This document shows, piece after piece, positions 1-64,000 of a DNA stretch of 64,000 bases. How positions within the stretch are numbered: position 1 is the stretch's first letter; each line of letters begins with the position of its first letter. A model generated the notes under the pieces. It had not been told where the DNA came from. It ran no database searches and saw nothing but the letters and a program-made list of their open reading frames with translations. Where the stretch lies: the IMG/VR virus record IMGVR_UViG_3300035204_001027, positions 1 through 64,000 of that record; one strand, 5' to 3'. Source of the stretch: a virus. Position numbers and translations under genes: made by a program.

Positions 1-35
1 GGTTTGTTTTTTGTGCGAATAATAATTAAAATATC

Positions 36-608
36 ATGAATAGAAGAGAATTTTTAAAAGCGTCAATACCCGCAGCGGCCATACCCGCTATCGCAATCAC
101 TTGCAAATACGAAGACGACGAGAAAGAGCCAGAGAAAGAAAGCAGTAAGGGCGTTAATTGGGATTACAGGGTCTATTGCTATGAGAGACAGCAGGGCGAG
201 TGGACATTCAGCCAAAACATTAAAGGAAGCTTTGCTTACCAAAGAGAGTATATGACTTTCGATGAGGAAAACGACCTCACTTGGAACGGCTATGCTGGGT
301 GGATGGATGGTGGAAAATTACATTTTGCATCTTTTGATGACGCTACTGATTTTGTTGACTGTCATGTTAGAACCAAAGATGATACTAATCTTATAGATTC
401 TATTTATGATGTTTATTATGTTAGTAGAAAGCCCGATATTGCAGAGGGGCCAAATGGCACTGAAGAAGTGCTAAAAGAAACAGAAATAAAAGTGGCCCAC
501 TATTGGTTTAATGGAGACACAGGCAGAACTATCATGTGGGAACAGGATGGATTTAATCGAGAAACGGGAAAAGGGCTTACCGACTGGTCGAAAGTTGACT
601 GCGCTTAA
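36..608 (+). CDS. hypothetical protein with twin-arginine-like N-terminus
   Basis: MNRREFLK followed by Ala-rich hydrophobic stretch and Cys. Confidence 0.6.
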   Translation: MNRREFLKASIPAAAIPAIAITCKYEDDEKEPEKESSKGVNWDYRVYCYERQQGEWTFSQNIKGSFAYQREYMTFDEENDLTWNGYAGWMDGGKLHFASFDDATDFVDCHVRTKDDTNLIDSIYDVYYVSRKPDIAEGPNGTEEVLKETEIKVAHYWFNGDTGRTIMWEQDGFNRETGKGLTDWSKVDCA

Positions 609-835
609 TGAAAACTATAATTCACGTTAACCAGCACAAGATAAAGGCCAACACAAAGAATAAAACCGATGAGCCGGTTTTGACAGTTAAGACCTATAAG
701 TCTAACAACTATGCTCACGAAGCGGAGATTGATGGGCCATGCAAGATTGTATATAGCCCCCACAAGCCCCTCAGTTGCGGCGCTCGTGTATGGGTAGAAA
801 CACAATCGGGAGTAAAAATTAAAATAAGGAATTAG
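608..835 (+). CDS. phage hypothetical protein
   Basis: 75-aa ORF coupled to upstream stop (TAATG). Confidence 0.7.
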   Translation: MKTIIHVNQHKIKANTKNKTDEPVLTVKTYKSNNYAHEAEIDGPCKIVYSPHKPLSCGARVWVETQSGVKIKIRN

Positions 836-838
836 TAA

Positions 839-1111
839 ATGAAAGATAGATATTACGAAAACGAACCATGGGCATCAGAGATGGACGAAATATTAGGAGC
901 AATAGGGGGCAAGAAAAAAACAATAACGGACGCTACTACGTTTTATGATTTTTACCTTGAAGATAGTGAATGGCGAGATTTACAAGAGTTGTTTCGTAAC
1001 CTTTACCAACTAGAAATTGATGTAGATGATTATTTGTGGGACGCAGCGGAAAAAGTGCATGACAGAGCTAAGTTTATGCAAGAAATGGAAGCGATTAACG
1101 AGGGCAATTGA
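839..1111 (+). CDS. acidic hypothetical protein
   Basis: ORF in tightly packed operon. Confidence 0.6.
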   Translation: MKDRYYENEPWASEMDEILGAIGGKKKTITDATTFYDFYLEDSEWRDLQELFRNLYQLEIDVDDYLWDAAEKVHDRAKFMQEMEAINEGN

Positions 1112-1143
1112 AGAATAGATTATAGATATTCGTCAGATACAAA

Positions 1144-1746
1144 ATGAGACTTGACCATATAGCTTATAGATCAAGGGATAGGCACAAAACCTCTTCCTTT
1201 TTGCAAAAATGCTTTGGATATGACATCGTTGAAGAATTTTTTATAGACTTTGGAGACGGCACAAAAGCAGAATGTATCGCTCACGCACCGAGATCCAGAA
1301 TTCCCACGTCCGCCCCCTTCGTTGTAAACGGTAACGATCTCAGCCCCACCTTCATAAAAAAAACCAAGGTACACGAAAATCCCTATTTATTAGCTAATTG
1401 GATGATGCGTAATGAATACCATAGTCCTCCAGAAATTTTTGTAAGTGATGGCCCCAAGGGGTCAATAGTAGGAGATTGGGTTGCATCAAAAAATGATGGC
1501 AAGGGGGGAGTTCATCATATAGCTTACCAAACACAGAACATTGATAGAGCTATCGAGGAGTGGAGGGGGTGTGGTGTAGAATTTCTTTCCGAGGAACCAT
1601 TGAGTTGCCCCGGTCTTAGGCAAATTTTTACAACAGAACATGAGTTGACAGGCGTTATTTACGAGCTTATAGAAAGAGTGGGTGAGGAAGGTAAAGCGTT
1701 TTGTAAAGAAAATGTAAAAAACCTCATGGAGAGCACTGTGGAATAA
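1144..1746 (+). CDS. VOC (glyoxalase/dioxygenase) superfamily protein
   Basis: LDHIAY ... GGVHHIAY ... YELIER metal-binding pattern of VOC fold. Confidence 0.8.
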   Translation: MRLDHIAYRSRDRHKTSSFLQKCFGYDIVEEFFIDFGDGTKAECIAHAPRSRIPTSAPFVVNGNDLSPTFIKKTKVHENPYLLANWMMRNEYHSPPEIFVSDGPKGSIVGDWVASKNDGKGGVHHIAYQTQNIDRAIEEWRGCGVEFLSEEPLSCPGLRQIFTTEHELTGVIYELIERVGEEGKAFCKENVKNLMESTVE

Positions 1747-1750
1747 ATTT

Positions 1751-3238
1751 ATGCAAAAATGGTATGGACAAAATTATGTGGGTAAAAAGTTTTATGGTCC
1801 ATTTGATAAAACTTTTGAAAACATTAACCCTTCTACAGAGGAATCCTTAGGTAGCTTTCCCCTGACTTCTCCGAGCGAGGTGGGAGAAGTAATTCTTATT
1901 GCTAGAAAATCATTTAAGAAATGGAGAAAACTAAGTAGACTTGCTCGGGCAGAATATTTTTACAAAATTTCTAAAATCATAGAAGAAAGAAGAGATGAGC
2001 TCGCTAGGGTTATTTCTCTAGAGACAGGAAAAAATTTTAACGAAAGCATAGCGGAGGTTAATGAGGCTCTTCACATGGCGCAATTCGCTTTTGGTAGCGG
2101 CAGAACACCAGTAGGGGAGGCGGTTGCTTCAGAAATCGCAGACAAGGATAGCTACATGTTAAGAAAGCCGAAGGGCGTAATTGCTATTGTTTCTCCTTTC
2201 AATTTTCCAGTTGCGATTGGAGCTTTTTGGTGCGCTGCCCCAGCGTTAGTAGAGGGTAATACCGTTATTTTAAAACCTTCTGAGGATGCCCCCATGTCTA
2301 GTCAGATTTGTGCGGAGATATTTCATGAGGCTGGAATTCCCGAGGGGGTATTTAATTTAATCCATGGAGATGGAAAAACGGGAGACGCTTTGGTGCGCGG
2401 AGACGTGGACCATATTTGTTTCACTGGTAGCGCAGAAGTAGGTCAGCACATTCGTAAAGTTGCGGCAGAAAGTTGGCATAAAACGACCTCTTGCGAAATG
2501 GGGAGCAAATCTGCTGTTATAGTCTTTGATGATGCGACCATGTCCTTAGCTTTAGATTCTTGTCTTGCGAGCGCGTTTAAGCTTTCGGGTCAAAGATGCG
2601 TTTCTGCTAGCAGATTAATCATTCAAAGGGAGATCGTAGATGAATTTGCGCAGAGATTTGTAGATAAAGCGAAATGCATTAAGTCTGGGAATCCATTCCT
2701 TGACGAGAATACAATCAATGAAGATATGTATTATGGCCCTATTATCAATGAGCAAGGCTTAGAGAAGGTTGTCCAGAACAACAATGATGTTTTTAATGAT
2801 TCCGAGGCTATTCCCCTTTTGCGAGGTAAGAGGCCCGAGGGTAAGGGGTTCTTCATTTCTCCCACCGTCTACAAAACAGAATGGAGGGATGTTTCGTATT
2901 TAAAAAACGAAGTATTCGGCCCGCACGTTGCCATTATTCCTTTTGATACCTTGGAAGATGCAATACGTATATATAATGATACTGATTATGGGCTAGCGGT
3001 TGGGGTTTTGACGAATGATTTCAGAAAAGCGAGGATCATGCGAGACGAATGCGAGGCGGGAATGATCTACTGGAATGGCGGGTCTATTGCTGCTGAGTCT
3101 CATCTCGCTTTTGGCGGGGTTAAAAAATCTGGAAATGGATTTCCTAGTGCGGCTAGAACCTTCAGAGCAGTAACTCATGAAGTAAGCTGGACGGTTAATC
3201 ACGCAGACGATCTCTCCTTTCCTCAAGGCATGAAATGA
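1751..3238 (+). CDS. NAD-dependent aldehyde dehydrogenase
   Basis: PFNFP, LKPSE, FTGS, EMGSK, GQRC catalytic Cys, EVFGP, FGGVKKSG. Confidence 0.95.
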   Translation: MQKWYGQNYVGKKFYGPFDKTFENINPSTEESLGSFPLTSPSEVGEVILIARKSFKKWRKLSRLARAEYFYKISKIIEERRDELARVISLETGKNFNESIAEVNEALHMAQFAFGSGRTPVGEAVASEIADKDSYMLRKPKGVIAIVSPFNFPVAIGAFWCAAPALVEGNTVILKPSEDAPMSSQICAEIFHEAGIPEGVFNLIHGDGKTGDALVRGDVDHICFTGSAEVGQHIRKVAAESWHKTTSCEMGSKSAVIVFDDATMSLALDSCLASAFKLSGQRCVSASRLIIQREIVDEFAQRFVDKAKCIKSGNPFLDENTINEDMYYGPIINEQGLEKVVQNNNDVFNDSEAIPLLRGKRPEGKGFFISPTVYKTEWRDVSYLKNEVFGPHVAIIPFDTLEDAIRIYNDTDYGLAVGVLTNDFRKARIMRDECEAGMIYWNGGSIAAESHLAFGGVKKSGNGFPSAARTFRAVTHEVSWTVNHADDLSFPQGMK

Positions 3239-3810
3239 AGCTTAAAGATCTAGTTAGAAATGGCGATTTTTGTATCGTGGGAAATTCTCCCAAGGAACTA
3301 GGCAAAGGCTCTGGGCCCAAAATAGATTCCTACTCTTGCGTCATAAGGATAAATAATTTTGTAGTTTCCGAAGAGTACAAAGAAGATTATGGAAAAAAAA
3401 CAACTGTTTGGGCACACAGTTTTTGTTATGATATAAATCCCAAAGAAGAGATGGAAACAGTAGTTTGCCCTCTGCCATTAAATACTTGGGGAGTCATTGA
3501 TAGGTATCATTGGACAGATGTTGCGTGGATGAAAAGGGACGAATACAAAACAGAATATGCCCCCAACGACGTGTTCCACGAACTGCTTGATAGCGTTACT
3601 GAACCAAGCACAGGCCTAGCTCTTTTATATTGGATAAGTCAGTACGTGGATATCAAGGAAGATCAAGTTTTTGGTTTCGATTTCTTTGGTCGCGGAGAAA
3701 GAGGCGTAGTTACTTCTCATTACTGGGGAGAAGGGGTTAAAACCGCTCATAGCGGAGAGCAAGAGTACAACCTTTTCAAAAAAATCGTAGTAGACAAAGA
3801 TGCAGGATAG
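3235..3810 (+). CDS. GT29 (sialyltransferase-like) glycosyltransferase
   Basis: CIVGNS..G.GPKIDS..CVIRIN (sialylmotif L-like), PSTG...VFGFDF (S-like), HYW and HxxxxE (VS-like). Confidence 0.7.
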   Translation: MKLKDLVRNGDFCIVGNSPKELGKGSGPKIDSYSCVIRINNFVVSEEYKEDYGKKTTVWAHSFCYDINPKEEMETVVCPLPLNTWGVIDRYHWTDVAWMKRDEYKTEYAPNDVFHELLDSVTEPSTGLALLYWISQYVDIKEDQVFGFDFFGRGERGVVTSHYWGEGVKTAHSGEQEYNLFKKIVVDKDAG

Positions 3811-4714
3811 AATGAAAATTTTTGTAGGAGCCCAACCTTCGCACGATATATTATTGAAGGTACTAACTCATAGTATTAAAAAGCATTGCTCAGAAAGGGT
3901 CAGCGTCAAGCCCCTTTATGGAGCCAAACGAGCAGGGCATAGAATGCCTAATGATGAGTGGAATTCTCCGGGGACTTCTTTTTCGTTTTTTAGATTTTTA
4001 ATTCCAGAAGAAACTTCTTACAGGGGTAAAGCTTTGTATCTAGATTCAGACATGATTGTTTTTTCAGATATAAAAAAATTATTTGATATCGACATGGAGA
4101 ATCACGACGTAATGGTGGCGGAGCATTTTGGTGAAACGGGTCATTCTAGCGTTATGATGATTAACTGCGCCACATGTAAGTGGGATATTGATAATATTTT
4201 GGATGACTTAGATAGTTGTAAGTATTATTATCCTCAATTAATGAGGCTTTCCCCAGTCGTGAACGATATCTCTTTCTTCTCAAAAGAATGGAATTGTTTA
4301 GATAGCTACGATGAAAATACTAATTTATTACATTATACAAAAATGCCATCGCAGCCTTGGTTAACTTGTAATAATCCCATGGGCAAGTATTGGTTTAGGG
4401 AATTTTCTGACACAATGGATTCTGGTGCTATCTCTGGGTCAGATTTGAAACACGCGGTTGAGAATAGGTATATAAGACCTTCGATAATAGACCAAATTCG
4501 CATTGGAGAAGAGGACTCTACCAAGCTTCCAGAGGGGGTTAGAAAAAAAGATACAGATTTCATGGCTTATTGTGAGCAAAATGGTTGGAATAATATGGAA
4601 GGTGCGTATCGCAATTCATATAATATAGAAGATAATGCGATAGCAGGAGAAATCGAAGCAACGAATCAGCAGTTGCATCAATTAAATGATTTTTTAAAAA
4701 ACTTGCATAAATGA
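3800..4714 (+). CDS. GT8-like glycosyltransferase
   Basis: FSFFRFLIP, LYLDSDMIV DxD motif, LLHYT...QPW. Confidence 0.75.
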   Translation: MQDRMKIFVGAQPSHDILLKVLTHSIKKHCSERVSVKPLYGAKRAGHRMPNDEWNSPGTSFSFFRFLIPEETSYRGKALYLDSDMIVFSDIKKLFDIDMENHDVMVAEHFGETGHSSVMMINCATCKWDIDNILDDLDSCKYYYPQLMRLSPVVNDISFFSKEWNCLDSYDENTNLLHYTKMPSQPWLTCNNPMGKYWFREFSDTMDSGAISGSDLKHAVENRYIRPSIIDQIRIGEEDSTKLPEGVRKKDTDFMAYCEQNGWNNMEGAYRNSYNIEDNAIAGEIEATNQQLHQLNDFLKNLHK

Positions 4715-5847
4715 GAGCTTTAGTTTTAGGTGTTGGAAGAATGGGAACCGCTATTGCGTGGGCAATGGATAAGTTCGGTTTTCACGTAACTGGTATGGAT
4801 ACTAATCCAGAAGCAGCGAACAATATACCATTTAAGGTAAATAATAATCCTGATCCAAAAAACGAATTCTTTATCGTTAAGGACGTAGAAGATATTTTCG
4901 CTGGCATTGTCGCTCAGAAAAAGCCCGATATCATCATTAGTAGCTTGCCCTATCACCAGACCGAGGAGGTAGGGACTTGGTGCGTAGATAATGGATTAAG
5001 GTATTGCGATTTAGGAGGGAGAGTAGACGTTTCTGCGGCTATAAATGAATGGGCAGAAAAATCAACCTACGCAAGAAAACCGGTGTTTACTGATCTAGGC
5101 TTGGCTCCCGGCTGGGTAAATATCCTAGCAGAAGAAGGATATAAGGCTGTTGGGTCAAAGGCTACTAAAGTGGGTATGTACGTCGGCGGATTACCCAAGT
5201 GGGTTGATATGTCGAATCCTCTCAAATATGAATCCACATGGTCTGTCGATGGGCTTATCAATGAGTATGCTGATGATTGTGAGGTTTTGGAAAATGGAGT
5301 TCTCAAAACCGTGAAGGGAATGAGTGGCTTAGAGCATCTTGAGGTTTTCGGTGCCCCATTTGAAGCTTTCTTTACCAGCGGTGGTGCGGCCCACACCATT
5401 AAATCTATGAAAGATAGGGGGGTGCTTGATTGCTATTATAAAACTTTACGGTACAAAGGGCATAGAAACGTTGTGAATTTTTTGATTAATAGATGCGGCT
5501 TAGAGAAGGAGGTTCTAGAAAAGATATTCGTGAAAGGATGCCCCCCTTCAGAGGAGGGGGATATAGTTATAATGAAGGCTAGTGTTTGGAGTGGGGAGAA
5601 CCCGTCTTTGGTTTGGACTAGACAGATACAAATAAATAGTGATGATAATTTTAGCGCAATGCAGAAGGCCACTGCTTTCTCTATCTCCAGTGTTGCTAAA
5701 ATAATGGCAGAAGGAAAAATGGAAGGAGATAAAGATCAACATAGAGATTATTGGACTCAGTATCCAATGTCGCTTTCGTATTCTGATGTACCATACGATG
5801 AGTTTGATAAAAATTTAAATCAATTAGGAGTCTACAGCGATGGATGA
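4711..5847 (+). CDS. saccharopine dehydrogenase / lysine 6-dehydrogenase family oxidoreductase
   Basis: GVGRMG Rossmann motif, YCDLGG, GLAPG, VGGLP, WSVDGLINEY, FTSGG, YKTLRY.GH, SAMQKAT. Confidence 0.88.
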   Translation: MRALVLGVGRMGTAIAWAMDKFGFHVTGMDTNPEAANNIPFKVNNNPDPKNEFFIVKDVEDIFAGIVAQKKPDIIISSLPYHQTEEVGTWCVDNGLRYCDLGGRVDVSAAINEWAEKSTYARKPVFTDLGLAPGWVNILAEEGYKAVGSKATKVGMYVGGLPKWVDMSNPLKYESTWSVDGLINEYADDCEVLENGVLKTVKGMSGLEHLEVFGAPFEAFFTSGGAAHTIKSMKDRGVLDCYYKTLRYKGHRNVVNFLINRCGLEKEVLEKIFVKGCPPSEEGDIVIMKASVWSGENPSLVWTRQIQINSDDNFSAMQKATAFSISSVAKIMAEGKMEGDKDQHRDYWTQYPMSLSYSDVPYDEFDKNLNQLGVYSDG

Positions 5848-6415
5848 AAATAATTCTTTTTTTAAAAACGTACCACTGAGTTTTGAACAAGTGGCTAACG
5901 ATAATGCTTATTCTGATCGAAAATTCGACCTAGACTTAAGCACGGGCTACGTTCCCTTTTTTGAGCACTTTTTCGAAGAACTCGGTAAAAAAAGAGACGC
6001 TCAAGTATTAGTGATTGGGTGCGAAGAGGCTTCTTTCATAAGGAGCGTAGCTGATTATTTTATCAACGGTTCAGTTAAGTATATATCCTGCAGCACTGAA
6101 ATGAGTAGAACGCTAAAACATCAAGAAGAATTTACAGAAAGCAACATTGTTAAGATAGGCTCCTACACCAATAAGAGCGGTCTTGATTTAGATAAGGCAG
6201 TTCACAAGGGGGAATATAAAAATTTAAATGTAGTAATTGACATGAGCCTTTTCGAATTTCAAAAGAAAAATTTTTCTAAAATATCAAAGCTTCAAAAAAA
6301 GAACTCTCGTTATCTCATGATAACTTCTTCTAGTTCGCCTAGGTACGTTAAAGAAGGTGGTGAAGTTTACGAGATAGAAGGCACAAATGATAGGATTACT
6401 GTATTTAAGAAATGA
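5840..6415 (+). CDS. hypothetical protein (possibly degenerate methyltransferase fold)
   Basis: ORF overlapping both neighbours; fold call weak. Confidence 0.5.
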   Translation: MDENNSFFKNVPLSFEQVANDNAYSDRKFDLDLSTGYVPFFEHFFEELGKKRDAQVLVIGCEEASFIRSVADYFINGSVKYISCSTEMSRTLKHQEEFTESNIVKIGSYTNKSGLDLDKAVHKGEYKNLNVVIDMSLFEFQKKNFSKISKLQKKNSRYLMITSSSSPRYVKEGGEVYEIEGTNDRITVFKK

Positions 6416-6939
6416 TGCCATTTTATCCCACGGGGGACAAAATAATTCCCTACCGCGAACTTTCTTCTTGGAGAAAAAGTATTGGAGTAACCGAGCCAGA
6501 GTATAAAAATGGACCTTTTGATACCGAATTAGTTGTTACGAATGGGTGTTTCGATGTACTCCATGTAGGTCATGTTGAATATCTTGAGGAGGCTCGCGCG
6601 CAAGGAGATAAGCTTTTAGTGGGAGTAAATAACGATGACTCTGTGCGCTGGCTAAAAGGAAAGGGAAGGCCAATAAATTGCGCCTTGTATAGAGCTAGAG
6701 TTTTGGCTGCACTGGAATGCGTGGATTATGTTACCATATTTCCTAGTCTTGTTCAAGGAAATGCTGCTGATTTTTTAAAGAAAGCTCGTCCAGTGGTATA
6801 TGTTAAAGGCGGGGATTATTCTCTAGATACGTTAAACGAACAAGAGTCAACCGTTCTTCAAAAGTATAAGTCTAATATTTATTTTTCTAAGTTAATAGAG
6901 GGGGTTTCGACGACAAAGCTTCTTGACAATAACTTATAA
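6412..6939 (+). CDS. heptose 1-phosphate adenylyltransferase-like (HldE C-terminal half, RfaE2/HldC type)
   Basis: TNGCFDVLHVGH, LKGKGRPIN, YVKGGDY, GVSTT. Confidence 0.85.
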   Translation: MMPFYPTGDKIIPYRELSSWRKSIGVTEPEYKNGPFDTELVVTNGCFDVLHVGHVEYLEEARAQGDKLLVGVNNDDSVRWLKGKGRPINCALYRARVLAALECVDYVTIFPSLVQGNAADFLKKARPVVYVKGGDYSLDTLNEQESTVLQKYKSNIYFSKLIEGVSTTKLLDNNL

Positions 6940-6951
6940 TTGTGCTAGTAT
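6923..6951 (+). promoter_or_regulatory. sigma70-type promoter
   Basis: TTGACA-N17-TAGTAT with extended -10 TG. Confidence 0.7.
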
Positions 6952-6959
6952 TAGGTATT

Positions 6960-7556
6960 GTGATAAAATATCATTCACTGGAAGAACCAGAGTTATTGCG
7001 TCTTTCTATGGAGGATGAAGATACTGAATCCTTCGATGAGCTAGTTAAGAGAACGGAAAGAAAATTACACTTATCCATGTTAGCTAAGTCTGGCAATCCG
7101 GAGTTAGCTGGTGAAATTTGCCAACAGGCTTTTATTAAATCTTGGAAAAATATTAAAAAATTTAAATGTAAGTCTTCTTTTTATACTTGGATATACCGTA
7201 TATCTCATAATCTTTTAATAGATCATTACAGAAAAGTTAAAAGAAAAAAAGAGCAATCCTTTGAAGAAAGAATGGAATCAGATCCCTTTTTTGAGACTAA
7301 AACGCCCTTGATAGAGAAAACGGCTTATGATAACCTTAACAATGAAGAGTTAATGAAACAGGTAGATATGGCCCTAGAGAAGCTTTCGGAACCTCACAAA
7401 ACGACTTTTGTTCTCTACGAGATAGAGAGATTAAGCTATAAAGAAATAGCTAAAGAAATGAGATGCTCATTAGGAACGGTAATGTCAAGGCTTTTCTACG
7501 CGAGGAGACAGGCTCGTAAATCTCTTTCTAAAATTTTAGAGCTTGACAAACTTTAA
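6960..7556 (+). CDS. ECF (RpoE-like) RNA polymerase sigma factor
   Basis: region 2 QQAFIKSWKNIKKF..KSSFYTWIYRISHN; region 4 LSYKEIAKEMRCSLGTVMSRLFYAR; start moved to GTG 6960 downstream of promoter. Confidence 0.92.
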   Translation: MIKYHSLEEPELLRLSMEDEDTESFDELVKRTERKLHLSMLAKSGNPELAGEICQQAFIKSWKNIKKFKCKSSFYTWIYRISHNLLIDHYRKVKRKKEQSFEERMESDPFFETKTPLIEKTAYDNLNNEELMKQVDMALEKLSEPHKTTFVLYEIERLSYKEIAKEMRCSLGTVMSRLFYARRQARKSLSKILELDKL

Positions 7557-7578
7557 AAAGATATGCTATTATTAGAGT

Positions 7579-8118
7579 ATGGAAAACATCTTAGATAAAA
7601 CAAGAACATACCTAGTTGGACATATGCAGTACGCCAACGGTAGAGATTGGCGAGAGTATGTAGAGGGTGAGTTAGAGCCAATGGGTATAAAGATTTTCAA
7701 CCCATATAAAAAGCCTTTTGTAAAAGATGTCGCTGAAGATGAGAACGTGAGAGGTAAGGTTTCTGCTGATATGGAAAACGGTCACTTTAGTGACGTAGCC
7801 AAAAGAATGAAGGAGATTAGAAGTTACGACCTTAATCTCGTTGATAGATCAGATTTCATTATTGCTCACCTTTTACCGGATGTCGCGAGTTGGGGTAGCG
7901 CGGAAGAGATCGTGACAGCAGTAAGAATGAAGAAGCCGGTCTTTGTTTCTATGGAAGGGGGGAAGAATAAAGCCCCTCTTTGGATGATGGGCATGATGCC
8001 GCACAAATATATATATGATTCTATAGATTGCGTGGTAGATATGATTAAAAGAATTGATAGTGGAGAAAAAGATATTGACAGCGACAGATGGAGATTACTA
8101 AGAAAGGAGTTGCGCTAA
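7579..8118 (+). CDS. nucleoside 2-deoxyribosyltransferase-like / nucleotide N-glycosidase
   Basis: YLVGHM, DLNLVDRSDFIIA, SWGSAEEI pattern; own promoter 7543-7572. Confidence 0.65.
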   Translation: MENILDKTRTYLVGHMQYANGRDWREYVEGELEPMGIKIFNPYKKPFVKDVAEDENVRGKVSADMENGHFSDVAKRMKEIRSYDLNLVDRSDFIIAHLLPDVASWGSAEEIVTAVRMKKPVFVSMEGGKNKAPLWMMGMMPHKYIYDSIDCVVDMIKRIDSGEKDIDSDRWRLLRKELR

Positions 8119-8119
8119 A

Positions 8120-8401
8120 ATGCCTATGTGGTCACAAAATCCCGATAAATGGTTCGATTATAATTTCAAAACTTCGAACTTTGATTTAAACAGCGACACT
8201 CCCCTGAGAGAGCAATGGGACAGCCTGTCGGACAGCGAGAAGTGGGAAGAGATGGAAATGACTTTCGACACCATTAGAGACGCTAATCTAGTAATTCAAG
8301 GCTTGGAAACTAACAACGCGAATCTAAAAAAAGAACTAGAGGGAAAAGGCACCACTTGGTTGGACGCCAAATTTGGTTATGGTAAAAGCGAGAATAATTA
8401 A
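8120..8401 (+). CDS. hypothetical protein
   Basis: coupled ORF with coiled-coil-like segment. Confidence 0.6.
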
Positions 8402-8406
8402 AAATT

Positions 8407-9123
8407 ATGTCAAAACCAATGTCAAAGAAGGCGACAGTAAGGATTGGATTGCCGTCAAAACCGCACAGCAAACAAACAATAAGAATTATGCTACCATCAC
8501 AAAAAGATAAAGGAGCAGGAACACAAGTCCCCGCCCCGCCACCACAAGCGCAACAGCCACTAGTGGCTTCTGCTCCAGAAACGGCGAGATCGCCCCATCC
8601 TGTTCCGCTTCAAGCTCCACCAGTTGCACCGCCCCAAGGTGCGCCTGTTACTTTACCATCAGCAGTCACCCAACCGGCGGTTCCTGCTCAACCAGCGGCC
8701 CCTGCTCAACCAGCGGCCCCTGTTCAACCAGCGGCCCCTGTTCAACCAGCGGCCCCTGTTCAACCAGCGGCCCCTGCTCAACCAGCGGCCCCTGCTCAAC
8801 CAGCGGCCCCTGCTCTTGTCCCCGAACAGGGAGTTCCTACGGATCAACCCGCTCCATTTCCAGCCACTCCAATATCTCCTAGCCAAGTAGCGCAGACAGT
8901 AAATGCTGCCGCGAACACGATTTCTGGGGCAGTAGAGAGGGTTGAAAAATCTGTTGACTCAATAGATTATGCGCAGTTAGGCAAGCAAGTTGCGGCCAAT
9001 GTTGACTTTAAAACGGAGATAGCTAAAGCAATAGGAAAAAAACAACAAATTTTCGACTTGGTTTTAGCGTCAATAGCATTAGTAGTTTCACTTGGGGTTC
9101 TTGTTTCCCTATGGAGAATTTAA
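8407..9123 (+). CDS. Pro/Ala/Gln-rich membrane-anchored protein
   Basis: PA(A/V)QPA repeats, C-terminal hydrophobic helix. Confidence 0.75.
8683..8814 (+). repeat. 18-bp coding tandem repeat, 7 copies plus partial
   Basis: CCTG(C/T)TCAACCAGCGGCC. Confidence 0.95.
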
Positions 9124-9130
9124 TTAAATT

Positions 9131-9409
9131 ATGAAAAAAGATAGAAAAGGTCGAGATATCGAAGTTGGTGATATTGTTGCTTTCGACGTTCCTGTTACCT
9201 TTGGTGCCGCAGGGAAGATGAATAGCGAGTTGTGGGATATTTTTTGGGGCAAAGCGGAGGAAGACGGCATTAGAGTCGTGGTTGATCCAGTAACCCAACA
9301 GAAAGATGTTCTATATGACTATTGTGATAGTGACCAAGGCATGCTGATTATTCGTCGTGCAGCAGACCCAGATGTCGAAGCGATGATGCAAGACCAGAAA
9401 GAAGAGTGA
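9131..9409 (+). CDS. hypothetical protein
   Basis: ORF in operon. Confidence 0.65.
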   Translation: MKKDRKGRDIEVGDIVAFDVPVTFGAAGKMNSELWDIFWGKAEEDGIRVVVDPVTQQKDVLYDYCDSDQGMLIIRRAADPDVEAMMQDQKEE

Positions 9410-9418
9410 GTAATAAAA

Positions 9419-10039
9419 ATGACTCCCAGAGAATATGTCGAACAAGAAAAACGTAGACATGAAGGGGAAAGAGATGCCAAGTTAGCTTTAGCGGAAGCTT
9501 GGCATATTCCCCTTGGGAGTCAATTAAAATTAAATTTTGCCTTAGCGGGAATGTCCGAATGGAGGCTGGAGGCGAAAGACGTTCCATTTTTTATAAGGCT
9601 CTTCGAAAATCCATCTTCTCCATTTTGTGAATTCGGTATTATGCCGGGATGTGTCAATTTATTCACTCACGATTGTATACACGCCATATTAAGTAGAGGC
9701 ATCCTACCTAAAGACGAAGCGTTCGTTATTGGATACACAATGGGAAGCACAAAAAAATTGGGATGGCTTAGGGAGAAAATATTTTTATTTATCGCTAGGT
9801 GGCTGTATCCAGAAGGTTATAAATTTCATAGAGAAGAGCGAGAAGTTTTTCGGGTAGGTGTTATGGCTGGTCTAAAATGTAAGTATGATTTAACTAGGGT
9901 CGATTTTAAAAAAATGCTAAATCATAAGCTACCTTATGTTCGCAAAAGGCTGGGTATGGATTCAAAACTTTTACAGCTTTGTTATCTTTTAGAAAAAAGA
10001 GCTTATCCAAATAGCGTGGAAAGCCAAAGGCTCGCATGA
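9419..10039 (+). CDS. hypothetical protein with HDxxH...E metal motif (Coq4-like)
   Basis: HDCIHAILSRG...DEAFVIG. Confidence 0.5.
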   Translation: MTPREYVEQEKRRHEGERDAKLALAEAWHIPLGSQLKLNFALAGMSEWRLEAKDVPFFIRLFENPSSPFCEFGIMPGCVNLFTHDCIHAILSRGILPKDEAFVIGYTMGSTKKLGWLREKIFLFIARWLYPEGYKFHREEREVFRVGVMAGLKCKYDLTRVDFKKMLNHKLPYVRKRLGMDSKLLQLCYLLEKRAYPNSVESQRLA

Positions 10040-10425
10040 AAATAGGATTTACTTGTTCATCTTTCGACTTATTGCATACTGGACATGTCATGATGCTGAA
10101 AGAGAGTAGAGATAATTGTGACAAGTTGATAGTCGGCCTTCAAAATGATCCAACGCTGGATAGGCCAGATAAAAATAAGCCCGTTCAAAGTTATTTTGAA
10201 CGCTACATTCAACTAGAGGCGATAAAATATGTGGACGAAATATGCCCATATGAGACAGAAGAAGACTTAATGAAACTTCTTCGTTATATTCGTCCGGATA
10301 TTAGATTTATAGGAGAAGATTGGGAGGGGAAGATGTTTACGGGCATTGGGCTTGGAATAAAAACTTTTTATAATAAAAGATACGGATACTCGACCTCTGA
10401 GTTAAGAAATAGATTAAAACTATAG
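10036..10425 (+). CDS. cytidylyltransferase (TagD-like)
   Basis: SSFDLLHTGH HxGH motif, IGEDW, YSTSELR. Confidence 0.88.
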   Translation: MKIGFTCSSFDLLHTGHVMMLKESRDNCDKLIVGLQNDPTLDRPDKNKPVQSYFERYIQLEAIKYVDEICPYETEEDLMKLLRYIRPDIRFIGEDWEGKMFTGIGLGIKTFYNKRYGYSTSELRNRLKL

Positions 10426-10470
10426 AATATGTGGATTTAACCTTTCTTGATGTGGATAATAATATAAGGA

Positions 10471-11238
10471 ATGAAATTTTTAGCAATAGGAGATAGTTGC
10501 ACTGATGTATTTATCTATGGAAAATGCGAAAGGATTTGTCCAGAGGCTCCCGTGCCTGTTTTTAATCCCATTAAAGAGAAAACTAATGCGGGTATGGCCG
10601 CTAACGTACAGGCGAATGTGAACGCTCTTGGCGTGGAGTGCGACCTAGTCACTCAGTCGAATGAAATATTAAAAACTAGGTATGTAGATATTAAAACGAA
10701 TCAAATGTTGCTACGGGTTGACGAAAATGATGCGGCAGAAGACAAGTTCAATTATAAGGACATTTCTTGGCGTAAGTATGATGCGGTCTTAGTCTCAAAT
10801 TACGGCAAAGGCTTTCTTCGCGCGTGTGCAATTCGTGACGTATGTCAGTATCATGATAATGTTTATCTCGATAGTAATAAAGTTCATATGAATTGTGATC
10901 TGCCTCTTAATTTAAAATTTTTAAAAATAAATGAACACGAATTAGAAATAAATAAACACTGGAAAGGACACTTGCACAGGAGCCAACACGGAGACAGTTC
11001 TTACAATAGGCCAGCGCAAATAATTGTTACCTACGGACACAAGGGGTGCATGTATATGGGGAAGATGTATCCACCTCCGGAAAGGGTGGTTGCTCAGGAT
11101 TTATCTGGAGCAGGAGACACTTTCTTAGCGGCACTTGCAGTGTCTATGACTAGGGTGGGAGATGCGGAGACAGCCATAGAGTATGCAAATGAATGTGCAA
11201 GCAAAGTGGTAGCGAAAAGGGGAGTAGCCACTCCATAG
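10471..11238 (+). CDS. PfkB-family kinase, heptose 7-phosphate kinase-like (HldE N-terminal half, RfaE1/HldA type)
   Basis: IGDSCTD..YG..ERICPEAPVPV, SNYGKG, DLSGAGDTFLAAL. Confidence 0.85.
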   Translation: MKFLAIGDSCTDVFIYGKCERICPEAPVPVFNPIKEKTNAGMAANVQANVNALGVECDLVTQSNEILKTRYVDIKTNQMLLRVDENDAAEDKFNYKDISWRKYDAVLVSNYGKGFLRACAIRDVCQYHDNVYLDSNKVHMNCDLPLNLKFLKINEHELEINKHWKGHLHRSQHGDSSYNRPAQIIVTYGHKGCMYMGKMYPPPERVVAQDLSGAGDTFLAALAVSMTRVGDAETAIEYANECASKVVAKRGVATP

Positions 11239-11287
11239 AGTTATGCCTTCTGTATGTATCCCTATAAATAAAAATAAAAAAATAAGC

Positions 11288-11515
11288 ATGATTGAGCATT
11301 TGAAAAAAAACTGGATGGGCTGGCTTGGAGCAGCATTAGTTTTATTGGGGTATGTATTTAATGCCCATCACCATACCCTTTGTTGGCCCATATGGATCGT
11401 AGGCAACATTTTAGTAGGCTTTTACTCAATAAATAAAGAAGCTTATTCTACGGCAGTCATGTCTTTCGTCTTAGTTATAATTAACATATATGGCTGGACA
11501 CATTGGATATCATGA
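11288..11515 (+). CDS. small membrane protein, PnuC/SemiSWEET-like
   Basis: three hydrophobic helices, CWPIWIVGN and NIYGWTHW. Confidence 0.5.
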   Translation: MIEHLKKNWMGWLGAALVLLGYVFNAHHHTLCWPIWIVGNILVGFYSINKEAYSTAVMSFVLVIINIYGWTHWIS

Positions 11516-11703
11516 AAACAAAAAGAAAGAAACATAAAACTAAAGACCCAAATTATAATACTTATACCTATGGGAGCAGTAAGTCTCCATTTGATATAGA
11601 ATGGATAAAATATTACAATCCTGTGGAAGGCCGCGATCAAATATTATTTCTCTATAAAAAAAAGCGGAGCAAGACTATTGTCAAGTATAGAATTATGAGG
11701 TGA
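11503..11703 (+). CDS. basic hypothetical protein
   Basis: overlapping ORF in operon. Confidence 0.45.
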   Translation: MDIMKTKRKKHKTKDPNYNTYTYGSSKSPFDIEWIKYYNPVEGRDQILFLYKKKRSKTIVKYRIMR

Positions 11704-12065
11704 TGTATAAATACAAAGCCAAGTTAGTAAGGGTAATAGACGGAGACACCCTAGACGCAATGATTGATCTCGGCTTTAATACTTGGGTTAAGAAGCGTAT
11801 TAGATTATCTAGCATCAACGCTTTCGAAACGCGCACGAGAAATAAAGAAATAAAAAGAAAAGGTTTGGCGGCGAAAGCTAGAGTAGTCGAGATTCTTGAG
11901 CAGAACAATAATGAATTTTTACTTATATCGCATGGGCTTGGTAAATACGGACGATGCCTAGGAGAATTACATATTGAGAAAAATTATATCAAGTCAGAGA
12001 AGTATGAGGGAAAAATAATAAATGAACTCCTTGTGGAAGAGGGGCACGCTGTTAAATACAAATGA
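11700..12065 (+). CDS. thermonuclease (SNase-like) family protein
   Basis: RVIDGDT, IRLSSINAFE, GKYGRCLG, INELLVEEGHA. Confidence 0.88.
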   Translation: MMYKYKAKLVRVIDGDTLDAMIDLGFNTWVKKRIRLSSINAFETRTRNKEIKRKGLAAKARVVEILEQNNNEFLLISHGLGKYGRCLGELHIEKNYIKSEKYEGKIINELLVEEGHAVKYK

Positions 12066-12322
12066 AAAAATATTTTGACCACAGTACGAAGCCAACGACA
12101 TACTGCATCGAACACGAAGGTGACGTTGTTTTTCGAGGCACTTATGAAGATGGTATGTTATTTATTAAGGCTTCAGAAAATGGTGGAAAAATAGACTTTC
12201 TAGATGATTATATCCCTGCGATGCGTAGGCTCCGAAAGTTTTGCCAGAGAGGTTTTAAGTGTGAGAGAGAATTGAGGCGGGAAATAATAAAACTTAAAAA
12301 GGAAATAAAGAATGCCAAATAA
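12062..12322 (+). CDS. hypothetical protein
   Basis: coupled ORF. Confidence 0.55.
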   Translation: MKKYFDHSTKPTTYCIEHEGDVVFRGTYEDGMLFIKASENGGKIDFLDDYIPAMRRLRKFCQRGFKCERELRREIIKLKKEIKNAK

Positions 12323-13022
12323 ACAACCGCATTTGCTTGTTGTAACTCCGTGTAGTGGCGGAGTTGCCCATGTCGGATACATGACTTCATGCCTCGCATT
12401 ACAAAGAAGCTTCTTGAGTAAGGGGTGGAATATAAATTTTAGTTTTAAATCTGGAGCTTTGCTTCATCGCCTCAGAAACGAATTTGTTTTAGAATTTATA
12501 AATGATGATAAATATACTCATCTTCTTATGATTGATTCTGATATTCAATTCTCGGCGGATTCTGTAATTGAGATGTTAAACTTAAATAAGGGGGTGGTTG
12601 CTGGGGTTGTCCCACTAAAGAAATATGTAGATGGAGGTTTAAAATACAATTCTTTAGTTAAAGAGGGTGTTACTCGTTTAGAGTCAGACGGCAGCGTTGA
12701 ATTAAGTTCGACTGGGACAGCTTTCGTTTTAGTAGAGAAAAGCATTTTCGACAAAATAAAACCTCTATGTAAAAAAGTCAAATATACTTCTCAAGATGAA
12801 GATGTGAATCACATATGGGGAGACTCAACGCAGGAATTATGGAGTTTTTTTGATTTTCCTCTTGATGAAAATCTTGTAGAGATGGGGGAAGATATTTCTT
12901 TTTGCAGAAAGCTCTCGGAAGCGGGTATCTCAATTTGGGCTATGCCCAGTGAAAGCTTCACACATTGGGGTATTAATAATTATCAAGGAAATACAATGAG
13001 TTTCCTCACGACAGGGAAATAA
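12312..13022 (+). CDS. GT-A fold glycosyltransferase (GT2-like)
   Basis: RNEFV, LLMIDSDI DxD, GTAFVLV, GEDISFC. Confidence 0.78.
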   Translation: MPNKQPHLLVVTPCSGGVAHVGYMTSCLALQRSFLSKGWNINFSFKSGALLHRLRNEFVLEFINDDKYTHLLMIDSDIQFSADSVIEMLNLNKGVVAGVVPLKKYVDGGLKYNSLVKEGVTRLESDGSVELSSTGTAFVLVEKSIFDKIKPLCKKVKYTSQDEDVNHIWGDSTQELWSFFDFPLDENLVEMGEDISFCRKLSEAGISIWAMPSESFTHWGINNYQGNTMSFLTTGK

Positions 13023-13062
13023 ATACTTGACAAAAAGTTTAAAAATATGTTATCATATTAAT

Positions 13063-13200
13063 ATGAGAGAATGGTTACAAAAAGTAGAGAGAAAGCTGGA
13101 TAAATGCAATCACCTCATGGAGCTAATGAGAACCTCGCTTGCGCTTTGTACCCTTGCTTTACAGGCTATAATCTTATTAAAACTTTTTAATATAATATGA
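13063..13200 (+). CDS. 45-aa membrane peptide (not in ORF track)
   Basis: ATG 6 nt after promoter 13027-13056; MREWLQKVERKLDKCNHLMELMRTSLALCTLALQAIILLKLFNII. Confidence 0.55.
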   Translation: MREWLQKVERKLDKCNHLMELMRTSLALCTLALQAIILLKLFNII

Positions 13201-13832
13201 AGAAAGACTATATACCATTACAAAACGGCGACGGAGAACTGGAAGCCTACTTTTTAAAAAATAAATCCAAAGAGCCAAATAAAGAAGCTTTACCAGAGGA
13301 CGCTTATGGCCTTTCTCCTATTATTGAAGACGCCGATGCGAGCGCGGAACACGAATTGCCGCAGTCTTGGATAGAACCCATTCCTCTCTGTGGGCCTTCT
13401 GTTCATGGTGTATCTGGGTGTTGCCCCATAGGAGAGAAGGGGGAAGTGGGAGAAGTAGGTGTTCCAGCACCTCACCCGCTCAATCCCCTCAATGAGGAAC
13501 ACATGGTCGATCAACTGGGGAAACCACCCACCACAGAAGAAAAAGAAGCTTTTTTCAAAAAGGTCATGGGCAAGCTCAAAGGATGGACTACACCAGCGAA
13601 AACAGCGCAGCTTGATGATTCAATAGAGGAAGATGTGGTTAACGACCTTGTTGCGGGTAGGGTTTATAAAATAAAAGGATTAAACATCATAGCGAGGTAT
13701 AAGATGACTCTGGAAACAGGTCACATCGTTATGAGTTTCCACGGGCATAGATTCCTTGTAGTTAAGGAGGATAACATGGTGCTTAAAGCAGGTACAAATG
13801 AGGTGGAAAAATACCTAAATAAGATATTGTGA
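13197..13832 (+). CDS. hypothetical protein
   Basis: 211-aa ORF with short Gly-X-Y stretch. Confidence 0.65.
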   Translation: MKKDYIPLQNGDGELEAYFLKNKSKEPNKEALPEDAYGLSPIIEDADASAEHELPQSWIEPIPLCGPSVHGVSGCCPIGEKGEVGEVGVPAPHPLNPLNEEHMVDQLGKPPTTEEKEAFFKKVMGKLKGWTTPAKTAQLDDSIEEDVVNDLVAGRVYKIKGLNIIARYKMTLETGHIVMSFHGHRFLVVKEDNMVLKAGTNEVEKYLNKIL

Positions 13833-14140
13833 AAACATTTTGTGTGAATCTTGACGGCTGGAAGCGAGACGTTGAAATAGATGATTCTATATTCGATAAA
13901 TATTCTGACATGGCTACCGAAGCAGCAACCATTGCACTGGAGTCTCGTTACAAGTCTAATAAACCGCAAGAAATAAGTTGGTTTATCGTCGTATCAGAAA
14001 AGGGATATGAGGATGACCCAAATAAAATAATTATTATACTTACTGAACATATTTTACGCAATGCTGGTTATCATAATGATGCCGAGACATTAAAAACAAA
14101 TATTTCTGACGAAATAAGAAAGATAAATGGGCTAGAATGA
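13829..14140 (+). CDS. hypothetical protein
   Basis: coupled ORF. Confidence 0.6.
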   Translation: MKTFCVNLDGWKRDVEIDDSIFDKYSDMATEAATIALESRYKSNKPQEISWFIVVSEKGYEDDPNKIIIILTEHILRNAGYHNDAETLKTNISDEIRKINGLE

Positions 14141-14748
14141 AATCTCACAACGACTTTTTTTTAACAGACAGAAGTGATAAAAACTTTCTAAATTATTATT
14201 GGTTTGAGAATGGTTTTTCTGAAAACGAAATACAAAAGATTGAGAGCCAAATAAAAGAAGACAACGTAGAATTAGATGACGGAGTTATTTTCGCTGACAA
14301 AGACAATTTAGAAAGCATACATAAAGTTAGAAAGAGCAAAATTACTTGGCTACAAGAAAAGGATGAGTGGCAATGGCTTTATGATAAGTTTATAGAGCTA
14401 ACAGGGATTAGTAATAAGGCCATGTGGCAGTCAGAATTAGTAGGAATGACAGAGAAGATTCAGTATTCTCATTACTACGGAGATGGCGGTCATTATAGTT
14501 GGCATATGGATTTAGGTAATGGTCATGCAGCTAGGAGAAAAATAACCATAGTAGTTCAACTATCTGACCCAGATGATTACGAAGGTGGGGATTTAGAATT
14601 TATGCTACGAGCAGACCCAACGACAGTACCGAAAAATAAGGGTGCAGTAGTTTTGTTTCCCTCATGGATGCTTCATCGGGTAACGCCTGTAACGAAAGGA
14701 TTAAGAAAATCCTTGGTTGCTTGGGTAAGTGGCCCAAGCTGGAAATAG
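14137..14748 (+). CDS. 2OG-Fe(II) oxygenase (PKHD/prolyl hydroxylase-like)
   Basis: YSWHMD HxD, YEGGDL, FPSWMLHRVTPV...RKSLV. Confidence 0.9.
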   Translation: MKSHNDFFLTDRSDKNFLNYYWFENGFSENEIQKIESQIKEDNVELDDGVIFADKDNLESIHKVRKSKITWLQEKDEWQWLYDKFIELTGISNKAMWQSELVGMTEKIQYSHYYGDGGHYSWHMDLGNGHAARRKITIVVQLSDPDDYEGGDLEFMLRADPTTVPKNKGAVVLFPSWMLHRVTPVTKGLRKSLVAWVSGPSWK

Positions 14749-15474
14749 CTATTTCTTCTTTTTCGCCGCTTTTTTCTTACCCGTTTTCTTTGCTGCTAAT
14801 ACTGAAGCTCGCTTGCTTTTTGATTCGATAGTTTTTTTGACAGCTTTTTTACTGGTGTTGCGCCTCTTTGGTTTCGGCTCTGGTTTACTCTTTAATTTGC
14901 TATGGATTACCCAGCCTTGGTAAAATACCGTCAGTAATAAAAAAATGATTAAATAAGTCATAATAAGTTTGCCCGTAGTTATTTCTTCTATATTATGTGA
15001 ATTTTCTACCTTTATCTCTACATTTTCTTCACTCTCTGGAAGATTAGGTATTAGATTTATGGGTGTGTGAGGAGGCAAGTTGGTTACTGCTTCACGGACA
15101 GTGGGTTGAAATGTCGATGGTTCCCCTTTTGCCCCTTTAACGTCTACGGGGGGAACTTTACCTATTGCTGATTTAGGGGTAAATTCTGTTGGCTTGACCT
15201 TAACGGGTGGAAATTTTACAGGCTTACTTGGTGGCTGCTTAATTTCTATGGGGTCGATTTTTATGGGGTCGATTTTTATGGGGTCGATTTTTATGGGGTC
15301 GATTTTTATGGGAGGAGTTTTTTTTTCTGGATACTCCGCTCCCTTTAGTCTCCATATTCCGTCTGGGCCTTTTATGAGGTTCCCCGTATTAAGACCAGTG
15401 CCTCGTTTGGTAATGCACCCAGAAATAAATGCGAAACACAAGAGGCCAAATAAGCATATTATTGTTTTTTGCAT
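14749..15474 (-). CDS. probable lipoprotein/membrane protein with Pro-rich linker and Lys-rich tail
   Basis: signal peptide ending ISGC, (IKIDP)n, TM helix, basic C-terminus. Confidence 0.65.
   Translation of the reverse strand: MQKTIICLFGLLCFAFISGCITKRGTGLNTGNLIKGPDGIWRLKGAEYPEKKTPPIKIDPIKIDPIKIDPIKIDPIEIKQPPSKPVKFPPVKVKPTEFTPKSAIGKVPPVDVKGAKGEPSTFQPTVREAVTNLPPHTPINLIPNLPESEENVEIKVENSHNIEEITTGKLIMTYLIIFLLLTVFYQGWVIHSKLKSKPEPKPKRRNTSKKAVKKTIESKSKRASVLAAKKTGKKKAAKKKK
15247..15312. repeat. 15-bp coding tandem repeat, about 4.4 copies
   Basis: TATGGGGTCGATTTT, encodes IKIDP on - strand. Confidence 0.9.
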
Positions 15475-15593
15475 CTTTTTCGCGGCCCTCCTTGGCCCCT
15501 GTACCTTTTCATCCCTTTGCTATTCGTTCCGCATCCTTGCCTCGTCTTTTTGCCTCTGGGCTTTTGGTAGCCCAGTGTATCTTTTTTAGCCAT
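15459..15593 (-). CDS. 44-aa basic peptide (not in ORF track)
   Basis: MAKKDTLGYQKPRGKKTRQGCGTNSKGMKRYRGQGGPRKRCKKQ. Confidence 0.6.
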   Translation of the reverse strand: MAKKDTLGYQKPRGKKTRQGCGTNSKGMKRYRGQGGPRKRCKKQ

Positions 15594-15678
15594 TTTATTT
15601 TTATTCTTTTTTATTCAATCAGGCTCCAAACAGCAGAGCCTATTGCTACCAGTGAGACTGCAAAAAGGGGTTCCATAT

Positions 15679-16113
15679 TTAAGTTTTTCTTGCTGCCGCT
15701 GCATTACCGAAGTAAAACCCAACGATTGCCGTGAGAGTTTGATATACTTCATCTGCCAAGAGATAGGCTGGAAGCTCAATAAACTCTATTGATGAACCTC
15801 CACCGAATAAACCAAAAAGGTACTCTGCTCCTTCTGTTGGTACTTCTACGATAGTTGTCATACCTAATAAGGAAAGAATGAAGGGGGCCATAATCGCTCC
15901 GAAAAGTATAAATATTACAATTAAACGCCTGACCCATTTGCCTATATCTATTGGTACTCTTTTTGCGGCTGCATCGGCAGCTTTCATTTCGAGTTCTTTC
16001 ATGCCCGCTGCGCGTTTATATATTTCGTGACGTTCTTTTGCGCGTTCAGACATATAACGGAATACGAAACCCGTAAGGCTTCCTCCCAGCATGGTAAGTA
16101 ATTCGATAGGCAC
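15679..16113 (-). CDS. holin-like membrane protein
   Basis: hydrophobic segments, WVRRLI, C-terminal IVGFYFG plus basic end. Confidence 0.55.
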   Translation of the reverse strand: MPIELLTMLGGSLTGFVFRYMSERAKERHEIYKRAAGMKELEMKAADAAAKRVPIDIGKWVRRLIVIFILFGAIMAPFILSLLGMTTIVEVPTEGAEYLFGLFGGGSSIEFIELPAYLLADEVYQTLTAIVGFYFGNAAAARKT

Positions 16114-16222
16114 GTTATTAATTACACTTAATGCGCTCGAAAGACGAGGTATAGCGAGAAAAACACGACCTTTTAAAAAAAGTGCTTGACATTAGTTAAA
16201 AAAGTATGTTAGTATTAGGAAG

Positions 16223-17428
16223 ATGAGCGAAACGAAACTACCTACATTATACAAACGAACCACTGTTGGAAAGGTTCAAGAGTGGACTATCGAAGTGGTC
16301 GATGACAAATTCCGTACAATTTCTGGACAGCAGGACGGCAAGAAGATTACAAACAAGTGGACAATTTGCACCCCAAAGAACGTGGGTAAGGCTAATGCAA
16401 CCACTGGAGCAGAGCAAGCACTTAAAGAGGCAGAGGCGAAACATCAGAAGAAATCTGAAGCGGGTTATCGTCTCTCCGTAAGCAACATAGACAAGAAGAA
16501 ATTTTATGTGCCTATGCTGGCGAAAGATTTCAAAGATAAGAATCGCCAGAAAGAAGTGCTGGGCGAGATTGGTTCAGAAGAAGATAACACAACTGGATTC
16601 GGTGCGCCCGTATTCTCTCAACCCAAGCTAGACGGCATACGTTGTATCGCCATGCGTGAGGGATTGTTTACCCGTACTGGTAAGGAGATTACTGCCGTGC
16701 CTCATATTCACGAAGCACTAAAGCCACTCTTTGAGAAGTATCCTAATGCTACTCTTGACGGTGAATTGTATAATCATGCTTACAAAGATGATTTCAACAA
16801 AATCATTCATCTCGTTCGCAAGCAAAATCTTACAGAAGAACATCTTGTAGAGAGTAAGGAGATGATTCAATACCACATTTATGACGCTCCCGTGATAGGC
16901 AAGGATAATCCATTCCGTAAAGGTGGATGTTATACGGAGAAGGATTTGTTTTCAGATAGGACTTCAGTTTTGGATGCTCAATTTCCAAATTTGGGTTTAG
17001 ATAAAGAAGATTGTCTTGTGATAGTGGAGACTACCGAAGTAGACAGTAGAGAACATCTTGATGAATTGTATGGAGAATATGTTGAGTATGGTTACGAAGG
17101 ACAAATGATTAGGCTCGATGGGCCTTACGAGAATAAACGCTCGGCAAAGTTGCTCAAGCGAAAAGACTTCATCGACGAAGAATATGAGATTCTTGGATAT
17201 GACGAAGGAATCGGCAATCGCAAGGGAACAGTAAAGAGTTTTAAATTTAAGACCAAAGAAGGCAGGAGCTTTAGCTCAAATGTTAAGGGTACATTTGAAT
17301 ACCTAACAGAGTTGTTAGAGAAAGCGGATGATTTAATAGGTAAAGAAGCTACGATTAAGTATTTTAATCTCACGCCTGACGGTGTGCCTCGTTTCCCCTA
17401 TGTAATTGCGATTAGAGATTATGAGTAA
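16223..17428 (+). CDS. ATP-dependent DNA ligase
   Basis: QPKLDGIRC (KxDG), LDGELY, YEGQMIR, LLKRK, PRFP; promoter 16186-16215. Confidence 0.95.
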   Translation: MSETKLPTLYKRTTVGKVQEWTIEVVDDKFRTISGQQDGKKITNKWTICTPKNVGKANATTGAEQALKEAEAKHQKKSEAGYRLSVSNIDKKKFYVPMLAKDFKDKNRQKEVLGEIGSEEDNTTGFGAPVFSQPKLDGIRCIAMREGLFTRTGKEITAVPHIHEALKPLFEKYPNATLDGELYNHAYKDDFNKIIHLVRKQNLTEEHLVESKEMIQYHIYDAPVIGKDNPFRKGGCYTEKDLFSDRTSVLDAQFPNLGLDKEDCLVIVETTEVDSREHLDELYGEYVEYGYEGQMIRLDGPYENKRSAKLLKRKDFIDEEYEILGYDEGIGNRKGTVKSFKFKTKEGRSFSSNVKGTFEYLTELLEKADDLIGKEATIKYFNLTPDGVPRFPYVIAIRDYE

Positions 17429-17612
17429 ACTAAAGAATAGATATTGTGTTCATTTCCATTGTGGTATCAGTCCATATCATTGGGAGGAGTATGTTAATGC
17501 GCGAGACGAGAGAGGCGCGGAGTATGAAGCCAGAAAGGTTTTTAATTATCACGGTAAACCATTGGGCTGGGTAGATAACATAGAGCTTCTTGAAGAAGGG
17601 ACTAGACATTAA
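17421..17612 (+). CDS. hypothetical protein
   Basis: coupled small ORF. Confidence 0.55.
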   Translation: MSKLKNRYCVHFHCGISPYHWEEYVNARDERGAEYEARKVFNYHGKPLGWVDNIELLEEGTRH

Positions 17613-17613
17613 T

Positions 17614-18009
17614 ATGGATAAAAAATTATATTTAATTAGAGGTGCGTCAGGCGCGGGAAAGAGTTCGTTCGTCAAGTCGCTCATGGATAAAAATTCTGTT
17701 GCCTTGTCATCGGACGATTGGATGATAAAGAAGGGCAAGTATGAGTTTAACAAGAATAGGCTCGTTATCGTCCATAAAATTTGTATCGACCAGACCGAGA
17801 AAAAGATGGAGAATAGAGTGCAGAAGGTATTTGTGCATAATACATTTACTACAAATGCCGAGCTAAAGCCTTATTACAAACTAGCAGAGAAGCATGGCTA
17901 CAAAGTGTTTTCCATAGTCATGGAGAACAGGCACGAAGGTGAGTCAGTGCATGGTGTAGAGCCAGAGGCACTGGCGGCACAAAAACAAAGATTCCAAATT
18001 AAATTATGA
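17614..18009 (+). CDS. P-loop kinase (AAA_33 / polynucleotide-kinase-like)
   Basis: IRGASGAGKS Walker A, VHNTFT, ENRH...HGV. Confidence 0.8.
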   Translation: MDKKLYLIRGASGAGKSSFVKSLMDKNSVALSSDDWMIKKGKYEFNKNRLVIVHKICIDQTEKKMENRVQKVFVHNTFTTNAELKPYYKLAEKHGYKVFSIVMENRHEGESVHGVEPEALAAQKQRFQIKL

Positions 18010-18299
18010 GCGCAGTAGTAAATTATTTGAAAGAAAATTATGAGCATGACATCGACAAGATTTTGCTTGCTGATGGATTTGAAGAGGCTTTTATGGGTGT
18101 TGTGGAGAGTTTTGGGCAAAAGCCAAGGGCTTGCTATGACAGTCAAAAATGTTTAGATATTCTCGTTAAGAGAGACGGTATGACTCTTGAAGGGGCGTTA
18201 GAATATATGAACTTTAATGTGACACAAGCATACGTTGGGGAATACACGCCAGCGTTTATGTTTCCCTTTGATAAGGAATGGGACAGTGTAGATTTTTAA
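18006..18299 (+). CDS. phage hypothetical protein
   Basis: coupled ORF. Confidence 0.7.
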   Translation: MSAVVNYLKENYEHDIDKILLADGFEEAFMGVVESFGQKPRACYDSQKCLDILVKRDGMTLEGALEYMNFNVTQAYVGEYTPAFMFPFDKEWDSVDF

Positions 18300-18301
18300 G
18301 A

Positions 18302-18520
18302 ATGAAATATATTATTACATTATCATTATTGTCGCTTGTAGGCTGCAAATGCTTTCAATGCGAGGAACCATCATATCAAGGGCCACCAGAGTTCAAACCT
18401 CTGCCGCCAGAGAAACTTCACGACTTGCTTCATGTATCGGAGGTTTACGCATATAAAAGTGTGACAATTAAAGATTACATTGGCGAGGAGGAAAATTGTG
18501 GACAAACGGAATCTCTATGA
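18302..18520 (+). CDS. putative small lipoprotein
   Basis: MKYIITLSLLSLVGC lipobox. Confidence 0.5.
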   Translation: MKYIITLSLLSLVGCKCFQCEEPSYQGPPEFKPLPPEKLHDLLHVSEVYAYKSVTIKDYIGEEENCGQTESL

Positions 18521-18554
18521 GGGTTATTGGGAAGGATTATTAAGGTTTAACAAA

Positions 18555-21500
18555 ATGAATAAATATAGCGAACAAGCCATTGCATATATGCGAGAACGAA
18601 TGGCAGAGAGTGAATGGGAAGGTTTAAATGACCGAGACATAAGACTAATCCTTATGGAGGGTTGTGTGGGCTGGAATAATATCGAAGATGCTGAAGTGAT
18701 TGCTCAATACGAGTCAATCTACGAGGAGGATGAAGAATGAGTCATTCAACAGATGCCGCAACACCGCAAGGCGATTTAAGATATGTTTCACAGACATTAG
18801 ATATTGCTAATAAGCATGGACTCGCAGCAGAAGTAATGTGGAGTGCGCTCATAATGGCGGCTGAAGCAAATGAACACGACCAAACAATGGAACAAGTGCT
18901 TAAAGCGGCACTAGGAGAGTGGGATATATAAGAAAGGAATAAAATGGAGTATATTAATGTAATTATATTTTTAAGTTTTTATATTTTTATCGTGGCAATT
19001 ATGCCATTGGTATTGATGAGTGCGGTATTGTTTTTCATTCTCGACGTAGCATCGAGTCTCGTTAAGAATGAGAATTAAACCGATACAACCAGTGTGGCGC
19101 GTTTGGGAGACGGTTTACAACTGGAAAACTGGCGGGTATCTTATTAAAGAGAAAGACGTACCCAAGGGTAAGAAAAAAGTTAATAAAAAAAGTCTTGACA
19201 TAACCGATAAAAATATGATAGACTTGGAGAATGATGGAAGCAGTAGAACGAAGTAGCGGCTGGTGGCTGGTAGATGATGATGGCCCAATCGAAGGCCCGT
19301 TCATAGAATACCAAGACTTGTGTGATTTTTACATCCGAATGGACTATGAAAGTAATTCTTAAAAACGAATATCTGCATCCAGATTGGGACGCGATGGGGC
19401 TTCAGCCAGAGGTTTGTGAAAGACCATACGTTGAACATTATGCCGCTAACGATAGTGGTGGCGTAACGCTGGTTCAAGTCGGCCCGTTCGATGGTTGTAG
19501 CGAAGCGCATGAGTGGATTAACTCTAACAGGGAAAAAGATGCTAGGAATCATCCACACTTAAAGGAGGAATTGTAATGGGTGAGTCTGTATTAGTTTTTA
19601 TAGCTTGGATTGTTATAGGTAAAATTATTGACAAGAGGTTTCATTTAAGGTAAATTATGAAAAGATATTTTGTAACTGATTGTGACGAAAACGGAGAAGC
19701 GATTGCTGGGACAATCTTTGAAATTAATCTTGAAGAATCAGTCGCCGCGACAAGGGAGCAGACCCAAGAAGATATTAGGAGTTATTTCGACGGAGCGGTT
19801 CCTCCTTTTGTCTTTACAGCGCAAGATAAGGTTGATTGGAGCGATGACCTTTGCCAAATCGTTGTTGATAATTTTAAGAATATGGAGTTAAAGTAATTTA
19901 TGAATAGAATAGATATGAAATCCTATTTAGCGCATTTTGTTTCAGAAAGCGAGATGTTCACAGTAAAAACAGATGGCATAAGTCACGTTCATGCACACGC
20001 AAGAGCTTGGCTTAAATTTATGCAGAGTGGTAAGTATAAGAATAACAAAGATGGTTGGGAGTTAGATTCGTTGTTAGATTTAACTTCAGATACTCCCGAC
20101 GAAAATGTAGACCCCTTTCAGACAAACCCACAAAATGGCGTTACGCCAGACAAGGTTAAATGGGCTGATGAATCAGTATGAGAAAAAAGGAATTGATAAA
20201 AAAGTATGAAGCGATGCTTGCTAATATGATAGTTATGGACGATTATGATGGAGGACAAGCAGAGATGTTAAGAATTGTAATTAAAGATTTGAAAAAGAAA
20301 GATGAGAAATTACGAACTAATTAAGGCAGTCTATGATAGATGCCCAGATGCCCGTGACCATAGCTTCACGGTAGACCAATACTTTGACCGTTGCCAAGAC
20401 ATCATAGATTTGATTGAAAGAGAAAGGCCAGAGATTAAGAGTGAGATTAATAGCGTTGACGCAAAAGAAATCGAGCGGCACGTTGGGCTTGAGATTGGGC
20501 CAGATGGTACAGTCAATAGCATTATAGGAAACAATTATTCGGGATTGGATTAGAATGATTAAAGAACCAGAATATATAAAATGGCCCGATGGCTCACAAA
20601 CCACAACCAAGTGGGAGAGCAAAGCAGATGAGCGAACAAAGGTTCTCACAGAGGCTTTATTTGAAATTCAAAGACGGATGCCAGCAGGACAGATGTGGAG
20701 TATGTATTCACATGGAGCTTGCAGACAAATTGCAGACCATCTTAATGATAGATTAAGCGAATGGGAAAGTAATAAGTAATGGAAGTGATGATATACATGG
20801 CGGCAATCGTAGCGGCACTAATTATATTAGCGTGGACTTTAGATTATGACGACGAACAGCGAGAAGATTAACTTTAGATTAGTATATTAAAAATTAAAAA
20901 TGACAACGAATAAAAAATTCCCGAAAGGACAAATCAACATTATCAATCAAAACGGTAGTGACCAGACAGAACCAGAGACGGGTCTTGAAGTAAACCTTCA
21001 TTGGAGAGATGGCGTACCAGTGTGTGCTGAAATTTTTGGAGAACGAGAAGAACACTATGCCGAAATAGGATTAGAGTTTGATGGTAAAGACTTGGTGGAT
21101 TACGATGGCGTATTTGAATTACCAGCCGAAGTAGCTGAAATGCTTAAAGAAGCGGGTTACAGAATAGAATTATGAAAACCGAAATTGAAAATGCAAATTG
21201 GATTGTCGAAGGAATAAGAGATAGCCTTGAAAAGATTAAAGCTGCACACGAAGATTCTGAATGGGATACGGTTGCAGAAGCAGAGGAAACATGGGAATGA
21301 TTTACGGAGTACCAAAAGAAAGCGTTCCACACTCAAGGGATTATTGGGGCGATGAACATGAGAGACTATACAAAGCTGAATTAGAAGCATGGGGCAAGAC
21401 CCTCAACAGAGACAGAAGCTACGACAACATGATGACTAAACTCGCTGACGAGAAGCGCAAAAAGTACGGTACTACTTGTAGCTACAACGGATATTAAAAA

Positions 21501-22882
21501 TGAAAGCTATAATTGAAATCGAGTTAGGAAACGATGCGTTTGGCAATACGCCAGCAGAACGCTTGTTTGAAATGCAAAATGTTACAGAACGCCTTGTCGA
21601 TAGAGCAGGGAAAATCATGGCAGTCGATGTCGGTGATTTTGTTACTGCACAAGACTCTAATGGAAACACCGTTGCAAGAATGGACATTGTAGAGGATTAA
21701 ATTATGACTAAAGAAGAAACCAGAGAACAAATCCAAGAGGACATCATCTGCTATGTAGAAGCTGCTGGAGGTTATGAGGAAAACGCGAATGCCCTCTGTC
21801 AAATCGTAGTAGACAATTTTAAGAAGATGGAGGACTAAATGAAAGGCTACGTTCAAGTATATCGAAACCTAAACAAGAAGTTAGGTGATGGAGGTAATTG
21901 TGTTTATAGTGTGCGTGGTAGCGACGGATTAGTTAAGCGTCATACCTGTCATATCACGCTTCACGATGTTACTTTTCGAGTAGGAGAGAAGGGCAAACAG
22001 AGAGTGCGTGATGAAAAGCGTAAAAATGTTCACGCATACATTCAAGGGAGAGAGTGTTTCAACGAAGAAGAACAACGCTGGGAATACATTGGCCCAGATT
22101 GTAATTACGTTAATGACCCTAATACTGTTACTGTTTACTATAATCCATATAAATGTGATTCTTTTATCCGAACAGACACGGGAGAGAAAGTTACCAAAGC
22201 GAAGGTAGTTATCATTGGCACGGGTAAAATGGGTAAAGAAGTAAAAGCTATTTTATGAAAACTGAATTAGAAAAACTTTTAGATAAACACAGTTAAAATT
22301 ATGGAAACTATTAAATACTTACATTTAACCAACGATGATGGAGATGACGTTTATATTAATCCATTAAAAATTCTGTTCATTCATGCTGTTGCTGCACCGA
22401 AGATGGGGTCAATCGGATTTAAGGCGACGATGAAGGACAAAAAAGAAAGACAAACGATAATTCATTTCAATAATGGAAGTAAGCTCCTAGTCAAAGAGGG
22501 AGTGAAAGAAGTTTTAGGATATTTAACCGAGGAATAATTTATGAAGAATCTTAAAAAAGGAAAGGAAATTCAAAGGGTAAGCGAAGCAACTACCCAAGAC
22601 CGTGACAAGCTGAAAGCCTTGCTGGGACTAGGGTGGAACTACTGCTCCAATAATGAATGGAGAGCATATAGAGATGCTAAACTTGAGAAGAAAGTGAGTA
22701 AGAAGAATGAGCGGAAAAGAAAAACAAGAGCGTAAACAACGCCTAGATAAGATGTTGAGTGGCAATCTTCAAGAAACCCTTGAGCGTAAAGCTCAATACT
22801 ATAAAAAGTGGGGCTACGAGAAGCAAGCCAAGAAGGTTCGTGCCTTCAAAAAAGAAGTACGGAAAATGGTAGGTAGCCTTTA
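18555..22882 (+). other. run of small co-oriented hypothetical genes (e.g. 18555-18740, 18737-18931, 19068-19256, 19346-19576, 19657-19896, 19900-20181, 20302-20553, 20555-20779, 20900-21175, 21297-21497, 21500-21700, 21704-21838, 21839-22258, 22301-22537, 22541-22735)
   Basis: tightly packed + strand ORFs, many acidic; internal promoters at 19195 and 19628. Confidence 0.7.
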
Positions 22883-22886
22883 ATCT

Positions 22887-23405
22887 ATGAAGAAATATAT
22901 TTTAATTTATTTATTAACCCTTGTTCATGTGAGTGCTGACCAAGTTCTCACGCAGGGAGAGAGAATCGTCGCACTTACAATTTTGGGAGAGGCGCGTGGT
23001 GAGGGTAAAATCGGTATGCTTGCCGTGGGATGTGTAATACAAAAACGAGCGTTAGAACGCAACCTCACGCCAGCACAGGTATGTTTAGAACCCTATCAGT
23101 TTAGTCCTTGGAACGCTGGTAATGGCAAAGTTAAAAAAGAAAGTGAGTTGTATTATTTATGGAAATCCCCAAGCAAGATGTATGCAAGAGAACTGGCTAG
23201 ATTTCTGTATAGAGACGATGTGGTACTGAAGGATGTCACGCTTAATGCTAATCATTTTTGTAATATAAATGTTAAACCTAAATGGGGGCTACCAGTTGGT
23301 CATCCTTATTTGCTACCTACTGTTATTATCGGCAGACATAAGTTTTACAATTTACCTTATTTAAAAAAAGGTCTTGACAAAAGTAAGAAAAATACGATAA
23401 GATAG
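22887..23405 (+). CDS. cell wall hydrolase (SleB / Hydrolase_2 family) with signal peptide
   Basis: TILGEARGEG..GMLAVGCVI..R, YQFSPWN, ANHF, IGRHKFY. Confidence 0.85.
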   Translation: MKKYILIYLLTLVHVSADQVLTQGERIVALTILGEARGEGKIGMLAVGCVIQKRALERNLTPAQVCLEPYQFSPWNAGNGKVKKESELYYLWKSPSKMYARELARFLYRDDVVLKDVTLNANHFCNINVKPKWGLPVGHPYLLPTVIIGRHKFYNLPYLKKGLDKSKKNTIR

Positions 23406-23412
23406 AATCAAC

Positions 23413-23763
23413 ATGAAAGAAACAAACCCACTAAAAAAAACCCTTGAAAAAATGCTAGTGCAAACCGAACAGGGGATGGCATCAGTTAATTATCAATGCA
23501 CCGAAGAAGATTTAACAATCAACGAAAATGGGGAAAAATCTTATACTCAAGAGTATTTAGATAATATGCCCACAGAACTCGCGCTGGGCGTTGGCCGTCA
23601 CTCGGCTTTGTTGGATGTTTTGGATATTATAGACACACAAGAAACTCTTCAAGGTTTTAAGAGTGAAATTCATCAAGTAATGAAAGACCATCAGAATGAT
23701 TGGGAAAGCAATCCAAGATTTCAAATTAAGTTTGATGATGAAGATGAGGCTTCAAACAACTAG
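23413..23763 (+). CDS. hypothetical protein
   Basis: promoter 23374-23403 directly upstream. Confidence 0.65.
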   Translation: MKETNPLKKTLEKMLVQTEQGMASVNYQCTEEDLTINENGEKSYTQEYLDNMPTELALGVGRHSALLDVLDIIDTQETLQGFKSEIHQVMKDHQNDWESNPRFQIKFDDEDEASNN

Positions 23764-23771
23764 GAGACAGT

Positions 23772-24032
23772 ATGCCAAAGAAGAAAAATTATTTAAATGT
23801 AAGGGGTATCAAGATTCCTCGTCCACCGCAAATGGCAACCCATATTAAAATCCATTGCAAGGGCAAGAAATTCGCAGTAGTAGCGATTAAAGATATAGAC
23901 ACTCTTTTGGGTACTGAAGGTAAGCTGCAATATCAAAGATTTAATATGAAATCCAAGAAGTTCGTGGAGGAGTATAAAGATAAGTATAAGTGGGATGGAG
24001 AAGGCGTAACCAATTTTAAGTTTGATGATTAA
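23772..24032 (+). CDS. basic hypothetical protein
   Basis: AGGAG upstream of ATG. Confidence 0.6.
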   Translation: MPKKKNYLNVRGIKIPRPPQMATHIKIHCKGKKFAVVAIKDIDTLLGTEGKLQYQRFNMKSKKFVEEYKDKYKWDGEGVTNFKFDD

Positions 24033-24093
24033 TCTTTTCTTAAAAAAGTGCTTGACTTAAACAGTAAACCTATGTTAGTATTAGAACAGTAGT

Positions 24094-26331
24094 ATGAAAC
24101 CTATCGAAAAGAAACAAACCATGCAGAGTAGCGGAGTTACTAAATCCGTTAGCTTTGGAATTAAGGCATCTGGCCTCCACCACATTTTAGGCATCTTACG
24201 GAATCAGTTGTATTCTGACAAGGTGCTTGCAGTATTGCGAGAGTATTCTTGTAATGCAGTTGATGCTCACACAGAAATAGGCGAAGGGGATACTCCCATT
24301 GAAGTTACCTTGCCAAGTAAACTTTCACCAGAGTTCAGAGTGCGCGATTTTGGCCCCGCTTTAAGCGACGAGGAAATTCAAGATGTTTATGCGTTCTATG
24401 GGGAATCTACGAAGCGAAATTCTAACGACCAGATTGGTATGCTTGGAATCGGTTCTAAAGCGGCGTTTGCTTATGGAGACAATTTTGTAATTAACTCTTA
24501 CATTGATGGAGTAAAACATTCATACAATGCTTATATTGACCCATCTCAAATTGGTCAAATTAGCAAACTGGGCGAAGAAAGTACCACAGAAAAAAATGGT
24601 ATTGAAATTGTTGTACCAGTAAATGACTCTGATGTTCAAGAGTTTGCGGATAAGGCGAAAAATTTATTTGAATGGTTCAAAGTAAGACCTAAAGTTCATG
24701 GTCAATCTTGGACATGGGATAAAAGGGAAACTCTTTTCGAGGGAGAAAATTGGAAGTGGCTCAATGCCAATCAAGATAGATGGAGTAGTGATAGAGGTGT
24801 AGCAACCATTGTGATGGGAAACATCGGATACCCTATTGACCAGTATGCTCTCAATTTGCAGGACGATGATGCTGAATTAAATTCCCTTTTGAATAAGAAT
24901 TTGGTTATTGAAGCCGAAATCGGTGATTTAGAAATCTCTGCTTCCCGTGAGTCGTTGCAGTTCACTGATTATACTCGTTCTCAAATCGTAAAGAGGTTAC
25001 GTCAAGTTCAAGGCGAATTGATTGGCGAGTTAACAACTAGATTTAATGCGTCAAAAACTCTGTACGATGCCAAATGTCTGTATGGAAGCATCTTTGACTA
25101 TGGAAGCGGGTTATATTCATTGGCTGAAGTGGTTAGAGGCAAGCTAAAGTATAAAGGCAAGGTCGTAGACTCTGATTCTTTTAGCATTTACAACACATCG
25201 GGTATTGTTTTGCACAAGTTTAAGAAGTCGCATAGGGGATATAGGCGTTTCAAGCCAGAGGAAATGTCCTCATTGACCTGCGATATGAATACTGTTGTGG
25301 TTCACAATGATTTGGGGCATAGGCGCGGTATCCTTGGTAGAATTTTGCCTCTTGCCGAAACGGATGGCAAGGAAGTTTATTTGATTCAAGCTGAAGATAA
25401 GAAGTCTTGGGATAAATTCGTCAAAGATGAGAAGTTTGATGCGCCCATGACAGAACTTTCCAGTTTACCCAAGCACTCATTGTCAGAGTTCAATGGCTAT
25501 ACAAATGCGACAGGAGGCTCTACGGGAGACAAAAATCCGAAGCATACAGCAAAGGTATTTTCCTTGGATTGGGATGGCATAAAAAGTCACAGGTACGGTT
25601 ATGGGAATAACAAGTCGAAGTTTTGGAAAACTGCTGACGTTGATATTGCCAATGAGTCTGGAATTTATGTAATCATTGATAAATTTGAGATTCTAGCTAA
25701 CAATCCTGACGCAGAATCATATCAGTGGCGAGAAGGGAGTGTGCATCCAACTTCAATGAGCCAAGTAAAAGAACTCTTGGAGCAAGCGGGAATTGCAGTT
25801 CCAAAAGTGATAGCCGTTAAGGTCGCTAAACGAAAATCTATTGAAGGTAAGGATGGTTGGACTCCTCTGTTTGATTGGTTGAAGAATACAATCATAGCCA
25901 AGATGGAAGAAGAGGATATTACTCAAAAGTTTACTGACCGTAATGCTGCTTCTCTTGCCACTTCTGGTTCTAGTTGGCATTCATCGCCATCGAATGAACA
26001 AACAGCAGATGTATTGTCGCATATTCAATTACCAGAAATTAGTCTATACGCTCAATATCACGCCAAGGTATTGGAGATGCTGAATGATGCAGAGAAGAAA
26101 AAGATTGACGCTTTCATCCAGATGACTAGAGAGTTTGGGGTTAAAATTGGAGAGGACTATAAACCCAAATACGACCTACCGAAGCTCAAGGCCAAGGTAG
26201 AAGCCCGATACACCGTGCTAGACATGATGAGTTGTTGGGGAGGATGGAGATGGGACAAAGCCAATGGCGAAAAAATTGCGAACTATATCAATGTGATAGA
26301 TGTTTGCACGGCTACAAAGGATTCTGCGTAG
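24094..26331 (+). CDS. rIIA: rIIA-like protein (GHKL ATPase N-terminus)
   Basis: LYSDKVLAVLREYSCNAVDAH, RDFG, STKRNSN, GMLGIGSK; followed by rIIB-like gene. Confidence 0.82.
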   Translation: MKPIEKKQTMQSSGVTKSVSFGIKASGLHHILGILRNQLYSDKVLAVLREYSCNAVDAHTEIGEGDTPIEVTLPSKLSPEFRVRDFGPALSDEEIQDVYAFYGESTKRNSNDQIGMLGIGSKAAFAYGDNFVINSYIDGVKHSYNAYIDPSQIGQISKLGEESTTEKNGIEIVVPVNDSDVQEFADKAKNLFEWFKVRPKVHGQSWTWDKRETLFEGENWKWLNANQDRWSSDRGVATIVMGNIGYPIDQYALNLQDDDAELNSLLNKNLVIEAEIGDLEISASRESLQFTDYTRSQIVKRLRQVQGELIGELTTRFNASKTLYDAKCLYGSIFDYGSGLYSLAEVVRGKLKYKGKVVDSDSFSIYNTSGIVLHKFKKSHRGYRRFKPEEMSSLTCDMNTVVVHNDLGHRRGILGRILPLAETDGKEVYLIQAEDKKSWDKFVKDEKFDAPMTELSSLPKHSLSEFNGYTNATGGSTGDKNPKHTAKVFSLDWDGIKSHRYGYGNNKSKFWKTADVDIANESGIYVIIDKFEILANNPDAESYQWREGSVHPTSMSQVKELLEQAGIAVPKVIAVKVAKRKSIEGKDGWTPLFDWLKNTIIAKMEEEDITQKFTDRNAASLATSGSSWHSSPSNEQTADVLSHIQLPEISLYAQYHAKVLEMLNDAEKKKIDAFIQMTREFGVKIGEDYKPKYDLPKLKAKVEARYTVLDMMSCWGGWRWDKANGEKIANYINVIDVCTATKDSA

Positions 26332-26509
26332 AACAAAGGGAGGGTGAGGTTTTAGTAGGTTTCACCTCGCTCTCCCTCTCAATTTAAGATGAAACAAAAA
26401 AGTTTATTTATATTAAGTTTTAGAGGTTTCTTCTCTGCGAGAAGAAAAAATTAAAAAAGAAAAGTATTGACAAACAGTGCAAAATCATGCTAGAATAAGA
26501 ATATAGAAA

Positions 26510-27385
26510 GTGGAGAAAACAAAAATGGATAACATTCCTTACATACTAACCGAACATAGCTTAACCGTTGTAATTGACGGCAAAGCTCAAACGATGCGAA
26601 ATGACCATCCTTCATGGGAAATGGCTAAAGCCGCTCTCAAGGATGAGGCATGGGACACATTGGGTGAAATGTTTGATGTACCAAAAGCGGTGCAAAGATA
26701 TTTTGACAATGAAGTTGGCATCGACATTAAGAATGGTGTTGTTTATTACGAAGGCGAGCCTGTTCACAACATGGTTGTGGATAAGATTCTCGACTTCATG
26801 CGTAATGGACTACCATACAAGCCACTCGTAAAGTTTGCGGGTAAGCTAATGGAGAATCCGTCACGGCGAGCCGTTGATGAATTGTATTCCTTTCTGGAAC
26901 ACAAAAATATGCCCATCACACCAGAAGGAAACTTCCTTGCGTACAAAGGAGTGACTTCTGATTTCAAAGATTGTTATTCTAACAAGTTTGACAATTCTGT
27001 TGGGCAAACATTGTCAATGACGCGCAACACGGTTTGCGATGATGCAAATGTTGGTTGCTCTCAAGGTTTCCATGCTGGAAGCTATGAGTATGCCAAGGGG
27101 TATGCGTCACATGGAGGCAATTTGATGATTGTCGAAATTAATCCTGCCGATGTTGTGAGCGTACCGCATGATTGTGAGTGTCAGAAACTCCGTACCGCAT
27201 CATACAAGGTAGTGGGTCATTACGAGACTATTGACGCGCCACCTTTGAAAGAGGGTCTGAATGATGATTATTATGATTATGAGGATGATTATGATGGCGT
27301 TGTTGAGGCGGAAGAGGCCGATGTCTACGACGAAGGTTATCAAGCTGGATATGATGCAGCGATTGATAAATTGAAAAACGGATAA
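26510..27385 (+). CDS. rIIB: rIIB-like protein
   Basis: ENPS...ELYSFL, PITPEGNFLAYKGV, CSQGFHAGS, INPADVVSVP. Confidence 0.85.
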   Translation: MEKTKMDNIPYILTEHSLTVVIDGKAQTMRNDHPSWEMAKAALKDEAWDTLGEMFDVPKAVQRYFDNEVGIDIKNGVVYYEGEPVHNMVVDKILDFMRNGLPYKPLVKFAGKLMENPSRRAVDELYSFLEHKNMPITPEGNFLAYKGVTSDFKDCYSNKFDNSVGQTLSMTRNTVCDDANVGCSQGFHAGSYEYAKGYASHGGNLMIVEINPADVVSVPHDCECQKLRTASYKVVGHYETIDAPPLKEGLNDDYYDYEDDYDGVVEAEEADVYDEGYQAGYDAAIDKLKNG

Positions 27386-27398
27386 GTAGGTAGGAATG

Positions 27399-27439
27399 AA
27401 GGGGGGTTAGGCCCATGTTATGCCTAGCCTCCCTTTTTT
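27399..27439 (+). terminator. intrinsic terminator
   Basis: GGGGGGTTAGGC / GCCTAGCCTCCC stem then T-run. Confidence 0.75.
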
Positions 27440-27466
27440 AGAATTTAAAAAAATTAATTAATTATT

Positions 27467-28358
27467 ATGAAAATCGAATTTAAGAACTTATGCTTCAAAG
27501 AAGAAGAACTGGTAGATTCCACAGGCACTCACATTGCCAAACAGGCTCTAATCAAATTAGACAACGGGCTTGAAGTATCAGTAGTTAACAACAAATTTTC
27601 ACTAGGAGGGCAAAAAGGACTCTATGAAATGGGAGCCTTGAATCCAAGCGGAGGGATGGTATATATCGAAGAATGGCAAGATGAAGTCAAAGGATGGCTT
27701 ACTCAAGACGGCGTAGAAAAAGAATTAGAACATCTTCAACAATTAAAGATTTAATTATGGTTATTAAAAAAGAAAATGCGAAGTGGATTCCACCATTACC
27801 GCCAGAATGTCAGAATGGTACAAACTGGCACGGATGGATGAGTTATGATGGTGAAATATGGGAGATTACAAACATTCATAGTTATGATGATTATGGTGTT
27901 AGCTTGGAGACTTTTACTCTCGAAAGAGATGGTCAAAAAATAGAACTCTACTCTTATGATGAGGGAGAAACATTCATATCAGATATAGATTAATTATGAA
28001 AATTAAATGGGAAAGAAATAGCAGGTCGATGGCATTGGCTCGTTCGGGTAAAATTGACATGAAAGATGTTGTTGATAAAACTCAAACGCACAACTTTGAA
28101 GCAGACGCTTGTACGGTAAGAATGTCGAAGCCAACAGCACCGATTCCATTCGTCACTTTGCACATCAGAGGTAAGTCAGTGATAAGAACATATACATATG
28201 CTGGAGGCCAAACTTATGAATGTGCAGAAACTTGTCGCGTAAATTTTGGAGGAGACTACGATAATAATATGTGTTCCAACGGCAATCTCGACGCTCAATA
28301 TAGTTGGAAAGATGTGCATAATGCAGTTGAAGAAGTAAAGAAAGTAATGGGTATTTAA
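27467..28358 (+). other. three small hypothetical genes (27467-27754, 27757-27993, 27996-28358)
   Basis: each starts at ATTATG, tightly packed. Confidence 0.65.
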
Positions 28359-29150
28359 TTAAAAAGTACCACAAAGAAACCTGTTTATTAACATATGAAC
28401 CAAAACCTACTACATATAAGAAAGGTAACTTGTTATGATAGTAATGGTTATATTATTTGCGATAGGAATATGGTGGCTTACAGATGCTGCAAATGGATTA
28501 AAGGACTTATAGCGCGGTGTGGCAAAGTGTCGAATAGTGGGGAAAAGTGTGGAATCTCCCCCTATTTGGCCTTGCCCCCTTTAACATAGGAGTCTAAATA
28601 AGGACGTACATAATTAAATTAAAATATATCACTATGAACTGGGCAAAAGATATTTATACAAAAGTCAAGAACAAAATTTTCTATTATATATACAGAACGT
28701 ATGAGAAAGCGTTTAAGTGGATACATATTAACACATAAGATAGTGTAATTAAATATAAGTAATTATGTAATTTGTTTTGGCCCCCTTCCGAGGATTGGCC
28801 GAAATATGGTTGTTAGTAGTATGGAGTATTTATTTATAGTTTTTATTGTAGCCGCGATAAGTATGAGATTTATCGCCGCTATGAATCATGCAAACTATCT
28901 TAAAATTATTAAAAAGGATTTCGAGAAGAATTTCGCCCCCTTCCGCACAAAAACCGAAATAAGGAAGAACAAACACACTAATACAAAACGAGATTTAAAT
29001 GAATAATTTATTAAATATTAAGGTTATTTCCAGATTATTAGAGTGTTTAGTTGTTATATATAAGTTATTAGGGCGCGGAATATTAAAATTTTGTTATATC
29101 GGGCGGCAATATGCTTGACAAGATCCATAAAAGTATGATATTATTACATA

Positions 29151-29944
29151 ATGAGCAAAGAATTTTCAAAGAAACCACAAAATAATGTATTGCCTACAGG
29201 CATGGCATATAAATACGAAGTTGCGTATACGCAGTTGTTCGACATGGAAAAGGATTGGCGCAGGGCAATCATCATCGACGAACCAACGAGTCGTCACGGC
29301 GCGCTGTTAGCTCACATGGCCGCAATCTTGGCTGAAAAGGGTGAAATTACTGCGCGTGAGTGCCACCTAGGCGACGTTAAATATGACCCTTATCATCTGC
29401 AACAGAAGGTGGAAGTTTCGGGGCAAAAATAAATATTACAATTATGAATAAAAAAGATCGTAAAAAAGATCGTAAGTATTGGCAGACTCACAAAGAAGTG
29501 ATGACACAAGAATTAGAAAAATTAGACAGAAAGAATATTACTCTTATTTTCGATGATCCTCATAGCAAAGTAGCCAAACAGTTCGCCGCAAGGGTAGGGA
29601 CAATAACAAGAAAAGAGTTAGAATTAAGTTAATTAATTTTCTTGACAGGTATATCAAAGTTATGTTATACTTGTATCATGGCTAGGAAAAAAGGTTCAGG
29701 ACGTACAAAAGGCGCAGGGTCGTTTGTTAAAGTTTCATTACAAGAACTTAACAGACTTTTGCGCCCAGAAGCCGTTGTTATTATTAATCGTCGTTATGCC
29801 GAGCTTATCGGTTTAGCTAATGAGGATTTTATTGCGACCACGGAAAACATCAAAGCGGCTGGTGAGCAGGTCGATTTTCAAGTGACCAAATTAGACTCTG
29901 AAGAAGAGGCTGCACCAATGGCATTTAAGTCTGAAGATTGGTAA
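29151..29944 (+). other. three small hypothetical genes (29151-29432, 29444-29632, 29678-29944)
   Basis: promoters at 29115-29144 and 29642-29671. Confidence 0.65.
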
Positions 29945-29989
29945 ACTTTAGGCTTGACTTAATTAAGAAAACCGTGCTATTATTAAAAC

Positions 29990-30958
29990 ATGATTACGAC
30001 AGATATATTCGATGGTCTTATCGGCCAAGACGTTGCCAAGCGTAAACTTGGTTTCTATCACAACGGTTACTTGGCTAATCGTATTGTGCCTCATTTAATG
30101 TTTGTCGCGCCGAAAGGTTGCGGTAAAACTACTCTTGCAAAAGCAATGGGTAAGTTGTTAGTGGATAGTGAAGGAGTAAAACCTAAAAAGTTTTATGAAA
30201 TTAATTGTGCTTCTATAAAAAATCTTAATCAATTATGTAATCAATTTCTTATTCCTCATGTGTGTCACAATGAATGTACCGTTTTGTTTGATGAGTGCAG
30301 CGAGCTTCCAAAGGATGTGACTATGGCATTATTGACCATTCTTAATCCTAACCCAGAGAATCGCAACACTTTTGCTTATGAAGATTATGTGATGGATTTC
30401 AATTTTCGCGAACAGTCGTTTATGTTTGCCACAACTGAAGCTCAAAGCATCTTTCATGCTCTTATGGATAGGTGCGAGCGTGTTGACCTTGAGGAATATA
30501 CATTCAATGAACTTGGTAAGATTGTTTCTCTTGGCGCAGCGGATATTAGCTTTGAAGATGGATTGTTGGATAAGATTGCTGAAGTGTTGCGCGGCAATGC
30601 GCGAGCAGCGCAGAAAATGGCAATGAATATCATGTCGTATTTGGGCGGCAAGGGTAGCTCATCTTTCGATTTCAAAGATTGGGATGAGTTGCAGCATCAG
30701 CTTGGCATACTTCCTCTTGGCTTGAGTCGTATTGAGTTGCAAGTGCTGAACATTTTAACCGAGAAGAAAGAGTGCAGCCTAACTAATCTGGCTGCCAAAA
30801 CTGGCTTGACTCCAGAGTGTCTGCGGCGTGACTTTGAGATGTATCTTCAGAAGATGAACCTCATGGACATCACCACAGCAGGACGGTCGATTACTCCAGA
30901 TGGACAGCAGTACCTTCGCACCTTGGAGAAGAGGCGCAAGAAGAAAGCTAAAAAATAA
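29990..30958 (+). CDS. RuvB-like AAA+ ATPase
   Basis: APKGCGKTTLA Walker A, LFDEC Walker B, FATTE, ALMDRC, RGNAR, C-terminal winged-helix ending GRSIT. Confidence 0.85.
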   Translation: MITTDIFDGLIGQDVAKRKLGFYHNGYLANRIVPHLMFVAPKGCGKTTLAKAMGKLLVDSEGVKPKKFYEINCASIKNLNQLCNQFLIPHVCHNECTVLFDECSELPKDVTMALLTILNPNPENRNTFAYEDYVMDFNFREQSFMFATTEAQSIFHALMDRCERVDLEEYTFNELGKIVSLGAADISFEDGLLDKIAEVLRGNARAAQKMAMNIMSYLGGKGSSSFDFKDWDELQHQLGILPLGLSRIELQVLNILTEKKECSLTNLAAKTGLTPECLRRDFEMYLQKMNLMDITTAGRSITPDGQQYLRTLEKRRKKKAKK

Positions 30959-31283
30959 TTTATAAATTGGTGAGGAATGGAGTCGGAAGAGAGTTCCGAA
31001 CAGCCCACGTGTCGTGGCTCATGCGAACACCTCACCTTTTTTAAATAACTTCAAATAATTCTCACCCTAAATAAGAATAAATACAAATAGGAACAAATAG
31101 AAATGTAAATAAATAATAAATATTTTTGTAAGTTTGTGCTTGACATTTTGCGCAAGGTCTGGCGGCCCGGGCCGCGAAACTTTTTTCACTTTTTTTAAGA
31201 ATAATGCTTGACTTAACAGTTAAACCTATGCTATACTTTATAAAGAGTTAAGGATAACAACTAAAGAGAAAGATAAACATAAA

Positions 31284-32153
31284 ATGGCACGTTCCGCTAA
31301 TCAAACTGATAACTATAACTACACCGTCGAATCCGTTAAACTATTCACTCCAGATGGCCAAGAGTCTGGCTGGTATGGCAATCGTCGAACTGATGATGGC
31401 TCTATTTTGGGCATCTGCACCGAGCAGTATAACATTGTTCAAAACAAGGACATATTCGGCAAGGCCGATGAAGCTATTGCTGACAGAGGTTTAGAACCCA
31501 CCTCAAAGCGCGTCGTAGTAAGCGATGGTGGAGCCAAAGTCCGTGGCATCTATGACTTTACTAATGAAGTCAAAAAGGTGAAGGGCGTTGGTGATGAGAT
31601 GGGCTTCCGTCTAATCGTTAACAATTCTTTTGACCGTAGCTTACGCATTAGCTTCCAACTTGGATTGCTGCGCCTAGTCTGCACCAATGGAATGACCACT
31701 CTTGAGAAAGAGTTCGACCTAACCAAAAAGCATTCTGCTCAATGCAAACTTGATGACCTATTGACAGATGACAATCTGGACAAGGCTTTTAACAAGTTCG
31801 AGGCTTCTCTCGGAGTGTACAGTCGTCTTGCTGATGTAAAGCTCAAGCAAGAAGAGGGGCTGAATGTTTTACAGCGTTTGGCAAAGGCTAACACCATTAG
31901 TGAAAAGCTGCGCGAAGGTATCGCTCACATTTGGAATAATCCAACCTACTCGGAGGATAAGGCTCGCAACCTTTACAACCTCAACAATGCCGTGACCCAG
32001 TACGTCACTGAAAACGTGTCAGAGGACAGGTTTGAGTACGCGAACCGTATCACCAGCCAAGTGCTGCGTTCCTTCAACCGTGCTACGAAGAGCAAGTCAT
32101 CGCTGACCAAGCTGACCTCTGCTCTCCCTGCACCAGTGGTTGCAAATAACTAA
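31284..32153 (+). CDS. DUF932/DUF945-like phage protein
   Basis: YNIVQN, NSFDRS, GLLRLVCTNG, NLYNLNNAVT. Confidence 0.75.
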   Translation: MARSANQTDNYNYTVESVKLFTPDGQESGWYGNRRTDDGSILGICTEQYNIVQNKDIFGKADEAIADRGLEPTSKRVVVSDGGAKVRGIYDFTNEVKKVKGVGDEMGFRLIVNNSFDRSLRISFQLGLLRLVCTNGMTTLEKEFDLTKKHSAQCKLDDLLTDDNLDKAFNKFEASLGVYSRLADVKLKQEEGLNVLQRLAKANTISEKLREGIAHIWNNPTYSEDKARNLYNLNNAVTQYVTENVSEDRFEYANRITSQVLRSFNRATKSKSSLTKLTSALPAPVVANN

Positions 32154-32176
32154 ATAATAAAATACAAATAACAAAT

Positions 32177-32206
32177 CGCTCACCCTTACGGGTGGGCATT
32201 TTTTTT
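32177..32206 (+). terminator. intrinsic terminator
   Basis: GCTCACCC-TTAC-GGGTGGGC then T-run. Confidence 0.85.
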
Positions 32207-32293
32207 GCTTGACTTCGGGGCCCGGGTTGTCAAGCTTTTTCGGTGTGACATATTGTCTCTTGACTTTCGGTGTTTTGTGTGGTACATTGTAGT

Positions 32294-32407
32294 ATGAAAT
32301 CCGATCACAGAGAATTGTTGTTTGTTATTGGCCTTGGAATGGCCTCGTTTATAGTTATCATACTTACGGGAGTTTACATGGAAACAAAAGGATTTGGCAC
32401 TTGGTGA
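32294..32407 (+). CDS. 37-aa membrane peptide (not in ORF track)
   Basis: promoter 32260-32288; paralog of 39549-39647. Confidence 0.65.
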   Translation: MKSDHRELLFVIGLGMASFIVIILTGVYMETKGFGTW

Positions 32408-32456
32408 GTAAAAAAAGTGCTTGACAAACTGACGGAAACCTGCTATACTATTATTT

Positions 32457-32618
32457 ATGACAGTTAAAGAAAAGAAGAAGTTGGACTTTGTGTTGTTCAT
32501 GCAAGTGGTTGCTGGCACACGCAACGTGAAACCTATTGACCGTTTGATGGCTCTCGCAAAAGATGTTGTCGCTATCCGTGACGGTGAAGAACCTAAAGAA
32601 TCGAAGGAGCTTATTTAA
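32457..32618 (+). CDS. 53-aa hypothetical protein (not in ORF track)
   Basis: ATG 7 nt after promoter 32421-32449. Confidence 0.65.
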   Translation: MTVKEKKKLDFVLFMQVVAGTRNVKPIDRLMALAKDVVAIRDGEEPKESKELI

Positions 32619-32619
32619 C

Positions 32620-33084
32620 ATGGAAAATCATTGGAACAAAAAAGTAGAATTACTCTATCGTAACTGTGGCACAAACTGGGCTGTGTTTATTCGTGGCGCA
32701 GCCGATGACGTAGAACAGGAGTTTTATGGTATGTATAACCACGGAGCGACTGACGGAGAGATTCAATGGCAAACACCAGAGAACGCTTATTTTTGGACTA
32801 CTAGAGAAAAGCTCGAAAAGTGTCTCACGAACCGAGCATTGTTCTGGCTATTGAATCAAGACGGACACGAAGAATCTGACGAGGAAGAATTGCTACCCGT
32901 AGCGAAACAGATGGCTGAAACTCTTATGGGTGAGATGGTTCAACAGTCGAACTTGATGACCTTTGGGAATACTTATGACACTTATGAACTTGGTGAAGTG
33001 TCAGCGGAATCGAGCGAGGAGCATATCAACAACGGCCCATCTACCGTGCAAGTTAACATCAGCAGATTAATGGGATCTCTATAA
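32620..33084 (+). CDS. acidic hypothetical protein
   Basis: AAGGAG upstream of ATG 32620. Confidence 0.7.
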   Translation: MENHWNKKVELLYRNCGTNWAVFIRGAADDVEQEFYGMYNHGATDGEIQWQTPENAYFWTTREKLEKCLTNRALFWLLNQDGHEESDEEELLPVAKQMAETLMGEMVQQSNLMTFGNTYDTYELGEVSAESSEEHINNGPSTVQVNISRLMGSL

Positions 33085-33127
33085 AAAAGGGCTTGACAAT
33101 CAAGCTGAAACGTGCTATATTATACTC

Positions 33128-33856
33128 ATGAAACTACTTGGAATCGACACAAACGCAAAAACCCGTAAAGGCCAGAAAAAAGGTTATATGACGGGAATCT
33201 CTTACCTCGCACCCAGCAATGCCAGCGGTGTGATGAACACTTGCCCATCAGCGAGCAAAGGCTGTCGTGCAGCTTGCCTGTTTACGTCAGGGAGAGGCCG
33301 TATGAATCCTGTTATGGAAGCTAGAATCAACAAGACAAAACTTCTTGCCAGTGATTCGCTGTCATACTTAAAACAGCTTAAACGTGAGATTGAAGCTCTA
33401 ATGAAACGCGCAGCGAAGAATGATAAAACCGCCTGTGTTCGTCTCAATGGCACTAGCGATATTGCTTGGGAGGAATACTTGTTAGACGGAAAGAATATCT
33501 TTGAGCATTTCCCGAATTGTCAATTTTACGACTACACAAAGCGTCTGGCTCGTGTTGCTGATTATGCAAACGGAAAGTTGCCGAGCAACTATCACTTGAC
33601 CTTTTCTCATAGTGAAAACACTAGCGAAGAAACTGTGAAAGATGTTTTGAATCGTGGCGTGAATGTCGCTGTGGTTTACAAAGACGTTTTGCCGGTAGAA
33701 GATTTCGGTGGTGTAGAGGTCGTCAATGGTGATGAAGATGATTTGCGTTTTTTAGATGCTATCGGAAAAATCGTTGGCCTAATCTATAAGAAAACTAAAG
33801 CAACAGAAGATGAATGGAATGGATTTGTGCGCCTCACGAAAGTAGAGGTGGCATAG
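33128..33856 (+). CDS. GP88-like phage protein (CxxxxxxCxxxC, radical-SAM-like)
   Basis: CPSASKGCRAACL..SGRG, VRLNGTSDI.WE, FYDYTK, YHLTFS, GDEDDLRFLD. Confidence 0.75.
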   Translation: MKLLGIDTNAKTRKGQKKGYMTGISYLAPSNASGVMNTCPSASKGCRAACLFTSGRGRMNPVMEARINKTKLLASDSLSYLKQLKREIEALMKRAAKNDKTACVRLNGTSDIAWEEYLLDGKNIFEHFPNCQFYDYTKRLARVADYANGKLPSNYHLTFSHSENTSEETVKDVLNRGVNVAVVYKDVLPVEDFGGVEVVNGDEDDLRFLDAIGKIVGLIYKKTKATEDEWNGFVRLTKVEVA

Positions 33857-33916
33857 ATGATAGCTATAACAATTTTCATGTGTTGGTGTGCGTGGTCTAT
33901 GCTCAAAAGAATGTAA
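33857..33916 (+). CDS. 19-aa hydrophobic micropeptide
   Basis: MIAITIFMCWCAWSMLKRM, directly after upstream stop. Confidence 0.5.
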   Translation: MIAITIFMCWCAWSMLKRM

Positions 33917-33965
33917 CTCTTAAATAGATAATATTAAATAGGTTAGTAAAGTATTACAATTAAAT

Positions 33966-34039
33966 AGTGGTGTGGCCAAGTGGTAAGGCGTTGCTCTGCA
34001 AAAGCGAGATCGTGGGTTCGACTCCCACCACCACTTCCA
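33966..34039 (+). tRNA. tRNA-Cys(GCA)
   Basis: acceptor AGTGGTG/CACCACT, anticodon arm TTGCT-CTGCAAA-AGCGA, T-arm GTGGG-TTCGACT-CCCAC, U73, encoded CCA. Confidence 0.96.
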
Positions 34040-34122
34040 CTTTGGCGGCCCGGGCCGTCAAGCATAAAAAAACTTTAAAAAATCGCTTGACAAATGGGCG
34101 TTTATGTGTTATATTATACCTA

Positions 34123-34407
34123 ATGAAAAACATAAAACCTATCGACGGCGGCGAATCTTTTGCAGTACATCAACACATCATCCTAAAGAACTTCTGGGAG
34201 TATTACCTCGGAGAGACTGATGAAGATGGCGTGGCTTTTGGCTATGTGATGGGGTTTGAGAATGAGTGGGGCAGCGTCTATATGCCAGAGATTGAGCCTC
34301 ACATTATAAGCATTGCACGGGGCAGAGAGCTTGAAGATGTTATGCCTCCATTTAACTATAAGTGGGAAGAGTCTGCCCTTCAAGATTTTCTCGAAGAAAG
34401 TGCTTGA
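34123..34407 (+). CDS. acidic protein, DUF2958-like
   Basis: AFGYVMGFENEWGSVYMPEI; start after promoter 34087-34115; family call from recalled motif. Confidence 0.55.
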   Translation: MKNIKPIDGGESFAVHQHIILKNFWEYYLGETDEDGVAFGYVMGFENEWGSVYMPEIEPHIISIARGRELEDVMPPFNYKWEESALQDFLEESA

Positions 34408-34439
34408 CAAACAGGAGAAAGTGTGGTATATTATAGCAT

Positions 34440-34691
34440 ATGAAGTTACAAGAAGGAAGAGAAAGAGCAAGTAATCTGAAACTGGGCGCAGTCTATTTTC
34501 ATGATAATGAGGCAAAACGGCTAGACCAAATCATAAGCTGTCAAGGTGTGTGGCTTGTTGATGCCGTTGGTGATGGGTATGGTGAAACTATCCCCTTTGA
34601 TGAGGTCGGGTACGCTGACCTTGATGAGGTGCAAGATTTCGTTGATGATTGCGAAGTGGCACTAGGAGAGAAAGCTCCTTTAGATTATTAA
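34440..34691 (+). CDS. acidic hypothetical protein
   Basis: promoter 34404-34432. Confidence 0.7.
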   Translation: MKLQEGRERASNLKLGAVYFHDNEAKRLDQIISCQGVWLVDAVGDGYGETIPFDEVGYADLDEVQDFVDDCEVALGEKAPLDY

Positions 34692-34700
34692 AATTAATCC

Positions 34701-34765
34701 TTGACAAAGTGGTCAAGTTTGTGGTATTATTATATACAGTTGAGCGAGAAATCGTTCTTTGAAAA
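34701..34765 (+). promoter_or_regulatory. promoter plus boxA-like element
   Basis: TTGACA-N18-TATTAT, then GTTCTTTGAAAA at 34754-34765; no ORF follows. Confidence 0.65.
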
Positions 34766-34768
34766 TTT

Positions 34769-34922
34769 AAGGGTGAAATTGGTGTTGCTGGACTGGATAA
34801 CAAGGTTCGAAGGTCAAACAAGGCGACAGCCTGACGCAGGAAAGCCCCTAGTGGAAGCGCGACGAAGCTAGACGGTGATACGATACTGGTCGGGTCAGGT
34901 TCGAATCCTGACACCCTGAACA
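34769..34922 (+). ncRNA. tRNA-like RNA of about 150 nt (tmRNA-like tRNA domain or interrupted tRNA)
   Basis: AGGGTG/CACCCT acceptor-like stem, canonical T-arm TCAGG-TTCGAAT-CCTGA. Confidence 0.6.
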
Positions 34923-34923
34923 A

Positions 34924-35227
34924 TTTAAGCTGACGACGGTTGGCTTAAGGGAATGGCTGAATATCCCTCCAACATAAGGGGAAAGGCATGGGGCCACCTG
35001 AGAGAGTGTTATCGCATGACTCTTGTGGTTTTAGTAGACTGGTTAACTTGAACTGTATTGTGTGCTGGTCTTGATGGTAATGCAGCAATCCATCTTCCCA
35101 TTAATTTATAGGGTGAAGTAACAAACGTCCGCAAAGAGGAAACGGCCCAATAAACAAAGTGCAAGGAGTTGTGGCGTAACGGTGCATCGTGCCACGTAAA
35201 GCACTTAAAAAATTCTCCCTTTTTTTT
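34924..35227 (+). ncRNA. putative structured non-coding RNA
   Basis: serial hairpins, no + strand ORF in track, ends in T-run. Confidence 0.4.
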
Positions 35228-35531
35228 GTCGATCATAAATACCTTTTTTTGATCGGCAATTTTTTTTGTCGATCATTCGTGAGCGGCTAATTCTTTTGCC
35301 AATCAATTATGGCAATTAATGAGCGACAAAGAGGGTAATTGTTTTGCAAGATAATACTGTTTTCGTGGGATATCTCCTCCAATAATTTCGTAAATAGCAC
35401 GAATTTCACATCGGAGAAATACCCCCTTTTTACGAAACTTAAACGTGATACTCATCCGGCGGCCCGGGGCCTGAAAAAAAATGAAAAAACCGCTTGACAA
35501 ACCCTGATTTGTGTGGTATATTATATCCATA

Positions 35532-35837
35532 ATGAACGACAAAATAGAAAACCTAATAAACAACCACATCACTCGACTTCAGCAGAACATCCTTGATCGT
35601 GACCACTCGGTCATGGCGTGTGGTGCTCGCAGCAATCCATTCCACGCTCAACTCGATGAGATTGACCTCAAGAATATAGCCTCTCTCAGAGAGGGTCGCA
35701 TCCCACAGTACAGCGACCACATGGCTTGCCTCGTTGGTGATGGCCCACATGATATGAGCGAGTTTCGTGACCTGACTTACGAGAAGGAGCATGAGGCTGC
35801 TGGCCTCTATGAGGGGGTTGAGCCGAGCCTAACTTAA
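35532..35837 (+). CDS. hypothetical protein
   Basis: start corrected to first ATG after promoter. Confidence 0.7.
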   Translation: MNDKIENLINNHITRLQQNILDRDHSVMACGARSNPFHAQLDEIDLKNIASLREGRIPQYSDHMACLVGDGPHDMSEFRDLTYEKEHEAAGLYEGVEPSLT

Positions 35838-35960
35838 TAGGCTACCCAGCCTAGCCGCCAAAGCTGCGCTTGAGACACAGCGCGACGAGGGGCTAGGCTC
35901 AGGGCCCGGGCCCTGAAGAAAGTGCTTGACAAACACCTGTTTATGTGTTACATTATAACA

Positions 35961-36089
35961 ATGAAACGACGAATCAAAGCACGGGTCAACAGAGATGGCC
36001 TGATGGGCAGCGCGTCTCGTGTCCATCGTGTGAGGAAGGGCAAGGGCTCTTATTGTCGTAAGTCTAAACACAAGAAAAATGAGTGGTAA
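35961..36089 (+). CDS. arfA: ArfA-like alternative ribosome-rescue peptide, 42 aa (not in ORF track)
   Basis: RVHRVRKGKGSYCRKSKH matches ArfA signature KGKGSYxRKxKH; own promoter. Confidence 0.75.
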   Translation: MKRRIKARVNRDGLMGSASRVHRVRKGKGSYCRKSKHKKNEW

Positions 36090-36255
36090 CTATTATGATG
36101 ATGAAGGTTACTTGGGCGATCACTATGTCGGTCAAAGTAAGTATGACTATGTGCTCAAGGAGTGCAAGCGGTGTGGTCAGAAGGTAGACATGAGTTCTGA
36201 TCATGCTATCTGTAATTCATGTGCCGATGCAATGGAGCGAGGGTGGGAGTATTGA
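36079..36255 (+). CDS. 58-aa zinc-finger protein (not in ORF track)
   Basis: CKRC...CNSC; overlaps arfA-like stop. Confidence 0.65.
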   Translation: MSGNYYDDEGYLGDHYVGQSKYDYVLKECKRCGQKVDMSSDHAICNSCADAMERGWEY

Positions 36256-36311
36256 TACTCTTAACCCTATTAATAGTAATAACTATTTGGTTGATGGTTA
36301 AAAGATACTGA
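36252..36311 (+). CDS. 19-aa hydrophobic micropeptide
   Basis: TTG start overlapping upstream TGA; MILLTLLIVITIWLMVKRY. Confidence 0.5.
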   Translation: MILLTLLIVITIWLMVKRY

Positions 36312-36380
36312 GGGCCCCGGCCCTGAAAAAAGTTAAAAAAACTGCTTGACAAACAGCCATTTGTGTGTTATATTATACCA

Positions 36381-36587
36381 ATGATAAGCGAGATGGATAA
36401 GTTTAAAGAAGATGCAGCTTTCAAGCTGTTTGGTCGCAGCCGCATACTTGCCATCGCTGGCAACGGGTGCGTGAAGTGTGGCGAGAGCGCGGTTGATTTC
36501 CGTGACGAACTCTCCCGCAAGGAGTACGGCATCTCTGGCTTGTGCCAGTGCTGCCAAGACAGCGTCTTTGGTGTGGAGGAGGACTAA
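36381..36587 (+). CDS. zinc-finger protein
   Basis: CVKC...FRDELSRKEYGISGLCQCCQD. Confidence 0.75.
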   Translation: MISEMDKFKEDAAFKLFGRSRILAIAGNGCVKCGESAVDFRDELSRKEYGISGLCQCCQDSVFGVEED

Positions 36588-36893
36588 TGAGATTAAACGA
36601 GATTAGCCCAGAGAGCATGGGCATGAGGCCCACGGACAAGCCTAAATTGATAGACGCTACGCCTACGCCTATGCATGACCAAAAGGATTGGATTCAGGAC
36701 AGTGATGGGACATGGGTATGTGATTGGTACATGGAGGACGGGTATGATGTCAGATGCAGAGATTAGATTAAGTGAGTTATTAGATAGCTTTAATAGTGAA
36801 GAAGAATGGCTAGCATATAGGGAATCTTATCCCTTAATACCAATAAGCTCAAATGATGATGTCCCTTGGAATTATGATATGAAAATCTTCTGA
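36587..36893 (+). other. two small acidic genes (36587-36766, about 36744-36893)
   Basis: coupled ORFs ending at next palindrome. Confidence 0.55.
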
Positions 36894-36962
36894 GGCCCCG
36901 GGCCTGAAAAAAAGTAAAAAAACCCCTTGACAAGAGGCTGTTTCTGTGGTATATTATGTCAT

Positions 36963-37208
36963 ATGAAAAACGATACAGTAACTCAAACCATCACCGAAGC
37001 CCAAGTCACCCAGCGCAAGCTGAATGAGATCAACAACAATTTCAACCTCACCGATGAGTACGTCGAGCATTTGGATCAAGCCGTGACTCAACTACTAGCT
37101 AACAAGGAACGCCTGAATAAGGCTCTAGGCATCCTCAACAAGCTGCCTTCTTCCTTGGAGGATAAGTTCGTCAAGGTCAATCCTAACCAGCAAGAACGCC
37201 GCTGGTAG
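36963..37208 (+). CDS. coiled-coil hypothetical protein
   Basis: start after promoter 36927. Confidence 0.7.
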   Translation: MKNDTVTQTITEAQVTQRKLNEINNNFNLTDEYVEHLDQAVTQLLANKERLNKALGILNKLPSSLEDKFVKVNPNQQERRW

Positions 37209-37302
37209 GCCTTGGCCCTTCGGGGCCCGGGCCCTGAAAAAAAAGTAAAAAAAGTGCCCTCCAGCCCTTGACAAGGGGTCATTTGTGTGCTATATTATGG
37301 TA

Positions 37303-37584
37303 ATGAAAAACGATACTCCAACTTACACCCTCTGGAACGGCCCTACTCTAATCGACACTTTTGAGCATAACCGTGAGGGCTATGACTCTGCTCTAGAGCG
37401 GGCTTTCGACCTTGGCCCTAGTGCCTCCATCTACTCCACTCGTGATGACCTTGTGTGGTCTGCCGAGGCAGATGAGCCAAATGAGCCTAGCGATGCGTGG
37501 CACGATGCCGACGCGCTTGCCTCTGCTGGATGGGGTACTGATGAGGACTACGGCTGCTATGGCCCAGAGGATTGCTGGGAATAG
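37303..37584 (+). CDS. highly acidic hypothetical protein
   Basis: C-terminal DADALASAGWGTDEDYG. Confidence 0.72.
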   Translation: MKNDTPTYTLWNGPTLIDTFEHNREGYDSALERAFDLGPSASIYSTRDDLVWSAEADEPNEPSDAWHDADALASAGWGTDEDYGCYGPEDCWE

Positions 37585-37686
37585 CAATCTCAGGCCCCGG
37601 GCTGTCAAGCAAAAAAAGTTATTCACAATCGAAGAAAGTGCCTTGACAAACGGGCGATTCTGTGGTATATTATAAGTATAACAACG

Positions 37687-38808
37687 ATGAAAAACTACAC
37701 ACCGACAATCGCCCAGAGAACTAGGATGATGACCGCTATTGAAAGCGAGCTAGAACGAGAGAATCCGAATTATGCACATTTGACTATTACCTTTGGTATG
37801 ATGCAGCACGCTGCTGATGAAGGTACAGGAGGAGACCATTACGACTATTTAGAGAGATTGTGGAATATGTTCAATCTCGAAAAAAGATGAAAAAAGTGCT
37901 TGACAAACGGTCGATTATGTGGTATATTTAGGTATTAAGATTATGATAAACGAGACAGAACTATTACTGAATCAAGAGGTAGAAGTGACATTCCAACGAA
38001 GCCAACTTTGGGGCAAGCGTGGTCACGTTCTAGGCATTATGGCTGATGGTCGTACATTAGATATTGAGCTACATGGTGGCAAACGGGTATTCCTAGATGT
38101 CACTTTTGTGGATGAGATTCGTGAACGTACACAGTTCGCCAAGACCGAGCAAAGCCTCGGCCCAATCGCTAACCATCTCATTAAGGATACGCTTTAATTA
38201 TGAAACTCATTGTAAAGGAAATGCCCGCAAGGCAAAAGTTCTATCAGTTAGTAGATGCTGCGTGTTACGCTAGAATGGGATGCTCCATGCATGACCTACC
38301 TGATTTCCCATATAGTGATTACTATGATGATGAGATTATGTCTCATGAGGAAATGGTTAATGCAGCAGATATGTGCATTGAGGATCTAGTGCTTGAGCTT
38401 AAGAATGATAACGAAGGATATTGGTTATGAGGAATTGGCTTGATATGTATGGTGGGTGGCTTGCGATAGTTCTCTATTTCATTCTAACAACTATTATTTG
38501 GAAATGGTAAAAAAACAAAAAGAACAAAAGCCTGTAATGGCTGAATTAGTACGCGTGTTAAAAGATAAGCCTAAAGGTCTTACTCTTAACGAAGTCAAAG
38601 GCAAGGGCTTGCAACTACCTTCTGGCCCTGCTCTAATCAATGGACAATGGACTTGGTAATTATGAATGAAGAATATGCAAAACATCTAATGAAAGAATAT
38701 AAAGAAGAAAGCCCATTTGAATTATGGGTGTGGTTCGTTGCTGCTCAATTGCTTTTCGGTATTATACTTATAGGCGTAATAGGTCTTTGTATGTGGATGG
38801 CTTCTTAA
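37687..38808 (+). other. small genes 37687-37890, 37943-38197, 38200-38430, 38427-38510, 38504-38659, 38662-38808
   Basis: two promoters, coupled ORFs, two encode single TM peptides. Confidence 0.6.
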
Positions 38809-38942
38809 TCAGGGGCGTCTAATAGAGGGCCGTAATAGTAGTTGTAAGGCGCTTTCTCATAGCGCCTAGGCTCAGGGCCCGGGGCTCAAAAAAAAGTAAA
38901 AAAACCGCTTGACAGCACCCCATATCTGTGGTATATTATAGC

Positions 38943-39116
38943 ATGATTAAACGACAAGATTGGACTATCACCTTCGACGATGGCAGCACTGCATCCTACT
39001 TTAACATGACCTCTCTGGAGGCTGTGAGGTGCGCTGTGAGTGACTGGTATCCAGCCAAGCGTGTGGTGGCATGGGTGCCCCGTCAGGTGGACGTGTACAG
39101 CATAGCACTGGACTAG
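38943..39116 (+). CDS. hypothetical protein
   Basis: start after promoter 38909. Confidence 0.65.
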   Translation: MIKRQDWTITFDDGSTASYFNMTSLEAVRCAVSDWYPAKRVVAWVPRQVDVYSIALD

Positions 39117-39120
39117 GGTC

Positions 39121-39180
39121 ATGCTGCTACTGGCTCTAATAGTGGTGTGGTGGGTATGGCTAGCAGTAGACCAGTATTGA
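39121..39180 (+). CDS. 19-aa hydrophobic micropeptide
   Basis: MLLLALIVVWWVWLAVDQY; stop abuts palindrome. Confidence 0.5.
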   Translation: MLLLALIVVWWVWLAVDQY

Positions 39181-39238
39181 GGGCCCGGGCCTTGAAAAAA
39201 GTCCTTGACAAGGGGTCATTTGTGTGGTATATTATAGT

Positions 39239-39412
39239 ATGACATTTAACAAAGGTGACAAAGTAGCACACAGGGATAACCCGATCCATTGGAGAGGTGA
39301 GGTGACAGAGGTAAAATTAAATGGGCGAATAAAGGTGATGCTCATTAACGGTAATGAGGTAGAGGTCGGGCCATATGTGCCATTGAAGCTAGATGTCTTT
39401 GCTGACGAATAA
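39239..39412 (+). CDS. small SH3/KOW-like hypothetical protein
   Basis: FNKGDKV...GEVTEV. Confidence 0.6.
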   Translation: MTFNKGDKVAHRDNPIHWRGEVTEVKLNGRIKVMLINGNEVEVGPYVPLKLDVFADE

Positions 39413-39548
39413 GCAATGACCCACCCCCACGGGGGGAGGGGGTACCCCCACCCCTATTCGAGGCCCGGGGTTTGAGACATGACCCGGATGGGGTGCCTCT
39501 CTAGAAAAAAGCCCTTGACAGATCGACACTTTCGTGGTATATTATGGT

Positions 39549-39647
39549 ATGAAAGATGATTATAGAGACATTTATTTCGTGATTTGCATCGGTATATTTT
39601 CCTTCCTCGCTATTCTAGCAACAGGAATTTACATCGAGACGCTTTAG
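39549..39647 (+). CDS. 32-aa membrane peptide (not in ORF track)
   Basis: promoter 39515; paralog of 32294-32407. Confidence 0.65.
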   Translation: MKDDYRDIYFVICIGIFSFLAILATGIYIETL

Positions 39648-39757
39648 CCGTTCTTTTTGACTCGGCTCGACCCCTGATTCGGCCCCCGGGGTGCCTGTGA
39701 ATAACTTTTTTTAAAAAACCCCTTGACAAAGGGTCATTTCTGTGGTATATTATACTA

Positions 39758-39922
39758 ATGAAAACGATAAAAAGGTTCAACGACGAATTCAATCGCATGT
39801 TTAACGATGAGATCTTCATGCCGATGATAAAAATTTCAGGTTTACTGATTTTCCTCGCCATTATTTTGGATTTTGGCTTTCAGATGATCGAAGCAATCGA
39901 TATTTTAACGGTGGGACCGTAG
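39758..39922 (+). CDS. 54-aa membrane peptide (not in ORF track)
   Basis: promoter 39723; single TM. Confidence 0.6.
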   Translation: MKTIKRFNDEFNRMFNDEIFMPMIKISGLLIFLAIILDFGFQMIEAIDILTVGP

Positions 39923-40110
39923 ATGTCTCACCCTATATGATAAACTATACTATGTTTGAAGATCAATTAGACGAAAACGAAATTTTAATGCGGAATTTGC
40001 TTGACAAAGTCTGCGAAGGCGTAGAAGTTCCCTCGGATTCAGAAAGTGAAGAGGCGAACGAACTACAAAACGGATAAATCAAAAGATGAAAGAGGGAGAT
40101 TTAAAAAAAA

Positions 40111-40170
40111 ATGTTATTAGCAGTAATTATTCTGGTTTATGTATTCGGCTCGATGACTCAACGACTTTAA
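40111..40170 (+). CDS. 19-aa hydrophobic micropeptide
   Basis: MLLAVIILVYVFGSMTQRL. Confidence 0.4.
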   Translation: MLLAVIILVYVFGSMTQRL

Positions 40171-40367
40171 ATGATAAAAACGACATGACTAAATGAGTTA
40201 AAGTATTCAAGTGGGGGCGTAACCCCCCCCTATTTTTGAAAAAAAACGCTTAAGTTTTACGCTTTTGCGAAGGTGGGGGGGCTATTTATATCTGCCCGAG
40301 ACTTGTCGAAATACCTGTTTTTCATATATCTCTTGTAATATACTGATATAACTGTGTAATCACTTAT

Positions 40368-40598
40368 ATGGAACTTCTATTAGAAGGCTATCCAGTGATC
40401 GTCCATACAGACAAAATGGGTAAGTGGCAAAATGATTTAGTCGAAATTGTAGACGCTGCTGAAGATCTATCCTCCTCGCACTATAAGTACATTATCAATT
40501 ACCTTTACTCCGAGGGGTTCGTACTAGATAGAAGAGTAAATACTCATATCTTAGATAAAAACAACAACATCATTAAAACATATACAGGATTGGAATAA
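40368..40598 (+). CDS. hypothetical protein
   Basis: first gene after GTGTAA motif at 40354. Confidence 0.65.
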   Translation: MELLLEGYPVIVHTDKMGKWQNDLVEIVDAAEDLSSSHYKYIINYLYSEGFVLDRRVNTHILDKNNNIIKTYTGLE

Positions 40599-40600
40599 AT

Positions 40601-41368
40601 ATGCCGAGAAGAAAGAAAAAAGATGAATTAGCGAAGGAAGAAGCGATAAAGGAAATAGAAGAAGCTTTAACACCTGAATGGTCGAATCCAAACCCGATCA
40701 AGAGTTTAATAAAACTTAAAAATTTTACTTGGACTAAAAAACAAAAAGACTTTTTTAGAATAGCTCTTCACCCAGATACTAAAATAATGTTTGTCAATGG
40801 GCCAGCTGGAACTAGTAAAACTTTTCTATCCACATATTGCGGTTTACAATTACTCAATATGAAAGCGGTTTCAGATATAATGTACCTTAGATCTGCTGTG
40901 GAATCTTCCGATAGGAGCTTGGGTTTTCTACCGGGATCGGCTGACGACAAATTAAAATTCTACAATTTGCCCTTCTTAGACAAATTAGATGAATTACTAG
41001 TAAATACGCGGCCAGAAAAACTTGAAGAACAAAAAAGAGTAAGTATGTTTCCTGTGAATTTCGCAAGAGGGATGAATTGGATATCAAAATGCATAATTCT
41101 CGATGAATCTCAAAACTGCACGGAGAAAGAAATCACAACCGTCTTAACTAGAATGGGTAAAGGTAGTAGAGCGTTCGTTTTAGCAGACCCCATGCAAACA
41201 GATATAAGAACAGAAAGCAAGCAGGGGTCTTTTGAGAAAATGGTATCTACATTTAATGACCAAGAAAGTAGAGACAAGGGGATATATACCTTCACATTTG
41301 ATGAAGATGACATTATGAGGTCAGAATTAATAAAATTTTTAATAAAAAGACTAAATTCTGTAAGATAA
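40601..41368 (+). CDS. phoH: PhoH family ATPase
   Basis: GPAGTSKT, LGFLPG, ARGMN, ILDESQN, LTRMG, QTD, DIMRS. Confidence 0.92.
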   Translation: MPRRKKKDELAKEEAIKEIEEALTPEWSNPNPIKSLIKLKNFTWTKKQKDFFRIALHPDTKIMFVNGPAGTSKTFLSTYCGLQLLNMKAVSDIMYLRSAVESSDRSLGFLPGSADDKLKFYNLPFLDKLDELLVNTRPEKLEEQKRVSMFPVNFARGMNWISKCIILDESQNCTEKEITTVLTRMGKGSRAFVLADPMQTDIRTESKQGSFEKMVSTFNDQESRDKGIYTFTFDEDDIMRSELIKFLIKRLNSVR

Positions 41369-41387
41369 TAAGGAGAAGTAATACAAA

Positions 41388-42134
41388 ATGAGTGAAGAAA
41401 AAAAATCGAAAGCAGAGCTAGCCGCTGAAATTGCCGCAAAAGAAGCCGAAACTCGGAAATCTTTAGCAGAAGCAGCAAAAATCGAAGCGGAGACCGAAAA
41501 AGTAAAAGCAGAAGCTGGGAAAGCGCAACTTGAGTATCACGCCGAGCACCGAAAAAGAGAAAAAGAAATGGCAACGGACGAAGAAAATCATTTATACAGG
41601 TTTTCTAAAGATGTAAATCATAATTCCGTTACAGCTTGCATGAGCAAATTGACACAATGGCATAGGCAAGATCCTAAATGCGAAATAGAAATCGTTTTCT
41701 CTTCTCCCGGGGGGAGTATTATCGATGGATTTGAATTATTTGACTTCATTCAAGAGCTTAGGGTCTCTCATAGAGTAACGACGGGCTCTTTAGGCATGGC
41801 TGCTTCTATGGCGGGTATTTTGCTCCAAGCTGGAACCCATAGGTGGATTGGTCACCAAGCATGGTTAATGATCCACAGAGCGGCATTTGGGGCCATTGGG
41901 AAGACGTTTGAAGTAGAAGACGAAGTTAAATTAGTAAAAAGAATTGAACAAAGAATTGTAGATATCTTCACATCGAGATCAAAATTAACAAATCAAAAAA
42001 TTAAAAGAAATTGGGATCGTAAAGATTGGTGGATTGATGCAGATGAATGTTTGGATCTTGGACTCGTCGACGAAGTAAGGGCTATGATGCCAGAACACCA
42101 CTTAAGCAGTAAAAAGAAAAAAAGAAAAAAATAA
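41388..42134 (+). CDS. ClpP-like serine protease with N-terminal coiled coil
   Basis: SSPGGS, GMAASMAG catalytic Ser, LMIH, DWWIDADECLDLGLVD. Confidence 0.88.
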   Translation: MSEEKKSKAELAAEIAAKEAETRKSLAEAAKIEAETEKVKAEAGKAQLEYHAEHRKREKEMATDEENHLYRFSKDVNHNSVTACMSKLTQWHRQDPKCEIEIVFSSPGGSIIDGFELFDFIQELRVSHRVTTGSLGMAASMAGILLQAGTHRWIGHQAWLMIHRAAFGAIGKTFEVEDEVKLVKRIEQRIVDIFTSRSKLTNQKIKRNWDRKDWWIDADECLDLGLVDEVRAMMPEHHLSSKKKKRKK

Positions 42135-42547
42135 TGAGTGAGACACATCCGGAAGCATCCCAATATCAAGAATATATGAAAACTTTTCATGAATCAGACA
42201 GACTTGCTCCCGAAGGGGAGCAAAAAATAGCATTAGTAGATATAGATGAGACTATTTGTTTCTATTCTGGCAAGCGTAGATATGATCTAGCTGAACCTCA
42301 TGAAGGTAACGTGGCTAAAATTAACAAAATGTACGATGAAGGCTGGAAAATAATTTATTGGACTGCAAGAGGCGGCTCTAAAAGTTCAAAAGAAGCGGGT
42401 AGATGTTATTATGATTTTACTTGGAAGCAATTAGAATCTTGGGGATGCAAATTCCATGAATTATCTACAGGTACTAAGGGGGATTATATTAAGCCTCCTT
42501 ATGATTTAGTAATAGATGATAAATCTAAAAGAATAGAAGAACTTTAA
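42134..42547 (+). CDS. HAD-family phosphatase
   Basis: VDIDETIC DxD, YWTARG, KPPYDLVIDDK. Confidence 0.85.
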   Translation: MSETHPEASQYQEYMKTFHESDRLAPEGEQKIALVDIDETICFYSGKRRYDLAEPHEGNVAKINKMYDEGWKIIYWTARGGSKSSKEAGRCYYDFTWKQLESWGCKFHELSTGTKGDYIKPPYDLVIDDKSKRIEEL

Positions 42548-42576
42548 AAAGTGTAACATACAGAGGAAAGGAAATT

Positions 42577-42726
42577 ATGAAAAAAATTATTGCATTATTT
42601 TCGTGCATTTTTGTAATCGGCTGCAACTGGGGAAATTCCGGATGTTCGGACTGTTCCTGCGATGCAGGCTGCTGTTCATCCGACAGTTGCTCAGTTGCCG
42701 ATTGCAATTGTGTATGTAAAAAGTAA
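42577..42726 (+). CDS. 49-aa Cys-rich lipoprotein-like peptide (not in ORF track)
   Basis: MKKIIALFSCIFVIGC + NWGNSGCSDCSCDAGCCSSDSCSVADCNCVCKK; AGGAAAGGA upstream. Confidence 0.7.
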   Translation: MKKIIALFSCIFVIGCNWGNSGCSDCSCDAGCCSSDSCSVADCNCVCKK

Positions 42727-42741
42727 CAGAAGCTCGAAGCC

Positions 42742-43050
42742 GTGTGTGAACTTTGCGAGCTAAAAACTATAGAAGAAGAATTCTATAGGGATGACGACTT
42801 TGTGATTATAAGTTGTATGAATTGTCATGTTCCTATGGTGGTACCTTTTGAGCATATTGATCCAAAAGAGGGAGGATCTCCATATTTACGTGAAAAAATG
42901 GAAAATATGTTAATAAAAATTGCTGTAAGATTCTTTAAAGAGAAGGAATTCTTCATAGACAAAGAAGAAAAAACTATATTCGATCATATGCATTGGCACG
43001 CTAGAGAGAAAGGGAAAGATTATGGGAACTTGGAGCTCGGGAATAGGTAA
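42742..43050 (+). CDS. HIT-like protein
   Basis: N-terminal CxxC, DHMHWHAR histidine triad. Confidence 0.6.
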   Translation: MCELCELKTIEEEFYRDDDFVIISCMNCHVPMVVPFEHIDPKEGGSPYLREKMENMLIKIAVRFFKEKEFFIDKEEKTIFDHMHWHAREKGKDYGNLELGNR

Positions 43051-43264
43051 ATTCGTCAAAAAAGATCCAAATCATGGATGTTTATGGAAAAAGATCAAAA
43101 ATTGGTGGTGTTCGGCGGGATTATGTAATTTAAATAAGTGCAAAAGAAAGATACATAAGAAAGCAAACATACCTAATAATTGTAAGAATCCTAAATGTGT
43201 TTGTAAGGGGGATGATGATGATGCTATAAGACAATTTGAAAAAAGATTTTTAGATAAGTCTTAA
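43022..43264 (+). CDS. Cys/Lys-rich hypothetical protein
   Basis: overlapping ORF. Confidence 0.5.
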   Translation: MGTWSSGIGKFVKKDPNHGCLWKKIKNWWCSAGLCNLNKCKRKIHKKANIPNNCKNPKCVCKGDDDDAIRQFEKRFLDKS

Positions 43265-43455
43265 TTTTTAATTTTTTGTATATCGTTGTACGCTTTATGC
43301 GCGGTTTGGTTAATAGCTACAGCCAATTCCCATTCGTGGTCTTTTCCGTAATCCATCTGACGGTGTGCTATAAATTTTAAAGATAGATCTCCTATATTCT
43401 TAAGCTTTTTTTCTAGTTCTTCTAGCTGATTTTTTAGCTCTTGTTTTGCTTTCAT
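43261..43455 (-). CDS. hypothetical protein
   Basis: downstream of 43400-43828 on - strand. Confidence 0.55.
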   Translation of the reverse strand: MKAKQELKNQLEELEKKLKNIGDLSLKFIAHRQMDYGKDHEWELAVAINQTAHKAYNDIQKIKN

Positions 43456-43828
43456 TTTTATCTCCTTTAGGTTTCTCTAATAGCCCCGACTTGTGAGCAT
43501 CTCCTTGTTTGTACTTTCTTCTTTCTAGTTTGCGCCATTTACAATAGCTATATAAAAATCTACTGAGAGTATCTCCAAATTTTTTAATTTGGGCCTCTGA
43601 GGCGTTCCAGAAAAAAGCGTGAGCAACTTCGTGTATTGACGTATTTAATTCTGATTGCTTCGTGAGATATGGGTTTATATATATTTTGGGGCTTTCTGAT
43701 TCTGGATCTTGACATGTACCATCCGCTTCTCCATAATGATGGGAATTGGGTTTCTTAAAGATAATTTCGTATTCTCGGCCTTCAAAATTTTTAAAGGTGA
43801 ACTTACGTCTTTTCTTTCGTCTCGCCAT
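43400..43828 (-). CDS. HExxH metallopeptidase-like protein
   Basis: ELNTSIHEVAHA. Confidence 0.65.
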   Translation of the reverse strand: MARRKKRRKFTFKNFEGREYEIIFKKPNSHHYGEADGTCQDPESESPKIYINPYLTKQSELNTSIHEVAHAFFWNASEAQIKKFGDTLSRFLYSYCKWRKLERRKYKQGDAHKSGLLEKPKGDKNESKTRAKKSARRTRKKA

Positions 43829-44058
43829 TTTTTAAAAAAGTATCATTGTTAATGCATATAGTGAGTGGGTCCGTTCCCAACCCCTAAAGTCAGATAGGCC
43901 CATCCTTTGCCACTAATTGACTATTATATAATCCTTTCGTAACCCTTTCAGCTTTGGCCTCCGGGACGCGATCTGTCTATTCTATTTTACACTGTTGTCT
44001 TTAAATATAAGTATAATTTTATTTTTATTTTGACAAGAATAAGCAGTATAATTAGTGT

Positions 44059-44487
44059 ATGAGAGTTTATTGCCAAAAATGCGGCCAGCCAACCGAGTAT
44101 TCTATACAAGGTGGAAAACCGAAGTTTTGTTCTCACTGCGGGCAATCATATGGAGTCTCAGAATATCATCTAGATGCCACTAAAGGGAGCAAATCTGCTT
44201 CTAAGAGTGCCCCTGAAGAACATAAGCCTATTATACAGCTGGAGGAGGAATTTCCTGATGATGCTGTGTATGTTCCTGATATTTCTAAATTACAAATAGA
44301 TATCGACACCACTCACGAACGACCCCCTCAAATGACGATAGGTGATTTGGCTGGTTCGAAGATTGATGGCGTTAAAGATGAACCCAGACTAGGGACCCCA
44401 GAAAGCAATATGAGCAGCGAAGAATTTTTGCAAAGCTTCCAAAAAGAAGCTGGTTCATTGAGGCCGAAGGGATCTGATAATGGCTAA
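44059..44487 (+). CDS. zinc-ribbon protein
   Basis: YCQKCG...KPKFCSHCG. Confidence 0.75.
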   Translation: MRVYCQKCGQPTEYSIQGGKPKFCSHCGQSYGVSEYHLDATKGSKSASKSAPEEHKPIIQLEEEFPDDAVYVPDISKLQIDIDTTHERPPQMTIGDLAGSKIDGVKDEPRLGTPESNMSSEEFLQSFQKEAGSLRPKGSDNG

Positions 44488-45169
44488 AAAGAAAGCGCCG
44501 AAATACGAAGAGTACAGCGCTGTTATCGATACTGAGATAGCGAAGCGTCGAAGTAAGTGGAATCTCACTGCGTTAGCGTGGATGGACTTTGATGATGTTT
44601 CTCAGATCATTCGAATACATATCCATAAGAAATGGACGTTATACGATTCTTCCAAGCCTATTCTCCCGTGGATCAATCGTATAATCTCCAATCAATTAAA
44701 AAATTTAATTAGAAATCATTACGGTAACTTTTCTAGGCCATGCTTAAAATGTGCAGCGGCCGAGGCAGAAGATTTATGTAATATATACGTTAAACAATGT
44801 TCTACATGTCCACTTTACGCCCATTGGGAAAAATTTAAGAAACGTGCGCACGACACCAAACTAGCTTTACCTTTAGAAAATCACGTGAAAGAAGTATCGA
44901 GCCAATTCGAAGATTCAATAGATATTGAGATGACTGCGGAATACATGCATAAACAGATGGAGAAAATTTTGAAGCCTACAGAATGGAAAATATATGAGGC
45001 CTTGTACATTAAGGGTATAGATGAAAAAAAATTATCAGAGACAATGGGATATTCTAGTTCTGAAAAAAATAGGGGTCCCGGATATAAGCATATAAAAAAT
45101 ATTAAAAAAACTATCATTACAAAAGTCAAAAAGATGTTGGCTAGTGGCGAGATAGACATTTATGGTTAA
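44480..45169 (+). CDS. phage sigma70-family factor with Cys4 insertion (candidate late sigma)
   Basis: region 2-like DFDDVSQ..KKWTLYD..KP..PWINRIISNQLKNLIR; region 4-like LKPTEWKIY...LSETMGY. Confidence 0.7.
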   Translation: MAKKKAPKYEEYSAVIDTEIAKRRSKWNLTALAWMDFDDVSQIIRIHIHKKWTLYDSSKPILPWINRIISNQLKNLIRNHYGNFSRPCLKCAAAEAEDLCNIYVKQCSTCPLYAHWEKFKKRAHDTKLALPLENHVKEVSSQFEDSIDIEMTAEYMHKQMEKILKPTEWKIYEALYIKGIDEKKLSETMGYSSSEKNRGPGYKHIKNIKKTIITKVKKMLASGEIDIYG

Positions 45170-46244
45170 TCATATGAAATTATCAGACGAACAATGTGAA
45201 AAAATTCTGAATGCGTGGAATAAAAACCCACAGGACCCACCAGCTTTATTAAAGTTGATTAGGCTTGCTTTTCCTGATAAAGATGTTGACGGAAGAAGTA
45301 AGGAGGGGAGAGCAGTTAAGGAATTCTTAGCTTTAAACGACCTTAAGGCGCGTGCCGCGCACGAATATAAGCCTAAAGAAAAAATTGAGTTAACCGAGGA
45401 ACAAAAAGAATTTGTAAAAAACAATGTCTCAATGATGAATTGCGTAGAAATGGCTAGAGTGGTTTTTAAAAATGAAGAACTCGGTAATCTACATCAAGAA
45501 ACCAGAACAGTTAATGAATACGCTGATACATTAGGTGGTGTGGAAATTCGATCTTCTCGAGAAGAGAGTGGCGTAGAAGAGTTCAAGCCGATTAGAACTT
45601 TTTACGCTATGTTGAATAAAATTAATAAATATGTCTATGAGGGTATAGATAAAGAGAAAATTACCAATCAACAGAAACGAGAAATAGAAGCTACTATAAA
45701 ATATGTAAATACTTATAGGTTTGGTCACCAGATGAATAGATACAATAATGTTACTGATAGAGATTTATTTGAAAGTAGTTTTGTTAGATATACGTATAAT
45801 AAAGCTGATTTAACACAAGAGGAAGTTGACCAATTTATTGTTCTCTCTGCGGAGGTAGTTATAGCCTCAAACATTCAGGCTAGAGTAGCTCATCTTTCTA
45901 GACTATTAGACGATGTTGCTGAAGATACGGAGGGCCGAAGAATTTCCATGGCTCTAGTAGATGCTATAAATACTGCTCAAACAGAATATAATCAATCAGT
46001 TGCTCGTCAACAAAAATTACTGAGTGATTTAAAAGAAAAACGCAGCGATAGGCTCAAAAACCAAATAAGAGATAATGCCAGTATCTTAAATTTAGTTGAA
46101 ATGTGGAAAAATGAAGAATCTAGGCAGAAGATGATAAAACTCGCCCAACTGCGAAAAAAATCATTAAAAGAAGAAAAAGATAATCTAGAAAATATGGACG
46201 AAATGAAAGCTCGGATCATGGGATTATCGGAGGACGAAATATGA
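45162..46244 (+). CDS. coiled-coil hypothetical protein upstream of terminase
   Basis: 360-aa coupled ORF. Confidence 0.7.
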   Translation: MVNHMKLSDEQCEKILNAWNKNPQDPPALLKLIRLAFPDKDVDGRSKEGRAVKEFLALNDLKARAAHEYKPKEKIELTEEQKEFVKNNVSMMNCVEMARVVFKNEELGNLHQETRTVNEYADTLGGVEIRSSREESGVEEFKPIRTFYAMLNKINKYVYEGIDKEKITNQQKREIEATIKYVNTYRFGHQMNRYNNVTDRDLFESSFVRYTYNKADLTQEEVDQFIVLSAEVVIASNIQARVAHLSRLLDDVAEDTEGRRISMALVDAINTAQTEYNQSVARQQKLLSDLKEKRSDRLKNQIRDNASILNLVEMWKNEESRQKMIKLAQLRKKSLKEEKDNLENMDEMKARIMGLSEDEI

Positions 46245-47185
46245 GTAAGCCAGCAAAATGCAAAGCGTGCGAAAAAGAGTTTGAATCGGAGGGCTCTTTA
46301 CATAAACATCTTAAAGTCCACAAGCTAAGAATGGCTGCGTATTATCAGGAATATTACCCACGTCATGATAAGTATGATGGTAAAATAATTAAATTCAAGT
46401 CTAAACGTTATTATTTTGAAACAGATTTTAACTCTAGACGAAATTTAAAACTATGGCTAACCAAGCAACCAGAAGATATAGCTAAGGCTTATTGTAAGGA
46501 CAAACTGTTAGAACGTATCGAGTTAAAGAATATTGAGTATACCCCTACAGAAGTAGAGTTAAGGAGCCTAATGTCTCCCCCTATTACTTACCTGCATAAA
46601 TTGTTTGGTAATTACTATAATTTTTGTGAAAAGGAACTAGGGCTTAAAAATAAGTATAAAATTTTCCCCAAACATATATATTCGGAAGAGCCCTTAGGTA
46701 AAGGAGAGAAGATATTTGTAGATACCAGAGAGCAAAAACCATTAAGGTTCGATTTACCCATAGAAGTTAAAACTTTAAATTTTGGAGATTATGCATTTAG
46801 CAATGAGGAGAACTCTTGTAATACTTATATAGAGAGAAAATCTATAGGCGACTTCGTAGGAACGTTGAGTGGGGGATACGAAAGATTTGAAAAAGAAATT
46901 ATAAGATCTGTAGAAAATAAGGCTTATTTAATAATTCTAGTAGAAGATGGTTTAGATAATTGTAAATCTTTCAATTACTTACCTCACGTATCTAAAAAAA
47001 TCCGTGCCACTCCTGAATTTGTATTTCATAACGTTAGATCCCTCATTCAAAAATATCCAACTATACAGTTTCTATTCGTTAACGGTAGGAAAGAGGCTAC
47101 TAGAGTAGTACAGCGTATTTTTACATGTAAATGTTTTCATCAAAAAATAGACCTTCAATTAGCATATGATGCTAAAATATTATAA
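46241..47185 (+). CDS. ERCC4/XPF-family nuclease with N-terminal C2H2 finger
   Basis: CKAC...HKHLKVH; VDTREQ, GDY, IERKS..D. Confidence 0.82.
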   Translation: MSKPAKCKACEKEFESEGSLHKHLKVHKLRMAAYYQEYYPRHDKYDGKIIKFKSKRYYFETDFNSRRNLKLWLTKQPEDIAKAYCKDKLLERIELKNIEYTPTEVELRSLMSPPITYLHKLFGNYYNFCEKELGLKNKYKIFPKHIYSEEPLGKGEKIFVDTREQKPLRFDLPIEVKTLNFGDYAFSNEENSCNTYIERKSIGDFVGTLSGGYERFEKEIIRSVENKAYLIILVEDGLDNCKSFNYLPHVSKKIRATPEFVFHNVRSLIQKYPTIQFLFVNGRKEATRVVQRIFTCKCFHQKIDLQLAYDAKIL

Positions 47186-49014
47186 TGTGGTACGCCGAAG
47201 AAACAGAAAAATCAAAAAATGCTATTGATTTTAACGAAGAGCTTCTAAAAATCGAAGGCGAGCTAAGCACTAAGGAGGCCAAAATATCGCTCGCTAAATT
47301 TCTTCATCATAATTTAGGATTTACTACTGAATTAATTTCTGGTATAAAATTAGCGCCTTTCCAAGAAATAACCTTGAGGGGCATGATGGAAAATAACTTC
47401 GCTATGTGCGTATGGGGACGCGGCTGCGGAAAAACTTTCATAGCAAGTGTTTTTTGTTTCTTGTATTGTATATTTAATCCCGGAGCTAAAATAATGTTAG
47501 CTGGACCAACTTTCCGTACTGCTAGATTTATATTTAATAATTTAGAAAAACTGGTCGAATCAAAGGGCGCAGAACTTTTAATGCAATGTTTTGGTGCGAA
47601 ATCAAAACGAAACGATCAATATGAGTGGAAAATCAACGACGGGACTATAACAGCTATACCCCTTAGTGGTGAAAAAATTCGTGGTTTTCGCGCTAACGTT
47701 TTACTACTTGATGAGTATCTATTATTACCAGAAGAAACTATTAAAACCGTTCTTATGCCATTCTTGGTTGCTCCGCAAAACATGAAAGAACGCATAGAAA
47801 TTAGAGAAATAGAAGATAAGCTTATTGCTAATGGAGAAATGAAAGAGAAAGATCGGATGGTCTTTGAAAATGATAGTAAAATGATAGCGCTTTCTTCGGC
47901 TTCTTACACTTTTGAGAATTTATACAAAACATATTGTGATTGGAAGGAGAAAATATACAACCCATCTGAAAATGATTCTGGTTCATATTTTATATCTCAA
48001 TTAGGATACGAAGCTTTACCGGAGCACATGATAGATACCACCATTATTGACGAAGCTCAAAGCGGCGGTCAAAGTCACTCTAGTTTTCAACGAGAATATT
48101 GTGCTCAATTTACAGACGGTTCTGATTCTTATTTTAGCGCAAAAAAAATGCACGAGTGCACTATTCCCGATGGACAAGATCCCACGACCTTAATAAAAGG
48201 AAAACAAGGAGAAAAATACATTTTAGCTATTGACCCCAGCTTCTCAAATAGTCCAACTTCAGATTATTTCGCAATGACGGTTTTGTCTATAGACGAAGAG
48301 AGTAAAGAAGGCACCCTCGTCCACTCTTATGCTGTTGCTGGTGGTAATTTAAAAGACCACATGAAATATATGCATTATGTAATAACTAATTTTAATATTG
48401 AGTTAATATGCATTGATAATGCGGGTTATCAGTTTATTGATAGTTGTAATGAAACGAAATGGTTTCAGAATGACAGAATTAATTTACAATATATAGATTT
48501 TAATAGTGCGAAAGAAGGGGATGAATATGAAAAAGAAATTAGAAAATTTAAGAGATATTATGACAAACAAAAAGGAGCGATAGTCTTCAAACAAACTTTT
48601 ACCTCTGATTTTATAAGAAAAGCTAACGAACATTTACAAGCATGTGTGGATCATAAGAGGATTTGGTTCGCTTCTAGGTGCTCCGCTAATGGTGCATCCT
48701 TTGATAAAACAGTTACTCAAAAAATACCGTTGTCCTATACTGGGCAAGAGACTCTTTTAGATTTAATCGAAGAGCAGGATAGCTTAGTATATCAGACCAA
48801 GAAGCAATGCGCTCTGGTTGAGGTTACAACGACCGCAAGAGGCACGCAGACGTTTGACCTTCCTTTGCACTTAAGACGCTCCACAAGCGCAAATAGGGCC
48901 CGTAAAGACAACTATACGACCCTTATGTTATGCAACTGGGCCTTGAAGTGCTACTTCGATGCCAAATCAATTAAAGACGAAGGAAATCTTACATTTACGC
49001 CAAGAATGATTTGA
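47185..49014 (+). CDS. terL: terminase large subunit
   Basis: GRGCGKT Walker A, IRGFRANVLLLDE Walker B, FQREYCAQF, LAIDP nuclease Asp, RKD. Confidence 0.85.
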   Translation: MWYAEETEKSKNAIDFNEELLKIEGELSTKEAKISLAKFLHHNLGFTTELISGIKLAPFQEITLRGMMENNFAMCVWGRGCGKTFIASVFCFLYCIFNPGAKIMLAGPTFRTARFIFNNLEKLVESKGAELLMQCFGAKSKRNDQYEWKINDGTITAIPLSGEKIRGFRANVLLLDEYLLLPEETIKTVLMPFLVAPQNMKERIEIREIEDKLIANGEMKEKDRMVFENDSKMIALSSASYTFENLYKTYCDWKEKIYNPSENDSGSYFISQLGYEALPEHMIDTTIIDEAQSGGQSHSSFQREYCAQFTDGSDSYFSAKKMHECTIPDGQDPTTLIKGKQGEKYILAIDPSFSNSPTSDYFAMTVLSIDEESKEGTLVHSYAVAGGNLKDHMKYMHYVITNFNIELICIDNAGYQFIDSCNETKWFQNDRINLQYIDFNSAKEGDEYEKEIRKFKRYYDKQKGAIVFKQTFTSDFIRKANEHLQACVDHKRIWFASRCSANGASFDKTVTQKIPLSYTGQETLLDLIEEQDSLVYQTKKQCALVEVTTTARGTQTFDLPLHLRRSTSANRARKDNYTTLMLCNWALKCYFDAKSIKDEGNLTFTPRMI

Positions 49015-49059
49015 TAATTAGTGTAATAATCGTTAACGATCATCGTTTAGGAGTAAGGA

Positions 49060-50310
49060 ATGTCTCAGAATTTAATAAGAATAAAACAGTTAGATCAAGA
49101 CGAGCTAACTAATTTTGTTTTAGAAACAGCACCTCAGGGACCCACTGGTGCTACAGGAGGCATAGGCTCTACTGGTTCTACTGGTGACGTTGGCGCTCAA
49201 GGCACGCAAGGTGTCACTGGACCAGCTGGTCCTACTGGCGTTGGTGGTCCAACTGGACCTACTGGGGTAAAGGGCGATACTCAATATGGAGGACCTACTG
49301 GACCCGTTGGTATACAAGGACCCACTGGGCCAGCAGGACAATTTGGAGGCCCCACTGGACCCCAAGGAATCACTGGCCCCCAAGGATTGACGGGACCTAC
49401 TGGGGCAGAAATTCCCGGACCTACTGGAGAAGTCGGTGCACAAGGCATACAAGGTATACAGGGGCCCACAGGAAATTTAGGGCCTACTGGTTTTACTGGA
49501 GCAGTAGGGCAACCCGGAGACAGGTACAGAACAACCTCCTATACTACTTTAACAATTCCTTATAACCCTACTCAAGTTCAAATAACTATAGAAGAAAATC
49601 TAGCTTTCACCGCTGGGCAAGAAATAATCATTGCTTTTGATAGCTCAAGGAACTTTACAGCAACTGTTGATTCCTACAATAAAGGCACAGGCATCATGCT
49701 TGCTACCTCTATATTTTCTAATGGATCAGGGCAATTTTCGTACTGGACAGTAAATTTATCCAAAGCTCAAGGAAGGCAGGGAGAAATAGGACCCACCGGA
49801 AATCAGGGAGATGTAGGAGGTATAACATATAATATAGGTATAGATAATGCTTTGGGTTATACTTTTGAAGGCTTCGTTGGTACTGATCCCGAACTAACAG
49901 TTGTTAAGGGGATGACGTATATTTTTAATTTTATTGACCCCACAAATGCAATAACGCACCCGATGTTCATAAAAGACTTAAGCGGAAATTCTTTACAATC
50001 TACTGATGGTGTTTTAAATAATGGATCTTCAAATATAACTTTTAAAGTTCCTTTTAATGCTTCTGATAATTTGCAGTACGTTTGTAGCTCGTTTCCAGAA
50101 TTTGTGGGATCAATTAGAGTATCTGACGTAGCCGGACCGCAAGGGCCGACGGGCGCAACAGGAGCAGTTGGAGCAACTGGGCCAGCTTGGGGGGCAACGG
50201 GAGCAACAGGCTCAACAGGATTACAAGGAATCACGGGCCCCACGGGTCCATCGCGTGTAATTAATACAGGAAAATTATTAGAATTAACTATGGTTTTCGG
50301 CTCAGAATAA
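49060..50310 (+). CDS. collagen-like fibre protein
   Basis: long Gly-X-Y (GPT/GAT/GPQ) tracts flanking globular modules. Confidence 0.85.
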
Positions 50311-50322
50311 GGGAAAAGAAAA

Positions 50323-50658
50323 ATGGTAACAGGAACATATATAGGAACAGGGGATTACACAACGCTTGTCCAAGCATTGGGAGTAAAACATATAGTTATG
50401 GGAATTACTTTCTGCAATTCTAACGAGAGTTCGGGAGAATTTGTGGATCTTCATGCGGTAACCAGTGGCGATTCGGCTGGTGGGCACAATCTTTTATTTA
50501 AAAACTTATTTCTACCTCCCGAAGAAACTTATAACATGCATCAACGTATTGTGCTAGGAAATGAAGAGAAAATTGTAGCTAAGACATTGGGTACGGTTCA
50601 TAGCAACAATATTATAAATGCAGTAACAACTTATACAAAATTAGATGGATTAGGATAA
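50323..50658 (+). CDS. small virion-associated protein
   Basis: beta-rich ORF between fibre genes. Confidence 0.6.
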   Translation: MVTGTYIGTGDYTTLVQALGVKHIVMGITFCNSNESSGEFVDLHAVTSGDSAGGHNLLFKNLFLPPEETYNMHQRIVLGNEEKIVAKTLGTVHSNNIINAVTTYTKLDGLG

Positions 50659-50661
50659 ATT

Positions 50662-52143
50662 ATGTCACATTTTATAAAACAAGGATATATCGGACCAACT
50701 GGAGCAACAGGAGCTATCGGGCCCACAGGCCCCGGGGCAGGGCCCACCGGACCACAAGGTATTCAAGGCATAACAGGAGAAGTGGGCCCACAGGGTACGG
50801 GCCCAACAGGGCCAGCTGGACCAATGGGACCAACAGGCGTCGGGGGTCCTACCGGGCCGCAGTCTACCGTAGCGGGACCAACAGGAATTCAAGGCATAAT
50901 CGGGCCTACTGGAGATAGGTGGACAACCGCATATTCTAGTTCAATCACGGTCCCAGTTCCTAACCAAGTAATGCCATCTCTTAATATTGGGGGCGGGTTT
51001 GCTTATTCTAAAGAGCAAAAAATAATTATAGCAAATACAAATACTTCGACTTTAAATCTTGTTAATTTTATTAAAGGGTATGTAAATGCTTATGTAGGAG
51101 GTAATCTTACTGTAAGGGCTAGCGATGTGGCTGCGGAAATAGATGGAGTAACAGGAGCTACGGGATCAGACTGGTCTATTACATTAGACGGAGCAATAGC
51201 GAAGCAGGGAGAAACAGGACCGATTGGCGTAACGGGAGCGGCAGGACCCACTGGCCCACAAGGAGTAGCGGGAGCAACTGGCTCAATTGGTGCAACAGGA
51301 GCAGCTTCGACAGTTATTGGTCCGACGGGTGCAGCAGGAGACAAATATAAAGGTACCTCAACCACTTCTTCTTATATTCCTCAAGTGAATAGCTCTGTAA
51401 CAATTACCCTTGTAGAGGGAGACTTGGCGTATACATTGGGTCAAAAGGTGATTGTAGAAGCTGATTCTAGTAATCGTCTCACCGGGGAAATAACTACCAT
51501 AGCAAATAGTAATAAAGATTTAACTATTAAATGTTTAACTCGTCGTATAAATGGGGTAGATGGATCTACTCAAGCTGGCTCTTCACATTCTAGTTGGAAT
51601 ATTAATCTTGATGGCGCAGTAGGAAAAGAGGGTCCCGTTGGCGCTGTGGGAGCAACTGGAGCAACTGGAACGCCGGGAGATTTATACGCCACACAAATAA
51701 ACGCTGCTTCGACCACCGCATTTCCCATCCCTTTGCCGGGAGCAACGGGATCAGCAGTAAATCAACAATTTACAATATCAACTAATTTAGCTTACACAAT
51801 CGGTCAAAAGGTAATTGTAGCTCATGACGCAACCAATTGGTTCAAGGGGCCAGTGCTTGCATACAATTCTTCTACAGGAACAATGGCTGTTGAGGTTAAA
51901 GAATCAGCGAGAACTTATCCTTACGATTCTTGGAATGATCATAAAGTCAACCTCGATGGAGCGGTTGGTCAGCAAGGCATTCAGGGGGTTACTGGGCCAA
52001 CTGGCTTAATAGGAGCAACCGGCGATATTGGACCCACTGGAGCAGCATCTATTGTTCCCGGACCGACAGGAAGCGTGGGTGCTACCGGGAATACTGGGGC
52101 TCAAGGAATTGCTGATGTAATATACGTTCAATTATTTAGTTAA
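50662..52143 (+). CDS. collagen-like fibre protein with three repeated globular modules
   Basis: Gly-X-Y tracts alternating with LAYT.GQKVIV...(I/V)NLDGAVG modules also present in 49060-50310. Confidence 0.85.
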   Translation: MSHFIKQGYIGPTGATGAIGPTGPGAGPTGPQGIQGITGEVGPQGTGPTGPAGPMGPTGVGGPTGPQSTVAGPTGIQGIIGPTGDRWTTAYSSSITVPVPNQVMPSLNIGGGFAYSKEQKIIIANTNTSTLNLVNFIKGYVNAYVGGNLTVRASDVAAEIDGVTGATGSDWSITLDGAIAKQGETGPIGVTGAAGPTGPQGVAGATGSIGATGAASTVIGPTGAAGDKYKGTSTTSSYIPQVNSSVTITLVEGDLAYTLGQKVIVEADSSNRLTGEITTIANSNKDLTIKCLTRRINGVDGSTQAGSSHSSWNINLDGAVGKEGPVGAVGATGATGTPGDLYATQINAASTTAFPIPLPGATGSAVNQQFTISTNLAYTIGQKVIVAHDATNWFKGPVLAYNSSTGTMAVEVKESARTYPYDSWNDHKVNLDGAVGQQGIQGVTGPTGLIGATGDIGPTGAASIVPGPTGSVGATGNTGAQGIADVIYVQLFS

Positions 52144-52154
52144 AAAGGAAAAAA

Positions 52155-52511
52155 ATGGCAGCATATACAAAACATAAATTAACAGGATCTACATACGGAA
52201 AGGGAATCAATGTATCTAGCATTTCCTCCGCTAGCCCCAACTTAATCCATACAGCTATATCTGGTACTACGGATTTTGATGAACTATGGCTATGGGGGTA
52301 TAATGACCACACAGATACGCAGCCCGTAAATTTGACTTTGGAATTTGGAAGTACAAATCCCACCAAAATTGCAATGGCTATTACTAAGAGGTCTGGATTA
52401 TATCTAGTGTGTCCGGGTTTACCGGTTCAATTTGGGTTGAATGTAAATGCGTACGCTGATCTAGCTAACAAGGTCACTCTTTATGGTTACGTAAACCGCA
52501 TTTCTCATTAA
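52155..52511 (+). CDS. small virion-associated protein
   Basis: DELWLW...GYVNRI beta-rich ORF in structural operon. Confidence 0.6.
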   Translation: MAAYTKHKLTGSTYGKGINVSSISSASPNLIHTAISGTTDFDELWLWGYNDHTDTQPVNLTLEFGSTNPTKIAMAITKRSGLYLVCPGLPVQFGLNVNAYADLANKVTLYGYVNRISH

Positions 52512-52534
52512 CTAAAAAATAAGACAACTAGTTT

Positions 52535-55500
52535 ATGAGTAGAAATACAAATACAGGTAGATCAGGTAAAACTAGAGTAACGGGGCCGGTAAATAATGAA
52601 ACGAAAAAATCGGATGTTACTACTGGTAGATCTATCTCTAATACTCACAAACGAACTGGCCCAACAGATAAAGAGATAAATAAATTCAATAAGGTATTAG
52701 TTCCTACGGTTTCACCGGGCGAAGGTAAAGTAACTAAAAATTTCAATTTAACCTTAACTAACCCTCAATCTTCAGTCACCTATAAGTACACTATAGATGG
52801 ATCTTCTCCCACTGGTGCTGGAGCGCAAACTATAGTTAATAACCAAATCTCTTTAGCATTAACTGGTTCCCCGGGATATTTAAACGTAAAAATATATGGA
52901 TATAGAAATGATTATTCCCCTTCTGAAATAACTGATTTAGAATATAATATAAAACCTACTCAAGATGTGGTGGTTGTTCCTCAGGCTGGTTCTATTCCCG
53001 ACAATCAGTTAGTGAAATTAAATGTAGAATCTGAGGCGACAGGTTATTACACTTTAGATGGCTCTACCCCATCCGGAGACGCTAATACAACATCCACAAA
53101 ATATACAGGACCATTCGTAATGAACTTTACGAACTCCTCTTCTGTTGTACTTAAGACAATTGCAGAAAAGCACGATCACGCAAGCAGTTCTATCACCACT
53201 GGCACTTTCACTTTAGATTCTGCGGTTACATATGGCGGACCTTATGACGGGGTTAGAGATCTTAACGGGAAATTAGTAACTTATTCTCCGACGGGAGATA
53301 GAATTCCGTTCCCATCTAAGATTTTTATGTCCACCACGGAAGGGTTACCAATAGAAAGAAAGGTCTCTTTTTGGGGTACGGATTATTATGTTGAAAATAA
53401 TCGCCCTTCAACAGTTAATAATTATACATCTTTAAAAGCTGGCCAAAATCACGCAATAGCCTTAACTAAGAGCGGTACTGTCGTGGCGTGGGGAGACAAC
53501 TCGTTAAATCAAACTACCCTATCCGATGCAAATTTGACTACGAGTGGGAAAATTACTTATATAGACGCTGGAGATTCTCACAATTTAAGTCTAACCTCTG
53601 ATAATGATGTGATAGCTTGGGGAAGCAACGCGCAAGGACAAATCACTATCCCAACTAGTTTAAAAGCTATAAGGATTGCGGCAGGAGGAGAACACAGCAT
53701 AGCGCTAAAAGCGGATAGAACTCTAGTGGGTTGGGGAGAGAATTCTGATGGACAAATAAATTTTCCTTTAAATTTAAATGATGTCATAGAAATTTCCGCT
53801 GGACAGAATCATAGTGCAGCTTTAGTGGGGTACGGATCAAAGACTTGTCAATCTTTAGATTATGATTCCGAGAGCGATACATGGATAGTCTCAAATAAGT
53901 CAAAATCTATTGGTAAAGCGGTTGCTTGGGGTATAAACGACATGAACCAAAAGGATGTTCCTAACAACTTAGCGAATGGAGCTCCTGATTTAATAGCCAT
54001 TTCTTGTGGGGGTAATCACACCCTAACGCTGGACGCTAATGGAAATGTTTCGGGATGGGGGGATAATGGACACGGGCAAATAACTATACCTACATTAAAT
54101 GAAATTGACGGAACGAAAGCTCACATAGTTTCTATAGATGCTGGATTTAGTCATAGCTTGGCCCTTTCTAAAAATGGGACCATTTTTGCTTGGGGCAGTA
54201 ATCAACATAATCAAACTAATATTACAAATTTATTAAGCAAATCAGCCTTGATAGCTGGAGGTGATAATTACAGTTTAGCATTTGGTCTTGAGCCGAGCGA
54301 GTATATATATTACAACGTCGGCAATCTTGATCCAAGTATTTTGTATACTGGTTCTATTGATGTGTCTGCGGATACCACATTTAAGGCTATATCAATAAAT
54401 AAAACTAGCCAAGCTGCTAGTAATATTGCTCAAAAATCTTACGCTCAACAAAAATTAAATGCGATCCAATCTGCTGGGGCAATTTCTAGTAGAGGAACAA
54501 GTCAGCCACTAGAAACCAGCGTTTTAAATCCTGCCACTTTTCATTCTAAAAGGTTATTCGCGGTTAAATTAGATAGCGAAGATGTAGACAAGAAGCCGAG
54601 CGTTACGTATAAATTGACTCACCCCGGTCATCATACCGCCTACGCAACAGAAGATCTAACAAATGATGACGCAACCGAAAAAAGATTTTCAAGCACTCTA
54701 ATAACGGGAGACGTCAACAAGCCCTATGATGGTGACAAAACAATAGATAATTATGCAGCTTTTTACCCCGGGGGGTATGTCGGTTATAAATTTGACGAAG
54801 CGAAAAGAATTACTCAATTAAATTTTGCAACTAATGCGGATGATTTTCATAAATTAGGAGCGGGATTAATTCAGGGTTCTAATGATAATGTAACTTGGCA
54901 TGATATAGACTTTTTCTCAAATAAATTTCCAGATAATTATCCAGCATTTCTTTCTTTAGATGGGCAAGCTTTAGATAGAATAGCGACTTTAGAAATGACT
55001 TCTAAAGGTACGGGCTATACAGAAGATCCAATTATAAGATTTGTAAATGATACGGATGAAGAAGGGCAAGACGCAAAGGCTAAAGCTCTATTTTCTCCAT
55101 TTAGCTTAGCAGGCTTTTCGATGATAAATAATGGTTCTGGTTACACATCAGTTCCCACAGTTAACATAGCTTCAGTACACGGTGGAGCGGGAGCAGCAGG
55201 AACAGCGGTGTTATCGAGCACGTCTGTCGTTCATGGAATTTCTCTAGATTGCGGATCTTGCTCTAAAGGAAATGGGTATACAACTGCGCCGACGGTTACA
55301 GTTCAAGGAGGACACACTGACGCTAATACTCCCACGACCAATCCTGAGCGGGTGGCTAGCGGCATAGCGCATCTAACCCCAACAAAATTAACAGGTATAG
55401 AAATTATAGAAAATAAAGTCCCCTATAGAACTTCTCCTACGGTAAATTTCGCAGGAGGTGGAGGCATAAACGCTGCGGCTGTTGCTCATTTATCGTCTTT

Positions 55501-58500
55501 TGTGGTAGGGCAAATAAATCCAAGTGGAATACTTATAGGGAATGCTGATGAAAAACCCCCATTTGGTTATCACGTATATGATGGAGTAATCGTCCCCGGA
55601 ATCGGTGCACCTACAATAGGAAACTTTGGGGGCGGTTATTATGGGAATAGCGATGATGATCCAACTGGTTTGTATAAATTAGACCATTTTGATTTAACAA
55701 ATTTAGGTACTGGTTACACAAGTGCGCCAAGCGTTTCACTTGACGGCGGTTTATTAACTAAAACTGGACAACCATATGCTATTGAATTTGAAGTAGTCAG
55801 AAGAGGGCCGGTTAGCGGAGCACCAGAGACAGAGGTGGCGGATTGGGAAATTACTAATAAAGATTATCTTTCTGGATACTTTGTTAACCCTAAACACGCG
55901 GGGGCCGACGGCACGCAACAAGTTACAAGTGGGCATCATTATTGGGATAGTAATTTCGCTACAGAAATGGCGGCAGCGTGGAATAACTTAAGCAATGTGT
56001 CACAGGCTGGCAGCCCGGTTCTTGGTCCCCTTAGATATTTCTTTAATCATTACAATGATCATGAATTTGATAGATATCACACAATTGATACTAGACCATA
56101 TCATTTAAAATTTCATAAAGATTCAGCGCGCACCCAAAAAATAATGGTTACTGGAGGGGGTGGCGCAGGCATGTCGGGATACGTGGAGTTAAGAAATCAT
56201 AATGAACTTTTAGGATTTGATGACAGTGATACTCTATTAGATAAATTAATTGCTCTTAATACTCACTCTGATTATAGAAATAGCAGGCTAGATTACGACG
56301 CCTTAGATAATAATAATATATCATATGAAGAATTATTATGGAGTACCCCGACGAGCAAAGGGGGCGTTCTACCCGATGAAGATGCGACTTTAATTCCTTA
56401 CAAATTACATATAACCGAAGCGGGTCAAGGATATACTGGTGCGCCTATAATTACTGAAGAATTTGATAGATCATTCCCGGGGATGATGTTTATGCTTGAA
56501 TCAGGTGGACTAAAACTACATGAAGATAGACCCTCGCCACTGCCCTTAACCGGGGGCCACAACGAGAATGGGCTTTACACGAATGGTCAGCCGGAAGGAT
56601 ACACACTACTTTGGGGAAGCGGCGAATGCAATGGTAATGATGCGGCATTGGCAACTGGACCGTTTGGTACTTGTAGTGAATCGTTAACGGGGCAATATGA
56701 TACAGTATATAGCAACAACTCCTACCTAACTGGTCACTATTTAAAGAATAAATATTTAAGTACTAATAATAAATTCTACAGATATTGGCCTCAATATTTT
56801 GATTCTAATTGTTACGATACTCATTTTCCATTACAATTTGAAGTTTACGCCCCTACGATAACTGGTACGGCTGGAGTTCATACAAACGATATGAATAACG
56901 CTAACTCAGCTGCTAGATTAAACTTCGAAAATAAATTAGCAGATAATATTAAATTTGCAGCTATTATGCCAGAGCATTCAGAAGTTGATTCTTTTCTAGC
57001 TAGTGGTTCTTTGGATAGGGTTGAGATAACTAATATGGGCTCCCATTATTCGAGTACACCCACAATAGTCTTCGCGGGGGGGACTACGGCTACCGCTGCA
57101 ACAGGTGAAGCGCTGACATCGAAGACAGTGGACTCAGTTTCAATGACGAATGCAGGTTCAGCTTATAGAGCTTTTCCAGACATTACTTTGGTGGGTGGGG
57201 GCGGAGCAGATGCAGCCGTAGTCGGAACTAAATCTGCTAGCGAAATAACGGGAATGTTATTAGTGTCAGGAGGTAAAAACTTTACAAATTCACCTACGAT
57301 AGATGTTTCTGGAGGCGGAGCAGGGGTTACTTCAAAAGCTACAGCGAAATGTAGGTTACCAGTCGCTTTAAGTTCTGCGAATTTCACAAATAATAATTTT
57401 TACGACCATTACAGAATACTAGGCCAAGGAGACAACGCGTTAATTACTAGTCAAATTAATGAATTAGAATTTTATTCTGGAGACAATAGAGTTTCAAAAT
57501 ATTCTAATAGAAAAGATCACGCCTTAGCTATTAAAAGCAATGGGGAGTTAATGAGTTGGGGAGACAACTCTAATTCTCAATTAATGTCGTCAGGAGTAAC
57601 TAATGCTTTAGAAGTTTCTGCTGGTGATAAACATAGCTTAGTTTTAAAGAATAATGGTACGGTTATTGCTTTCGGGAATAATGATTATGGTCAATGTAAT
57701 ATACCTAGTGATCTGAATAATGTGATAACTGTTTCCGCTGGAGAAAATCATAGCTTAGGGCTGTTAGCTGGAGGAATTGTTAGGGCATGGGGAAGAAATC
57801 ATTCAGGACAAGCAAATGTGCCATCTAGCCTGTCTAGCTACCAAAGTGGAAACAATGGCGCTATATCAATAAAAGCAGGCAACAATCACAGCTTAGCTCT
57901 TAGGGGGGACGGCTCAGTTTTAGCTTGGGGAGCTACAGAGGCTTCTACAGTGCCTGCAGATTTGACTAGGGTAAGAGAAATTGCAGCGGGTAATAGATTT
58001 AGTTTGGCCTTGAGAGAAAATGGAGATGTCATAAGTTGGGGCAATGGATACGGGGCTGATGTACCCACGGGTTTAAAGGATGTTGTTTCTATTGCAGCGA
58101 ACAATGATCACGTAATAGCATTGCAGGTTGATGGCGCTGTTACTGGGTGGGGTAAAGTTTACGATGGCTCGAATTATGTAAATTTATCAGATACTATACC
58201 TCATAATTTAAATAGCGGCATCGGCGTTTTCGCTGGCAAAGATCATGGGGCTATTCTAAAAAGCGACGGATCATTGCTAGTTTTCGGTTCTATTTGCGCC
58301 AGCGGCACAGAGCAATATTATGATGGGGTTGTGCCTAGTTCATTTGGAAATTCTCATTGCTGCGGAACAACTGGATTTGTCACTTTCGATTTGGGAAGCT
58401 TACATAGTGGAAAATTAGATACTAATGAAAATTTATCTTATCGTAGTATAAATGTGGGAACCAAAACTAGTGCGGATGCAGCTTTCCCACCAGACAACGC

Positions 58501-59131
58501 ATCCTTACAAAATAAAGTAAGAATAGTCACTCAAGTAACTGGTTTGGGCTATTTGAGCTCTGATCCTACCACTGGTGATTATCCATTAGTTAAATTGGCC
58601 CCAGTCGTTTCTCCAGAAACAAATGTAAATTATGGTCCATCTATTACAGTTTCTAATTGGGATCAAGACTCGATAGATAATTTAGTAGTTAGATATACTA
58701 CCGACGGAACTGACCCTAAAGCTGGGAATAGCTACAGTTATATATCTCTACCTCCCAATAGTGGAGATTTCTTACATACAATACCTGCTGCCAACTTTAA
58801 TAATAGCACTACTTTGAAGGTTTACGCTTTCTCAGACGTCTATTTAGACTCAGATATAGTATCATATCAGAGACAGCAACTTGCTGCTCCGACTGCAAAT
58901 ATTACAGCAACTGGTACAAATGTGCTTTATATAACAATGAATGGATCAGCGCCTTCTCCAGAAACAAGAGATGTAAATATTTATTATACATTAGATGGAT
59001 CTGCGCCGACGTCTAGCTCATATTTATACACAAACCCAATCACTTTACAAGGCAACTCTGCAACCGTCAAAGCTTTCTCTTCCTTGGTTGGATATATAGA
59101 TAGCAGTGTAACTACCGAAACACATCCGTAA
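52535..59131 (+). CDS. 2198-aa virion surface/adhesin protein: RCC1-like repeats, Fn3-associated domains, GxGYT repeats
   Basis: AGxxHSLAL...V.AWG.N..GQ repeats; YT(L/I/T)DG(S/T).P x4; GSGYTS.PTV repeats. Confidence 0.85.
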   Translation: MSRNTNTGRSGKTRVTGPVNNETKKSDVTTGRSISNTHKRTGPTDKEINKFNKVLVPTVSPGEGKVTKNFNLTLTNPQSSVTYKYTIDGSSPTGAGAQTIVNNQISLALTGSPGYLNVKIYGYRNDYSPSEITDLEYNIKPTQDVVVVPQAGSIPDNQLVKLNVESEATGYYTLDGSTPSGDANTTSTKYTGPFVMNFTNSSSVVLKTIAEKHDHASSSITTGTFTLDSAVTYGGPYDGVRDLNGKLVTYSPTGDRIPFPSKIFMSTTEGLPIERKVSFWGTDYYVENNRPSTVNNYTSLKAGQNHAIALTKSGTVVAWGDNSLNQTTLSDANLTTSGKITYIDAGDSHNLSLTSDNDVIAWGSNAQGQITIPTSLKAIRIAAGGEHSIALKADRTLVGWGENSDGQINFPLNLNDVIEISAGQNHSAALVGYGSKTCQSLDYDSESDTWIVSNKSKSIGKAVAWGINDMNQKDVPNNLANGAPDLIAISCGGNHTLTLDANGNVSGWGDNGHGQITIPTLNEIDGTKAHIVSIDAGFSHSLALSKNGTIFAWGSNQHNQTNITNLLSKSALIAGGDNYSLAFGLEPSEYIYYNVGNLDPSILYTGSIDVSADTTFKAISINKTSQAASNIAQKSYAQQKLNAIQSAGAISSRGTSQPLETSVLNPATFHSKRLFAVKLDSEDVDKKPSVTYKLTHPGHHTAYATEDLTNDDATEKRFSSTLITGDVNKPYDGDKTIDNYAAFYPGGYVGYKFDEAKRITQLNFATNADDFHKLGAGLIQGSNDNVTWHDIDFFSNKFPDNYPAFLSLDGQALDRIATLEMTSKGTGYTEDPIIRFVNDTDEEGQDAKAKALFSPFSLAGFSMINNGSGYTSVPTVNIASVHGGAGAAGTAVLSSTSVVHGISLDCGSCSKGNGYTTAPTVTVQGGHTDANTPTTNPERVASGIAHLTPTKLTGIEIIENKVPYRTSPTVNFAGGGGINAAAVAHLSSFVVGQINPSGILIGNADEKPPFGYHVYDGVIVPGIGAPTIGNFGGGYYGNSDDDPTGLYKLDHFDLTNLGTGYTSAPSVSLDGGLLTKTGQPYAIEFEVVRRGPVSGAPETEVADWEITNKDYLSGYFVNPKHAGADGTQQVTSGHHYWDSNFATEMAAAWNNLSNVSQAGSPVLGPLRYFFNHYNDHEFDRYHTIDTRPYHLKFHKDSARTQKIMVTGGGGAGMSGYVELRNHNELLGFDDSDTLLDKLIALNTHSDYRNSRLDYDALDNNNISYEELLWSTPTSKGGVLPDEDATLIPYKLHITEAGQGYTGAPIITEEFDRSFPGMMFMLESGGLKLHEDRPSPLPLTGGHNENGLYTNGQPEGYTLLWGSGECNGNDAALATGPFGTCSESLTGQYDTVYSNNSYLTGHYLKNKYLSTNNKFYRYWPQYFDSNCYDTHFPLQFEVYAPTITGTAGVHTNDMNNANSAARLNFENKLADNIKFAAIMPEHSEVDSFLASGSLDRVEITNMGSHYSSTPTIVFAGGTTATAATGEALTSKTVDSVSMTNAGSAYRAFPDITLVGGGGADAAVVGTKSASEITGMLLVSGGKNFTNSPTIDVSGGGAGVTSKATAKCRLPVALSSANFTNNNFYDHYRILGQGDNALITSQINELEFYSGDNRVSKYSNRKDHALAIKSNGELMSWGDNSNSQLMSSGVTNALEVSAGDKHSLVLKNNGTVIAFGNNDYGQCNIPSDLNNVITVSAGENHSLGLLAGGIVRAWGRNHSGQANVPSSLSSYQSGNNGAISIKAGNNHSLALRGDGSVLAWGATEASTVPADLTRVREIAAGNRFSLALRENGDVISWGNGYGADVPTGLKDVVSIAANNDHVIALQVDGAVTGWGKVYDGSNYVNLSDTIPHNLNSGIGVFAGKDHGAILKSDGSLLVFGSICASGTEQYYDGVVPSSFGNSHCCGTTGFVTFDLGSLHSGKLDTNENLSYRSINVGTKTSADAAFPPDNASLQNKVRIVTQVTGLGYLSSDPTTGDYPLVKLAPVVSPETNVNYGPSITVSNWDQDSIDNLVVRYTTDGTDPKAGNSYSYISLPPNSGDFLHTIPAANFNNSTTLKVYAFSDVYLDSDIVSYQRQQLAAPTANITATGTNVLYITMNGSAPSPETRDVNIYYTLDGSAPTSSSYLYTNPITLQGNSATVKAFSSLVGYIDSSVTTETHP

Positions 59132-59150
59132 TAATGGAGGATAAATAAAG

Positions 59151-61292
59151 ATGCCAGAAGAAAAACCAAAACAAAAAAGAGCGCCAAGACCCAAACAGAT
59201 AACCCCTTTGATGGCTGAAGGTGCCGCGTCTGGAACTACAGAATCCACGCGCGTAAGAAGAAATATAACTTCACAAATCGAGAGTGTAAATCGATTTGCT
59301 AATATTAATGATGGATTAATTCCTTTCAAGAATTCTTCCTCAATGTCTAGTTCTAGTAGCGTTTCTGTAAGAGATGCTGTTGTTTTGTGTCAAAAAGCTT
59401 ATTATAATTTTTCAACATTTAGAAACATTATAGATTTAATGACGGAGTTTTCTACTGGAGAATTGCATTTTAAAGGCGGAACTAAAAAAACTAGACAATT
59501 TTTTGAAGCATTTTTTAAGAAGATAGGTTTGAGACAATTTCAAGATAAGTGGTTTAGAGAATATTATAGAAGCGGCAATGTGTTTATATACAGGTTCGAA
59601 TCAAAACTCAGAAAACAAGACGTAAGAAAAATTACGCAAGTATTTGGTGGCGGATCTGATCCAGATACAGGTTATACAGATCTAGTCTTAACAAACCCGC
59701 CTAGATCTTCTAAGAAGCTTTCTGGTCCACCGGGGGTTAAGAATTTAGTTGTTCCAGCTAGGTATCTTGTTCTAAATCCAGCAGACATACAGATGGAAGG
59801 CTCTGCGTCTTTCGCAAAAGGGAAATACTCGAAAGCCATGACGGATTATGAGCTAGAGAGGCTAAGAAAACCTTATACTGAAGAAGATGAAGAAATTTTA
59901 AGAAATCTGGATTCAGACACTAAACAAAAGATAAAAGATGCTAGAGTTAGTTCTTTACTACTTCCTTTAGATCCAGAAAAAATGATAGTAGTTTTTTACA
60001 AAAAGCAAGATTATGAGCCATTTGCTGTTCCCATGGGATTTCCGGTGTTAGATGATATTAATTTAAAAGCCGAAATGAAAAAGATGGACGCAGCTATCTT
60101 AAGAACCATGCAGCAAGCTATTCTTTTAGTAACTATGGGTGCAGAGCCAGATAAAGGAGGTATTAACCAAAAGAATTTATTAGCAATGCAAAAGCTATTT
60201 GAAAATGAATCCGTTGGAAGAGTTTTAATTTCTGATTATACAACTAAAGCAGAATTCGTAGTTCCGAAAATTGCTGATCTACTTGATCCTAGAAAATATG
60301 AAGTTGTTGAAAGGGACATTAATGTAGGACTAAATAATATATTATTTTCTGGAGAAACTTTTTCTAATCAATCAGGCAAAGTAGATGTGTTTATCGCGAG
60401 GCTAAATCATGGAAGACAATCCTTCATTGAGGAGTTTCTCTTGCCAGAAATTAAAAGAATCGCTAAAGCCCTAGGGTTCAGAAGTTATCCAACTCCTCAT
60501 TTTAATAAAGTTCTATTAAAAGAAGCTTCTCAAATGGGCAGATTATGGAATCAGTTAGCTCAGTATGGATTGTTAACTCCCGAAGAAGTTGTTCAAGCGC
60601 ACGAAACAGGAAGATTACCATCTCCAGAGGAATCAGAAGAATCTCAGAAAAAGTATAAAAGTGCGAAAGATGCTGGTCTTTATGAGCCAGTCACGGGTGG
60701 ACCTCATACCCAGCTAGAAATGGCAGATCGCCAGATAGAGGGACAAATAGAGGTTACAGATAAAACTGGTGAAAACCAATTAAAACTAGCAGACAAAACA
60801 GCCAAGACGCAAGAAAAGATAGCGGACAAAAAGCAAGATCAACCCGGTAATGGCGCTCCTCCCCCTCCCGGCATAAGGGAGCCAGTGGGTAGACCTCCGG
60901 GCACAAGCACTCCTCAATCTACCAAGAATGTATCACCAAGGGGACAAGGAGAGCAATCAAAGATGGCTGCAAAATATTTTAGCATCGACAAGATAAAAGA
61001 TAATTTGATTTTAGCTGGCAAATTATACAAAGAAATAGAGAAGATTTTACGAAAAAAACATAGCATTAAACGACTTAATAAGCTGCAAAAAGAATCTGCA
61101 GAAGCACTAACCGAGTTAATTGTTTCTAATGAATCCTCTGAAGCTTGGCTGGAAAAAGCAGAACTTTATTGTGATAAGCCGAATATTAGTGTAAACAAAG
61201 ATGTATTTAATGAAGTGTTAGAGATTTCAGGAGAGCACCAAGTAGATAATTACTTGGCCAGCATTTTGAGAGCTAGTAGGACCAAAGGATAA
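59151..61292 (+). CDS. probable portal protein
   Basis: FRNIIDLMTEF, REYYRSGNVFIY, low-complexity C-terminus with GRP; position near terminase and head genes. Confidence 0.65.
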   Translation: MPEEKPKQKRAPRPKQITPLMAEGAASGTTESTRVRRNITSQIESVNRFANINDGLIPFKNSSSMSSSSSVSVRDAVVLCQKAYYNFSTFRNIIDLMTEFSTGELHFKGGTKKTRQFFEAFFKKIGLRQFQDKWFREYYRSGNVFIYRFESKLRKQDVRKITQVFGGGSDPDTGYTDLVLTNPPRSSKKLSGPPGVKNLVVPARYLVLNPADIQMEGSASFAKGKYSKAMTDYELERLRKPYTEEDEEILRNLDSDTKQKIKDARVSSLLLPLDPEKMIVVFYKKQDYEPFAVPMGFPVLDDINLKAEMKKMDAAILRTMQQAILLVTMGAEPDKGGINQKNLLAMQKLFENESVGRVLISDYTTKAEFVVPKIADLLDPRKYEVVERDINVGLNNILFSGETFSNQSGKVDVFIARLNHGRQSFIEEFLLPEIKRIAKALGFRSYPTPHFNKVLLKEASQMGRLWNQLAQYGLLTPEEVVQAHETGRLPSPEESEESQKKYKSAKDAGLYEPVTGGPHTQLEMADRQIEGQIEVTDKTGENQLKLADKTAKTQEKIADKKQDQPGNGAPPPPGIREPVGRPPGTSTPQSTKNVSPRGQGEQSKMAAKYFSIDKIKDNLILAGKLYKEIEKILRKKHSIKRLNKLQKESAEALTELIVSNESSEAWLEKAELYCDKPNISVNKDVFNEVLEISGEHQVDNYLASILRASRTKG

Positions 61293-61296
61293 TAAT

Positions 61297-62454
61297 ATGG
61301 AAGAAAATCAAAATTCAGAAGATAAAGTAAAAGCCATGTACGGCGAGACCTCTGCTGTAGATGTTTCGTTACCAGATATGCTTGTTCCTCCTCCGCCAGA
61401 GAAAGAAGAGAAAAAAGAAATTAAAGATGAGGTAGATGTTTCATTTAATTTTGCATTCATTGGTGCTGGACAAGGAGGATCTAGAATAGCAGAGACTTTT
61501 CACAAATTAGGCTATAGAAGAGTTGCGGCTTTGAATACTGCAGAGCAAGATTTAAATACAGTAAATTTAGAAAATAAGCTTTTAATAGGAGATGGCGGAG
61601 CAGGGAAAGATAGATCTATCGCCAACAAAGCGTTCTCCAAGAGAAAAGAAGATGTGTTAGATTTTATGAGGTACTCCTTTGGCGAAGAATTAGATAGAAT
61701 CTTCGTTTGCGCTGGCGCGGGAGGCGGAACTGGTGCAGGGGTTGTTTCTTCATTAGCTCGTTCTGCTCAAGAATTGCAAGAAACATTAAATTGTAAATCG
61801 AAGCAGGTAGGTGTTATTTTGGCCTTGCCCAAGGTTTCCGAGGGAAAAAGAGCAGCAGCTAACGCTTACCAAACATTAAATGAAGCTTATGACCTAATAG
61901 AAGAAGGAGTAGTTTCTCCGTTGATTCTTCTAGATAACGAAAAAATTAGTAGATTGTATCCTAATTTGGTTGTGTCTAATTTTTGGCAAACTGCTAATAT
62001 GAGCATGGCTGGTTTATTCCATTTATTTAATTTAACCACTGCTAGAGATAGTAGTTATACTTCTTTTGATTCTAATGATTATAAAACTATTTTAGACTCT
62101 GGGCTAATGAGTTTCGGAGCATCTCCCGTAGAAAGCTGGGAAGATCCAGTTAGTATATCTCGCGCTGTGAGAGAAAATTTACAAAACAATTTACTTTCGG
62201 GTGGCATAGATCTTAGTACGGGAAAATCCGCCGCTGCTATTGTTATAGGGGGCAAAGAGCAACTCGATAATATTCCGCAGTCAAGTATCGATCAGGCATT
62301 CGGTCAATTAAATAGAATGCTTAGTGATAATAGCGTGGTACATGGTGGTATTTACGTGGGTGATAAGCCCACGCTAACAGTATTTACTTCAGTGGGTGGT
62401 CTTGATAGGCCACAAGAAAAACTGAGTGAACTTAAAAGACTAGGTGGTCTTTAA
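61297..62454 (+). CDS. tubulin/FtsZ-family GTPase (PhuZ/TubZ-like)
   Basis: GAGQGGSRIA, ALNTA..D, GAGGGTGAG signature, LDNE, FDSNDY T7-like loop. Confidence 0.9.
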   Translation: MEENQNSEDKVKAMYGETSAVDVSLPDMLVPPPPEKEEKKEIKDEVDVSFNFAFIGAGQGGSRIAETFHKLGYRRVAALNTAEQDLNTVNLENKLLIGDGGAGKDRSIANKAFSKRKEDVLDFMRYSFGEELDRIFVCAGAGGGTGAGVVSSLARSAQELQETLNCKSKQVGVILALPKVSEGKRAAANAYQTLNEAYDLIEEGVVSPLILLDNEKISRLYPNLVVSNFWQTANMSMAGLFHLFNLTTARDSSYTSFDSNDYKTILDSGLMSFGASPVESWEDPVSISRAVRENLQNNLLSGGIDLSTGKSAAAIVIGGKEQLDNIPQSSIDQAFGQLNRMLSDNSVVHGGIYVGDKPTLTVFTSVGGLDRPQEKLSELKRLGGL

Positions 62455-62467
62455 GAAAGATAGAGAT

Positions 62468-62532
62468 AAAAAGGACAAAGTAAGGCACTTTAGATTTATG
62501 AAAATCTAGAGAATGTCTTTTTTGTGTCTTTT
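62468..62532 (+). terminator. long imperfect inverted repeat / terminator
   Basis: AAAAGGACA..AAGGCA..TAGATTT-ATGA-AAATCTA..TGTCTT..TGTCTTTT. Confidence 0.5.
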
Positions 62533-62594
62533 ATTTGTGTTTTTAACAAAATATACAAAATATACATAATATTAGTGTAACTATTAATTAGAAA

Positions 62595-63131
62595 ATGGAA
62601 ATAGACTTTACATCAAAAATTAGGGCCGCTGACGAATGTAGTTGCGGAGTATGCGACGAAGAAGATTGCCAGTGTCCTTGCCATTGTGAAAAAAACGAAC
62701 TCCCCTCTCAAGAAGAGTTGATTGCTTTTTCCATTGATATCGTAAAGATATTTGAAAACAAGGTAAAAGCTCATAACGAAGCTTTTCCAAAGAATCAGGT
62801 ATCTGTGGATGATCTAAAGAAGATGTTTATGCAAGGAGCGTCTTCTGAAAATCGTGGCGGTTTTTCCCTCGTTGAACTTGGTTTGGCGGGGGTTAATGCT
62901 TTTCTGAATTTGAAAGCTGGAAACTGCGGTTCTTACGAAGCCAAGTTTTCTTTAACTCTACCAAAGGAATCTTTAAACGTCTCTGCTCATCTATCGCCAA
63001 ACGAAGAAGATTTCAATAAAGCAAAAGAAGATATAACAAAATATAACTTAGATATTTCAAAAGCTAAGAGTTCAGAAGATTTTTATATTGAAACTCAAGA
63101 TCAAGTTAGAAGAAGGTGGATAGAATACTAA
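62595..63131 (+). CDS. hypothetical protein with N-terminal Cys cluster
   Basis: CSCGVC..DCQCPCHC; GTGTAA motif upstream. Confidence 0.7.
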   Translation: MEIDFTSKIRAADECSCGVCDEEDCQCPCHCEKNELPSQEELIAFSIDIVKIFENKVKAHNEAFPKNQVSVDDLKKMFMQGASSENRGGFSLVELGLAGVNAFLNLKAGNCGSYEAKFSLTLPKESLNVSAHLSPNEEDFNKAKEDITKYNLDISKAKSSEDFYIETQDQVRRRWIEY

Positions 63132-63132
63132 A

Positions 63133-64000
63133 ATGAAACACAAGTATACTACGATTTTCAGTTCTACAATCAAGCCATTGGTTTCGGAAGAGAAAGATAA
63201 ATATTTAGCCATGGCTAGTTTATTAGATGTAGGAAGTTTTCTGCCTGAGATTGATACCGAGACAAATATAGATCTTTTACCGGTCGCTTTTAACGCTTGC
63301 GTAATAAATCGTGTTAACAAAAATGGAGATGTTATTGACACGGAAACAGCGGCGCGGATATGTGAGTCTTTTATAAATAAACCCATTAATATAGAACATA
63401 ATAGACAAAGAGTAATGGGAACGATTTTAACTGCTGGATTCAGCGAGTTCGGTACAGATCAAGTTTTATCTGCCGAACAAATAAGGGAATTAAAAGGGCC
63501 ATTCAATATTACGCTGGGAGGCGTGCTTTGGAAGGTCGTAAATAATGAACTAACTGATATTGTTGAAGAATCAGCAGATCCAACTAGCGACAAATACTTA
63601 AGCGTATCTGCTAGTTGGGAATTAGGATTTACTGACTATAACCTTGTGGCTATAGAAGGTGACAATAAAAACCTAGAAGGTGCGGACATTATCAATGATA
63701 AAGACCGTGTTGAATCTCTCAAAGATAACTTGAAGTGCTTTGGGGGAGACGGCAAACTTGAGGATGACCGGTATGTCTATCGTCAAGTTATAAATGAAGT
63801 TGTTCCTTTGGGTATTGGACTAACTAATAATCCTGCAGCGGAAGTTGAAGGTGTAGCAGTTAAGAAAAAATCTGAAGAAAACAACGACAAACAAACAGAT
63901 GAGAATGAATCAGACGATTCAACTAAAACCAAAACCAATAAAAAACCAGACAAAAAACGGTGGGAAAATAAAAGTTCCCAATATAATAAACAACAAATGA
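63133..64000 (+). CDS. probable prohead protease/scaffold, truncated by window end
   Basis: open to end; NKNGD, KPINIEH, SASWELGF, GIGLTNNPAA; downstream of portal. Confidence 0.6.
   Translation, partial: MKHKYTTIFSSTIKPLVSEEKDKYLAMASLLDVGSFLPEIDTETNIDLLPVAFNACVINRVNKNGDVIDTETAARICESFINKPINIEHNRQRVMGTILTAGFSEFGTDQVLSAEQIRELKGPFNITLGGVLWKVVNNELTDIVEESADPTSDKYLSVSASWELGFTDYNLVAIEGDNKNLEGADIINDKDRVESLKDNLKCFGGDGKLEDDRYVYRQVINEVVPLGIGLTNNPAAEVEGVAVKKKSEENNDKQTDENESDDSTKTKTNKKPDKKRWENKSSQYNKQQM

Follow-up and report, generated by a model that had tools for sequence, protein, structure and literature searches.

Early-type gene cassettes of an uncultured marine phage, joined by a repeated palindrome and a host-type promoter

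The window analysed here is a stretch of 64,000 nucleotides from a 95.5-kb contig of an uncultured marine phage; CheckV estimates the completeness of the contig at ~50%, and related phages have genomes of 140–180 kb. The phage is lytic and encodes rIIA and rIIB, its own sigma factor, PhoH and an ATP-dependent DNA ligase (16223–17428). Its best large-terminase matches are to Bacillus and Lactococcus siphoviruses (24% identity, those of Bacillus being the nearest), and the best matches of rIIA are to Ruegeria and Phaeobacter phages (33–35% identity). Between 31.16 and 39.69 kb lie 13 GC palindromes with the core CCCGGG and the consensus GGCCCGGGCC. Each forms, with a strong host-type promoter, the joint of one of about 13 self-starting mini-units, and the whole is a row of self-contained cassettes of early type, whose timing of expression would be early as well. 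The features are as follows.

31162–40230, + strand: full row of early-gene cassettes, starting with the first palindrome and ending with the canonical terminator of the last unit
31162–31286, + strand: junction 1; palindrome 31162–31175 with 7-bp arms, then a T-run; −35 box at 31208; ATG at 31284 after a 46-nt leader
31284–32153, + strand: DUF932 gene (289 aa), driven by junction 1
32178–32197: canonical terminator just upstream of the junction 2 hairpin
32208–32296, + strand: junction 2; palindrome start 32216, in a long hairpin (32208–32234) followed by T5, whose outer stem GCTTGAC/GTCAAGC encloses CCCGGG at 32221–32226; −35 at 32260; predicted leaderless ATG at 32294
32421–32459, + strand: internal consensus promoter without palindrome; ATG at 32457
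33093–33130, + strand: internal consensus promoter without palindrome; ATG at 33128, GP88-family gene
34046–34125, + strand: junction 3; palindrome 34046–34057 directly 3′ of tRNA-Cys; −35 at 34087; predicted leaderless ATG at 34123
34404–34442, + strand: internal consensus promoter without palindrome, the upstream stop codon inside its −35 hexamer; ATG at 34440
34701–35104, + strand: internal promoter without an ORF behind it, then structured RNAs including manA RNA (34926–35104)
35461–35534, + strand: junction 4; palindrome 35461–35471 with 1-nt centre spacer; A-tract; −35 at 35494; ATG at 35532
35899–35963, + strand: junction 5; perfect 18-nt palindrome 35899–35916; −35 at 35926; predicted leaderless ATG at 35961 (ArfA-like 42-aa ORF)
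36311–36383, + strand: junction 6, start of cassette W6; variant palindrome 36311–36324 with centre CCCCGG; upstream TGA abuts; A-tract; −35 at 36346; ATG at 36381
36893–36965, + strand: junction 7, start of cassette W7; palindrome 36893–36905 with 1-nt spacer; upstream stop abuts; A-tract; −35 at 36927; ATG at 36963
37223–37305, + strand: junction 8; palindrome 37223–37234; A-tract and 12-nt insert; −35 at 37268; ATG at 37303
37594–37689, + strand: junction 9; weak palindrome 37594–37602, then GTCAAGC; −35 at 37643; ATG at 37687, 15 nt past the −10 box
37900–37945, + strand: internal consensus promoter without palindrome; ATG at 37943
38877–38945, + strand: junction 10; palindrome 38877–38885 with 1-nt spacer; A-tract; −35 at 38909; predicted leaderless ATG at 38943
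39182–39241, + strand: junction 11; palindrome 39182–39191; upstream stop abuts; −35 at 39205; predicted leaderless ATG at 39239
39464–39551, + strand: junction 12; bare CCCGGG 39464–39469 without hairpin stability; −35 at 39515; predicted leaderless ATG at 39549, its microgene a paralogue of 32294–32407
39684–39760, + strand: junction 13; palindrome 39684–39691; −35 at 39723; predicted leaderless ATG at 39758
40213–40237, + strand: ordinary GC hairpin and T-run terminator, not the palindrome, ending the last cassette

An earlier sequence-only reading had listed 13 palindromes, and all of them were re-found. CCCGGG is present in 12, the remaining one (36311) having CCCCGG; the perfect arms are 3–9 bp long, and six of the 13 elements have a centre spacer of 1–2 nt. 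The window contains 17 CCCGGG sites against 4.6 ± 2.1 in dinucleotide shuffles, and the combination CCCGGG-N10-40-CTTGAC occurs 11 times where 0.07 are expected, ~160 times chance. As the remaining 12 CCCGGG sites of the contig lie within coding sequence, without extended palindrome or promoter, the claim that the element is confined to 31.1–39.7 kb is true within the 95.5-kb contig, itself a fragment of about half the genome. At 36311, 36893 and 39180, stop codons lie directly against the element, as stated. The assertion that the arms vary symmetrically fared less well: conservation falls mainly on the 10-nt core, covariation of the arms beyond it was weak in a permutation test (p = 0.05), and the arms have no excess of G·U over A·C pairs (12 vs 9).

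Every palindrome is followed by a promoter, mostly via an A-tract, as had been described. TTGAC(A/T) lies ~18–49 nt 3′ of each palindrome (18.5–48.5 nt from centre to −35) and, with a spacer of 17 nt in 12 junctions and 18 nt in one, TGn and TA(T/C)A(T/C)T, makes up an extended −10 sigma70 promoter close to consensus. The TG precedes the −10 box in all, the match to consensus being mostly 10–11 of 12 positions (9 at 32260), and 15 of the 17 strongest promoter matches of the contig fall at 32.4–39.7 kb, all on the + strand. In most units, A-runs such as TGAAAAAAAGTAAAAAAA separate the dyad from the −35 box. The reported near-identity of spacers between units, extending into the first codons, is real, with 24 nt identical between 37266 and 39203 and ATGAAAAACGATAC common to 36963 and 37303. 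Five of the 18 array promoters (32421, 33093, 34404, 34701 and 37900) lack a palindrome. In most units the ATG lies 5–9 nt past the −10 hexamer, leaving no room for a Shine–Dalgarno sequence, and the first genes of most cassettes are thus predicted to be leaderless.

The units hold 1–6 ORFs and not, as first described, 1–4 small genes, nor are all of these microgenes (the DUF932 gene encodes 289 aa and the GP88-family gene 242 aa). Nearly all cassette ORFs are ORFans: in a Pfam scan of 20 small ones, 18 had no match at E ≤ 0.05 and none reached the curated cut-off, one being ArfA-like just under it and three others giving weak sub-threshold matches. Given so few matches, the host-takeover or anti-defence role once proposed for the cassettes is conjectural. 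Two microgenes, those of W2 and W12, are paralogous, with 52% identity over 31 aa.

Comparison with related phages, which the sequence-only reading had put forward as a check, was positive: cassettes have been transposed, replaced and duplicated. In a close relative, L001, whose units are 79–97% identical, the adjacent cassettes W6 (36315–36896) and W7 (36897–37225) stand in reversed order, and all three new joints map to the interval of dyad and A-tract start; the upstream gene takes the left palindrome context along, and the downstream gene the A-tract and promoter. An assembly error is an unlikely source of the swap because no exact repeat common to the three junctions concerned exceeds 16 nt. 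L001 also carries an unrelated 40-aa ORF in the W2 slot and has one gene deleted, and its identity to the window is a mosaic, with junctions at 90–100% and some gene bodies down to 20–60%. Cassette order and content differ further in the more distant L093, L288 and L084. The palindrome cores are degenerate in L093, the closest of these, and relatives at ~70% identity keep the same promoters but have another stem-loop in its position; all lineages examined have a stem-loop of some kind there. Between relatives, many divergent blocks end within genes rather than at the element, and ~5 of 16 block edges fall in junctions where ~3.7 are expected by chance.

We consider it probable that the junction is a composite of boundary and promoter resembling the promoter-early stem-loops (PeSLs; Arbiol et al. 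2010, PMC2839356; Comeau et al. 2014, PMC4122927) known as mobile regulatory cassettes from T4-type myoviruses, that it also serves as short homology for shuffling, and that its dyad most likely acts as an RNA stem-loop. The region would then be a hyperplastic early region made of portable expression cassettes, each junction combining a short GC dyad, an A-rich, UP-element-like spacer, an extended −10 promoter close to consensus for the host's sigma70 polymerase and an ATG at, or a few nucleotides from, the predicted transcript start. With its ATG there, the first gene would need no ribosome-binding site and would be well translated only from its own promoter. As repeats, the junctions would offer homology patches of 11–24 nt, and general (micro)homologous recombination among them could excise, re-insert, duplicate and replace cassettes while keeping all units in one orientation. 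Cassettes point one way throughout the window, L001, L093 and L288, which fits recombination via an asymmetric junction.

The dyad itself would most likely mark where the upstream unit ends on its 3′ side, as an attenuator or 3′-end protector, in the manner of the PeSL stem-loop. That the dyad acts through its structure rather than its sequence is suggested by the tolerance of 1–2 nt at the centre of six elements, by orthologous copies with G·U to G–C and U–A to C–G changes, by the two copies that form parts of canonical terminators and by the different stem-loop in the relatives at ~70% identity. As RNA, eight of the 13 dyads are more stable than their shuffles (z ≤ −1.6) and five are no better, the mean z being −1.3. 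Intrinsic (rho-independent) terminators were rejected as a class for the dyads: A-rich sequence follows in 11 of the 13, and a U-run comes directly after the hairpin only at 31162 and at the extended hairpin 32208–32234. Against the stem-loop, the last cassette and other operons end in ordinary terminators, every dyad is tied to a promoter, and the 10-nt core is conserved beyond the need of a hairpin. The favoured explanation as a whole is further burdened by the weak arm covariation and the A-runs, by block edges near chance, and by a contig of about half a genome that shows no recombination protein.

The conserved core could instead point to an operator at which a protein of two-fold symmetry, either from the host or an early-shut-off repressor or activator of the phage, binds DNA and controls the downstream promoter, shuffling then being a by-product of the repeats. 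The core is far better conserved than the arms, no dyad occurs without a promoter downstream, and unrelated gut and rumen phages have this core between a separate terminator and their promoters, while two control palindromes gave no such arrays. The distances from centre to −35 cluster at 18.5, 28, 39.5 and 48.5 nt (Rayleigh R 0.64 for a 10-bp period, naive p ~0.003), but the phasing is explained by spacers copied from one A-tract module, the units being non-independent, and the distances span 30 nt. With five array promoters lacking the dyad and centre shifts that would displace dimer half-sites, with degenerate cores in L093 and another element in the relatives at ~70% identity, and with no candidate protein found, we hold an operator to be rather unlikely, and the regulator site of the sequence-only reading is not borne out.

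It is decidedly unlikely that the dyad is in itself functionless and hitch-hikes in the junction repeat, kept alike by gene conversion among copies. Its weak and uneven hairpin stability would suit such a passenger, as would its rapid degeneration in L093, its absence or replacement in relatives with the same promoters and the five internal promoters that apparently work without it; yet 13 copies keep a GC-rich dyad in DNA of 40% GC, far above chance, orthologous copies have compensatory changes, and some stem-loop is found at this position in all lineages examined, as it is in the T4-type PeSLs. Site-specific recombination or cleavage at the dyad, by an integron-like enzyme or by a nuclease specific for CCCGGG together with the phage ligase, is highly improbable: the position of the three W6/W7 joints, centre runs of varying length (CCCGGG, CCCCGGG, CCCGGGG and CCCCGG) such as joint scars might leave, and the ligase gene would agree with it, but a symmetric site should also yield inversions, replacements also end at the promoter or ATG or within genes, 13–16 nt of microhomology suffice for known phage recombination systems (PMC2839356), and the 95.5-kb contig, about half the genome, contains no integrase, resolvase or other tyrosine or serine recombinase, Y1 transposase or RecA, which extends the remark that no recombinase is visible.

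Among known systems, integron attC cassettes are also rows of small mobile genes with imperfect palindromes between them, gained, lost and reordered. Their palindromes measure 57–141 nt, whereas those of the marine phage measure 10–18 nt; integron cassettes are promoterless and depend on one common promoter, whereas each marine cassette has its own consensus promoter; and no IntI-type recombinase (PF00589) was matched in the half-genome contig. Bacterial REP elements likewise are short GC-rich intergenic palindromes without a U-tract that can stabilise upstream mRNA, but the marine elements are in a phage and always coupled to a downstream promoter, and the contig has no RAYT/Y1 transposase (no PF01797 match).

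The early arrays joined by GCCCGGGC in large gut and rumen phages (the IMG/VR contigs behind L026–L067 and L331) have the same CCCGGG core 20–50 nt upstream of consensus promoters, rows of small genes and mosaic differences between relatives. In the loci examined they have no detectable protein in common with the marine phage, and they differ from the marine array in having Shine–Dalgarno leaders on their genes, a separate canonical terminator ahead of the core, and a core that is invariant over much deeper divergence. We think it quite unlikely that the dyad is specifically recognised by a protein, be it a regulator or a nuclease or recombinase of the phage, that defines cassette borders in lytic phages, and that the site was adopted independently by at least two unrelated groups, the marine lineage and this one; were it so, both would have an integron-like, site-directed exchange system for early-gene cassettes.

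PeSLs, already named as the analogue in the sequence-only reading, are the right comparison, and the architecture matches their published description: a stem-loop of G and C runs, often in that order, an AT-rich stretch, a strong sigma70-type promoter and the start of a small gene, in that order. They too cluster in a hyperplastic, ORFan-rich region, their flanked genes are inserted, deleted, replaced and displaced between close relatives, and the stem-loop sequence varies by phage lineage. The marine array has the near-consensus promoter with ~17-bp spacing, the AT-rich stretch directly upstream of −35 and, in all units, a dyad upstream of the promoter that could form a stem-loop; the PeSL motif ends 3′ in a Shine–Dalgarno sequence and start codon, whereas most marine starts are predicted to be leaderless. 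The marine stem-loop is a zero-spacer palindrome with a SmaI site, followed by A-runs and not U-runs. The PeSL stem-loop is an effective terminator in a reporter assay (RB49), and PeSL mini-circles occur in infection, whereas the marine array is known from its sequence. In the PeSL literature we found no paper on phages other than T4-likes, and the marine phage is not T4-like in its large terminase or its genome content. On our best reading, what differs here is thus that PeSL-like cassettes would occur in a non-T4 phage, with starts predicted to be leaderless.

GC-rich palindromes (dyads), each heading a sigma70-type promoter, mark a predicted early-gene cassette array at 31162-40230 on the + strand. 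The window covers positions 1 to 64,000 of a linear IMG/VR record of 95,511 bases, and this contig holds 24 CCCGGG sites; 12 of them, plus one CCCCGG variant, lie within 31,162-39,691, each inside a GC dyad with the consensus GGCCCGGGCC, perfect arms of 3-9 bp and, in six of the 13, a centre spacer of 1-2 nt. The GC-palindrome array described in the sequence-only reading, from 31,162 to 39,691, is borne out. CCCGGG occurs 17 times in the window against 4.6 +/- 2.1 in shuffles, and for the composite CCCGGG-N10-40-CTTGAC the count is 11 where 0.07 would be expected. The same reading had called for a scan beyond the array: the 12 other sites of the contig are all in coding DNA, with neither extended dyad nor promoter, a result that, like every "whole genome" statement here, covers only about half of the genome (CheckV completeness about 50%).

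Every dyad is followed, 18.5-48.5 nt on, by a promoter of the form TTGAC(A/T), a 17-nt spacer (18 in one unit), TGn and TA(T/C)A(T/C)T, and 15 of the contig's 17 best promoter matches fall within the array stretch. Five equally strong array promoters (32421, 33093, 34404, 34701 and 37900) have no dyad; at such junctions, the upstream stop codon lies inside the -35 box or within about 15 nt of it. Most units have an ATG 5-9 nt past the -10 hexamer, at the expected transcript start, which predicts a leaderless mRNA for the first gene per unit; genes deeper in a unit have ordinary GGAGG-type ribosome-binding sites. The new feature is this fusion of promoter and start codon in a block of about 45 nt giving a predicted leaderless mRNA, so that a cassette would bear its own transcription and translation signals, insulated from read-through. 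An actinobacterial host was considered as the reason for leaderless genes, and a search for WhiB marks found none. The dyad to -35 distances show an apparent phasing of about 10 bp (R = 0.64, naive p = 0.003), weakened because the units are not independent, their spacers being copies of a single A-tract module.

The proposal that relatives would show reordering at the element is supported by a close relative, L001 (IMGVR_UViG_3300009103_000097), which has the same 13 units at 79-97% identity to the window. Twelve positions are collinear, and cassettes W6 (36315-36896) and W7 (36897-37225) stand in opposite order. Across the six junction sequences of this swap, the left side of the dyad stays with the upstream gene and the A-tract variants stay with the downstream promoter, which places all three new joints in the dyad or the start of the A-tract. 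No exact repeat common to these junctions exceeds 16 nt, which is too short to cause misassembly. L001 also has an unrelated 40-aa ORF in the W2 membrane-microgene slot, lacks the middle gene of W6, carries a strongly divergent promoter-plus-gene allele of W4 and has the last W9 gene replaced. The microgenes of W2 and W12 in the window are paralogous (52% identity over 31 aa), so cassettes duplicate too. Fragments of more distant relatives add to the list: in L093 (GP88 80% identical), the W4 gene precedes the 34440 gene and the RNA block, and a homologue of a gene found at 27.7 kb in the window has been gained; L288 (PhoH 85% identical), which like L001 bears the CCCGGG dyad, is missing W11 and W12 and carries other units; and L084 has a gene of the 27.5-kb type between DUF932 and GP88. 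A preferential ending of window/L001 mosaic blocks at junctions was rejected (junctions took about 5 of 16 edges, near the 3.7 expected by chance), and a scan with the lineage-specific junction pattern returned no further close relatives.

Short-homology recombination of the ordinary kind between junctions, as proposed for the promoter-early stem-loop (PeSL) cassettes of T4-type phages, would fit the single orientation of all cassettes, the shared blocks of 11-24 nt spread over the whole junction and the replacements that end at the promoter/ATG. Those exact matches fall in the -10 region, dyad and A-tract alike, and the dyad is ruled out as the longest exact repeat among junctions. No recombinase had been visible in the window, and this holds across the contig (about half of the genome), which lacks tyrosine recombinases, serine recombinases, Y1 transposases and RecA. 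A PHROG scan of 20 further ORFs matched a sigma factor, rIIB and an ERCC4-type nuclease, and gave no recombinase and no candidate operator-binding protein.

The dyad itself may have a structural role, as a hairpin. It directly follows stop codons, three of which abut it, and two copies lie within canonical terminators, one at 31162 followed by a T-run and one in an extended hairpin at 32208-32234 followed by T5; A-runs, however, follow 11 copies, and the array closes with an ordinary terminator rather than a dyad. Centre insertions are tolerated, orthologous dyads show changes from G.U to G-C and from U-A to C-G, and the L093 dyads are degenerate G-run/C-run versions, yet arm covariation beyond the 10-nt core is weak (p = 0.05) and the arms show no RNA-strand signature in the form of a G.U over A.C excess (12 vs 9). 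Hairpin stability is modest, with a mean z-score of -1.3 and five copies no better than shuffles. A structural role is also favored by relatives at about 70% protein identity, which keep the promoters and have a different stem-loop (TTGGCRC...GYGCCAA) at the same place. This stem-loop occurs with the same leaderless promoters at 3280-3360 and 4600-4680 of L084, 520-600 of L302 and 1540-1612 of L083; the likeness of one copy to a sigma54 -24/-12 box (TGGCAC-N5-CTGC) is probably coincidence.

Alternatively, CCCGGG is possibly a protein site, since the core also lies upstream of promoters, after a separate canonical terminator, in a group of gut/rumen phages, but this recurrence counts as one extra lineage only. 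A scan of IMG/VR for GGCCCGGGCC with CTTGACA after it turned up seven other AT-rich contigs, each with 2-8 of these elements upstream of promoters, and two control palindromes matched in composition yielded none; a later scan added one 200-kb contig. Proteins common among the seven make them one group rather than independent lineages; these interrelated contigs are distantly related to Enterococcus phages EF1 and H1, and the loci compared have no detectable protein in common with the window phage. One core recurring in two unrelated groups poses a testable question, whether structure and homology are all that matters or a protein site is involved. Sites of the form G(G)CCCGGG(C)C lie 20-50 nt upstream of consensus promoters in contigs L026, L029, L039, L045, L063, L064, L067, L327 and L331, for example 18 within 14 kb of L063 and 16 within 12.8 kb of L331, and cassette-sized indels distinguish L045 from its close relative L063. 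The 14.7 kb of early region of phage H1 has no CCCGGG. The idea that the element is shared across the broader clade to which the large terminase points was rejected, the first 50 kb of Bacillus phage Slash being free of CCCGGG.

Larger genes, for a DUF932 protein (289 aa) and a GP88-family protein (242 aa), occur in two units, and two RNA features were assigned:

33966-34039: tRNA-Cys, immediately before palindrome 3
34926-35104: manA RNA (RF01745), 59.7 bits against a gathering score of 55.2

Among small array ORFs, 18 of 20 had no Pfam match at E <= 0.05, and three others matched weakly, below threshold. The one notable hit, to Pfam alternative ribosome-rescue factor A (ArfA), is that of a predicted leaderless 42-aa ORF at 35961-36089 and falls slightly short of the curated cut-off (24.3 bits, E 2e-5, cut-off 25.5); the ORF may be a phage-borne ribosome-rescue mimic. 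A host-takeover or anti-defence role may be inferred for the cassette genes from their position and small size. At 34701-35104, a consensus promoter has no ORF behind it and is followed by structured RNAs, including the manA RNA. The stretch 35150-35450 is ORF-free, with direct repeats of T8-GTCGATCAT at 35220-35236 and 35260-35276, inverted repeats of 13-35 nt extending to 35330 and another pair at 35386-35437; it may serve as RNA 3' structures, bind a protein or be origin-like. Hydrophobic ORFs of about 19 codons sit at or just before cassette borders (33857-33916, 36252-36311, 39121-39180 and 40111-40170), supply two of the stop codons abutting palindromes, have similar counterparts in L288 and could be membrane micropeptides or a piece of the junction module. 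In the W11/W12 gap (39412-39480), C-tracts and G-tracts (cccaccccc...gggggg...ccccacccc) surround a bare CCCGGG, a run conserved in kind at 900-1000 of L288.

The contig, with genes on the + strand throughout, encodes rIIA, rIIB, an ATP-dependent DNA ligase, a clamp-loader-like ATPase, PhoH, a ClpP-type protease, a large terminase, collagen-like fibre proteins and a phage sigma factor. A nucleotide search of 31.0-40.0 kb against 50,697 GenBank phage records, in near and distant modes, gave no match, and the closest protein matches are remote (large terminase 24% to Bacillus siphoviruses; rIIA 33-35% to Ruegeria and Phaeobacter phages); related contigs, up to 136-178 kb, come from marine metagenomes. 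The phage's own RNA polymerase sigma factor, at 6942-7556 (phrog_1740, E 2e-27), fits a later-infection switch off the array's host-type promoters.

The analogy with PeSL cassettes drawn from the sequence was upheld, and the array is filed as PeSL-like with a variant layout. PeSL cassettes are a proposed means for T4-type phages to swap small host-adaptation genes (PMC2839356, PMC4122927), and the literature searched describes none outside T4-like myoviruses. Here, an unrelated marine phage lineage shows this layout and this type of rearrangement. Together with the gut/rumen arrays, it suggests that large lytic phages may in general use palindrome-bounded early cassettes to maintain a fast-changing gene library. 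The stem-loop varies among relatives, as PeSL stem-loops vary among T4-type lineages, whereas the differences lie in the non-T4 marine phage, the zero-spacer palindrome with its SmaI site, the A-tract spacer and the predicted leaderless start in place of the Shine-Dalgarno sequence of PeSLs.

Follow-up and report, generated by a model that had tools for sequence, protein, structure and literature searches.

The DNA studied here, which we call the window, covers the initial 64 kb of a viral contig of 95.5 kb in IMG/VR, and this contig is estimated to be 50% complete. The contig comes from an uncultured marine phage, and its genes in the window include rIIA, a DNA ligase, a clamp loader, the large terminase and tail fibres. 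Searches with the large terminase and rIIA gave no close cultured relative. Among the related contigs are two genomes of about 158 kb that are nearly complete, one of them with terminal repeats. Between 33 and 40 kb the window is densely packed with short early cassettes, each preceded by a near-identical sigma-70 promoter. The shared promoter pattern has at least 14 matches within 33.0-39.8 kb, against a mean of 0.71 in shuffled sequences. The region also contains a tRNA-Cys(GCA) with an encoded CCA (33966-34039), identified by both ARAGORN and Rfam, and this is the only call that ARAGORN makes in the window. On its 5' side lies an AU-rich stretch that resembles the spacers beside the RNA modules described below, and its 3' side holds a GC-rich palindrome and the next early promoter. 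Another early cassette (35961-36089) holds an ArfA-like gene of 42 codons, which scores 22.2 bits with the Pfam ArfA model, below the cut-off of 25.5.

One early promoter, at 34701-34730 on the plus strand, leads into a non-coding region. It reads TTGACA-18-TATTAT and has 11 of 12 consensus matches, with the -35 hexamer at 34701-06, an 18-nt spacer carrying a TG, the -10 hexamer at 34725-30 and a predicted start near 34737. A first-pass annotation of this DNA had noticed a promoter here that is not followed by an ORF. The promoter is indeed one of the at least 14 near-identical early promoters of the window, and the plus-strand ORF at 34701-34871 was judged not to be coding because relatives differ there by indels and by paired changes of the RNA type. 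Downstream of the predicted start, at 34754-34765 on the plus strand, lies the leader box GTTCTTTGAAAA, which had been likened to boxA of rRNA operons. The box is the sole boxA-like match that the plus strand offers in the whole 64 kb. Compared with the boxA consensus published for gamma-proteobacteria, GYTCTTTAANA, it fits at every specified position save for G instead of A at position 8 (PMC5725501). The same box stands upstream of the RNA described below in 36 of 65 distinct related loci, and in most of these it begins about 35 nt past the first base of the -35 hexamer, where the transcript would start. NusB and NusE may bind this boxA-like leader.

The unit consists, in order, of the promoter, a leader of about 32 nt, a tRNA-like RNA, an AU-rich spacer of 6 nt, a manA RNA, a third motif with a hairpin and a run of eight U. 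The tRNA-like RNA is thus the first module of a non-coding operon whose likely end is the U-run at 35221-28. The manA RNA (RF01745; 34926-35104, plus strand) is recognised by Rfam with 59.7 bits (E = 1.1e-12), the gathering score being 55.2. It lies here outside any 5' UTR; it comes second, straight after the tRNA-like RNA, in an array of non-coding RNAs driven by a promoter. It is also found 3' of the tRNA-like RNA in two other loci (L021 and L022) and not in most of the loci checked. The third structured module (35105-35228, plus strand), with its long hairpin and the U8 run, has no match in Rfam at E up to 1. Its motif of about 50 nt (35108-35160 in the window) recurs upstream of the tRNA-like RNA in L005 and L006.

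The tRNA-like RNA itself is 151 nt long (34769-34919, plus strand) and has a GC content of 53.6%, against 39.7% for the window. Homologues were gathered by exact-pattern scans on its conserved blocks, which gave 8 virome contigs and 93 loci from marine metagenomes, about 100 in total. Removal of duplicates left 66 distinct full-length versions of 120-174 nt, from which we built a covariance model, R1. The window copy scores 136 bits with R1 (E about 1e-32) and is the single match on the 95.5-kb contig. There is exactly one copy per locus and per genome tested with R1, including both genomes of about 158 kb, of which the one with terminal repeats is complete. The exact-pattern scan gave no matches in 185,579 bacterial and archaeal genomes, and this type of search sees only members that retain the invariant blocks. 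When cultured phages and complete genomes of E. coli were searched with blastn, there was either nothing or just chance and T-arm matches. With the window copy and two divergent members, Rfam 15 returned only sub-threshold matches to the T arm, at gathering as well as permissive thresholds, and a scan of 34650-34960 found nothing even at E up to 10, RF00005 included. The first-pass annotation had proposed to run Rfam and ARAGORN on this RNA and to collect homologues for an analysis of covariation. No known family was matched in Rfam 15, ARAGORN at default settings found no tRNA, intron-containing tRNA or tmRNA in any member, and conserved pairing was found among relatives. Our literature search found no description of the RNA, although it could be among the roughly 8,500 unnamed virome motifs of a catalogue from 2023. 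Hence, this is a real RNA family that is in none of the databases searched.

To describe the fold, we aligned 65 sequences with MAFFT without structure information and counted pairs for a hand-drawn structure. Standard pairs occupy 95.9% of the cells, compared with 29-48% when the 3' partners are slid by one to three columns. Compensatory double changes occur in 16 of the 28 pairs, and none of 500 shuffles attains the observed covariation score. These cell counts overstate the number of events, since all members come from one marine phage lineage and many changes are inherited rather than independent. The minimum free energy fold of the single sequence is no better than that of shuffled sequences (z = -0.29), so the structural case rests on the relatives.

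The outermost helix is an acceptor stem of 7 bp, in which 34769-34775 pair with 34912-34918 (plus strand), with compensatory changes in five of the seven pairs. The pairing of AGGGTG (34770-75) with CACCCT (34912-17) had been spotted at first reading; it corresponds to this stem and covaries in relatives. The 3' strand ends with a discriminator A (34919), and ACA follows in place of CCA, which confirms the remark that no CCA is encoded in the window copy. Pair 1-72 is G-C, G·U or a mismatch: it is A·G in the window copy and mismatched in 27 of the 65 sequences. Pair 3-70 is U-A, G-C or C-G in 64 of the 65 and U·G in the remaining one, so the reported lack of the G3·U70 alanine pair holds across the family, that single U·G being the sole type of exception. 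Next to the stem comes a stemless equivalent of the D-loop (34776-34783, plus strand). It had been recognised as such, and its GG at 34781-82 (G13 and G14) is invariant over the 65 sequences. Read by eye, a subfamily (L007, L008, L038, L015 and L057) has a mini D stem of 3 bp. At the other end, the T arm (34895-34911, plus strand) is present as described at first reading, with a stem of 5 bp (34895-99 with 34907-11) and a canonical T-loop of 7 nt; 99.4% of its cells are paired and two of its pairs show compensatory changes. What is conserved, as judged from the aligned relatives, is a cloverleaf with acceptor stem, T arm and D-loop GG, which together would form the elbow of a tRNA.

Between D-loop and T arm there are two arms. 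The first, H1, is a variable hairpin at the position of the anticodon arm (34784-34827, plus strand), whose base pairs 34784-87 with 34824-27; all four pairs covary. It exists in 49 distinct versions of 17-67 nt, all but one of which fold as stem-loops, and no constant 7-nt loop, U33 or anticodon is found among them. The second arm begins with H2, in which 34830-34839 pair with 34886-34894 on the plus strand: 6 bp (34830-35 with 34889-94), a bulged G and 3 bp (34837-39 with 34886-88). In H2, 98.6% of the cells are paired and four pairs show compensatory changes, e.g. from CCUGAC/GUCGGG to CCCUC/GAGGG. There follows an asymmetric internal loop, with 4 nt on the 5' side (GAAA, 34840-34843, plus strand; columns G72 to A75 invariant) and 9 nt on the 3' side (34877-34885, plus strand; invariant save for one Y position). 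The arm is capped by the hairpin H3 (34844-34876, plus strand), which has a variable upper part and a conserved base of 3 bp (34844-46 with 34874-76), whose basal pair 78-106 alternates between C-G and U-A. There are 30 distinct versions of H3, and the majority fold as a hairpin closed by this base. Both H1 and H3 segments are replaced wholesale in sequence while the hairpin fold is mostly kept.

The first-pass annotation had drawn the middle of the RNA as a helix GACTGG/CTGGTC closing about 90 nt of small hairpins, a topology reminiscent of tmRNA. Neither element survives the comparison with relatives. The 5' half of this helix falls in the variable H1 and is absent from most relatives, CTGGTC sits instead in the covarying H2 (34830-39 with 34886-94), and the 90 nt amount to two arms, the variable hairpin at 34784-34827 and a conserved domain at 34830-34894. 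With H1 at the position of the anticodon arm and H2-H3 at that of the variable arm, the layout is the one of class II tRNAs, i.e. a four-arm cloverleaf.

The columns of H2 and the internal loop are invariant, and this apparent invariance is partly built in because the homologue search demanded these blocks; H1, the apex of H3 and the top of the acceptor stem, each with its own sequence types, occur in many combinations among members. In three loci (L087, L031 and L090) the 5' and 3' strands of the acceptor stem belong to different sequence classes and pair incompletely, so that these are either recombinants or chimeras of metagenome assembly. We also considered further elements by eye. A pseudoknot between the D-loop and H1 is sterically implausible and not conserved. 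Palindromic loop motifs, GGA motifs of the CsrA type, Shine-Dalgarno-like complementarity, a T-loop-like pentamer in the internal loop and a hairpin in L005 similar to the HIV-1 DIS (E = 3) were all indistinguishable from chance.

The flanks of the RNA resemble those of a pre-tRNA: U is found at -1 in 47 of 65 sequences, most have A73, and the trailer consensus is N-C-A-A-U-U-U. In one member (L009) an ACCA is encoded, with a U-run behind it. At least six relatives (L008, L041, L007, L017, L043 and L083) have just 6 nt from the end of the -10 box to position 1, which would put the transcription start at the acceptor stem. In these relatives the 5' end would be fixed independently of any processing model. 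Four RNA-seq studies contain short contigs (151-422 nt) with the conserved core of relatives and the manA RNA. This is a weak sign of expression, since assembled contigs could stem from contaminating DNA, and neither ends, strand nor CCA can be read from them; stretches that they leave uncovered carry no information.

Relatives pair the tRNA-like RNA with differing structured modules. Another apparent RNA motif lies in L003 at about 5000-5125 (minus strand) and is found downstream of the tRNA-like RNA also in L004, L007 and L036. Its outer helix varies in a compensatory way between loci (CUCGCC/GGCGAG and CUGACC/GGUCAG), and Rfam does not recognise it at the gathering threshold. A further conserved module lies 10-110 nt upstream of the tRNA-like RNA in L003, L034, L036, L058, L072 and others, between the leader box and the tRNA-like RNA, and ends in a common block of about 20 nt. 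On both flanks of each RNA module there is an AU-rich spacer (C)AAUUUA (65 loci; 34763-68 and 34920-25 in the window) that looks like punctuation and may be a cleavage site of the RNase E type.

How does this RNA compare with those already described? It shares with class II tRNAs (Ser, Leu, bacterial Tyr, Sec; RF00005) the four-arm cloverleaf, the acceptor stem of 7 bp, the T stem of 5 bp, the canonical T-loop, the GG of the D-loop and an extra helix between the arm at the anticodon position and the T arm. The best R1 match in the tRNA cluster of phage T4 is tRNA-Ser, with the two inner arms aligned to its anticodon and variable arms. Yet, the phage RNA lacks an anticodon loop, its D stem is absent or of only 3 bp, its extra arm is about 65 nt long and contains an invariant internal loop, CCA is not encoded in the window copy, and neither RF00005 nor ARAGORN detects it. 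Measured against RF00005, it thus has the acceptor stem and the T arm with its canonical loop and lacks the anticodon arm, i.e. a stem of 5 bp whose 7-nt loop has U33 and an anticodon that stays constant.

As a kind of RNA, the stable RNA species 1 of phage T4 (rnaC, 139 nt) is the nearest precedent. Like the RNA described here, it is encoded by a phage among tRNA-type genes, has about 140 nt and a canonical T arm at its end, and is of unknown function. It differs by lacking the GG D-loop and the conserved arm, and its R1 score of 17 bits is that of ordinary T4 tRNAs; by R1, there is no homology to rnaC or to T4 rnaD. The mascRNA of MALAT1, the tRNA-like RNAs of gammaherpesviruses and the tRNA-like modules of bacterial Y RNAs also use a tRNA-like fold without decoding. 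They are eukaryotic or associated with Ro and have a different topology. The phage RNA gives only sub-threshold matches to them, in the T arm alone, and to our knowledge none of them has a counterpart of the invariant arm. While tRNA-like RNAs are thus already known as a kind, what is new is a class II cloverleaf that combines an inner arm free to vary with a giant extra arm carrying an invariant internal loop.

On balance, we lean with moderate confidence towards the view that this phage gene, present in a single copy, specifies a stable RNA of tRNA shape that does not decode and shows its conserved arm to a partner in trans, the processing outlined here being part of the proposal. The RNA would be transcribed early by the host RNA polymerase. 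Where it heads an operon of several RNAs, the boxA-like leader would recruit Nus factors and shield the untranslated transcript from Rho. RNase P would then remove the 5' leader by a cut between -1 and +1, and on the 3' side cleavage in the AU-rich spacer might be followed by trimming and then by CCA addition. These steps of RNase P, Nus factors and CCA addition are drawn from the general knowledge of bacterial tRNA and rRNA operons. The pattern of conservation suggests that the tRNA body serves stability and that the module formed by H2 and the internal loop is the binder. The body would provide exact ends, maturation and stability, and the invariant arm would be the working part, binding a conserved macromolecule of the host or the phage during takeover. 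This partner most likely belongs to translation or tRNA metabolism.

One might go further and propose a tRNA mimic that carries a CCA tail and uses its invariant arm to capture a core factor of host translation or tRNA surveillance, e.g. a component of ribosome rescue or a defence toxin directed at tRNAs. We put this forward tentatively, as a possibility with a modest chance of being right. If true, the RNA would be an RNA-based weapon of takeover or counter-defence, and this would be the first function assigned to the long-unexplained stable tRNA-like RNAs of phages.

Phage tRNAs can counter defences that target tRNAs. The RNA could be a decoy for tRNA-attacking enzymes of the host's anti-phage defence, for instance nucleotidyltransferase toxins acting on the acceptor end or tRNA nucleases, with its top half and long arm drawing the toxin off the host tRNAs. 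The strong promoter and early expression would suit such a decoy, as would an intact top half of a tRNA without decoding ability and a long extra arm as in class II tRNAs. But the most conserved part of the RNA, the internal loop, has no counterpart in cellular tRNAs, and the loop that anticodon nucleases need is hypervariable, which makes a decoy unlikely.

Synthetases of the Leu and Ser type ignore the anticodon, as the identity rules of LeuRS and SerRS show. One of them might charge the RNA, which would then donate or sequester an amino acid outside decoding. This is compatible with the class II layout and the conserved elbow, and also with the conserved discriminator A, the N-C-A trailer and the one member that encodes ACCA. 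Yet, the acceptor pairs 1-72 to 3-70, which are usual identity sites, vary freely, with 1-72 mismatched as often as stated above, and searches of the contig and of two near-complete relatives found no gene for a CCA-adding enzyme above threshold. We regard aminoacylation as quite unlikely.

The setting in an operon of several RNAs, with AU-rich spacers repeated between modules, raises the question of whether the RNA acts only in cis, as tRNA-like punctuation through which RNase P and RNase E would release neighbours such as the manA RNA. The predicted start at the acceptor stem argues against such a purely cis role: several relatives start the RNA at the predicted +1, and there it is on its own or has a U-run or an ORF after it. 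The manA RNA comes next in only some loci, and punctuation needs no invariant extra arm. A mere processing signal is therefore very unlikely.

It is highly improbable, in our view, that the RNA mimics the tRNA-like domain of tmRNA, binding SmpB or entering stalled ribosomes while the ArfA-like peptide diverts rescue from tagging. The resemblance to this domain (RF00023 and permuted forms) is real, since both join an acceptor stem to a T arm, have a D-loop with GG but no stem, and send a long helix out of the core beside the T arm, and marine phages with full tmRNA genes are documented (PMC9004378). Relatives of the ArfA-like gene are found no more than 6 kb from the tRNA-like RNA in 41 of the about 100 loci, on the same strand in 37 and directly upstream in several. 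The gene is present in four of five related contigs but missing from the complete genome G001, which has the RNA. This linkage may be plain synteny, since both genes lie in the same shuffled early region of one lineage; it may keep a translation-related role on the table without establishing it. Against tmRNA itself, the RNA has an extra hairpin between the D-loop and the long helix, reaches at most half the size of a tmRNA, lacks G3·U70, a conserved tag frame and, in the supported structure, pseudoknots, and scores 8.8 bits with the tmRNA models, compared with a gathering score of 47; ARAGORN and Rfam detect no tmRNA. Its two extra arms fill the place that SmpB takes on tmRNA, and no SmpB gene was found above threshold in the contig or in two near-complete relatives. 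A tag-peptide frame was considered as well, because some members show Ala-Ala-stop. The recurrent UGA is, however, a variable helix position that changes from U·G to C-G; it is absent in 14 of the 65 sequences, and the frames upstream of it are heterogeneous.

Finally, a decayed or intron-containing tRNA gene is scarcely credible, for although the acceptor stem and T arm are tRNA-like, the supposed insert is the best conserved part, ARAGORN run with introns permitted makes no call at default settings and gives inconsistent anticodons when relaxed, and the single-copy gene is kept with compensatory changes over about 100 loci. The original reading therefore stands in part: a novel tRNA mimic with its own promoter and boxA-like leader, which forms a real family with a tRNA-like top half that is missing from Rfam 15 and from the literature searched, is retained, whereas the tmRNA-like topology and the intron-containing tRNA are given up.

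Since the work on T4, phages have been known to carry stable tRNA-like RNAs of unknown function. Here, we describe a large and well-defined family that covaries clearly, has a candidate binding module under sharp conservation and is set in a transcription context that is defined. The family is widespread in ocean viromes and is found in short contigs of marine RNA-seq libraries. Its setting also shows that the manA RNA, catalogued as a cis-regulator, can be one of several non-coding RNAs in an array with its own promoter, and it suggests that a boxA-type leader serves phages to take long untranslated operons past Rho. The tRNA-shaped RNA of these marine phages is a concrete target for RNA pull-downs and structure work.

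Follow-up and report, generated by a model that had tools for sequence, protein, structure and literature searches.

A short ArfA-like gene at the head of a predicted early transcription unit in a lineage of large marine phages

INTRODUCTION

Does a marine phage encode its own version of the bacterial ribosome-rescue factor ArfA, and, if so, would the peptide free stalled ribosomes as bacterial ArfA does? The question was raised by a first-pass annotation of a 64,000-nucleotide stretch of viral DNA (positions 1 to 64,000 of IMG/VR record IMGVR_UViG_3300035204_001027; here called the window), which picked out a 42-codon open reading frame (ORF) with an ArfA-type motif. The source is a linear IMG/VR virus record of 95.5 kb, with a completeness of ~50% by CheckV.

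Escherichia coli ArfA (YhdL; Pfam PF03889; structures 5MDV, 5MGP, 5U4I and 5H5U) is ordered on the ribosome only. Its minidomain residues that activate RF2 include Ile11, and Pro23 lies at the decoding centre. Proteobacterial arfA is typically expressed from a non-stop mRNA, generated either by RNase III cleavage of a 3' hairpin or by a terminator inside the ORF, and the product has a destabilising hydrophobic tail; the outcome is tmRNA-dependent control. A truncated ArfA protein is active without these tmRNA-control features. On the ribosome, residues 1-25 of E. coli ArfA form a minidomain whose Leu19, Leu24 and Phe25 grip Trp319 in the switch loop of RF2. Ala18 is packed in the minidomain core, Ala18 and Phe25 are both part of this RF2-activating unit, and residues 25-29 add a strand to an RF2 sheet (PMC5378476).

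RESULTS

An ArfA-like ORF directly behind a consensus promoter

The 42-aa peptide is encoded at window positions 35961-36086 on the plus strand and is followed by a TAA stop codon at 36087-36089; the KGKGSYxRKxKH motif and the normal stop soon after it are as first described. The span originally given to the gene, 35926-36089, covers the promoter plus the ORF: 35926 belongs to the -35 box and the ORF itself starts at 35961. Within the peptide, the segment KGKGSYCRKSKH corresponds to residues 34-45 of E. coli ArfA. The core of eight positions, KGKGS[YF]xR, was seen once in the six frames of the window, against 0.0005 occurrences expected from composition. The gene and the features around it are:

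35848 to 35899, plus strand: outer 9-bp stem (35848-35856 with 35891-35899), 100% complementary, with smaller GC stems inside
35899 to 35916: perfect 18-nt palindrome, TCAGGGCCC followed by GGGCCCTGA; then an A-rich stretch, then the promoter
35926 to 35954, plus strand: extended -10 sigma-70-type promoter (TTGACA, 17 nt, TG-n-TACATT), 10 of 12 consensus positions
35961 to 36089, plus strand: ArfA-like gene, 42 codons, ATG start, TAA stop at 36087-36089, no Shine-Dalgarno sequence
36079 to 36255, plus strand: zinc-ribbon ORF, 58 aa (CxxC...CxxC), overlapping the end of the ArfA-like gene by 11 nt
36311 to 36324: short GC palindrome (AGGGCC CC GGCCCT) that closes the ArfA-like unit; the next promoter runs from 36346

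The palindrome at 35899-35916, which had also been noticed in the first pass, is either a hairpin of terminator type, though with no U tract, or a protein-binding dyad; no T-run terminator was called on the plus strand. The outer stem lies where the upstream cassette (ORF 35532-35837) ends.

Only 6 nt separate the -10 hexamer from the ATG of the ArfA-like gene, so that the usual start site would be the A of the ATG and the mRNA is predicted to be leaderless. The window has at least 17 near-identical promoters (TTGAC., a 17-18-nt spacer and a -10 that is mostly TATATT), each with the ATG of an ORF 5-9 nt further on. Such promoters, again without a Shine-Dalgarno sequence, span window positions 7543-39760 (e.g. 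33093, 34087, 35494, 35926, 36346, 37268 and 39723). The arfA-like genes of divergent relatives (loci L003-L015, described below) have the same layout of -10 hexamer, 6-7 nt and ATG. Given this spacing in the window and in its relatives, the first cistrons of early units in this phage group appear to be leaderless, and the ArfA-like gene is apparently the leaderless first cistron of one such early transcript.

It does not have this transcript to itself, as the phrase 'own early cassette' in the first-pass annotation implied, because the zinc-ribbon ORF overlaps the end of the gene on the same transcript. Since the zinc-ribbon ORF starts with an ATG within the final codons of the ArfA-like gene, the two are predicted to be co-transcribed and are probably translationally coupled. 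This zinc-ribbon partner recurs beside an arfA-like gene only in one near-identical phage, L002.

The ORF is a conserved gene

In a word-indexed search of 5.8 billion protein clusters, at least 86 marine metagenomic proteins (Tara, JGI and ENA), 39-74 aa long, matched at E <= 5e-5, and many homologues had been named 'stalled ribosome alternative rescue factor ArfA' by JGI. The exact window protein was missing among the matches from a 15-billion-protein collection, where the best match was 93% identical. An exhaustive profile search of 1.84 billion representatives at 50% identity gave 78 clusters, 51 of them at E <= 1e-10. Homologues are carried on contigs as long as ~191 kb; P0082, for instance, is on one of 191.6 kb.

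Members of the clade are 39-50 aa long and each has its own stop codon. An alignment of 32 members gives the consensus MKxKxIKARVNxxGxMGSASREHKVKKGKGSFxRxxKHKK and has 16 invariant columns, 11 of which fall within residues 6-20; the invariant part is not low-complexity. Over nine distinct DNA copies from viral contigs, the median pS was 0.72 (near saturation) compared with a pN of 0.18. The sister phage L002 encodes an identical peptide (100%), although identity in the gene just upstream is only 44%. The ArfA-like ORF is a real gene under strong purifying selection.

An apparent 136-aa read-through form at locus L005 was rejected: a frameshift at a run of nine A (L005:556-575) fuses the next gene in frame, and with eight A the peptide ends ...KHQKKNW-stop, matching its relatives. 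The ninth A is probably a homopolymer sequencing error. Separately, the module ..RVNxxGxMGSASxxHxxKKGKGS.. is embedded in three larger predicted proteins, P0240 (121 aa), P0283 (148 aa) and P0254 (532 aa), which are either real fusions or gene-calling artefacts. Two of the three share an N-terminal domain (MNNPS...GDxRMMPHF) plus a C-terminal extension, and one is a 532-aa acidic protein with the module at its end.

The channel-binding half is homologous to ArfA

The window peptide matched the Pfam ArfA profile with E 2.1e-5 and 24.3 bits, 1.2 bits under the curated cut-off of 25.5 bits, over profile positions 25-44 only, which is the channel-binding half. Among the 32 clade members, 25 matched ArfA at E <= 0.001 (best 4.5e-7) and no other family was matched; several homologues, 74-83% identical to the window peptide, bear a precomputed PF03889 assignment. 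When a profile of the clade was run against 177,635 PDB sequences, the only chains at E <= 0.01 were of ArfA (six distinct sequences, E ~0.002), with the next match at E ~0.9.

We also aligned the viral alignment with 15 bacterial ArfAs using hhalign, which returned 95.6% probability and E 1e-8 over 48 columns. The bacterial set comprised six enterobacterial sequences and nine diverse ones from genome searches, the latter being all the usable copies from a sampling of 300 genomes of a class and 150 of an order; a search with E. coli ArfA returned mostly enterobacterial sequences. BLASTP against E. coli ArfA (MG1655 record) gave 12 identities in 18 positions over ArfA 28-45, and in the ESM Atlas ArfA was found in 30 of the 30 nearest clusters. 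The window peptide had no match in NCBIfam, and in PHROGs gave weak matches alone, to families of unknown function. The membership of the ArfA family originally proposed from the motif is thus borne out by the HMM search, albeit at a score just below the cut-off, and the profile-profile and PDB profile searches agree. On sequence grounds, the homology of the C-terminal half of the phage peptide to ArfA is secure.

The peptide ends beyond the shortest active ArfA truncation

In the Lys/Arg-rich C-terminal segment, K26-G-K-G-S30 is followed by YCRKSKHKKNEW. At an offset of 8, the last residue of the peptide corresponds to E. coli ArfA residue 50, beyond Asn47. For E. coli ArfA, a cut at Asn47 gives the shortest active truncation, and a cut after Met40 is inactive (PMC5378476).

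A hydrophobic tail was found in none of the 32 viral clade members, whilst bacterial ArfAs have tails ending in AA, LAA and the like. The fold of the phage mRNA is not exceptional (z -1.26), in contrast to the long 3' hairpin of folded E. coli arfA. With its own TAA stop, an end near residue 50, no 3' hairpin and no tail, the phage gene does resemble the truncated active form that lacks the tmRNA-control tail, as had been suggested. The combination of own stop, no hairpin and no degron-like tail also implies that synthesis would not be switched off by an active tmRNA system.

The N-terminal half is distinctive

The N-terminal half carries the clade-specific motif KARVNxxGxMGSASRxH, with invariant K6, A7, R8, V9, G13, M15, G16, S17 and R20, and aligns weakly with bacterial ArfA. 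The hhalign and MAFFT alignments, which have low confidence here, pair Ala7, invariant in the viral clade, with Ala18, and the hydrophobic residue 14 (L/F/Y) with Phe25. The clade has no equivalents of E. coli ArfA residues 1-11. An insertion of 3-5 residues (MGS/A) follows viral residue 14, where ArfA 25-29 pair with the RF2 beta-sheet, again in a low-confidence alignment. A canonical metagenomic ArfA, P0288, has LKAAV in the stretch around Ala18 and forms a bridge between IKARV and IEALL. The RF2-specific patch (Leu19, Leu24 and Phe25) has no confident mapping onto the clade. Taken together, the correspondence with the ArfA minidomain is suggestive.

Comparison with known rescue factors

Like bacterial ArfA, the phage peptide is small, has the basic channel segment KGKGS[YF]xRKxKH and an N-terminal half of similar length, and shows a tentative I-K/E-A-x-hydrophobic match around Ala18. 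It differs in its length (42 aa, compared with 72 aa encoded and 52-55 aa mature for E. coli ArfA), its MGSAS insertion, its own stop, the lack of an RNase III site and its predicted leaderless mRNA.

Two ArfA genes in other phages have been reported. In Pelagibacter phage HTVC027P (MN698241), gp30 bears the ArfA domain of Pfam, and its expression is high at both early and late stages of SAR11 infection (PMC12753301), and g10 of Citromicrobium phage vB_CbaS-RXM (OL963731) is annotated as ArfA (PMC8953757). These two products and the window peptide are all small, phage-encoded and marked by a K-G-[KR]-G-S-[YF] motif. Gp30 also ends soon after the motif, with no tail; g10 sits among small early-type genes but, unlike the window peptide, keeps a hydrophobic tail. 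Both are longer (58-60 aa), have a bacterial-type middle region before the motif (TPKYKSQ and NPAFRQR, respectively), lack the KARVNxxGxMGSASR half and are only 26-28% identical to the window peptide. The HTVC027P and RXM genes and the window clade appear to be independent acquisitions. The hosts of both phages are Alphaproteobacteria (PMC12753301, PMC8953757), and so lie outside the reported range of bacterial ArfA, which is Gammaproteobacteria, some Betaproteobacteria and a few Bacillus species (PMC11633108).

In size and unregulated synthesis, the closest analogue is ArfT of Francisella tularensis, which is ~40 aa long, has its own stop and no RNase III/non-stop control, and works with RF1 or RF2 (PMC6299226). 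By its description, ArfT shares a basic KGKGS-like tail with the clade, but is set apart by having KKGGSTNKK rather than KGKGS and by being reported from Francisella only. BrfA of Bacillus subtilis, likewise small, depends on RF2 for rescue and binds in the vacant mRNA channel (PMC6881298); unlike the phage peptide, it is made from a non-stop mRNA, and it gave no sequence match in any search. Full-text literature searches returned no paper describing the viral mini-ArfA clade. Phage-encoded ArfA is already known as an annotation, and the short viral clade is a distinct variant of it.

Distribution of the clade

A scan of IMG/VR placed the clade at at least 13 viral loci. All the loci listed have other early genes in common with the window (30-78% identity), including a clamp-loader-like AAA protein, DUF932, GP88, a cell-wall hydrolase, an L5 gp82-like protein and others; on the strength of these shared genes, they form one broad lineage of large marine phages. 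For the terminase and GP88-like genes, distant relatives alone were found, spread over phages with a wide variety of hosts.

Among 185,579 prokaryote species genomes, only two contigs carried the clade's two peptide patterns. These two, L015 (CAZKYQ010000085.1) and L016 (CAZYHH010000017.1), are MAG contigs binned as Ignavibacteria and Pseudomonadales, respectively, and carry genes of the phage lineage: L016 has the same matches as IMG/VR locus L013, and L015 carries a phage-lineage gene. Both are probably mis-binned phage contigs; their bins contradict each other, and they give no evidence of host. As far as the collections searched show, the clade appears to be virus-restricted; being on viral contigs and not in Gamma- or Betaproteobacteria, it lies outside the range reported for bacterial ArfA. 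Among 50,697 phage records, a megablast of positions 35000-38000 and a tblastn of the peptide gave one spurious match (E 9), but the low-complexity filter probably masks the basic half of the peptide, and absence from cultured phages is accordingly not proven.

Neighbouring RNAs and genes

Two RNA features lie upstream of the gene:

33966 to 34039: tRNA-Cys, in a separate promoter unit from the ArfA-like gene
34926 to 35104, plus strand: manA RNA (Rfam RF01745), full-length match, 59.7 bits against a gathering score of 55.2, E 1.5e-13

The first-pass annotation had linked the gene to a tRNA-Cys and a 'tRNA-like RNA' within 2 kb. The tRNA-Cys is present, and the tRNA-like region includes the manA RNA match, which sits within an ORF-free region. 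The functional link is unsupported: the tRNA-Cys and the structured RNA, 1-2 kb upstream, belong to other promoter units and do not travel with the arfA-like gene in related phages. No release-factor gene or tmRNA was found in the 95.5-kb record; one tmRNA 'match' was rejected, as it is the tRNA-Cys.

In five other relatives, the gene that directly follows arfA is a homologue of window ORF 32563-33084 (173 aa). In the window itself, unlike these five, the ORF is 3 kb upstream of the ArfA-like gene. The homologues, of ~145 aa and with the motif FWNHGATxxELxW, are at:

L004:3116-3586
L007:3173-3604
L011:3150-3602
L013:3142-3624
L014:3140-3580

We asked whether the product of ORF 32563-33084 might be a nuclease or other partner; it had no Pfam or PHROG match, its AlphaFold model was moderate (pLDDT 73) and Foldseek against the PDB returned nothing at E <= 0.001.

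Comparison of near-identical phages (L002:3100-4500 with window 36079-37600) shows promoter-gene cassettes in permuted order. In L002, the homologue of the 36963 unit precedes the 36381 and 36675 units, and the gene upstream of arfA is swapped for a 44%-identical variant. As judged from this comparison, the early cassettes behave as shuffling modules. Other products encoded in the window, in spans 24094-26331 and 40601-42134, are a RIIA-like protein (PHROG E 8e-112), a PhoH-like ATPase (E 3e-43) and, a good way upstream of the terminase gene (47185), a protease of the ClpP family (E 2e-29). At 1751-3238 there is an unusual auxiliary gene, for an aldehyde dehydrogenase (E 2e-127).

DISCUSSION

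The reading that we favour, and hold to be reasonably probable, is that the phage gene encodes an RF2-recruiting rescue factor of the ArfA type that is made constitutively early in infection; rescue activity of the peptide is likely. On this reading, host RNA polymerase would use the consensus promoter to make an early leaderless mRNA of two or three genes, with the ArfA-like gene first. The basic half of the peptide, R20-K39 (RxHRVRKGKGSYxRKSKHKK), would enter the empty mRNA entry channel of a 70S ribosome stalled at the 3' end of a truncated mRNA, as do ArfA residues 28-47, and the N-terminal half (KARVNxxGxMGSASR) would sit in the A site and hold a host class-I release factor open, most likely RF2. 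The release factor so held would hydrolyse the peptidyl-tRNA and the ribosome would be freed. As the record carries neither release factor nor tmRNA, host factors would do the chemistry. Free of tmRNA control, the peptide would be constitutively active while infection lasts, and would recycle ribosomes left on mRNA that has been degraded or cleaved. The purpose first put forward for the module, in takeover or toxin-based defence, is unsupported.

A further reading, which we consider doubtful, is that the virus-restricted clade forms a type of its own in function, a rescue or counter-defence factor whose N-terminal module engages the release factor or decoding centre differently from bacterial ArfA, for example with RF1 or in hosts that lack ArfA. 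Phages would deploy such a factor constitutively, so that ribosomes stay available when host or defence nucleases cut mRNA. The module, found also inside P0240, P0283 and P0254, may be a portable sensor of the empty mRNA channel.

It is unlikely that the peptide is simply a channel plug, binding the vacant channel of stalled or idle ribosomes without activating a release factor and competing with tmRNA-SmpB, ArfA or ArfB. Such a plug could block the tagging and degradation of phage proteins, or aid the shut-off of host translation. The idea draws on the fact that the channel-binding half alone is clearly ArfA-like, the N-terminal half being different from that of bacterial ArfA; on the behaviour of E. 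coli ArfA A18T, which binds with RF2 yet is catalytically dead, showing that binding and activation are separable (PMC5378476); and on the use of the same channel by SmpB, ArfA and ArfB (PMC6299226). However, the concentration of 11 of the 16 invariant columns in residues 6-20 argues for a specific partner and not for a simple plug. Moreover, locked ribosomes would cost the phage translation capacity, and Ala7 aligns with Ala18, with no larger residue in its place.

Equally improbable, in our estimate, is an ArfT-like factor of relaxed release-factor specificity, which recruits both RF1 and RF2, or only the release factor of a host without an ArfA of its own, and so forms a functionally separate type sharing the KGKGS tail. 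The size of ~40 aa, the own stop and the freedom from RNase III control all recall ArfT (PMC6299226), the RF2-specific patch of Leu19, Leu24 and Phe25 is the part without confident mapping, and other phage ArfAs are found in phages that infect Alphaproteobacteria (PMC12753301, PMC8953757), beyond the reported range of ArfA (PMC11633108). Against it, the homology to ArfA reaches through the N-terminal half, at low confidence, and the series IKARV / LKAAV / IEALL is of an intermediate pattern.

Least probable by far, and largely refuted by conservation, is that the ORF arose by chance or encodes a generic basic peptide that binds nucleic acids and is unconnected with ribosome rescue: a very short, lysine/arginine-rich ORF of basic low complexity can yield spurious profile matches, but the low motif expectation (0.0005), the 78 cluster representatives, the strong purifying selection, an invariant part that is not low-complexity and ArfA as the sole significant family and structure match all speak against it.

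The RF2-recruiting rescue factor introduces no new principle, in that the family, the motif and phage-borne copies are already known at the annotation level. If active, however, the phage peptide would be among the shortest natural ArfA-type factors (39-45 aa), freed from tmRNA control; it would offer a compact tool and a natural experiment on which residues are required for opening a release factor when no stop codon is present. Ribosome rescue would then be something in which an entire lineage of large marine phages invests, implying that non-stop stalling limits phage translation during infection. Alongside the bacterial-type ArfAs of HTVC027P and RXM, the gene suggests that phages have captured or invented ArfA-like genes repeatedly and independently.
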